Positions 1 to 64,000 of a DNA stretch of 64,000 nt are shown here, piece by piece; position 1 is the stretch's first letter, and the number at the start of each line of letters is the position of its first letter. Source of the stretch: the human T2T-CHM13v2.0 reference genome, Homo sapiens; assembly GCF_009914755.1 (NCBI RefSeq), contig NC_060933.1. One strand, 5' to 3'. The translations under genes and the position numbers were made by a program. The notes below the pieces were generated by a model, which did no database searches, was not told the origin of the DNA, and was given only the letters and a program-made list of their open reading frames with translations.

Positions 1-39
1 CCAGCAAAAATAAAATACGCAAGTCTATTATAGTACTCA

Positions 40-1290
40 TTTCTATAATTGACCACAAGATCATAAATGATATCAATTGCTTCCTACTTCCACTAATTAC
101 TCTCCAATTCTTTACCCTCAGCCAGAGCCTCAGCTTGTCAGAGTTCTTTACTGATGTGGAATTTCATTTATAGAGAGTTTGAGTCCTCAACCACCCTTTT
201 TTTTGCATTGTATTTTTTGCATTAACATTCACTATTGAGCATCAAATACAGAGGCACATCAGAAAATTCACTGGGTTAGAGATATAGTCCAGGGGCAAAC
301 CAGTTTCTTTTTATCAATCAATATCAAATCAAGATCAATCTCTCTAGCTAATAGAGTAATTGTCTTATTTTGTGGGAGGGCAGGGGCTGTTGGTTAGGCA
401 GCATCAAGAGCCCAAGGTAACCAGGTGACTGTCTTGTCTTCCCATGCGGTAGAAACATTTTTATATCTTTGGGTGGAAGCATTTCCCCCGTGGGAACTAA
501 GACTTCTAAACCAGCAGAGTTCAAAGTTGCCAGGACAAAAAGCAAAAATTTTGTGAGTAGGTTATGCGGTGTAACAGTGGGATTTGTCCCTCTCCCTCCA
601 TATCTCAATTCCTGGAGCCATACAAAGTGGCCTCTGATTTAAACCATGTACTATATCCTGTAAATCCCATTCTTTTAGGGCATTTTTACTCAAGTGGCAC
701 CATAACTGAGTCTTCAGTAAGTCTTATATTTTGGCAAGCCCTTCACCTTTTAATTAGGTGAGCTGCTTCCAGGTGATGGGATAAGTTAATTTCATAGATG
801 TAAGTATATGGCTTCTCTTACTTTGCAAATAAATTATTTTATCATATGCTATGCTGTACAGAATGCCATGATGGTAGAGAAGGCATTGTTTGAATCAATA
901 GGTAGTAGTTCTGAAAAAAGCATTATGGCAAGGGAAGGCATTCCACTGAGGACCAATCTCTTTTCCCCTCACAATGAAATAGATCTACTATACTCATCAT
1001 TGTGCCACAGGGGCTGACTGGGGCCTCTGGGGTTTGTGCTATGTCTGTGGATTAATGTTGGTCACTGCTTTTGGCTGAGTTCCAATTAATCAGGTCAGCC
1101 TTGGTGAAGGTAAGTCCATGCATGGCTTCCATCCCTGTCATGATGGCCACTTTGTTCATGGACCCTTGTGGAAGCACTGGGTGGCTATTACAAGAGGCTG
1201 ACTGATATTTACCAGCATGTCATTTTATCCACTCGGTTATTAAAAGCTTCCTCTGCATTGACTGTCATTTGGTAGACATTCTTATGGAGT
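40..1290 (-). pseudogene. ERVL pol C-terminal remnant (RNaseH end, integrase, dUTPase)
   Basis: Recognisable HEQSGH zinc-finger start, SAGLEVLVP and GLL dUTPase motifs, and an IDxD motif near 330-340. Heavily disrupted. Confidence 0.7.
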
Positions 1291-1344
1291 ACAAATACAG
1301 ACCACAGTCTGTAAAAACTGTATTTTGTAATCCATTTTGTAAAA

Positions 1345-2830
1345 TCATAACTGTTTATTGGAGCAACTCAAGTCAGGTTTTTGACAACCAGAGCTAGAAT
1401 TTGTCCTGCTAAATGGATTCAGCAATACTCTAGTAGGCTGCCCATCTAGTTTCTCAATTATCCACTGCCAAATATGGCTAAGAAAGCCTGATTGCTGATG
1501 TGTTCCTGCTGTCCCTATGATAGATGTGCCACCTTGTCTTTGGTGATTAAGTACTGCTGCTTGGCCTCTGCTACTGTGGGTTCCCCTCAGCCCCACTGAA
1601 ATCAAGGAGCCCATAGTGACAGTCATACTTACCCTACAAAAGATAGCAGCGAGAGAACTTTTCAAGGATACAATTGCTCCCCCTACTAAGACATTTTTAA
1701 ATTCTGAAGGGAAGGGCATACTTTCTGGGCTCTCTCATGAAACACAGTTGGGGAGTAAATGTGCAGGCCACACATAACAAATCCAGTCCATCAATTCAAT
1801 TATCTCCGCAGTCTTTTGAGTTCTCTTCTCCACAACATTTCAGGGAAGCTCTGGAATCTCAATCTTATTAAATGTAGCCTACCATTGCATTGGAGTTTCG
1901 GTTAATCTGTTAAAGCTACCCACAACCGCAGAAGCTAAAACATAAATCTAAAGTCTCTAGTAAGCGCATCATATCAAAGAAATTCAGCCAAATTTAGTGT
2001 TATATTTTGTCATCTTTGTTCTAAGACCCTTAGCCATGTTCCCACACATTTTCTACAGATTTTTGCTGATATGTATTAGAAAAGTCCTGCAATCCCTTCA
2101 TAATGTAAGCTATCCTTTCCTGGGCTGTTGTGTGTTCACTGTCTCCTATAGCTTGGTGTTATCTCACCATAGCCATAGGTCTAGTAGCAACAGGAGGTGG
2201 TTGTAGTACGTCTTGAGAAGGTTATGGTGTCTTCCCCCGGTGAGGTTATCACAGGCTTTTCATGCAGAGGAAGGCTAGTTTCCTCAAATCTTGGAGAGCA
2301 AGCTACTTCCACTGATAAGAGAAGCACAGAATGACTATGTGGCCCAAATTACCACTTCTTGTTGTTGTTGTTGTTGTTGGTGTTGTTGTTGTTGTTTTTC
2401 TGAGCTCAGCCATATGTCCAAATTCCAAGATTCAGGATCTCATTATTTTCCAATCAGTATTCTAACGTTCACATGAGAAACCTGACAAGACTGTGAATTC
2501 AACTGTTACTGTAATTCAGCAACCTGTAAACTAAGTTTCATGTTTGGTTTTTAGCAATATTAGCTCTGAGGCTACAGAAAATTAGACAAATTTTAGGGCC
2601 ATTATGGAAGCTCTATAGTTCTCAAACTGTGAGTTAAGCTGAGTGCCAAGGCATCTAAAATTATCTTTTTCCTTCCTTAGGTACTCAGGTACAATCAAAA
2701 TTAGCCACATCACACCACAGTCTTTGAAGTTGTCATTATTATCATCATTGTCAACTGGACTCAAGCCACTTGAGCTCCCAAGGCACTCACTACAGTTCAC
2801 ATTTCATGGCAATCTACCACTGGTTATAAT
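1345..2830 (-). pseudogene. ERVL gag remnant (stops and frameshifts; contains a (TTG)n microsatellite at ~2360-2396)
   Basis: ORF fragments 1345-1719 and 2582-2800 resemble ERVL Gag and lie directly downstream of the LTR/PBS. Confidence 0.7.
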
Positions 2831-2997
2831 TTGATTGATTCTGATATCCCTGTATGCCATGAATTACCAGCATCCCATTTTCTATTGGCAAAGAGCTCAG
2901 CTTTGTGCTCAAGTCCAAGGGCAAAACCAAACCAATTTCAAAACCCCATCTGTGCATGTCTATAACCTGGGACCACTCTCCATCTTGATACCAATTC

Positions 2998-3881
2998 TGT
3001 ATCAGTCAGGGTGGCCAAACAAAAGGCTGAAATTGCAATTTGAAATTGCAGTTGTAATTTAACAGGGAAAGTTTAATATAAACAATTATTATCTATAGCA
3101 GGTGAGTAACTATACAGGACTAAAGAAAACTAAGGAATATCCTAGGCTGAGGGAGAGTACCCACGAGAAGAACAAATTTGGAAGGAGGGCCCCACTCCAA
3201 GTCTAGAGTTCAGATCTTGTTGGAGTAGATATGGTTGCAGCTGACTGGATGTTGAAGAATTTCATTGGTGTTCCTGGGCCAGAACTGGTTCACAATCACA
3301 GGGCAAGCAGGAAATGCTCTTCCAGGATACAGGTTGGCCAAGACTGGTGGGTAGTATGTAGATGGAGTTAGAGCATAGGGAGCTCACTTACCTGCAGGAT
3401 GGTGTGAAACCTGCGGTACAGTACACATTGTCTGTCTCATGAGGGCCATGAGAAACAATTTCCTGGAGTGTAGGTGGGCTGAGGAAGGGGAGCATTGGGT
3501 GTATCAGGAGCTCACTTATTGGCTGGGTAGCATGAAGCCTAGAGAACACGTGTTCACCTTGGAAAGGTCTTAGAAAGCAGACTACCAGGCTAGGGCTGAT
3601 ATTTCAAACTCACCTCAGGCACACAATTGGGCAGAGCACTCCTGGCTATCTCCATCAAACATGCTACTGCCTGCCACGCAGTGAGAAAAAAACACAAATG
3701 GAGCCAAAAAGAGGAGGAGTCCCATCCTTCTTCAGTGTCCCTCCACTGCCCTCTCCTGACAAAGCTTAACACCATGCTCATGGCAAAAGTAAAATGCTTA
3801 AAGGGTAAAGCTCCATTATTGCAAAGCAGGTAACAAAGGATGAATTTGGAGCTGAAAAGTAATAAATTAATGAATGGCACA
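2998..3881 (-). mobile_element. ERVL 5' LTR (LTR41/LTR52-like)
   Basis: TG...CA termini: the minus strand begins TGTGCCATTCATTAATTTATTACTTTTCAGCTCCAAATTCA and ends ..CTGACTGATACA, abutting the PBS. Confidence 0.75.
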
Positions 3882-4729
3882 GTTAGTCATATACTGTTGT
3901 ACTGAAAATAAGAAAAATAATTATAATTGTTTAGTTCAAGAGAATACCTAAAAACCTAGCACAAAAACATTAAACCCAGAATCCTCTCAAATTTTCAAAC
4001 TAAGCTATTTGCAAAACTCTGCTTGTAAAAAAATCAGCTGATGAAATAGACAGTCAGGCAAATTTCCTTTCTTCTTTGTTTGTTAGGGGAAAATTGTCTA
4101 CATTTCAAAATACTTGTAAAAGCCTTCTAATAACGTGTAGTGTTTTTTGCTTGTTTTTGTTTTGGGGTGTGACTGTATAAATCTGTGCATTTCATACACA
4201 GAAGAAAGAAGACTTGATCACTGACAAAGAAACCTTTGATTACATGCTAATTACCTGATTACCAGTGTGGTCTGCTCACTTGCTGACCTCTGTCACCCCA
4301 GGACACACATATCAATATAGCAATTGCCTTTCAAATTTGCGTTTATAATGATATACATTTCACAAACTGGTGGGAAATGGTAGTTCTATGACTAGCTGGT
4401 GAAGGAGATATTTTGGGGAAAGGAGAAAGCTTTCTCCCCTTCAGTCGACTCCTCTATTTTACTAATGGATAAGATGAAGTTGAGAGTCATATGGAATTGG
4501 GCTCTGACACAGGCTGGGGAGGGTGACTAGGCTGAGAGACCAATGCAGCTATTCCAGTTTTGTTCAAGACATTTCCCTTAGGAAATACACCATGATGCAC
4601 ATTTGGTCTTTATCAAATGCTTCTTAAACACTTTAAATGACTACAATTTTAAGAAATTTTTAGAAATAAGAAAAATATTATTGTGAAAAATAAGTTTATC
4701 ACAGATGCAAAAATGAATACCAACATATC

Positions 4730-4880
4730 AGTTATAAGTGCTATCACCTATATTGTATCCTTTAGTCCTGAACACCCCCCATTAATAGGAGTGTTATTAT
4801 TCCTATTTTAGACATGAGAAAACTGAGGTCCAGGCAGGTTAAATGACTTACTCAAGTTAGTAGGTGTAGAACTCAGTCAA
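4730..4880 (-). mobile_element. MIR SINE fragment
   Basis: MIR core-like cctattttagacatgagaaaactgagg...ggttaaatgactta. Confidence 0.6.
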
Positions 4881-4989
4881 AAAGCCAGGTTTACTTCCTT
4901 TGAGGCTAATATATTTTTTTGTTTTTTTTTCTTTTTTTGCCTCTTTTTGTTGTATTTTTGTTGGTGGTGGTGGTGGGGGGTGGGGATTC

Positions 4990-5107
4990 CTTTTTATTTC
5001 CAACTTTTATTTTAAGTTCTGGAGTACCATGTGCAGGATGTGCAGGTTTGTTATGTACATAAACATGTGCCATGGTGGTTTGCTGCACGGATCATCCCAT
5101 CACCTAG
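4990..5107 (-). mobile_element. Short 5'-truncated L1PA (older, ~L1PA10-like) 3' end
   Basis: ttttaagttctggagtaccatgtgcaggatgtgcaggtttgtta...ggtggtttgctgcac matches the L1PA 3'UTR on the minus strand. Confidence 0.75.
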
Positions 5108-6494
5108 TTTTTTTTTCCTCTTAATAACAATAAATCTTATTAAAATTTCATCAACTTAATAAAATCTTTTCAGAGTCTACACAGGGAAACTAAATCAATG
5201 ATGGAGGATACTGGAACAAATAAGACCTATGGTTGGAGAGGGGGTTATAGTTATTTAGGTAATTAATTGTTTGCCTATTTTACCCAACTTACTGTAACAA
5301 CTCTGTTTCTTTCTCTCTTTTTTTGGCTGGAAAAATCTAAGTACATAATGCCCAAAAATACAATTTCTCTCACAATATTTATGGCCTCTTTCCTTCTGTG
5401 TAGTTTTACAGTTGTAACAGGGTCAGCTTCAATTTGCCATATGGAAACTTAATTGAAAATGAGTGGATAATTCAGTCCACTAAAAGGTCAATCCTGTAAG
5501 GAGAGAAAAATAGGTCAACTTAATAATTTAGCAGCATATAAGATTTATTGCCTTTCTTATTTTCAACACATTTATACTAGGCTTTCATGAGTACTGGCTG
5601 TGACTTTGAGAACTGCAAAAATCTTGCTTTTCAACTATTCTACAGAGTAAACTGCTGAAGAGCTCTGAGGCTATCTGCTTTTCTTCTAGGAAAATGTTAA
5701 TTAAATTGATGGTATCATTAAGAATAATATTAGTTGAAAAAGGCATTATTATGCATGACCCTAATATATTTAAGAAGTATTAATGAAGACTAGTGTTTTT
5801 GTGAGTTTCCTCCCTACTTTGGTTGTATAATATTGATTTAGAAAAAATCTTACACATTATCAACACCTGTGATTTACAACTTTTAAAGAAATGTTTTTCC
5901 AGCAATAGATACCTTAAAAGCAAAAATTGGAGGCCTGGTGCCTTGAATGCCCCCTCCATACCCTCTTCAGCCCCTCAAACAATCGCTAAGGAGTTCTTAC
6001 ACACACACACCACACGCATACCTCCAAACAGTCCCCAGGCTTCAAGAAACAGCTCTAAAATCATGAAGTGGTTCAGACGAGGAAAAGTACAGGGATGTGA
6101 AAGCCTGAAAATCAGTTTTATTGACTGGCAGAAAGGAGCACGGGGCATAGATTGAACGCCTAAACTGCCATTCCTTGGACTACACTGCACTGACTCCATC
6201 AAAGTGTACTATTTAGGGCCACGAAGTTACTTTAATATTTTCAAAAGTATCTCACTTTAAGAAAACATTGCAGAATCACCTTGCCTGAAGAATGAAACAT
6301 GTTAATTAGATGCCCATCTGCTCAGGGCCAGAAAATAGCTATCAGCTCTTCAAAACTTTCTTCCTCCCCTGTGTCAACAACCTTCTCCATCTCACCTGCT
6401 TTTATGTAGATGCAATTTAGATGAGGCTTCAAAGTAATTCTTCACTGAAGAATCTTATTATTTTGATTGGGAGATGGGTCAACCAGACTTATAA

Positions 6495-7410
6495 CTCATT
6501 TTTAACAGTCAACTTATTAAAGATAATGTGCTGACAATAAGTCACATTCATTTAAGGTAGAAGACTTGATGAGTTGTGACGGTTTAAACCACCACCATTG
6601 TCATGAGGCAGAGCACTTCTATCATCCCCAAAAGACTCCTGGGGCTTCTTTGTACTTCATTCTTCCATTTGTTCACAGTCCCAGACAATCCTTGGTCTGC
6701 TCTTTGTCACTACAGATCAGTTTGCGTGTTCTAGAATTTCATACACTCTGAAGTCTTTTATGTCTAGTTTTTTTTTTTTTTAATCCATGTTGACAGTTGT
6801 TAGTTCTGCTTTTCCCACAGAGAAGTATTTCATTGTTGTATGGATATACCACATCTGGTTTATCAATTCAATTGTTAATGGGCATTTGGCTTGCTTATAG
6901 TTTGGGGTCATTACTAATAAAGCTGCCTAAACATTCATGTACAAGTGTTTGTCTGAACAAGTGTTTCATTACTCTCCTGTAAATATCTAGGAATAGAATG
7001 ACTGGGTTGTATGGTAGATGTATGCTTATCACATTTAAAAAAAACTCTCAAATGTTTTCTATGTTTGTATTCTCATCAATGGTATATGAGCATCCTAAAT
7101 TTTTGCCAGAGCTTGGAAGTGGTATATGAGCATTGTAAATTTTTGCCAGAGCTTGGTATTGTCAGTCTTTTTAATTTTAACAAGCCTAACGTGTATCAGT
7201 TTCTTTGATGGTTTTAGTCATAATTTCCTCAATTACTAATGATGTTAAGCATCTTCATGCATTTGCTGGTTATTTATACCTCTTGTTTTTTGGTGTGTCT
7301 GTTCAATCTTTAATTGAGTCGGATGTCTTCTTATCAGGTTGTAAGAGTCCTTTATAAACTTATGAAACAACTTCCTATTTTAGGTATATATTTTGTGAAT
7401 CTTTTCTCTC
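6495..7410 (-). mobile_element. Old L1M (L1MB/MC-type) 3' fragment
   Basis: L1M 3'UTR/ORF2-end motifs (gtatggatataccaca..tttatcaattca..ttaatgggcatttgg; actaatgatgttaagcatcttcatg). Confidence 0.75.
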
Positions 7411-7699
7411 TCAGAGTCCTCGCCATTTACACCATGGAACCACTGATGGTTCTTATAACACATTTTGGAGAGAGACTATGTTGATGGCAAAGTAAAAAAA
7501 GTTAACAGTACATTATTCCAAAATTAAATTTCAAAAGATGCATTATTCATTTATTAGGAGTGATTGTCTTCTCCTCAGCCCAGGCTGTAAACCATGTACT
7601 TCACAGCCTTATTCTTTTTATCTGAAAAGCAGTACATTAAAGTTAATGTACTGGGCTTTTCTTGACATGAATATCCCTGCTGTTTTAGTATCTAGTTTA

Positions 7700-7751
7700 A
7701 CACACACACTTATGTACATACACACACACACGCACACACACATACACACAC
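7700..7751. repeat. (CA)n microsatellite
   Basis: Interrupted CA run, seen directly. Confidence 0.85.
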
Positions 7752-9257
7752 AATGCAATTAAATGAACCCAAAGCCATAATTGCTTGTTAAGTATTTGTC
7801 TTCTTCTATAAATCGATCTTTTTTCAGATGTGGAAATACCTGCTTAATAATAGTCATGTCATTAGCCCACAAAACAGCCCTGAACATTTATTAGAAAAAC
7901 AAAGTAGAGTCAGCTCATCCCCAGCTTGAGATGCTGAGCATCCAGTTGAACCCAGAAGAGATTTTACAACCAACCTGATACAGCCCTGAAAATGCAGTTT
8001 TCCACTGGTAATGCTGAGAAACCGTTGAGTATAGAACCAGGCACTGCGGTGATAAACATCTGACATTTTCATTTGCAAGTATTCATGTTTCATCTTAGAT
8101 AATGTTCCCTCTATTTACTTCTTCAGCAGCAATGCATCAAATATCCTACAGTGTAATCCTTCTCTCAGCACTTATCAATGAACTATGAAATAGTATTAAA
8201 TAGAATTAATTAGAAGTTTTAATGAATCATGTCTGTCCTCATTTATTATACAATGTAATTTTCAAGGAGTGATTAATTACAAGTTACAGATGAGTGAATG
8301 GTTAATGTAGTTTGTTAACCTTACTAAGAAGCGACTGTACACAGCAAGCTGCTTCTCCTCTGTTTATTAGCACGTGGTTATGTACCACCATCAGTTTAAG
8401 TGAATGAAAAGGTTTTAGTAACTTTCCAATTAATGTGCACTGTAAGCTAATAATTTACTCCCTGATTTTCTTTCCTGTGCATCATGTGAACACTGTTGGG
8501 ATTCAAAGGTAGAATTTCGCCATTTTCATTTTGGTGTGTTTCTATATAGCTATTATTTTGCAGCTATGATGTCCACCTGCGCTGCAGTTATTTTAAGTAG
8601 ATCCCATTTAATACAAGGTGGCTTGTTTGAAATGAATCTCCCTGCATATTTCCTTGAAGAATATACCAATTTACCATATCATTACTGTCATTATCTAAAA
8701 AGTGGCAGCTGGCTGCCCTTCATTTTCAGTTTTCTTACATGTACCTTTCAGAAGCCAAATAATGCCCATGCTGACAAAATCTAGTGGCCAAATGCAAAAT
8801 AATTCTGTGGACAGAAAGTTGAGATGGGAGTATGGGAGTTCCAAAAGCATTTTTGCCTCACCAACAGACACACAAAAGACCATGGAATCCTTGGGGATGA
8901 GTCGCCATCTTAGAATATCTTAGTCTCTGCTGCCGCCATATACAACCAATTACTATCGTTCTTGGAGGTGCACATTTTTGCTGTTCAAAGCAGAAACTAA
9001 GTTTTCTGAAGCTAGGGGAGTTAGATAGCTCTTTGGAGGTCCAGCTAACCTTAGAAAAAATAACCATACTTATATTGTATGATACATAGCAATTTTTAAG
9101 TTTTTACAGTTATTATCTCACTAAATCTGTTTAAAACTCCTGTGAGTGAAGGAACTATTATTATAAGATGGTATCTGACTTATTCAGGCTCCACTGGCAG
9201 TGAATGGATAGACAAGCAAAATATCCATTAATTCAACAAATATTTATTGGGTACAGC

Positions 9258-9611
9258 TGCGGTCTGACTGTTTGTGTTCCCCTACCCCAAATTCATGTTA
9301 AAACTTAATCAAGGTGATGATATTAAAAAAATTGGGGCCTTTGGGAGGTGATTAGGCCATAAAGGCGGAGGGAGAAATTTGTGCTTTTATTTAAAAAACC
9401 CCAGAGAACCAGCCAGTCCTTTCAACTATTTGAGGACACAGTGAGAAGGTGCCATCTGTGAAGCAGAAAGAGATCTCTCACCAACAGTGAATATGCTGTT
9501 GCTTTGATCTTGGACTTCCCAACCTCCAGAAGGGTAAGAAATATATTTCCATTGTCTATAAGTTACCCAGTCTAAGGTATTTTGTTATAGCAGTTCAAAT
9601 GAACTAAGACA
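9258..9611 (+). mobile_element. MLT1A-type MaLR solo LTR
   Basis: ggggcctttgggaggtgattagg, cttggacttcccaacctccaga, terminal ttgttatagcag..aactaagaca. Confidence 0.8.
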
Positions 9612-9666
9612 AGCAGCTAATATGAGGCATCTGCTATTTTGCAGGGAAGTGAGGTTATAGTCTGGA

Positions 9667-10005
9667 TATATTAGTCCATTTTTATGTTGCTGATACCTGA
9701 GACTGGGCAGTTTATTGCCCAGAAAGAGGTTTATTGGACTCACAGTTCCATGTGCCTGGGGAGACCTCACAATCACAGTGGAAAGTGAAAGGCATGTCTT
9801 ACATGGCAGCATACAAGAAAAGAGAGCTTGTGCAGGGAAACTTCTCTTTTTAAAACCATCAGATCTTGTGAGACTTATTCACTATCATGAGAACAACATG
9901 GGAAAGACTCACCCCCATGATTCAATTACCTCCCACTAGGTCCCTCCCACAACACGTGGGAATTCAAGATGAGATTTTGGGTGGGGACACAGCCAAACCA
10001 CATCA
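9667..10005 (-). mobile_element. THE1 (THE1B/C/D) solo LTR
   Basis: tatattagtcc...aaaccatcagatcttgtgagacttattcactatcatgagaaca...ggggacacagccaaaccacatca. 5-bp TSD ctgga/ccgga. Confidence 0.9.
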
Positions 10006-11636
10006 CCGGATGAGACAAAGTCCTTTCCATCATGACCCTTAGATACCAGTAGGGGAAATAATAAATAAATAGAGACAGCGATAAGTCCTGTAAAGACAAT
10101 AAAAAAGAAAGAGCCTAGAGAGAAACTGGAGATGAGGGAAGTTATTTTAGACAAGATGGTCAGAGAAAGCATCTTTGCTGTTTTTGACAAAGAGAAAGAG
10201 AAGAGATGTCATATTGTATCAACTGACTGATGAAAAGCAGTCAGTTATGTAAAGAGGACATTCTAGGCAGAGAGCACAGCAAAAAATGCAAAGGTCATAG
10301 CCTTTGGTGTGTTTGAGGAAGTGCAAGAGACTGTTATAGCTGGAGAGAAATGAAGTTGAAGAGATAGCCAAGGACGAGATTGTGTAGTTCCTTCAGAGGT
10401 CCTGGAAAAGGCTTTTAATTTAAATTCAAGAGATAATGGATGCTGACAGGGCTTTTCCAATCCAATTCTACCCAGAACTTTTAGGACATGAGAAGTAGAA
10501 GATAATGTGCTAGAATATCAAGTAGTATTTTAGTTCTCATTTCTCATTATAAGGAAGAAAAGCAAAAAAAAAAAAAAAAGTTTCCCCTAGAGCCTAGAAT
10601 TTGAAGCTATTAATATAAAAGTATACTTATAATGTCCTGTCTTCCTTAGGGGACTCATCTTTCAGACAAGCAATGCTCTTTGAAGTCAAGGGCTATGTCT
10701 TATGTACTTTTTGTTCTGTACTGCACACAAATCAATGTCTTAGGTTTCCAATCAGTGCTTTGTGAAGTGAACTGAATAGCCTGATATCTACTGCTCTGTC
10801 CAACTCAAGTCTGCAAAATCCTGATAGGAGATGTCATGGTATTTGAAATTGCTGTAACAGAACAGAAGGACCCAGAAAGAAGCCCTCACAAGCACTTGGC
10901 TTGACAGTGCATGTGCTATAGATCCAGGCATCCAATTTGTCCGTAGTGGGGTATTGCTAATCCCTGAAGCAAGTGTGTAATAATGCAGTTATTTTGCATG
11001 CATTCTCTTTGTTTAAATCTACATTTTCCCTCCTGCTTCTCCAAGTAAAACTATAAGGGGTCAGTTATGTTAATCCTCTAAGGAATGCTAAAGAAAATCC
11101 TTTTCTACTTCTCTAATCAGACTCTGAGAGGTGACAAACTCAGATTAGTAAGCAACATCATTTTTTGATACAGGAGTTGAATTTTACCCAGGAATCTCAA
11201 CTATAAGCTCCTAAGAGAGAAACTTTTTTTATTAAGGATTTTTTTAATGATCCATGTCAAAGTGCATGCCTGTGTAATCATAAAAGCAAATTTGCTCTAG
11301 AATGCTGCATGAAGTAATGGTGTCATCTGAAATGCTAATGAATCTTTGCTGACTCCACCATGGCCCGATTTGACAGGAAGGTGGGAGTCCCAGTGAATGA
11401 GTCACTGCAAATACAGAAGCACAAATGGTAACAGTTATTTATTGTTCATATGACTTAGCACATTAAAAAATTTTGTAAATCCTTGTTATATATATCACTT
11501 GTAAATTCATAGACTGAGAAGAGAAAAAGAAAATTGTCCACAAGATGTTAGAGCTGGGATAATTTTTCTGTTTTTCAGTCTTTATAATATGTTAGTCTGT
11601 ATGTCCAGTATGACCGTCCTAACCATATGTAGCTAA

Positions 11637-12045
11637 TGTCCATTTTGTGTTGCTATAAAGGAATACCTGAGGCTGGGTAATATATTTTAAAAAGAGGCTT
11701 ATTTGGATCACAGGTCTGCAGGCTGTACAAGCATGGTGCCAGTATCTGCTGGGCTTCTGTTTAGGGCCTCATGAAGCTTTTACTGGTGGCAGAAGGAACG
11801 AAGAGCCAGCTTGTCACATGGTGAGAGGGGGAGTGAGAAAGGGGAGGAGGTGCCAAGCTCTTTTTAGCAATCAGTTCTCTCAGAAACAATAGAGTGAGAA
11901 TTCACACATTACTGTGGGAGGGTACAAAACCATTCATGAGAAATCCACCCCCATGACCCAAACACCTCCCATTAGGCCTCACCACCAACATTGGGGATCA
12001 CATTTCAACATGAGATTTGGAGGGACAAGTATCCAACCCATATCA
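11637..12045 (-). mobile_element. MSTB-type MaLR solo LTR
   Basis: gttgctataaaggaatacctgaggctgggtaa...catttcaacatgagatttggagggaca..catatca. Perfect 5-bp TSD gctaa (11632-11636, 12046-12050). Confidence 0.88.
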
Positions 12046-12200
12046 GCTAATGAGCACTTGACTGTGGCTAGTCGAATGGAGAAATGGAATTTTAATTGTA
12101 TTTAATTTCATTAATTTAAATATAACAACAAATGCCCAGTTTCATGATTGTAAAACTGTAGGTATGTTTGGAACAGCTTGGTTATGTGAATCTACTTTTT

Positions 12201-12574
12201 TCCACCATTCAATGGACACTTATTGAGACCTATTTTGTGTCTGACTACTAAGCCTTCCAGTTACTAATTCAAGCAAGATTTAATCTCTGCCTTGGAATTG
12301 CTTAAAGCCTAGGAGGAAGACAGAGAGATAAACAAATAATTACACATAGATTAAGCGCGGTTTATGAACACAGGCTATGAAACAAGATTCTGGACTTGGC
12401 TTTGAGGAGTTTACACAGTAGATGACAAGACTTAAAGAAAGAATCTTCAAAATCAAAACATATTATGCAAACTCTAGACCATATGCTGCATTATCAAACA
12501 TTATTAAGTTTCTCAGAAGTTATAATGTTACAATGGAAGTTTGAGGAGAAAATTCACTGGTCAGTTCATAATTT
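12201..12574 (-). other. L2-containing segment inside the L1MC TSD (probable ancient 3' transduction)
   Basis: Begins with an L2 3'-end-like cattcaat..cttattgagacctattttgtgtc. Lies between the left TSD copy and the L1MC 3' end. Confidence 0.55.
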
Positions 12575-12926
12575 AATTTTTTAATAGACCTTATATTTTA
12601 GAACAGTTTTTAGGTTCACAGCAAAATTGAGTAGAAAGTACAAGAATTCACCCTCTGCCTCCACTCCCCTGTGGTGGAATGGTACATTTGTTACAACTGA
12701 TGAGCCTACACTGACATATCAATCAAAGTTCATGGTTTACATTAATGTTCATTCTTGCTGTTGAACATTCTATGGGTTTGGACAAATGTATAATGACACA
12801 TATTCACCATTACAGTATCATGGTATAGTTAAATACATAGAATCATTTCTCTGCCCTAAAATCCTCTGGGCTTTGCCTATTCATCCCTCTGTTCCCCCAA
12901 TCTTTGGTCTTTTTACTTTCTCCATA
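12575..12926 (-). mobile_element. L1MC1/2-like 3' end
   Basis: ttttagaacagtttttaggttcacagcaaaattgag..ggtacatttgttacaactgatgagcctacactgaca..ttctatgggtttggacaaatgtataatgaca. Confidence 0.8.
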
Positions 12927-14479
12927 TGAATCTACTTTTTCAACTGTATCTTTTATGAAATCTAAAAACAGTTTAAGTAGTTATGATGAACATTAGCATT
13001 CAGTTTGCTATTTGTTCTAAGTGTAATATACAGATTAGATTTTGAAGACAGTATGGAGAAATGTAAAATGTCTCAATAATTTTTCACATTGATTATATGC
13101 TGAAATGATAACAGTTTGGCTATATTAAGTGAGATAAAACATGCTCTTAAAATTAATTTCATCTATTTATTTTTACTTTTTTAACATGGCTACAAAAATT
13201 TTAAATTATATATGTGGTTTACATTATAGTATTGGACAGTGTTGCTTTAGAGTTATGATTACTAAACTCCAGAAATATCATTAACAGAAAGATCAATCAT
13301 TTTCCAGACATTATGAATAAACTGTCTTCCACTCTATTGCATTAATATTAGATAGAATTTAAGAAATTTGCCTGAGTAAATACAATTAACCATTGACTAA
13401 CATTAAATCATCATGGATTGATGTGTGCAGTCAGTGAAGCAATATAGGGAAATTCAGTATTTTAAGCAGAAACCTATATCATGGGTTGCTATTTTTAAGT
13501 GATATCCATGGACCTTATAATCACATGACCCCATTTTGCCCATAAACATCACCCCTCCTACTGTCCCCAGCACTTTGGTGTTCATCTTCCTCCATGTGGG
13601 TCCTCAATCTAATATGAATGCCGCAATTTCCCCCCAAAATGAAAGTAGGCAGACATGAACTAGTTTATTTTTATCCTGAGCTGAAGGCATTTTGTCTTCT
13701 TTCTACCTTGCCAAATATTAAATATGAAATCAGAAGGGAGGAGGGAGGAGAAGACACTGTAAAGGGTTTTTGGAGAGTGAACAAGTGGAGGGTTATACAC
13801 CTGCACTCTCTCCCTTCCTCAGTTCTTAGATTCGCTGATGCTTCAAGGGAGAAATAACACTTAAAAGTGTTGTATTGGTACTCACGCTCAATCCATAACT
13901 CTCCTCTCTCGTCTGTGCTTCTACAGTGCTTGGGGCTGGAGGGAGAGGCGGTAATGGAGACTTTAAAAGTGATCTTTTCATGCTTACTCAGCTCTCTCCC
14001 AGTTCCTGTATCCTGCATGTGATGTGCAGAAGGACATGAGGAAGCTTTGACTGAATTCTGAACAGCACATTATTATTCTGCTCCAACACACGCTCTTAGG
14101 CCAGCTTTGTTTTGGCCCCCAAGTCAGATGATTTTCATTAGATATTTGAAGTAATCCACAATAAAATAGTAAACCATTGTGTAAGTGGGTACAAATGGTT
14201 TGTCTGCCCACAAAAGGAGAGTTAGGTCATGTACCCATAGTATCTGTAAGTGCTGAGAGGGATATCTGACATGTATCATTTAACATCATTTATCTACCAC
14301 CTCTTTTCCTTTCTAAGTGGAAAGATGGCATGATTTCCTTTAACTTGCAAGTCCTATTTTTAAGAAATAACTGAAGAATTGAAGAGTTGTGAAGAACACT
14401 TGAAGAATGAAGTAAACGTAGCTCTGATTGTAAAGTTCCGTTAAGATGCGGGGGTCAATTTCTGATCTTCCAATGCACC

Positions 14480-15005
14480 ATGCTAGTTCTTACTTTATGA
14501 TGGCTCCTTGTCTGGGATACTCTTCCCATCTCATGCTTACAACTCCTCATCTAACTCCTCTTCATCCTTCAAGTCTAAGTCTAAATGCCATTTTCTAAGG
14601 CGGGTTAAATATAGTATAATATAAAGTCAAAATTAAAATAATGATTGAAATTCTCATTTCTTAAAACCAGTGAAAGCAGTAAGATGTTGAGAGAAAGTGA
14701 TAAAGGGTTGAGTCATCTATAAGTACCCTAATCTTCAGAGTAACTGGAGGTGCCCTTCTAGTGTACCTGAAGACACATTTGCAGATTTGCCTATGCTTCT
14801 TCATAGCACACAGCACAATTATAATTAACTGTTCAACACCCGTCTCACTGGGCAGACTACAGATAAAAAAAATAAAGAGGCTTTCAGCTCAGAACAAAAA
14901 TAGGCTCCGTGAGGGACTATATTGATCAGGACTACTATTCCCAATGCCTAGCATAGTACCTAGGTATTGAATAAAGATTTATTGAGTAAATGAATAAATA
15001 AATGC
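14480..15005 (+). mobile_element. L2 fragment (interrupted at ~14600-14770)
   Basis: ctaactcctcttcatccttcaagtct..aaatgcca; 3' end cccaatgcctagcatagtacc..aataaagatttattgagtaaatgaataaataaatg. Confidence 0.55.
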
Positions 15006-15325
15006 AAGAATGAAGAAATTACATGTCATGTTCATCAGTATTGCTTTACTGAAAAGGAGATTTTGGGAAACAGGCCACATACCATGTATATATGGAATGA
15101 TAGACATCAATAAATAGGGTATCTCATTCACTTTTCAATATAAAGCACTTCAATATAAAAACTCTGAACTTGTTATTTAACCAACTGTTAGATATGGTAT
15201 TTTAAGTGAGCTTTGTCATTATCTATATAGCAGGAAGTAATTTTAAAATTCCGAAGTTAATAAATCAATCATCTGTATGTGTGTGTAAGCAGGATGTACA
15301 ATTATCACTAGGAAAAAAGAAGCAG

Positions 15326-15723
<398 letters not shown>

Positions 15724-16018
15724 TTATTTGGGTTTTTAGAAATCATGTGAGTATTTCTTTCATTAAAAAACAAAACTTTTTCCTTTTCCATTTGCTAATG
15801 ACTAAACCTCAGTGGTCATTCACTCATTTCCCACTTCACATCCTCTGCTTTATTATGCTACATGTCTTTTTCAAAGTAATTTCAAGTTTCCCAACACTAC
15901 ATCCACGTCACATACAACTTTATACTCCTGGTGATGTATAGTGCAACATGTTCTACGTAGTATATATTATCTGTTGACTGATTAATATGGGTTGAAGATT
16001 ATTACTATTAACGGAAAT

Positions 16019-16635
16019 TGTTACCACAAAGGGGTCCCGATCCAGACCCTAAGAGTTGGTTCTTGGAGCTCATGCAAGAAAGAATCTGGGGTCAGTCCAC
16101 AGAGCAAAGTGAAAGCAAGTTTATTAGAGAACCAAAGAAACAAAAGAGTGGCTACTCCACAGTATACTCATGGTTGCCTCTTGATTATATGCTACACGAG
16201 GGGTAGATTATTCATGAGTTTTCCAGGAAAGGGATGGGGATTTCCTAGAACTGAAGGTTCCTCTCCATTTAAGATTACTTAAGGTAACTTCCAGATGATG
16301 CCATGCCCTTTGTAAACTGTCATGGCACTGATGGGAGTGTTTTTTTTGCATTCTAATGCATTATAATTAGCACATTATGAGCAGTGAGGACTACCAGTGG
16401 TCGCTTTAATTGCCACTTTGGTTTTGGTGGGTTTTGGCTGACTTCTTTACCACATCTCATTTTATCAACGGGGATTTTGTGACCTGCATCTTGTGAAACC
16501 AGTAATGCTGACTTCCTGTCTCATCCTGTGACTAAAAATGCCTAGCCCCCTGGGAATGTAGCCCAGCAAATCTCAGCTTCATTTTCATCAGCCCCTACTC
16601 AAGATGGAGTTGCTCTGGTTCGATCACCTCTGACA
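16019..16635 (-). mobile_element. MER41 (MER41B-like) ERV1 solo LTR
   Basis: The minus strand starts TGTCAGAGGTGATCGAACCAGAGCAACTCCATCTTGA and ends ..GGACCCCTTTGTGGTAACA. 4-bp TSD aaat on both sides. Confidence 0.9.
16221..16250. promoter_or_regulatory. Tandem GAS (STAT1) motifs within MER41
   Basis: TTCCAGGAA (16221-16229) and TTCCTAGAA (16242-16250) both fit TTCN3GAA. Confidence 0.6.
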
Positions 16636-17121
16636 AAATGAGCCTTATTTCTAATTTAATTTTCATTTATCTTTCACACTCTCTAATTCTCTAAAGAGCC
16701 CATTATTGTAAACAACCTCACAGCTTTGGATATTGTCCTATTTTCTAATTAAGTGAATATCTTAAGAACATATCATGAAGATACAAGAGTTAACTAATAA
16801 TCCTCCATATAGAAACAGCCTTAAGGATATGGTGTTTCACCCCAACACCATGACTATGATTCCCTTTGAACATCCAAGGAGCCTACATGATAACCCAATG
16901 CAATAATAATAATAATAATAATGTTATAGAAATTTTGAGGCTATCTCAATGTTTATCCATAAAATGCCATACTGTATAATACTATAAAGTCAAAAAATAA
17001 TGATTGAAGTTCTTTTCATTTTTTAAAACTAATGAGAACAGGAAGAGGCTGGGAGAAAGTAATAAAGGTTTAATTATCTATAAATTCAATAGTCTGAGTG
17101 ATCAGACTATTTGTTGTCTAT

Positions 17122-17470
17122 TAGAATCATAGTATCATATATAATCCTAGAGTTGAAGAAAACAGAAATGAGTCATTTTTTCCAATTTCTCATCCAGTGC
17201 TTCTTTTTGCTAAAACATACCAATAAATAACCATCCTGCCTGGGTTAAACACTCTTTCCCAATGAGATTCATGGTGACTCTAAAATGTCCTAACTTTCAG
17301 AAAATTTTCCCTTGTATTGAGACAAAACTATGTGTAAGTTTCATGGGTTGGTATGACCCATTAGGACTACCCAGAATGAATTCAATACTCATTTCCTATT
17401 GGATACTTTCTAACATTTGAAGAGTGTTTTTGTCCTTCTGAGTCTTCTCCTTCCTCTTTACTCAATAGGG
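17122..17470 (-). mobile_element. Ancient CR1/L3-like fragment
   Basis: agaatcatag..ctagagttgaag..; agaaaattttcccttgtattgag. Degenerate. Confidence 0.4.
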
Positions 17471-18944
17471 TTGTGGATATCCTCCAGTGAGGAAATCTGC
17501 GTCTAGAAACCACATCCACCTATTCATATTCTCATAAGTACTGTGGCATTTATGTCTTCAGGAATGCCTATTACGTTGGGTTAAGTTTTAAAAATATGGG
17601 AAGAGCTGGAATGTCAGACATAGAGATCCTTGTCATTGAAGGAAGCCTAAGAATCCTAAGAAAAAAAATCCAAACATTTGTGCTTGGAAGGAAGTCCCTA
17701 TGAGAGATGATGGCTTCTAAGGTAAGAGTTTGGAACAAATCCAAGGAAACTTGCCCTTTGTCTACCTACATGAATTTGTCTGGAGAAGGAAGTTAATTTT
17801 TAAGTCTCACTGCATAGAAGCTCTGAATTACCTTCTAGAACTATGAATATGGAACCTAAGCAGCAGAAGACAGAGCAGACAGAATTTGTGCATACTTTTT
17901 ACAAAATCTTTGTCATTTAGTAGCTTAATTTTTGTTTCCCTTATTGCATGACTTAGTTCTCAGGCACCACTTAGTCTTGCTCATTTTTATTCTACATGGA
18001 TTCAATTGTTGACCTTCCATGACTGTTTCCCCAGGCTTTGAATGGCAATGACCCTGTTAGCGACGTCACCTTTACCACCTGTCTGACTGACACCTTTGCA
18101 TATCCACTGGGCCAGGGGTCTTATTAATACGTTCTCCTCCCATTATTTCATTAATATCTTGCCTTCATTAAACTACTCTCCTCATTTCAAGATAAAGTGG
18201 TTTCTCATTGGGAAAAGAACAATATTTTGAGTGCTCATAGAAAACTTAGTTTTAAAATTCCATGCAAATTACATTTTTTTTTTACTCAGCTCATATCATT
18301 ATTTTTACCCTGAAGGTAATCAGTGTGAAAACTGTCAAAAATCTTTGCTTTTCCAACTTCTAATCTTCAGAAACAATGGTCTTCCAGTGAGGGCATTTTA
18401 AAGCAAAGGATTCAAATTTAGAGTCTTTGTCATTTCAAAGAATGCAGAGGATTGTATGGAAAAGTCAGTTATTCCTTGGACTTCTATTTCTTATTTTGTT
18501 TAAAGCATTTCCGATGTCTTCTCAGAACTGAAAGGATACAGGGACTATTCAAATGTAAGAAAAAATTCATGAGCACTCACAGAAACCTTGGGCTGAACCA
18601 AAAGTGGGACTCAAATTGAAAAATGACATTGATATCTTTCTTGAAGTGACTAAATTAAGCTCTAAAATTTTATTATTCCCAAGTCATCATCTATGTTCAC
18701 ATCCATTTTATTACAGCCATATTCTAGGTAATTGTCAAATTCCAATTTGTTTTAATTTTTAAGCTGGAGGGGGGCTAATATAAAATTTCAATCTAACAGA
18801 AAGTAGTTGGGAAAAGCAGAGCTATCTTTGTCTAGATTGTATTGTCTATTGATAAAGAGAAAAGTATGGAGCTTAAAAAACTTCTACACAAGTCATGTGA
18901 TTGTCGGCAGTGCTGACATCATCAATAAAGACATCACAACTCTT

Positions 18945-19345
<401 letters not shown>

Positions 19346-20923
19346 AAGGAATCCATTCAAAACAAAACCAAAAACTTTCAGATGTGTGCAAAATTCACCA
19401 TGCAAAATTTCCCCATGAAATCCCAGTCTTACAATTCCCTTTATGAGTTGGTCATTTACTAAATCTTTCTCTTTTTACACTTTATTTCCAATATTTCAGG
19501 AAATGGTCTATCCGCACTCCCCTCACAAATGTCTCAAAGTCCCCCCACAGGTTGCTCTGCAGATGATAATGCAGATGTCAGTGACTTCCCTTAAAAGATC
19601 TCAGAATGCATTTTATCAAAAGGCATATGTCCTGGGTTTTAGAAAGGGTGTTTCATTTCAGGCAGTGGGAAATCATACACTATAATTTCTGACTCAGATT
19701 AGCATCACAAAGTCCAGGATCTATTTCTTCCTACTCTCATCTTTGGCACGTTCAAGTGTTTTCCACTTATTTTGCAGTCTGCAATCTACCCCCTCTCCAT
19801 TGCATCTTATTGTTTGCTTCTTGCTGTTTCTTGAAAATGAAAAGAACAATTGTTGATTGAAGTAATAAAGCTCCCATAAACTGGGGACTTACTGACTGGT
19901 TCTCTCCATTAGCATTATAATTCTGACTTGTGATTCAACACTACTGCTTAAGAGTCACTTCTGTCAGTTTCTAGGATAGCACAATTCAGCATTTGAGTTC
20001 TCAGGAATTCATAAATTACCCAGAAGAACTTAACATCTATAGATCTGAACAGTGTCTGAAATTGTGCTTTTGCAGACTGATCAAAAAAGCTAAGTCCTAT
20101 GACTTCCCCAAGCCTGGGTCATCCTACTTTGCAACTCAAAGTCTGCCTGGCATATAAGCAGTGAAGTCAGGATTTGAAAGCTATCCATTTGCTCAAAAAT
20201 GTCCTTTTTTTTTTTTTTTTTTTTTTTAAGCAAGCCTGCCGATAACCCTGCCATCAACTTGGAATTAGGACATTAGCGCAATTTATTCAGGCTCCTATTA
20301 CACAGCAAGTAAAAACACAAGATGGCACAGAAAACTCCATGCATTAGCATGTTATCACATTAGCTTGTTGTCACCCTGGGATAAAGCGGACGAGAGGCAG
20401 AGGCCTTGGCAATTTTAACAAGGTACCAAGGTGAAGAACATCAGTTTATAAACTCCTTGAGGAAGTGAACATTTAGCTTTGTAATTTTCAACATAGCTGG
20501 CATATCATTCGTATTTAATGAGTATTTGTTGAACCATACTTGGTGCAGAGAGCACCAAGAGGCAAACAAATTATTTGATGTGCTTACTTCTTACCTTGGC
20601 TTCTGCCGCTAGAACTCAGTTACCTTGACCTACACTTATTGCTTGTTTGTTTTATTATCCTGACGTTTCTTCCTCTGTGTGTGAGTTTAGATTTCCAAAA
20701 GTTTTGTTTCTGACCATCTTATCCTGGAGATAAGGAATAAAGGAACAGACACTAGTCTTTGTGTGTTTGTGACAGTGTAGGGTAGGGGAATTCTAGAAAT
20801 AATATTTATGATTATCTCCCTTTGAAAAAAAAGGAAAAATCGTTCATAATATGCTGAGATTTAGATTGAGTATGTTGTGATTTAGCATGTATGGTACTTC
20901 ACAGCGGCAGCAGCAGTAAAGCC

Positions 20924-21925
20924 TGGGCTTTTAGTGTAATGGCCACCCAAATAATGTACATTGTACCCATTAAGTAATTTTTCATTCCTTACCCCCCTCC
21001 CAGTCTCCTACCCTTCAGAGTCCTCAGTGTCTATTATTCCACACTCTATATTGATGTGTACACATTATTTAGCTCTCACTTACAAGTGAGAACATGTGGT
21101 ATTCGACTTTCCGTTTCTGGATTTTTATACTTAAGACAATGGCCTCCAGTTCCAACCATGTGGCTGCAAAAGACATGATTTCATTCTTTTTTATGGCAGA
21201 ATGCTATTCCATTATATTGGCTAAAGAAAATGTAGTGTGTACACACAAACACATATATATGGCAGAATGTATATATATAATAGCAGAATAATATGTTATA
21301 TATATTATCCATATATAAATACATATTATATATGGAATATATACCATATATATAGAATATATAGAAGTGTTATATATATATGGAATGTATGGTATATTAT
21401 TCTGCCATCATATATAATTTTATATATATATATACATATATATATTCTGCCACACACACACACAGACACACACACACAAACACTACATTTTGTTTATCCA
21501 ATTATTTGTTGATGGACAGTTAGACTGATTCCATATTTTTGCTATTGTGCTGTGATAAACATATGAGTGCAGGTATCTTTTTGATACAATAATTTTTCTT
21601 CCTTTGGGTACACACCCAGAAGTGGGATTGCTGGATCGAATGGTGGTTCCATTTTTAGTTTCTTTGGAAGTCTCCATACTGTTTTCCATAGAGGTTGCAC
21701 TAATTTACATTCCCACCAACAGTGTATATGTGCTCCCTTTTCTCCACATCATTGTTAACATTTGTTATATTTTGACTTTTTAATAATAGCCATTCTGAGT
21801 GGTGTAAGGTGATATTTTGTTGTGCTCTTAGTTTGCACTTCTCTGATGATTAGTGATGCTGAGCATTTCTTATATGCTTTTTGGCCACTTGTATATCTTC
21901 TTTTGAACAATGTCTATTCATGTTT
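20924..21925 (-). mobile_element. L1PB4-like fragment (3'UTR and ORF2 end) with an internal AT-rich expansion
   Basis: gggcttttagtgtaa..tgtacattgtacccattaagtaattt..ttacaagtgagaacatg. L1 ORF2-end peptides in ORFs 21483-21689 and 21850-22059. Confidence 0.85.
21245..21480. repeat. Complex (TA)n/(CA)n microsatellite with inverted arms
   Basis: Seen directly. Confidence 0.85.
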
Positions 21926-23181
21926 TGGGGGAGGGGGGTTTTAAGAATAAATAAACCAATACAAATGAAGCTCCATTTCCAGTGTAGGTGTGGGGAGCTG
22001 ACAGTGTTTTGGTCAGGAGGAGTGGGGAGCGGGTGTAAAGGGAGAGGAGGAACAGACATGACTTACCATAACAGGAGAATGATGTCCTGCCTGGGGTCCC
22101 ATAGAGGGAACTGCTGCAGGCAGCATGGCTTTCTCAGAGAATGTGCTGAGTCCTCTATCCCCCATTTGTGTTTGAATGAATAGAGGTGTGGGATTGGATC
22201 AGCCTAGCCAAGAAATGGCCCAAGGGATATCCCCCTACAGTAGTCCTCCTGTTAGCTACACTTTTCTAGGGGCGAGAATGAATGTCAGGTGTCTGCAATT
22301 ATATTGGCCTTGGTTAGACAGTGAGAGAACATACACTCTCAAAGCTGCAAAGAAGGACTGGAAAGGGAATAGCAAAATACTAATCCAGCTATTTTCAACA
22401 GAAAAAAATTTAATACCAGGATTTAGGTGCTTACGAAATTGTGGTTATGCTGGAGGAAGTGGGCTTCAGACTGGGTGTTCTAGTAAATTAGACAGTGAGA
22501 GAACAGGGTGAAGAGAATAGGGCAGCATACTGATCCTTCTGCCCCAAAATGGTCCCCTACTTGTCTCCCTGGCAATTCCATTTAACTCGACCCAAAATGT
22601 TGATTTTTATTTGCTGATTCTGAGTCAGGTCTTTGCAGCTTTGTTGTTGTGCTATGGTTGTTTTGTTCTCTAGCCAATATCTCCCCTCTTCTTGGCTCCC
22701 CTTCCTTTGACCCCAGCCTGCTCCAGAAAATGACTTAACAATGTTGCTTTTCTCCACACGGGAAGTGCAGGGCCATACTTCTTGGCTCTCAATTCCATAT
22801 TGAGGTTTTAATCTACCCCGCTCAATTTGCTTGTAAGCCCAAATGTTCAGCTCCTCAATGTGAGGTACCCTGCTCTTTACAAATGATTTCAAATGTGATT
22901 CAAATGACCTCAGACACCTGTTGAGTCCCAGTGAATAACTGTTCCAAGTGAGGGCTTCTGGGTCTACTGTATTGGAAAAAAACTTTCCCTCTTTCCCTGG
23001 TGTCAAATGGCTTCACCCACTACAAGCCTTTCACAGAAGAATACCCCAAGAATACAAACCGGAAAGACAGCCCAAGAACACACACTCAATAACAAATAGA
23101 TCTTGAAAACTGGCACACATAAAACCTTGAAATAGCCACAGAAACAGAGCCCCAGCTTTCACATATTACAATGTACTTTAA

Positions 23182-23418
<237 letters not shown>

Positions 23419-23545
23419 TTTTTCCTCTTCCTAAGAGAGGAATTTTACCCTCTTATGCTAAGATCACATTTTCAACATGCTAGCAAGTTACATGACCAGG
23501 TCTTGAGCTCTTTGAGAATGAGAACTGTCTTAGCCACCTATCTCT

Positions 23546-23809
23546 CTTTTTCGTTGAGACAGAGTCTCGCTCAGTTGCTCAGGCTGGAACCTCCACCTCC
23601 TGGGTTCAATCGATTCTCCTGCCTCAGCCTCCCCAGTAGCTGGGATTACAGGCATGCACCACCACACCCAGCTAATTTTTGTATTTTTAGTAGAGTCGGG
23701 GTTTCACCATGTTGGCCAGGTTGGTCTTGAACACCTGATTTCAAGTGACCCACCCTCCTCAACCTTCCAAAGTGCTGGGATTACAGACGTCAGTCAATTG
23801 CACCCGGCC
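23546..23809 (-). mobile_element. AluS with a ~30-bp deletion in the right arm
   Basis: aggctgga joins directly to acctccacc; otherwise a full Alu. Confidence 0.9.
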
Positions 23810-23869
23810 TGTTTTACCCATGTCTCTATTCTCAGTACCTAGCATTGGGCCTGGCCCACAGTTACCATA

Positions 23870-24653
23870 TACACTTCAGCAGCAATTCTCTGATACCAAA
23901 TGGGTGTCCTGTAATTCAATTCCATTCTAACTAACCTCCCAGAGTTAGCACAGTCCCCACAGGGTAAGAGGCTTAGTCTCATAAGACTGCCTCCTTTTCA
24001 GATGCCAACTACAAGTCTCAGGTGTCCCCAAGCTTCTTTTACTTCTGCCCAGCCAGCTACAAGTTTGGGGATTCTCACAACTTCCTTCAGATTTGATAAT
24101 TCACTAGAATGATTCATATAGTGCTAAGTGAAAGCACTATACTTACAATTACTGTTTGTTATAAAAGATATAACTCAGTAATAGCCATATGGAAGATATA
24201 ACAGGCTAAAGTCTGGGGAAAGAAGGGTGCAAAGGTTCCATGCCTATGGAGTCAGGGTATGCCACCCTCTGATATATTGATATGTTCACCAACCTGGAAA
24301 CTCTCTGAGCCTCATGTTTCATTACATAGGTTTCACTACATAGGCATGACTGATTAACTCACTGGCAGGGTGTTTGAATTCACTCTCTGCCTTCCTCCAA
24401 TCCCTGAAGATCGGGGGTGGGGCTGAAAATTCCAACCCTCTAATCACCTGCTTGGTCTTTATGGCATGACCGGACCCTCCCTTGAAACTATCTAAGGACC
24501 CACCATGAGTCATCTCATTAGCATAAATTTATGGTAGAAAGGAGCTCATTATGTATAACAGAAGACACTCCTATCAGGAAAATTCCAAGGGTATTTGAAG
24601 CTCTGTGCCAGCAGCCGGGGACAAAGACCAGATATATTCTTTATTATATCACA
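23870..24653 (-). mobile_element. MER21-family LTR
   Basis: The minus strand begins TGTGATATAATAAAGAATATATCTGGTCTTTGTCCCCGG. Also tgataccaaatgggtgtcctgtaattcaattc. Confidence 0.8.
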
Positions 24654-25246
24654 CCATCTGAGACACATTTGCCAAAATGAGTTGAGTTGGCTACCTCCAG
24701 GTTCCCATTAGTCACTTTATAAAAATTAAATTAAAGGATCTTCTGCAATTCTAGCATATCAAAGTGCTCCCACTGGAAGTAATGTTCTTTAAGCCCTTCC
24801 TTGAATATTCATTTAAAACACAGCTTAAATAACCCCCGAGTTGAAAGCCAGAATTTAAGTCCCTTTTTAACTACATGTGATAGGAAATGAATCTCACCAC
24901 CCCAGATGGGCATTGAAGGCTTGAGTGTATTTACTACTAACGTTTTTATATCACCTTTGAAGTTGCTGTTGTAGGGATATCAGATACCATTATGGCCCAG
25001 ACTCTGGGTGAATATACTGCCCTGCCAGCTAGAGTAAATATTGAGCACTTTAAGTTTTATCAAGGTAAGCACACAGTAGAATAAAACACTTCTTTGTGCA
25101 TCTGACTAGTGTTGTTTTTTACTATGAAAACTGAAAAAGAGAATAGAGATGTACAGATACTATGCTTCAGTGCTTTTATCACCTTGCTTAAGAGAAGAAA
25201 ACATGCCAGGAAAAGGTTTGCCTTTGCATGAAAGGAAAATTTTAAA

Positions 25247-25340
25247 TAGATAGATAGATACAGATATTTACATATATGTATACATATGTACACATAAGAA
25301 TATGTGTACATATATGTGTGTGTGTATATATATATGCATG
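25247..25340. repeat. (TAGA)n/(TA)n/(TG)n simple repeat
   Basis: Seen directly. Confidence 0.75.
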
Positions 25341-25352
25341 TATTTTAATATA

Positions 25353-25653
25353 CAGAGAGTCAGAAAGCTTTTCTCTGGAAAGGAATAAATAGCAAACATT
25401 TTAGGCATCGGGGTCTCTATTGCAATTAATCAACTCTGCTATTGTAGTGCAAAAACATCCATAGACATATAAAGGAATGGCCATGACTGTGTCCTAATAC
25501 AACTTTATTTATGAACACCAAAATTTGAACTTTAATTATTTTTATGTGTCACAAGATATTCTTTTGATTTTTTTTAACTATTTAAAAATGTAAAAACCAT
25601 TCTTCACTGAACTCATATGAAGAAAGGCAGCAGCCATAGTTTGCTGACCCTTG
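25353..25653. mobile_element. MER58B hAT MITE
   Basis: caactctgctattgtagtgcaaaa..ccatagaca; terminal gccatagtttgctgaccc. Confidence 0.75.
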
Positions 25654-27337
25654 TTATAGACCAGTAAGGTTAATCTAGTGATGATGTCTCTGCTTAGGTC
25701 ACGTAATCTGAATGAACCTGAATTCGCTGGGGATTCCAACAAGTAATTTATCTGAACTCCATTGGTTGTAAAAAGAAATCCTTATAAATAGTATCCTTCC
25801 GTCTCTCAGCCCACTCTCACCTTTCTCTCTTTTCCCTCCTCTGTCTCTATCTCATTCCTGATAGACAAGAAGGATTTAATGGAAAATGTGCTCCAGCTAC
25901 TTCCAACATTGACTGCTTATGCTATTAATATCAAGGTAACATGGCTGGTGACAGCTTCTTTCATTGATTCATAATTCATGTCCCCGTTACAAGGTATCTG
26001 ATCCTATGAGTTATACATATTTCACTCTGAATATGCTAATCTTGTCAGTTTAAATAAAAATAAGACCACAGTTTATTTCTTCTCTAATTGGAGAACTAAG
26101 GGAGAAAATGGCTCTGTTGGTGGGGGGCGGGGAATCCCAAGACCTGGAAAATACCTCTGACTCTGAAAGATCAAATCCTATTCAAACCACAGTCGAAGCA
26201 CCTCTTAGAGATTCTGCCCAATTCAATGGTGTGCGTCCTATGGCAGCATGGCAGTGTTTCAGATGTACTAGCTTTATAGAGTTTCTAGAGATAGCTATTC
26301 TTGGCAAATATATTTCAAGATGTAATCGTATTTTTTTAAAGTGTTTTTTAAAAGTCTCTTTTTAAGTGAATAGGTCCATCAATCAGAAAACCCAGAGGCA
26401 GGTGGGGGGGAAAAAAAAGGGCAATGATTTTTTTATTGTTATTAAAGGAGAAATTATATCTGAGGCCTGAAGCTCAATTTGTGAAGAGCATGATCCACAG
26501 GACTCCTGTTAAAGTTAGGCTGCTGCTGAGACACTTCAAAAGATCATCTTTATTGCAGAACAATTGCCTGACCCAGTTTCCTGGTCAGCAACATACTTTT
26601 GTAGAAACTTCAGGAGCTGATGAAAAAGCTCAGCAAAGTTAGCAAGGGTACTTTCATCTGTGGCTCTCGGGAGGGGAAATATGAAAAGGTTTCTAGGTCT
26701 CTTGGATTTAGCACTGCCAGGTCTACTGGCATAGAAGCAAAGAATGAAACAAAAGATACGAACATGTTATAAAAGGCAGTGTCTAACTTCTTGGCAAATG
26801 TGCTTGCTATTATTGGTTTGTAGAACACAGAGGTCTTTCTGTATTCATAGTCTTTTGCCTGTCAAAATATTTTGATATTGTAATAAAACCCTACTGTAAA
26901 ATACATCTTGCCCATTGAGTAAGGATTCACTGCTTCGGTATAAAATGATATTCTCTGCCCATTCTTAGGTCTCCTTGAGAAATAACTCTTGGTGCCCAAG
27001 CATCTAAACAATATTTAATTTGGAATTCTGACATGCATCATAAAACTAGCATAAAGAGCAACAATGTATGTTTTAATGATTTCAAAGGGGAAAACACATT
27101 TGGGAAAACACATTTCCGCAAATGGCTCTAAGTTCCCTTCATTGCTTGCTGGAAAATATGACATCTTTAAGCAAAGCGCTTTTCAGCTTTTTATTTTAAG
27201 CATCTGTGCACTTATATTTATCAATAAAAATCTTTCAAAATAACTATTCAGTTTTATAATTTCCTCTTCCAGTTTGATTTTTTTCTTTAGATTTAATTTT
27301 TAGAATGTCTTCTTAATTCATTTTTAAACTTACTGCT

Positions 27338-27807
27338 TGTATTAGTTTCCTAGGACTATTGTAACAATCTACTAAAACCTAGGTGGCTTAAAACAACAGG
27401 AATCTATAGTCTCCAGTCCTGGAGGCTAGACCTCTGAAATCAAGGTGTTGTCGGGCCATGCTCTCTCTGAGGGCTCTAGAGGAAACCCTTTCTTGCCTCT
27501 TGCTAGCATCTGGTGTTTGCCAGCAAAATCCTCGGCATTTCTGGACTTGTAGATGGATCACTACAGTCACAGCCATCTTCTCCCTGTGGGCCTTCATGTC
27601 GTCTTCCCTCTATGTGCCTGTCTGTGTCCAGATTTCCTGTTTTTATAAGGATATCAGTCATATCAGATCAGGGCCCACTCGAATGATCTAATCTTAACTT
27701 CATTACTTTCGTAAACACCTTATTTTGAAATAAGGTCACATTCTGAGCTACTGGGGGTTAGGATTTTAACATATCTGTTTTAGGGAGACACAATTAAACC
27801 CGTAATA
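27338..27807 (-). mobile_element. MLT1C MaLR solo LTR
   Basis: tgtattagtttcctagg..ggtggcttaaaacaacag..tctgaaatcaaggtgt..aataaggtcacattctgag..gacacaattaaacccgtaata. Confidence 0.85.
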
Positions 27808-27851
27808 TTTGCACTGTTAAGCATTTAATAGAATAAAAATGGTATTATTTA

Positions 27852-28241
<390 letters not shown>

Positions 28242-28658
28242 CTAAAGTTATTTCCAGGCATCTTAGGCCTTCACAACTGGGGGTGTTTTCCCACTCATTC
28301 CAGCTTGATCTCGCCTATGCCAGTGTAACTGCAGGTGGGAGACAGGTCTGAATCTCCTTCTGGCAGGCCTTTTCCTGAAGGTTCCTAATAAATGTCTGGG
28401 CACTATTTCTGACCCTCTGTTAGTATTCACTTCAAGAACCTCCAGGTGCCACCAGCCACGGTTTCTTTACAAATGAGGCAGCACCAAGGCAGTAGAGAAG
28501 CCCCAGCTGCAATCACTGTGCAACTCTTCTGATGTAACATCACTCCTGGCTGGTGTGACGGCATCGGGCAACATCATGGCTCTAAGACCTCTCAAGTCCT
28601 TCGCATTTGTGTGCTGGGAACAAGGGCTACAAACAGAGATAAATTTTAGAGCCTAGAG

Positions 28659-29416
<758 letters not shown>

Positions 29417-29870
29417 TTATTAAGAAAAGGCAAAAAGTCTTCAGTGGTTCAGACAATCCTACAATATGGGCACTGGGTATTATCTTTCATGATGGCATCA
29501 GCAACCAGCCACACATCTGCTCATGCTATAAACACAGGTGTACCCACATGCAACAAGGAAAGGTTGCACCAGAGAGTCATTTGGAGTACTAAAAGAGGTG
29601 CCTCATATACTCCTGATGTTCTAGCTTTAGGTGTCTAGCCAATATTCATTCTGCTGTTGCCATTGCTGTGTGATCAGCGATACACTGAGAAGCATCCTAG
29701 TGATGTCAAACCTTCCTCTTGAGTCATTCCCAGGATCTAAAAATGATTGCCTTTCTTGTCCATGTGTCAGTTGCCCCCATAGAAAGAAGCCTGGCTGGTT
29801 TTGCAGGTTCTCTGCAAGACAAGAAAGACTGGACTAAATGTCCAATGGGGTTGCTACTCAAGAAAGTTCA

Positions 29871-30179
<309 letters not shown>

Positions 30180-30827
30180 AAGAATGTTCACCTGATATCT
30201 GAATATAGGAAGATGTCAAAGTACAAGAGGTAGAAACAGTATGAAATGAGGAAAAGAATTATTTATTGTGATTTTGAAAACTAGATTATGTTCATTGGTG
30301 GTGAGTAAGGAGAACATTCTCATTCTCCATGAAAAATTGTTAACAGAATCCATAGAGCTCACTAATGTTACTAAGTATTCATGGTAAATGCAAAGTGCTA
30401 CTGAGTCTGACTTCAAGGTTTGTGCAGCATAAACACAAAGGCTGTGCAAGAGACCGGGTCTACATGCAAGCTTTTGAGGAGAGGTGAGAGGGGATCACCT
30501 GGCAGAAGGGAGAAAGCAGATAAGGGGTGATATTCAAGGAGGTTAATTAAATCCTTTTTCACTTTGGTCAGCCGCGGCCTTCCTGAGTCGGCCTGAGAAC
30601 TAAAACAAGCTTTTATAACAGTGGTCGAAACAGTTGGAATAGACCTGCATCCCCAGTGAAGGAGGCTGGATACACCCCTATCACCAGCACCACCACATGG
30701 TATGGACATATATTCAGCCCTAGTTTACACTGGTTATCCTAGCATCTGAAGTGGTTCGACATTTTAGTACTCTTACTATGCCTGGGTTCAGACAAAAAAT
30801 GGTCACTCTAGTCAAATATAACCTGTC

Positions 30828-31204
30828 TATTAGGGACTGAATTGTGTCCCTCTCAAAATCCATGTTGAAGCCCTAATTTCCACATCTCAGAATGTGACTG
30901 TGTTTGGAGATAAGTTCTTTAAGGAAGTGACTAAATTAAAATGAAGTTCTTAAGTTGGGCCCTAATTCAATCTGACTGGTGTCCTTATAAGAAGAGGAAA
31001 TTTGGACAGAGAGACACCAGGGATGTGTGTGCACAGAGGAGAGACTGTGAGCACACAGGAGGAGGTGGCCATCTGCAAGCCAAGAAGAGAGGCCTCAGGA
31101 GAACTAACCCTGCCAACACCTTGACCTTGGACGTCTAGCCTCAAGAACTGTGAGAAAATAAATTTCCGTTGTTTAAGCCACCCCATCTGTGGTATGTTGC
31201 TATA
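30828..31204 (+). mobile_element. MLT1B MaLR LTR
   Basis: gaattgtgtccc..atgtgactgtgtttggagata..gactggtgtccttataagaagaggaaatttggacag..aataaatttccgttgtttaagccacc. Confidence 0.85.
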
Positions 31205-31286
31205 TATCGTGCATTGGGGAAGTGGTAATTGGAGTTTCATTAAGGATGTAAATTTCCTCTGGGTTGGATAGGAGCACAATTCTATG

Positions 31287-31701
31287 TGTATTTATTCATC
31301 AGTTCTCACTACATAACAACCACAAAATCCCAGCAGCACAGAAAAATAAGCATCATCTCCTGCTCATCAGCAGACTAGCTGGGATACTGTTAATTTTGCC
31401 TGAATGCCATTTGACTTTTCTCCAGGTTGCAAGTCAGGTCCAGGTGCCACTTGTTCTGGTACTAGCATTTCCATGAGGCGTGTTCTCTTCATGATGATGG
31501 CAGAAGAGGGCAAGACCAACCATGCTAGCACATTTCAAGTCTCTGCTTGAGTTGCATCTGCTAATATCCCATTAACCACAAGGTCAAACCCAAAGTCAAG
31601 GATGGGCAAATACACTCCACCCACCACAAGGCTGTGGTAATGGCATGGATATACTTATAATGCGATTGAAAAGGCGTGAGATTAATTATATGATCTACCA
31701 C
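31287..31701 (-). mobile_element. Old MLT1 (MLT1H/I-like) LTR
   Basis: cacatttcaagtctctgctt..ctgctaatatcccatt..cccaaagtcaagga..tgatctaccaca. Confidence 0.65.
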
Positions 31702-31896
31702 ACCTAGGTTCCATTAGTATATCTGTAGGGGTTGAGTGGCTATGGACTTGGTCTTAATAAATGTACTTTAGGGCCTTACCATCCAGACAATTATCTAGAA
31801 CAATTTTCTCCAACAACTTTCTGGGTAACCGTCATTTCTCATTGCTGAGACTCAGCTTCCTTTAAAAAGAAAACAAAACAAAAAAGGCATATTAAC

Positions 31897-32172
31897 TAGA
31901 CTGGCAATTTTAACACACAACCACTTGGTGCTTTTGTTTGTTTAATCGCTTGCAAATATTTAAAAGGGTTTCACATGAAAATCCAGTTTCTCTTAATACA
32001 AATTGGAGACACTGACAGCACTGAGCATCAAGGCAACACTCATCAGAAGTGGATTTGCCTCTGTCCCTTTATATGTCTGCGCTCTGCTGATGCCATGGTC
32101 CCCTCCAGGTGACTTCTCTCATCTAGGTTCTGTGCTTGCCTCCTACTGACATTTGAGTTTGGGCCTCCAAAC
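31897..32172. mobile_element. MER102-like hAT fragment
   Basis: tttcacatgaaaatccag..ctctt..; terminal catttgagtttg. Confidence 0.45.
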
Positions 32173-32434
32173 TAGACTATCAAGCTGTAACATTCTGAGG
32201 TTCTTTAGAGACAGAGTATACTTCCAATATAAACTAATTCCCAATATTGTTCTTCGAACAGTCTCTGTGTTTGACAATGTTTAAGTCTGGGGAGAATTTC
32301 TAACAGCAACTATTTTCTTGCACATGGAGATTTATTCCTCATACTCTTTATTCACAATTAGAAGAGAATACCTTCTGAGGCACAAATGCTCTAGGTGTTC
32401 CTGTAGAGATATTCTCTTAAGGGCACTGTGATGC

Positions 32435-32928
32435 TGTATTAGTCAGGGTTTTCTAGAGAATCAGAACCAATAGCTATATAGAGATACAGTATAAGGCAGT
32501 GTATTATAAGGCATTGGCTCACCCTGATTATGAAGGCTGAGAAGTTCTACAATCTTCCATCTGCAATCTGGAGAACTAGGAAAGTCAGTGTTGCAATTCA
32601 GTACAAGTCTGAAAGTCTGAGGGCCAGAGGAACTGAAGTCGTAAGTCCAAAGGCCCAAGCTCCAATATCTAAGGGAGGAGAAGATGGATGTCCCAGCTCA
32701 AGAAGAAAGAGAAGAAACAAAAAGAGAAAGAGAAAGATAGAATTCTCCCTTCTTCTGCCATTTTGGTCCACTCACATTGGTGAGAGTGGATCCTTTTGAC
32801 TCAGCCCACGATTGAAATGCTAATCTGTTCCAGGAACACCCTTGAAGACACACCCAGAAATAATGTTTTACCAGCTATCTTAGCATCCCTCATGGCAGCA
32901 AAGTTGACACATAAAATTAATCATCACA
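32435..32928 (-). mobile_element. MLT2B-type ERVL solo LTR
   Basis: tgtattagtcagggttttctagaga..cacacccagaaataatgtttt..aagttgacacataaaattaatcatcaca. TSD gatgc/ggtgc. Confidence 0.88.
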
Positions 32929-34419
32929 GGTGCTAAAGGCATCCTGCACTGAGATTAGTTGGAAGTTCATCCTGAACAGAAACACAGAGAGAGCTTTTTA
33001 GAGCTCTTCCCTGCCTCCTGAATCCATTGGCAGTCTTGTCAAAAGATTCATGTCCAGAAGCCACCCTAAATGAAAGCAGCTTGCTTTGGGGACCAGCTAC
33101 AGCCATGAGTGGGCTCTCAGGCCTACTCTGCTACCCCGCACTTCCTCACAGTGAATGCAATTCTAGGAGGTGTGTCTCTCACAGAGGAGAACCAGAAAGA
33201 AAAAAAATGTTGGAAGCTAGAAATAGCATAGCAGACAGGAACAAGAGCGATTTAAAAACAAATGATTTTTTTGTTGTTATTGTTGTTTGTTGGTTCAGGT
33301 TGGGCAGCTGCCCTAGGTAACACAAAGGAGAGGAAGTAGAGGGTCCCAGGAGCGATAAATGAGAAAGGCATGAGAACTAGAGAAAGTCAGAGAAACCTAG
33401 TCAAGCCAGAGATACCATGAAAAGCAGATTAAAAACGATTCCATCCTTCTTTCCTAGTTTAACTCATTCAAACACTGATTGGCCTTATGTGAGAGCATGA
33501 TTCTCAGAACTAGAAATAACATTTGCTAACATTTGCAAAGCCTTTTGTAGGTAAATGTAGTCACAGATTTTTTGTCTCATTTAGTCTTTTTTTTTTGAAG
33601 TCTGATCTTATTTGTTACTCTTAGAACATCTTATTTTCGACTGGACTCAGAAACCCTCAGAGAAGACAGCCCCCATCTCTTGGCAATCCGTTCCTATTGT
33701 TTTGTTTTTCTTTGGCCTTCTCTGGTGTCTTGGGCAAAAGTTTATCATATTCTGCTGCCTAGTCCTTATTTTTTTCAAGTATGTTGTTTGTTTAGAACAA
33801 TGTGCTTACATCTGTATTGCAGGACATGCTGAGTAACAAGACACTGAATCTCTAGCAATTTGGTCCTGAGTTTCTTACTGTCTTTATTCAGGGGCTTTCT
33901 CTTAGCAAACTGGTGGACATCATCTTCTTTAGAGAGTTGGAAAATTTGCAGACACCGCTAGCTCTCTCAGGCCCCAGGTGACGAGGCACAGTAGTAAGGC
34001 AGTCCAAGAATATCTTCCTCCTTAAAAAAAAAAAAAATAACCAAAGTGAGAACACACAGATTGGCGTCCACAATAAACCCAGAACAGATTAGCACCTCCT
34101 TTCCCAAGTCCTCCTTGGTCTATTACAGGAATGCCCCTGCTCAGCAGCAGGCAGACATGGCCATGGTCAAGGTACCCTGCTTCATGAGGAAAACTTGTTT
34201 GTTTTTTCCCACTACTGATTTTGTACACATAACCCTTCTATTCTTCACTCAGAGTGTCAGCAGCAATTTCTGTGGCCATACGCTTCTCACAAAGGTATGA
34301 GGTTTGCTGTCATTATCTACTTCAATGAACTTCTGGCAGCCAGTAGCTGGGAAGGAAATGTGCAGCTTCCTTCTGAAACAGCTGATCACCCCCAAGGTGC
34401 CACGAAAAAGAGCTTGCCT

Positions 34420-34720
34420 CATTAATCTTTACCACAATTCTCTGTGCATTATTTTCCAAATTTTATATATGAGGAAACAGAAACAGAAGGATAGTGAGAT
34501 TTTTCTCAAAATTGTTCATTCCATTAACAGTAGAGGCAAGATCTGAATCTATGTCTCCAATGTCCCAGACCATTCTATAACTCCACAAGGAAACTGCTAC
34601 CTTTAGATAAATAGATCGGGTTGAAACTAAGGCTCAAAACTGTTAAAATGCCCCCAAATTCACATAGCTACTGAAAAACAAAGCCAGGATGTGAAGGCCA
34701 GTCTTTCTGATTCCAGGTCC
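34420..34720 (-). mobile_element. MIR fragments
   Basis: ttttatatatgaggaaacagaaacaga; gaaactaaggctc..gtctttctgattcca. Confidence 0.5.
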
Positions 34721-34815
34721 TAAAATCCTAAGCTCTTTGATGCCTCAGATTTCTAACTCCTTCCAAACAGGTAATATTAAGTATATTATGGGGAGGTTAT
34801 TATATACATTTATAA

Positions 34816-35144
<329 letters not shown>

Positions 35145-35727
35145 TGACCTTCTTAACTAAAATAAATCCTCCTGGCATTCAGGGCCCCTGGTGTGCACGG
35201 TACAAATTACAAAAGAGTCCAGACCCTCTGGGATCACTACAGCCCTGTGTGTATTGGTGGGCTGGGTGGAGCGCAGATGCTCTGATGGGGACAGGAATGC
35301 TGACATCAGGAGACACATCTGGCTCCAATACCTGATGGATGAACACAGGCAGGTCATCCCAGTGCAGTGCAGTACAGGGTTGGGTCCAGGAAGATCAGAA
35401 ACCAAGAACTGGGTTAAAAATAAGGCAGAAGTTATGGCAATAACCAAAGTGGGGGGGAATACTCTATATACCTTTATATACTATGGAGTAAAGATCACAG
35501 CCTCTAGTTTATGGATGAAGAAACTAGAGTTGAGAGAATTCAGGCACCTTATCCAATGCCATAGAATCAGGATGTGAGAGCCAAGGTTCAAACCCCAAAA
35601 TGCCTGAGTCCTACAGTAGTAAGATGAGCTTCCATGCATGGGAGGGTTCAGGTCTGTCTAGGCTATTTGGAAATATACTAAAGTTCAGTGAAGGCCAGTT
35701 GCCTTTAGCATGGCCTGAAAGAGGAAA

Positions 35728-36413
35728 TGAGACAGTAAAGGGAAGAAACTTGATCCTGGCAGAGACACAACTAGCAAAAATCCCAGTGAGCTTCACACGT
35801 CCCGACATAGTCCCTACCCTACCTTCCTGCCTCCCTTGACAAACTGACCCAAATCACAAAGCAGAAAGTGGGGTCCCCTCCTAACTTAGTGGAGCAGGTC
35901 AAATCTCTAACCATAAAAGGTAAAACCAACCGCTGATGTCCTTGAGTGACGTCTTCCCAGGCGATTGAAGCGAGACTCTGGCATGACCCAACATGGAACT
36001 GACCAGATCCAGCTGCCTGGCAACAAGAGGCACTCCAGCGCAGACTTTCGCCAACTTTTTCCTCATTATAATGTCATCGTAATACTAAAATCACCACCCA
36101 AGGAGGTGCTTATCTGCCCCCTTCTGTACATGGGATGCATGTTAGGACACAACACCTCACTGCACAGGCGCAGAGAAGACCCCATCCAAACATGCTTATG
36201 CGTCACTCCTTTTTCCTGCCTTAACTTCCTTAAAATGACAGGAGCTGAGCCCCTCAGGAGCAAGCACCAGGATCCCCTTCCTGCATGCAGCTCCCTGGTG
36301 CTGCTCCATCCACAAGCCTATTAAACCTTGCCTGAGAAGACTTCTGCTTGGCCTGATGTTAGTTTACTACTTACAGGAGAGTCAAAGAACTTGGGACTCA
36401 GGTTATGGTAACA
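35728..36413 (+). mobile_element. ERV1-class solo LTR (family not identified)
   Basis: TG...CA termini (tgagacag...ggtaaca), ATTAAA near 36320, near-TSD gaaa/gaag, elevated CpG. Confidence 0.7.
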
Positions 36414-36471
36414 GAAGTACTCAACACCCAGCATCCAGCAGTCATATTCTGGGAGAGAAGAGACTATTAAC

Positions 36472-36748
<277 letters not shown>

Positions 36749-36867
36749 TGAGATCATTTACTTTTAAATGAACCCATTTAGCTTTCATGATGTGAAGAAA
36801 GGGAAAACAAAACAGTAAATTAAAAGCTTTAATATCTGAGGGAAATGCTTAAATAAAGAGTTGCAGG

Positions 36868-37015
36868 CAAAAAAAAAAAAAAAATAAGCAAATGAAAGGT
36901 AGAAGGGGAGGGTGAAAGGGAGGGAGAAATGGGAAAAAAATAAATAAAAAAAGAAAAAGATGAAGGGAGAGAGAAAAGAAGGGAAGGAGGAAGAATGGAA
37001 TGAAAGAAAAGAAGT
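36868..37015. repeat. A/G-rich low-complexity tract
   Basis: Seen directly. Confidence 0.75.
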
Positions 37016-37941
37016 TTAAAGCACATGTGATCCACCACAAATTAGATCCCGCAGCAGTGAAGTCATAGGCAGCTGTGACTAAAGATTATTTTCGGATAAT
37101 GAAATTAAATGCACCCAATCTTCTGCGCCCCTGTGGATCATGGGTTTTGGGAGACCATGGTCTATAGTGTATGTAATTTTGATAATTGTCCAAAAAACTT
37201 AGAACAATACTGTGCATACAGTGGGTGTTGCATAAATAAAAGGTTGACATTGATTGATAGTCCCTTCCCTAAAGGAAATTGATCTCCAATTCAAATCTCT
37301 AACATAACACTGAGTAAGGTTAATCTTCGTATCCCCACAGATGGAGACTAATGGGATGGGTCTAAGCAGGCAGAAGTGCATCAGGAAACCAAATTGGAAA
37401 ATGATAGCTATTGTCACCCAGAGAATTGCCAAAGGTGGATGTCACTTATGGCTCCCAAGGCCAATGGCTGACCTTTTTATCCCCCCAGAGTTATCAATAG
37501 ACTAGTGAAAGAAGACTGATAAAAATGAAAAATGCATGTAAATAAGTTTTTAATAAGTTATTTTAAAATGGTCATGAACAACCCTTAATTACTTGCTTTC
37601 AAAAAATAATAGCTGCCAACATGCTTAAGGTAGGGGAAGGACAGTTACTTCTCTGTGTCCTCAGACCAAGCCTCAGGCAAAATGCTGCCACATATGCAGA
37701 CATGCCTTAAACAAACATGCCCTAGCAAAATGGCCCAGGTACTTAGTAACCAAACATCCATTAGCAAGCTGACACTAAGAAGTTATACAACCTGTTGTGT
37801 AAAACTGAAGAAGTCCCAGCTCTCCGGCCTTTGAGGTGCTCCTGAATATTTTAGCCAGCCCATATCTCTTAAATACCATTAATTTTACCAATGACAGCTC
37901 ATTTCGAATGCTGATTATACTGAATAGAAGTCGTCAGTTTT

Positions 37942-38273
<332 letters not shown>

Positions 38274-38662
38274 CTATTTCTATTATTCATTATGCTGATT
38301 AACAAAACTACCGATGTAAATAAGAGATACAGATAAAAAACATGCCTTCAATAGTTACCTCTGAAGAGTGATCTTTCTCATACAATGCTAGGTAACTACT
38401 CCTGAAGTGTGAATTTCTAAGTATTACAACTTCCTGCTGCTTAGTAGTAAAACCAGCACATGCATTTATCTCATACTAGTTATATGTGGGTATTATAAAG
38501 TATATAACAAGCATCATAATGTGAATGATGAACCATATTTAAATACTTTTTTAAAATAATGATTTTAATAGTTGACAAATAAAATGCATTTCTTTATATA
38601 GATAAAATACATTCAATAGCCTCTTTTTACTGAATGTGAGAGAATATAAAAGACATAGTTGC

Positions 38663-38950
<288 letters not shown>

Positions 38951-40719
38951 AAAAGGCATAGTTGCTGATTTTTTCATATAAACATAAGAAAAACCAGCCA
39001 CTCTGAGATAATTTCATATGCTGCAATATGATTGGTGTACTATTTTGAGCTGCAACTATGATGCTTGTCTTTTCAGTCAAGGGAACACAGCAGCTGGTCA
39101 CCCTGCTCTCTAATTTCTAGGTGTCTGGCTCAAACTCCAATTCCTTTAAGTCTTTTCTTCTCCAGATGAGTGCTAGCAAGTCCCAGAAGGCCTAAGAGTC
39201 ACATGTCCACTCAGGTAGAAGGCACATGAAGCTCTAATCCTGGGCTCATCGTACTGCAGTTTATGGTCTTACCCTCCCATGGGCCCAAACCTTTTTCTCA
39301 TCTCCTTAACCCCAACCTGGAATTTATTTCCTTTCACTGATTTTTCAAAACTTGCACACACACTCACTCACTCACCCATTAACTCATTTACTCACTCATT
39401 CAAGGTGTGGCTAACTGAGCACTTTATATTTCCAGATACAAAAATACAAAGACCTAAAATTTATCAGAAAATGACCTATTTTGTCCATTCTGCCTCAAAG
39501 GCAGTGGTCCTCCTGGCTGCTTGATCATCATCTGCTCCATTGGAGTTATTGGCTTCTTGACATATTAGTCACATTACTTTGTAGAGCGCATTAGTTACTT
39601 TCCTTCATCATCCCTTCTTCCTTGTCCCCAGTGCTTTCAAAAATTGCACAACTGGATGATTTCGTTTTTTCCAGCTACACAGGCATTTCAGAATTGGGAG
39701 GAACAACAAATGGCAAAGATAATAAATATACTAACCACTTTAAAGCCATATTATGTGAAAGAAAGAAAGAGCAGAAGCACTCAGATCCCAGCACCATTAG
39801 CTAAAAATTTCTAACACTCCTTTTCCAACTTTTGATTTCTGAGTCATTAACATATAAGAACTATTATCAGCAAGTCATTTCTCCATTCTTCCCTTCTAAT
39901 GGAACAGTATATTATTATTTGTCCTACATCTAGTTTTGTGATATATGACCTTTCTTCAGTTTTCTAGAGAAGAAAACATGGTTTTATTTCCTCTCTGATG
40001 GAGATCTTATTCTCCCAGAGACAACTTTTCTCATTCTATTTGACTCTTTGAAGATGAAAAACTGACCCTTTGAGATTATAAAAATAATCCATGGATATGT
40101 TTATATTCCCCCTGAGGTCTGAAATGTAAGGTGCCAGAGAAAAAGACTACCCATGTTTGTTCCCTTTATTATTATAACAAAGATAAATCTGGAGTCCATT
40201 TTGCCCATGCAAATGCAAATTAAGGAAATGTGGGCCTCAGAGTCTCCCGATGCCTTACTACTGCAGAAACCAGAGAGCTTTAACCAAAGTGGTCACGTAT
40301 ATTCGCTTTCAGAGCAGTCCTGCCCGAGTGACGTGAGGAGTTTGGGGAGTGTGGATTGTCAAGAGTTGAATTTTTGACCATGTAAGTATGTATAAGGTAT
40401 GCGAAGGACAAGAAGCAGTGATATAGCAAATCCATACCTTAATGCGTAAAAGAATTGCCTAGTGTTTTATTAAAATACTGTTTCTAATTCAACACATCTG
40501 GGATAGGACTGAGATTCTTTGTTTCCCACAAGTTCCCAGTTGATGTGAATGCTGCTGGTGCAAGATGAGTAGCAAGACATTAGAGACAAGTGGAGGTTAT
40601 TGTATGGATTCTAGAGGACATTTCAAATACAAAATATTTTGAATTTTAGATTCAATGTTACTTAGGACCTCTAAATTATATGTTTTTAGAGTGCTGAATA
40701 AAGTCATGTTGTTTTAAAT

Positions 40720-41186
<467 letters not shown>

Positions 41187-41195
41187 CTCTGTCAC

Positions 41196-41363
41196 TTTTT
41201 TTTTTTTTTCACTAAGTATAATGTCATTTATTTATCTTCGGTGGCTCTATAATGCCTTATACTTCAGCTATGAATTCAGGACCATGCACATCTTAAACCT
41301 ATCCCCCATCTGGCCTATGTCATTCCAACCTTATCTTTCACCAATCTCCTAGAAAAGCCTTTC
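41196..41363 (-). other. 3' transduction carried by L1-A (second poly(A) 41196-41209, AATAAA 41227-41232)
   Basis: Non-L1 sequence enclosed within the L1-A TSD and ending in a poly(A) 17 nt after an AATAAA on the minus strand. Confidence 0.8.
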
Positions 41364-41608
41364 TTTTTATTTATTTATTTATTTAGTTAGTTATTTTATT
41401 ATTATTATACTTTAAGTTTTAGGGTACATGTGCACATTGTGCAGGTTACTTACATACATATACATGTGCCATGCTGGTGTGCTGCACCCACTAACTCGTC
41501 ATCTAGCATTAGGTATATCTCCCACTGCTATCCCTCCCCCCTCCCCCCACCCCACAACAGTCCCCAGAGTGTGATGTTCCCCTTCCTGTGTCCATGTGAT
41601 CTCATTGT

Positions 41609-45449
<3,841 letters not shown>

Positions 45450-45497
45450 TTATTTTGCTCGTTACTTGATGCAGTTTCTTCCTAGTCTCGATGGTCT

Positions 45498-46511
45498 TTA
45501 CATTTTGGCATGATTTTGCAGCGGCTGGTACCGGTTGTTCCTTTCCATGTTTAGCACTTCCTTCAGGAGCTCTTTTAGGGCAGGCCTGGTGGTGACAAAA
45601 TCTCTCAGCATTTGCTTGTCTGTAAAGTATTTTATTTCTCCTTCACTTATGAAGCTTAGTTTGGCTGGATATGAAATTCTGTGTGGAAAATTCTTTCCTT
45701 TAAGAATGTTGAATATTGGCCCCCACTCTCTTCTGGCTTGTAGGGTTTCTGCCGAGAGATCCGCTGTTAGTCTGATGGGCTTCCCTTTGAGGGTAACTCG
45801 ACCTTTCTCTCTGGCTGCCCTTAACATTATTTCCTTCATTTCAACTTTGGTGAATCTGACAATTATGTGTCTTGGAGTTGCTCTTCTCAAGGAGTATCTT
45901 TGTGGCGTTCTCTGTATTTCCTGAATCTGAACATTGGCCTGCCTTGCTAGATTGGGGAAGTTCTCCTGGATAATATCCTTCAGAGTGTTTTCCAACTTGG
46001 TTCCATTCTCCCCATCACTTTCAGGTACACCAATCAGACGTAGATTTGGTCTTTTCACATAGTCCCATATTTCTTGGAGGCTTTGCTCGTTTCTTTTTAT
46101 TCTTTTTTCTCTATACTTTACTTCTCACTTCATTTCATTCATTTCATCTTCCATCGCTGATACCCTTTCTTCCAGTTGATCGCATCGGCTCCTGAGGCTT
46201 CTGCATTCTTCACATAGTTCTCAAGCCTTGGTTTTCAGCTCCATCAGCTCCTTTAAGCACTTCTCTGTATTGGTTATCCTAGTTATACATTCTTCTAAAT
46301 TTTTTTCAAAGTTTTCAACTTCTTTGCCTTTGGTTTGAATGTCCTCCCATAGCTCAGAGTAATTTGATTGTCTGAAGCCTTCTCTCAGCTCGTCAAAGTC
46401 ATTCTCCATCCAGCTTTGTTCCCTTGCTGGTGAGGAGCTGCGTTCCTTTGGAGGAGGAGAGGCGCTCTGATTTTTAGAGTTCCCAGTTTTTCTGTTCTGT
46501 TTTTTCCCCAT
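45498..46511 (-). pseudogene. L1-A ORF1, disrupted by a CpG-derived TGA after KTKA (46221)
   Basis: MGKKQNRKTGNS... to ...YQPLQNHAKM split across two ORFs. Confidence 0.96.
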
Positions 46512-47415
46512 CTTTGTGGTTTTATCTACTTTTGGTCTTTGATGATGGTGATGTACAGATGGGTTTTTGGTGTGGATGTCCTTTCTGTTTGTTAGTTTTC
46601 CTTCTAACAGACAGGACCCTCAGCTGCAGGTCTGTTGGAGTACCCTGCAGTGTGAGGTGTCAGTGTGCCCCTGCTGGAGGGTGCCTCCCAGTTAGGCTGC
46701 TTGGGGGTCAGGGGTCAGGGACCCACTTGAGGAGGCAGTCTGCCCCTTCTCAGATCTCCAGCTGCGTACTGGGAGAACCACTGCTCTCTTCAAAGCTGTC
46801 AGACAGGGACATTTAAGTCTGCAGAGGTTACTGCTGTCTTTTTGTTTGTCTGTGCCCTGCCCCCAGAGGTGGAGCCTACAGAGGCATGCAGGCCTCCTTG
46901 AGCTGTGGTGGGCTCCACCCAGTTCGAGCTTCCTGGCTGCTTTGTTTACCTAAGCAAGCCTAGGCAATGGTGGGCGCCCCTCCCCCAGCCTCGCTGCCGC
47001 CTTGCAGTTTGATCTCAGACTGCTGTGCTAGCAATCAGCAAGACTCCGTGGGGTAGGACCCTCCGAGCCAGGTGCGGGATATAATCTCGTGGTGTGCCGT
47101 TTTTTAAGCCCGTCGGAAAAGCGCAGTATTCGGGTGGGAGTGACCCGATTTTCCAGGTGCCATCCGTCACCCCTTTCTTTGATTAGGATAGAGAACTCCC
47201 TGACCCCTTGCGCTTCCTGAGTGAGGCATTGCCTCACCTTGCTTTGGCTCGCACACGGTGCGCGCACCCACTGACCTGCGTCCACTGGCTGGCACTCCCT
47301 AGTGAGATGAACCGGGTACCTCAGATTGAAATGCAGAAATCACCCGTCTTCTGCGTCGCTCAGGCTGGGAGCTGTAGACGGGAGCTGTTCCTATTCGGCC
47401 ATCTTGGCTCCTCCC
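46512..47415. promoter_or_regulatory. L1 5'UTR bidirectional promoter (sense toward minus, antisense toward plus) with intact YY1 site
   Basis: CpG-rich complete 5'UTR. The YY1 motif AAGATGGCC reads on the minus strand at 47397-47405. Confidence 0.75.
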
Positions 47416-47589
47416 TCCTCTGTTGCTTTCTTAAAGGCAACCACTATGCAGACTCATGTAAGCAGATATTAGTTTTTCCCTGTTAAAAATTGGCATTTGT
47501 TTTGTTTCTGGTTTCCTTTATTGTTATGTTTTCTGATATTGAACTACATTATTGTGGGTACCAGTCACTTGTTTTTTACTCCTCCATAG

Positions 47590-47811
47590 CAAAAGTTGCC
47601 AAACTTGTTCTTTAAAGAGCTAGATAGTAAATATTTCCAGCTTTGGATGCCATAAGGACTCTGTGGCAACTACTCAACTCAGCTCACATAGTTGAAAGCA
47701 GTCACAGACAATACATAAATGAATAGTCATGGCTCTGTTCCAATAAATCTTTATTTACAAAAGCAAGTGTAGGTCAAAGTTGACCTGTGAGCCATAGTTT
47801 GCTGACCTCTT
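47590..47811. mobile_element. MER58A hAT MITE
   Basis: gatagtaaatattt..caactactcaactc..gttccaataaatctttatttacaaaa..gccatagtttgctgacc. Confidence 0.8.
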
Positions 47812-47875
47812 TTCCATAGTAGTGCATTATAAAGATGTATCATAATTTACTTATCCATTTTACTTTTAATAATCA

Positions 47876-48265
47876 TATTTGTTTTCTATTACTGCCATAA
47901 CAAATTACTACAAATTTAATAGCTACAAACAACACAAATTTATTACCTCACAGCTCTGTAGGCCAGAAATCTGGGTGGGCTCACTAGTTTCTCTACTATG
48001 GGACTCACAAGGCTGAAATCAGTGTCAGCTGTCCCAGGATTTTATCCAGAGGCTTTGGGAAAGAAATTGCTTCCTAGCTCATTCTGGTAACTGGCAGAAG
48101 TTAATTCCTCGTGGTTGTGGGACTGAATACTCTATTTCTTTGCTGGCTGTCAACTGGAGGCTGCCTTTAGCTCACAGAGGTCTCTCTTGGTTCTTACATA
48201 TGGTTCCTTCCATTTCAGAGCCAGCAAGGGCACATCAAATCCTTCTCACACTTGGAATCTGTCTT
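47876..48265 (-). mobile_element. MLT1D/E-type LTR (partial)
   Basis: ctgccataacaaattactacaaattt..aacaacacaaatttattacctcacag..ctcacaaggctgaaatca. Confidence 0.75.
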
Positions 48266-48352
48266 CTAGAAGTGTCATTGTTTTACATTTAAATATACAG
48301 TCCTCCTTAAGTGATTTAGGGTACAGTTGGAGGGAAGGATGAAACATTATTC

Positions 48353-48657
48353 TTTTTTTTCTTTTTTTTTTTTTTTGAGATAGAGTCTCACTCTGTTGCC
48401 TAGGGTGGGGTGCAATGGTGCGATCTTGGCTCACTGAAAACTTTGCCTCCCAGGTTCAAGCGATTCTCCCACCTCAGCCACCTAGTAGCTGGGATTACAG
48501 GCACCCACCATCATGCCCGGCTAATTTTTGTATTTTTAGTAGAGACGGGGTTTCACCATGTTGGCCATGCTGGTCTCGAACTCCCGACCTCAGGTAATCC
48601 ACCTGCCTCGGCCTCCCAAAGTGCTGGGATTACAGGTGTGAGCCACCGTGCCTGGCC
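48353..48657 (-). mobile_element. AluSx
   Basis: Full Alu. TSD approximately attcttttt. Confidence 0.95.
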
Positions 48658-49299
48658 CATTCTTTTTCCATGCAAATATTCAATTGATCCAGCACTGTTC
48701 ATTAAGGTCAGTTTTTCTGTACTATGCAGTGTCACATTGTCACCAATCAGTGTGAGATATATATGTGTGTACACACACACACACATACACGAGTTTATGT
48801 TTGGACTCTACTTATTCCATTGGCCTAGTTCTCTATTTTTACATATTTTACTAATAATGACTACAGTTCTATTATAAGCCATCTGATAGTGTAAGGCTTT
48901 GAATTTTCCTCTTTAAGATTGTGAGTCTGGCAGAGTTTGACCTGAGATCGATTTTGAATGTGATGTGTCACCTGGTAGGGAGGTTACAAGAACGGAAAAT
49001 ATAGCTTCCATCTGCCTCTAACTACTGAAACTACCAATGCTCTTTTTAAAAAAAAAAAACAAATCCAGTGCTCACTAAATGACTCAATTGGCTAAGGTCA
49101 GTTTGCTACGCATTACTAAATAATTTTCAACTTTATCCTGAAGGGAAGTAGGAGACGTTGAAACAATTTAAGCAAGCAACTAAATTTTTGTAACCCTTTT
49201 CAATAAAGAAACCCGGTGGAAACAACATAAACAAGTTTTATGGTTAAGTCTTGTTTTAAACCAACATATCACAATCATGAAGAAATGGGTTGTGTATCT

Positions 49300-49750
49300 G
49301 GAGTTTATTGAGGTGGTCAAGGCTAGAGATGGCAGTGCCTTGAGATAGACCTGTGATGATGGAGTTGTAGAGCAGGCAGTAAATTTAAGAAAGATTTAAT
49401 GGACACTACTTGAAGATTAATTATACCTGGAGTGTTGACTACAAAGATGAGTGGCTTAATATCTAGCATTGCTACTGATGAAGAATTCAGGAGGAGTTAA
49501 GTGTAAAGATGATGAGTTCAATATTGAGATTAAGGTGCCTGCAACCTATCTAATTGGAAATGTTTATCAGAAAGAGGTAGAGACTGGTGCTCAGCAGAGG
49601 AATCAGTGGTATTGATAGATCTGGAGGATTTTTCTGTATATAGATAATGGGAGCTATGACTGGGTCTTTTCATTCAGGGAATGTGTGCAAAGCAAGAATA
49701 AAAGAGTACTAGTGATAGAATCTTGGTGAATTTCATCAAGATATGCTGAG
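49300..49750 (-). mobile_element. L2 fragment
   Basis: ggtcaaggctagagatgg..gatgatgagttcaat..tgagattaaggtgcctg..atagatctggagg. Confidence 0.55.
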
Positions 49751-52151
49751 AGAGAAAAAGAGAGAGAGAGAGAAAGAGAATGACTTGTTGTAGCAATAGG
49801 AAAGGAACCAGGGACAAACAATAATCTCTCTTAGATCTACCTCAGGTTATAATTTACTCTGCAATAATATAATTATCACTATCCCCAAATAGCACTTGCT
49901 CTACTTAAAATATATAATGTTGCACAGAAAAAAATATTGACCTTGTCTTTGTCCTTTTCTATAAGAATCCATAAAATTGTCTTTTCTATAATTGAAGCAT
50001 TACTTATAATGATATTCAAATGATATGGCCACACCAGAGACTAAAGTAATAAGAAAGGCCTTCATAAATGATAATTTTCATGATGCAATGAGGTAGCCTC
50101 ATTTTATTTTAATTGAAAACAGATAAAGACAGAGAAGAGGAAAGGAGAACATCTCAGCTAGAATCACGTGCTCAGGATTACAAAGAATAAAGGGAACTTT
50201 CCTTGCAGCATGGAGATGGTTACGGTGAGGTGGTTAGACTGAGAGGAAACTGGTGTATCTCCATCTTTAATCCAGGATTCCCATTTGTGTGTGTTTGTAG
50301 TTGTTGGATATTACCAGCTTCTGATTTCAAGGTTGGGAATTCCTAGTGATCTTTCTGCAATTTTCTAGCAGGGTCCATACAGTGAAATGCCTTCAGTGTG
50401 GATAAAAGTGAAAAGCAAGGCACACTGGGACAGAAAAGCTTGGATCCACTGTCAGCCCAGCTGTCCTTATCCTGTGAAGAGCCTGTTGCCCTCTAGGCTC
50501 TTGAACACAACAACCAAAAGCCATCCGTTCACGGCTTCCATGTTCATTTCATCCAGTAAAAGAGTTGCTTCATCCACAGGGCAGCAAAACAATATAAAAT
50601 TAGAGGCGGGAATCAAATCAATAGCCAGTCCAGCAGGAGACAGTGTGTGTTCTCCTTTGAGCTGTTAGCAGGTGCACTGGGTGAATACAGATAAGTTGAT
50701 AAATGGCTGATTCAATAGACTGGTAGCAAACACATGCTTTGCCAGAGATGACTTTTTAAGTCACCATACATCAAACAGACAGTGTCAGCCTTTGAGGATA
50801 AACCTGTGAAGCCTTGTTGTGCTCTTTGAACTACCTCTGAGACCCAGAGACTGAAAAGGGGCCTGAGTGTTCCTCTGAATCCATTGGGAGGACTGAAAGC
50901 TTCAAAGAGGAGTGCTATCATATCCAAGGGGAAATACATTGATTGAAGGAACCAGTGTGAAATAGTCTTTATTACCAGAAAGCTGGAATCGACTGGTGTT
51001 TTGCTGAGCTATATTTTATCTTTATTGGATTAACTGTGACACAGTAGGTTATGTCAAAGGGAATCTGCATGAATATTAAAAGTAAATGTGGTGTGAATAA
51101 TAGATAACTTACATTAGATGCACCAGCATGCAGTAATTTTTATTCACCTACATAATTAGATTAAAACAAATCTGCTGAATAAAATGCATTGTCTTACTAT
51201 AATCTGTTTTGAAAACACCCAAAAGTTATGGCCATAAGGGTGTTTGCTGATGCTTTACATATAAATACATAATTCAGCCTAAGAAATGTTTTCCAATAGG
51301 TTTCTGGTAGTTACAAGAGAGGATGATTATGAATATTAACAGCCCACAGCCAGTAGGAAATAGCCTTAAGGTCAAATAAGACCCTACAATGTTGATACCA
51401 TCAACATGTAACTTTTATGTTCAACTCATGGAAATTATGAGGGACAGTAAATGACCTAGGGAAAACTTACACACAACCTGAAAGCACACTGTAATTCTTT
51501 TCATGTGTCTATTTTCTTTTGTCTATTTCAGTTCTGTAAAATAAACTCACTTTTAAGATAAGCTATATTGCTCTTTTAGGCTGGGAAGATCTCAAAGCCT
51601 CTCTGTCTTTAAACTAGTATCTTCCCACCTCCCACCATCACCTCCCCAGCTGCTGCTGTTTCCCATTGCTGAAGAAATTCAGCTAGAATCTGTTATAACA
51701 GGAGGTGGGTTCCAACAGTCTAATTTCATCCAAGTGTGGATGCTGGGGACTCCCCCATCCATATGTCTCTCTCCTCCTGGAGGCTTCTGAATGTCCTGGG
51801 CTGTTGACAGAATGGCCATGTGGGGAAATTTGAATGTGGCTCAGCAAAGTCTACGGGACGAGCGGCCACCATGGCTGCTGGAAGATGCACCAGCAATATG
51901 CTGGCAGATACAGGTGGAAGGCTCTCCCCAGAGGGCTACATGGCTCATCAGGCAGGTGACAAGTGGGGTTAACTCTAGTGTTGATGGATGCCCTGCTGGT
52001 CCTTTGTGGTCTCCCACAGCCCTCTGGTGCTGGCAAGAGATGGTGCTGGGCTCTTTCTATTGATCCTGCTTTCCTCCAAGTCGTGCTCCAGATTTCATTC
52101 CTCCCCCCCATCCAGCTCCTGTTCCCTTTTCCCAGCCCAGTGCACCTTGAC

Positions 52152-52283
52152 TAGATGGCCACATGTCCTAATTTGCGCAGGTCAGTCCTATTCTGCCTGT
52201 TTGGACCCAGTAAAATGATGTATAATGGCCGCTTTTACTCTCAACAGTGACCCATTTGGACCTTAGGTTATGTGGTCACCCTA
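52152..52283. mobile_element. MER94 (hAT-Blackjack) MITE
   Basis: TIR-like ends tagatggccacatgtcc and ttatgtggtcacccta. Internal ttttactctcaacagtg. Confidence 0.7.
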
Positions 52284-52838
52284 ATCTTGTCCATTCTTGG
52301 CAGGAAGGGCATTGTCTGAATCTCTCAGTCTTCTTTTGTAATCTGTTGCTACAGCACACACTTGCCACATTCTCTCCTAGAGGGCTTTATGCTTGGATTC
52401 GTAAGAGCACTCCCCTTTTTTTCTCCTCGAAGTCACTCTTGCAAATGAAAAGTTTTGGCTATCAAAGCCGGTTTGCTAGTTTCTGAGGCTGGCATCCCAA
52501 GCTTATTTTAAAAGCCCAAGATGGAACATTAGCTGCTTTGCTCTCTCACCTTGTGTCCCTGCCTCTCCTCAAGGCAGTGTAGATGACTGAACTATGGAAG
52601 GTGTCCTGTAGAGCGATGTCTAGAAAGTAACCCCAATGATTTGTATTCAATGCTATCTCCTCACCATGCTCTCACTTTCAAACCCCCATTTGCAACTTGC
52701 AAATCTCAAGGCATTGTCTTCACATTTTCTGTGCCTAGTGTAAGTTTTGTAGAAAAAAAAAATGATTGCTATTGTTATTATTTAGTGGCACACAGGTTAT
52801 CTCCTATACCCCTCATTCTCCCCAGTTAGCAGATATGG

Positions 52839-52843
<5 letters not shown>

Positions 52844-52874
<31 letters not shown>

Positions 52875-52912
52875 TATACATATATATATATACACACACA
52901 TATATATATATA
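52844..52912. repeat. (CA)n(TA)n microsatellite within a MIR fragment
   Basis: Seen directly. Flanks cccagttagcagatatgg and agagaagttaactcacctg are MIR-like. Confidence 0.8.
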
Positions 52913-54139
52913 GCTAGATGCATAGAGAAGTTAACTCACCTGTGCAAGATTACAAAAAGTGCCTGAGCCAAAATTTGACTCCAGAGTTCATGTACGTAAA
53001 ACAAAAAGAGCTCCTAAAGACACAAAGCTTGCAGATCTGTAATTTGGCAGAATAATCAAAATGCAGTAGAAATTTTGTTCCTGAGAGAGTGGAGGGTATG
53101 GTAAATCCAATCAGAAATGCTTTATCATTTTTGTAGTTTTCTTCGAATGACTCCAGATCTTCCCAAAAGCAGCTTCCAAAGCACCTTTGCATCTCTCCCA
53201 CTGACAGGATGGGCCTAAAGCCTCCTCTCAAGAATAGCTCTGTCTTCATACTTATTCACATCTGCATGAGTTTCAACTCTGAGGCAAGTTCTTTGCATAG
53301 AAAGGATCACCTAAAAGCAGCCCCACATCCTTCTAAACGGCAGAGTGTGAAGTGGTACCTGAGCTCCACCTACCGTGCTCCTTGAGGTTGTTTTAAATCA
53401 GGGAGCCCAGCTGGCCCAGAACCCAGATGGCTTTCCACTCCCCATGTGGCAGCCATCAGCTCTAAGACCCCAGCTCAGTGACCAGGCCATCAAAGAGGCT
53501 GCCAAGATCAGACAGGCTGTATTCTCTCACAGCTTTTTACAGGAAGCAAAGGAGCTAAAGGGAATAATGACAGAGGTAGCCTGCAAACGTAACCAGAGGT
53601 ATGTATTTTAAAGGATGAATAAAAACAAATGACTATGTTGTAGAAATCTATTTCAGCATGTATGTGCATCAGAGTAGAAATCATTTATTTTCCTGGTCTC
53701 TCATGAGAGTTGATATTACAGTGCCTACATAGAATAACTAGCCATTATAAATGTAGAGTGCTTTAGGACTGTCAAAGCAATCACACCGAAATTACCCCAG
53801 TGATATCTAATCTCCATCATGCACTCAATATGTGCATGGACCTATACTGATAAGATGGAATTAATATCTCAAAGGCAAGAATTTTTTTTTTCCCTGATAG
53901 AGTCAGGTGTTTTGCAGTGATGGATGAGGTCAAACAGAATTTGTCAGAATTAACACAGCTGTTTCCGCATGTGGTGTTTGGGTTGCAATTCTCATTTGTG
54001 GCTTTTATTGTTCCCTTCTCCACATTTCAGCGCAATGGCAGATGTTTCCTAAGTGTATACCCCTCGTGTTACTTTACATCCCCTTGCAGGATGATACTGG
54101 GCCACAGCCTCCCATGGGGTTACAGCTAGAGAATCTTGT

Positions 54140-55960
<1,821 letters not shown>

Positions 55961-55971
55961 TAAAATGTTTC

Positions 55972-58897
<2,926 letters not shown>

Positions 58898-59126
58898 ATT
58901 TTTCTTTTTCTTTTTTTTTTTATTATACTTTAAGTTTTAGGGTAAATGTGCACATTGTGCAGGTTAGTTACATATGTATACATGTGACAAGCTGGTGCGC
59001 TGCACCCACTAACTCGTCATCTAGCATTAGGCATATCTCCCGATGCTATCCCTCCCCCCTCCCCCCACCCCACAACAGTCCCCAGATTGTGATATTCCCC
59101 TTCCTGTGTCCATGTGATCTCATTGT

Positions 59127-62957
<3,831 letters not shown>

Positions 62958-62993
62958 TTAGTTGATACAGTTTCTTCCTAGTCTTGATGGTCT

Positions 62994-64000
62994 TTACATT
63001 TTGGCATGATTTTGCAGTGGCTGGTACTGGTTGTTCCTTTCCATGTTTAGTGCTTCCTTCAGGAGCTCTTGTAAGGCAGGCCTGGTGGTGACAAAAATCT
63101 CTCAGCATTTGCTTGTCTGTATTTTATTTCTCCTTCACTTATGAAGCTTAGTTTGGCTGGATATGAAATTCTGGGTTGAAAATTCTTGTCTTTAAGAATG
63201 TTGAATATTGGCCCCCACTCTCTTCTGGCTTGTAGGGTTTCTGCCGAGAGATCCGCTGTTAGTCTGATGGGCTTCCCTTTGAGGGTAACCCGACCTTTCT
63301 CTCTGGCTGCCGTTAACATTTTTTCCTTCATTTCAACTTTGGTGAATCTGACAATTATGTGTCTTGGAGTTGCTCTTCTCGAGGAGTATCTTTGTGGCGT
63401 TCTCTGTATTTCCTGAATCTGAACATTGGCCTGCCTTGCTAGATTGGGGAAGTTCTCCTGGATAATATCCTTCAGAGTGTTTTCCAACTTGGTTCCATTC
63501 TCCCCATCACTTTCAGGTACACCAATCAGATGTAGATTTGGTCTTTTCACATAGTCCCATATTTCTTGGAGGCTTTGCTCATTTCTTTTTATTCTTTTTT
63601 CTCTAAACTTCCCTTCTCGCTTCATTTCATTCATTTCATCTTCCATTGCTGATACCCTTTCTTCCAGTTGATCGCATCAGCTCCTGAGGCTTCTGCATTC
63701 TTCACATAGTTCTCCAGCCTTGGTTTTCAGCTCCATCAGCTCCTTTAAGCACTTCTCTGTATTGGTTATCCTAGTTATACATTCTTCTAAATTTTTTTCA
63801 AAGTTTTCAACTTCTTTGCCTTTGGTTTGAATGTCCTCCCGTAGCTCAGAGTAATTTGATCGTCTGAAGCCTTCTTCTCTCAGCTTGTCAAAGTCATTCT
63901 CCATCCAGCTTTGTTCCGTTGCTGGTGAGGAACTGTGTTCCTCTGGAGGAGGAGAGGTGCTCTGCTTTTTAGAGTTTCCAGTTTTTCTGTTCTGTTTTTT
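62994..64000 (-). pseudogene. L1-B ORF1, disrupted (TGA at 63677, frameshift at ~63120)
   Basis: ORFs 63677-63904 and 63059-63646 are ORF1p peptides. Confidence 0.95.

What the first reader, a model, noticed from the sequence alone, without database searches (positions are those of the whole stretch)
41186..41405. L1-A carries a ~150-bp 3' transduction that tags its source locus
Seen on the minus strand, in order: L1 3'UTR, (TAAA)n tail (41364-41403), ~150 bp of non-L1 sequence (41210-41363), AATAAA (41227-41232), 17 nt, A14 (41196-41209), then the TSD cctctgtcacttt. That TSD matches cctctgttgcttt next to the L1 5' end (47417-47429), differing only by opposite decay of one CpG. This is the established structure of L1 read-through 3' transduction. 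The transduced piece starts AAAGAAAGGCTTTTCTAGG, which looks like the source element's own TSD. It does not match L1-B's flank, so L1-B is not the parent.
Basis: partly seen in the sequence, partly recalled or inferred. Interest (0 to 1): 0.75.

Follow-up and report, generated by a model that had tools for sequence, protein, structure and literature searches.

The report
L1 transduction whose parent has vanished
An old, broken jumping-gene copy (L1) on chromosome 9 carries a 156-base piece of a METTL8 intron from chromosome 2 where no L1 sits today, so it likely records a parent L1 that has since been lost; this is an ordinary, known process.

Summary
The structure is real. On the minus strand a full-length, ORF-disrupted L1 is followed by its tail, 156 bp of non-L1 DNA, AATAAA, 17 nt and a non-templated A14. 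The 156 bp have one other match in this genome: C2 (chr2):171,865,453-608, 3 differences, sense strand of a 31-kb METTL8 intron. It is the empty site: no L1, no tail, no scar, and the match starts at an endonuclease-type TT|AAGAAA junction. This is a 'parentless' 3' transduction, a described class; the parent most likely never fixed in the lineage (about 0.8). The main rivals (about 0.15 together) use intronically polyadenylated METTL8 RNA and need no L1 at chr2. The 3' 'TSD' is also the 5' TSD of an adjacent, probably older AluY, with a third copy at 40880-40893. The L1 likely reused the Alu's nick. 'Opposite decay of one CpG' is not shown. Ape orthologues could not be tested. Ordinary; interest low.

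The parts
47417..47432 (-). 5' copy of the target-site duplication (14 nt certain, 16 nt if the last two G's are counted), preceded by TTT: an endonuclease-type TT|AAGAAA site
41404..47416 (-). L1-A body: full-length L1, 96-97% identical to other full-length copies, both ORFs broken, non-Ta/non-pre-Ta (L1PA2-type label is recalled)
41366..41403 (-). internal A-rich tail of the L1 (inferred: the parent's genomic tail)
41210..41365 (-). 156-bp piece copied from C2:171,865,453-171,865,608 (minus), sense strand of a METTL8 intron; differences at window 41302, 41240, 41216
41227..41232 (-). AATAAA polyadenylation signal, present at the donor too; the donor has T/GT-rich sequence just past the cleavage point
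41196..41209 (-). A14, not templated at the donor; its last six A's overlap the 3' TSD copy
41186..41201 (-). middle copy of the duplication: 3' TSD of the L1 insert and 5' TSD of the Alu
40894..41186 (-). full-length Alu with tail (AluY-type, label recalled); 7 of 197 non-CpG and 15 of 46 CpG positions differ from the majority of 30 related copies
40880..40893 (-). third copy of the duplication: the Alu's 3' TSD
47435..47564 (-). upstream half of an ancient repeat (old L1 3' end, name recalled) that was split by the insertions; weak match, E 0.078
40723..40871 (-). downstream half of the same ancient repeat, E 6e-16, collinear with the upstream half

Best explanation
L1-A carries 156 bp of a METTL8 intron behind its tail, likely because a full-length parent L1 once sat in that intron, was read through to the next AATAAA and was later lost from the lineage. 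Shown: the piece, its single donor, the donor's poly(A) signal, the non-templated A14, one duplication enclosing L1 plus piece, and an empty donor site. Inferred: (1) a parent L1 inserted in sense at C2:171,865,608/609; (2) its transcript bypassed the weak L1 signal and was polyadenylated 17 nt past the intronic AATAAA; (3) target-primed reverse transcription put the whole RNA into the chr9 nick already used by an older AluY, duplicating 14-16 nt; (4) the daughter persisted and decayed while the parent allele never fixed on the line to this genome (drift, lineage sorting, or selection against a sense L1 in an intron). L1-A's divergence (1.0% private non-CpG) suggests insertion around or before the human-chimpanzee split (calibration recalled).
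For: One other match only. The match begins exactly at TT|AAGAAA at the donor and ends 17 nt after AATAAA; the donor continues without A's. 13 of 16 positions match between the L1's 5' flank and the sequence after A14, against 7 at the tail junction. The flanks are collinear halves of one old repeat with no room for the 156 bp (profile positions 74-221 and 234-395). No young L1 lies in 20 kb around the donor, only an 81-87% copy starting over 5 kb downstream and short fragments of 69-81%. The donor lies between METTL8 exons at 171,869,192 and 171,837,657, same strand. 3' transduction is common (466 of 5,311 polymorphic L1s carry a 5' or 3' transduction, most of them 3'; PMC12350158, passages), and donors without an L1 are described: 17 of 18 in PMC7980453; only 3 of 27 next to an L1 in PMC13141329, both in dogs.
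Against: The parent was not seen; no ape or other human genome could be searched. The 7 nt after the nick are the same at target and donor (6 of 552 TT|AA[AG]A sites in hand have them), and the upstream flanks also resemble each other (4 of 498 sites score as high; post hoc). This model treats both as coincidence. The duplication has three mismatches, including a TG/CA flip that is rare (7 of 7073). The donor is inside a gene whose RNA has been retrocopied (C12:15.13 Mb, 88%), so an L1-free RNA source exists. The published parentless cases read here are recent dog insertions, not old fixed human ones. The upstream-flank match is weak (E 0.078; significant in 2 of 3 relatives in an anchored test; not significant unanchored).
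Confidence: 0.8

Rival explanations
1. Template switch in one event: ORF2p began on a METTL8 pre-mRNA polyadenylated at the intronic AATAAA, copied 156 nt to the edge of an A-rich run and jumped to the poly(A) of an unrelated L1 RNA. No L1 was ever at chr2.
For: The donor is sense-strand METTL8 intron with a plausible poly(A) site. A T-rich cDNA end at this junction could pair with poly(A) (inference). The donor is empty and unscarred. It also gives one enclosing TSD.
Against: The gene-RNA/L1 chimeras seen in the passages of 10.1101/2025.02.02.635956 put the RNA at the 5' end; none of this polarity was seen there. Read-through is far more frequent. No sibling or parent elsewhere shares a cluster of three L1-A variants (1 match, itself), though these may postdate insertion.
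Confidence: 0.07
2. Two events: L1-A inserted plainly; later a short retrocopy of intronically polyadenylated METTL8 RNA (class 1 templated insertion, or an orphan transduction) landed at its tail/TSD junction, its 5' end joined through the shared 7 nt.
For: It explains why the first 7 nt of the piece equal the first 7 nt of the target duplication. Class 1 templated insertions have poly(A) signal, A tail and intronic donors (PMC5110952, passages). This site has been hit at least twice already.
Against: It needs a third insertion at the same nick. Its own 3' TSD copy should repeat the shared 7 nt, but the middle copy has A in place of the G. The piece's divergence (3 of 156; 95% interval 0.4-5.5%) fits the L1's age but cannot separate the events.
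Confidence: 0.07
3. The parent L1 was fixed at chr2 and later removed precisely by recombination between its two TSD copies.
For: This would leave the same clean empty site.
Against: Precise removal of a 6-kb element is rare compared with loss of an unfixed allele (general knowledge, recalled).
Confidence: 0.04
4. The 156 bp are native to chr9, or arrived by DNA-level duplication or conversion.
For: Target and donor sites resemble each other over about 22 nt.
Against: Homology stops sharply at both ends, the A14 is non-templated and correctly spaced from AATAAA, and the chr9 flanks join without the piece.
Confidence: 0.02

Closest known systems
Partnered L1 3' transduction (definition and counts in PMC12350158, passages; T2T catalogue in 10.1101/2021.07.12.451456, passages)
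   Same: L1, internal tail, unique DNA that maps elsewhere, downstream poly(A) signal, second tail, one TSD around all.
   Different: No L1 upstream of the donor in this genome; the element is old and ORF-disrupted rather than a young polymorphic L1.
'Parentless' 3' transductions (PMC7980453 and PMC13141329, passages; dogs)
   Same: The transduced DNA maps to a site with no adjacent L1.
   Different: There the parents are taken to be still segregating; here the daughter has about 1% private divergence, so the parent is more likely extinct in humans (inferred).
Class 1 templated sequence insertions (PMC5110952, passages)
   Same: Intronic donor without L1, cryptic AATAAA 10-30 nt before a non-templated A tail, endonuclease-type site.
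   Different: Here the piece is fused behind a full-length L1 inside the L1's own duplication and has no clear TSD of its own.
Nested Alu/L1 insertions at a reused endonuclease site (general knowledge, recalled)
   Same: Three copies of one target sequence around two adjacent elements.
   Different: Nothing essential.

Membership tests
L1 3' transduction (parentless) | L1 3' end with its own tail directly before non-L1 DNA | tested here: met
L1 3' transduction (parentless) | The non-L1 DNA maps to another genomic locus | tested here: met
   C2:171,865,453-608, 151 of 154 identical, only other match
L1 3' transduction (parentless) | Poly(A) signal in the piece and a second, non-templated tail | tested here: met
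   AATAAA 17 nt before A14; donor lacks the A's
L1 3' transduction (parentless) | One TSD encloses L1 and piece, at an endonuclease-type site | tested here: met
   13 of 16 identical, preceded by TTT; three mismatches, and shared with the Alu
L1 3' transduction (parentless) | Donor not adjacent to an L1 in the genome searched | tested here: met
L1 3' transduction (parentless) | Piece absent from the pre-insertion target site | tested here: inconclusive
   No outgroup available; flanks are collinear halves of one old repeat without room for it, upstream half weak
Source-verified 3' transduction | Full-length L1 of the same subfamily directly upstream of the donor | tested here: not met
   Empty site in this genome; not filed as source-verified
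Source-verified 3' transduction | Filled donor allele in another human or ape genome | not testable with these tools
   The genome has no relatives here (header); a cut supplement gave no hit
Class 1 templated sequence insertion | Cryptic poly(A) signal, non-templated tail, donor without L1 | tested here: met
Class 1 templated sequence insertion | Own TSD of at least 5 bp on both sides of the piece | tested here: inconclusive
   7 nt at the 5' junction match the target, but the 3' copy differs at one of them and merges with the A tail
L1PA2 subfamily | Not Ta or pre-Ta at the 3' diagnostic triplet | tested here: met
   L1-A reads GAG where L047 reads ACG; triplet rule from PMC12350158
L1PA2 subfamily | Best match to the L1PA2 rather than the L1PA3 consensus | not testable with these tools
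   No repeat library available; label recalled. L1-A groups with L1-B and L048, apart from five other copies
AluY | Best match to the AluY consensus | not testable with these tools
   Label recalled; a 39-nt stretch of it has 18,661 exact matches in the genome

The most novel reading that the evidence does not exclude
No L1 was ever at chr2. The insert is a 3' chimera in which ORF2p captured an intronically polyadenylated METTL8 pre-mRNA and joined it to a full-length L1, and the 22-nt likeness between target and donor sites guided the joining. Some old 'parentless' transductions would then be host-RNA captures rather than traces of lost source elements.
Probability: 0.1. Interest if true: 0.6.

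Novelty: new member of a known kind. Interest (0 to 1): 0.27.

Why it matters
As a mechanism it adds nothing new: one of many L1 3' transductions. Its modest value is as a record of an active full-length L1 that is no longer in this genome, with a base-exact prediction of where it sat (METTL8 intron, sense strand, C2:171,865,608/609). A filled allele in an ape would be a clean lineage-sorting marker. Counting such old parentless tags by gene context could measure how often sense intronic source L1s were purged. No function is indicated for the 156 bp.

Tried and rejected
L1-B as parent: different 3' flank. An L1 or scar at the donor: none; no direct repeat of 8 nt or more within 60 nt of the junction. 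Other offspring with the same or longer donor flank: none among the 40 of 481 candidates scored for a 1,061-bp query; the other 41 matches lie in downstream repeats. Siblings sharing three L1-A variants: only L1-A itself. The tail pattern as a lineage tag: 1,766 matches, useless. Showing that the donor piece is part of a continuous old repeat: no significant match in the loci held, inconclusive. Genome search with the upstream flank: self only. Naming the donor's gene by Pfam family or solved structures: no result; settled. L1-first, Alu-second order: not excluded but less likely; Alu 7 of 197 non-CpG differences vs L1-A 97 of 5,828 (p 0.053) or 60 of 5,833 private (p 0.006); the 30 comparison Alus all came from the start of C1 and were picked by an exact 39-mer. 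Print: no paper held METTL8 + LINE-1 + transduction; searches listed none on this locus. Szak 2003, Pickeral 2000 and Xing 2006 were not held and were not read. The T2T transduction table is in a closed bioRxiv supplement, and the source tables of PMC12350158 lie beyond the cut in its spreadsheet, so this event may already be catalogued.

Full report
Observation. On the minus strand the window reads: L1 3' end, an A-rich tail (41366-41403), non-L1 DNA (41210-41365), AATAAA at 41227-41232, 17 nt, A14 (41196-41209), then a sequence matching the L1's 5' flank. The tail is a mix of TAA, TAAC and TAAA units.

The donor. Searching the window's own genome with 41210-41363 gave two matches from two candidates: the window and C2:171,865,453-171,865,606, minus strand, E 8e-69. 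The copies differ at 3 of 154 positions without gaps; the match extends 2 A's into the tail and 0 bases at the other end. A 1,061-bp donor query scored 40 of 481 candidates; only the window matched over the piece, and the remaining matches were repeats more than 500 bp downstream. The donor continues with mixed T/GT-rich sequence where the window has A14, so the tail is non-templated. The direction is therefore chr2 to chr9 through a polyadenylated RNA (inference from these features).

The donor is empty. Upstream of the piece, chr2 has ordinary sequence ending in TT, giving an endonuclease-type TT|AAGAAA junction exactly where the match starts. There is no L1, no tail and no direct repeat of 8 nt or more within 60 nt. 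In 20 kb around it the only L1 matches are an 81-87% copy starting over 5 kb downstream and short old fragments. An exon 3.6 kb upstream is 100% identical to human METTL8; the next coding exon is at 171,837,657 and all are on the minus strand. The donor is thus in the sense strand of a 31-kb METTL8 intron.

The target site has three copies of one sequence. In register they are 47417-47432 (L1 5' side), 41186-41201 (after A14) and 40880-40893. The first two match at 13 of 16 positions; the first and third at 12 of 14. Between the second and third lies a full-length Alu (41186-40894). A profile built from three unrelated copies of an old repeat matches the downstream flank at profile positions 234-395 (E 6e-16) and the upstream flank at 74-221 (E 0.078), so the flanks are collinear and leave no room for 156 bp. 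The upstream match is weak: not significant in an unanchored test, and reached by 21, 0 and 799 of 1,000 shuffles against the three relatives when anchored.

Order and age. The Alu differs from the majority of 30 related copies at 7 of 197 non-CpG and 15 of 46 CpG positions (median of the 30: 3.6% and 23.9%). L1-A differs from the majority of 7 other copies at 97 of 5,828 non-CpG positions, 60 of 5,833 privately. The Alu is probably older (p 0.053 on all differences, 0.006 on private ones), and the L1's duplication runs two G's into the Alu's 5' junction, which fits Alu first but is weak because L1 5' ends are G-rich. Only 6 of the 29 L1 matches were fetched, plus L1-B. L1-A is full length, 96-97% identical to those copies, has both ORFs broken and lacks the Ta and pre-Ta triplets. 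The L1PA2 and AluY labels, and the reading that 1% private divergence places insertion around or before the human-chimpanzee split, are recalled knowledge, not call results.

The CpG claim. The Alu's two TSD copies read TG, one old-repeat relative aligns with TG here (L014), and only the L1's 5' copy reads CA. An ancestral CG is possible but not shown. Private TG/CA flips occur at 7 of 7,073 such dinucleotides across 8 L1 copies, 3 of them in L1-A, so a flip in one copy is rare but real.

Mechanism. The simplest account is read-through from a parent L1 that sat at the donor's TT|AAGAAA junction, polyadenylation at the intronic signal, and insertion of the whole RNA at the Alu's nick; the parent allele did not persist on the line to this genome (0.8). 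Transductions are common (466 of 5,311 polymorphic L1s, most 3'; PMC12350158, passages), and donors without an L1 are named 'parentless' in dog genomes (17 of 18, PMC7980453; 3 of 27 next to an L1, PMC13141329; passages only). PMC3088655 (passages) attributes the excess of antisense elements in genes to purifying selection, which offers a reason for loss; this step is inference.

Against it. The parent is unseen. The first 7 nt after the nick are the same at target and donor (6 of 552 comparable sites in the sequence held), and the upstream flanks align at 19 of 22 positions including those 7 (4 of 498 sites score as high upstream). The test was made after seeing the likeness, and real insertion sites are richer in such words than the control, but it remains unexplained. 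Because the donor is sense-strand intron of a gene that has been retrocopied (C12:15.13 Mb, 88%), two L1-free routes stay open: a template switch from METTL8 RNA to L1 RNA (0.07), or a separate class 1 templated insertion joined through the shared 7 nt (0.07; class described in PMC5110952, passages). Precise excision of a fixed parent (0.04) and DNA-level duplication (0.02) are less likely.

Print. No held paper combined METTL8, LINE-1 and transduction; listings showed none on this locus. The T2T repeat preprint reports 183 top-confidence L1 3' transductions (10.1101/2021.07.12.451456, passages), but its table is in a closed supplement. The spreadsheet of PMC12350158 is cut before its source tables and gave no hit for either locus, which is weak evidence. 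The event may already be catalogued.

Verdict. Real, well supported as a parentless L1 3' transduction, with a nested-Alu correction. New member of a known kind; interest 0.27.

Noticed in passing
window 47426-47447 vs C2:171,865,602-171,865,620 (L002 1650-1668): Target and donor sites align at 19 of 22 positions across the nick; unexplained, post hoc.
   Followed up: partly
window 58900-64000: L1-B, a second minus-strand L1 11.5 kb from L1-A, 96.9% identical over 5,117 bp; it groups with L1-A in a tree of 8 copies (support 96/96), which could reflect shared lineage or local conversion. Its 5' end is outside the window.
   Followed up: partly
window 47029-47528: The RefSeq enhancer in the supplied annotation covers L1-A's 5' end and its 5' TSD; L1-A lies in sense within predicted lncRNA LOC124902188.
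   Followed up: no
G000:C12:15,132,427-15,133,077: Intronless match to METTL8 residues 198-415 at 88% with one stop: a likely processed pseudogene.
   Followed up: no
L003 about 390-2530 (C2:171.866-171.868 Mb): Open frames upstream of the donor read like a decayed DNA-transposon (Tigger-type, recalled) interrupted by an Alu.
   Followed up: no
window 41457-41458 and two other places in L1-A: L1-A holds 3 of the 7 private TG/CA dinucleotide flips found in 8 L1 copies.
   Followed up: partly
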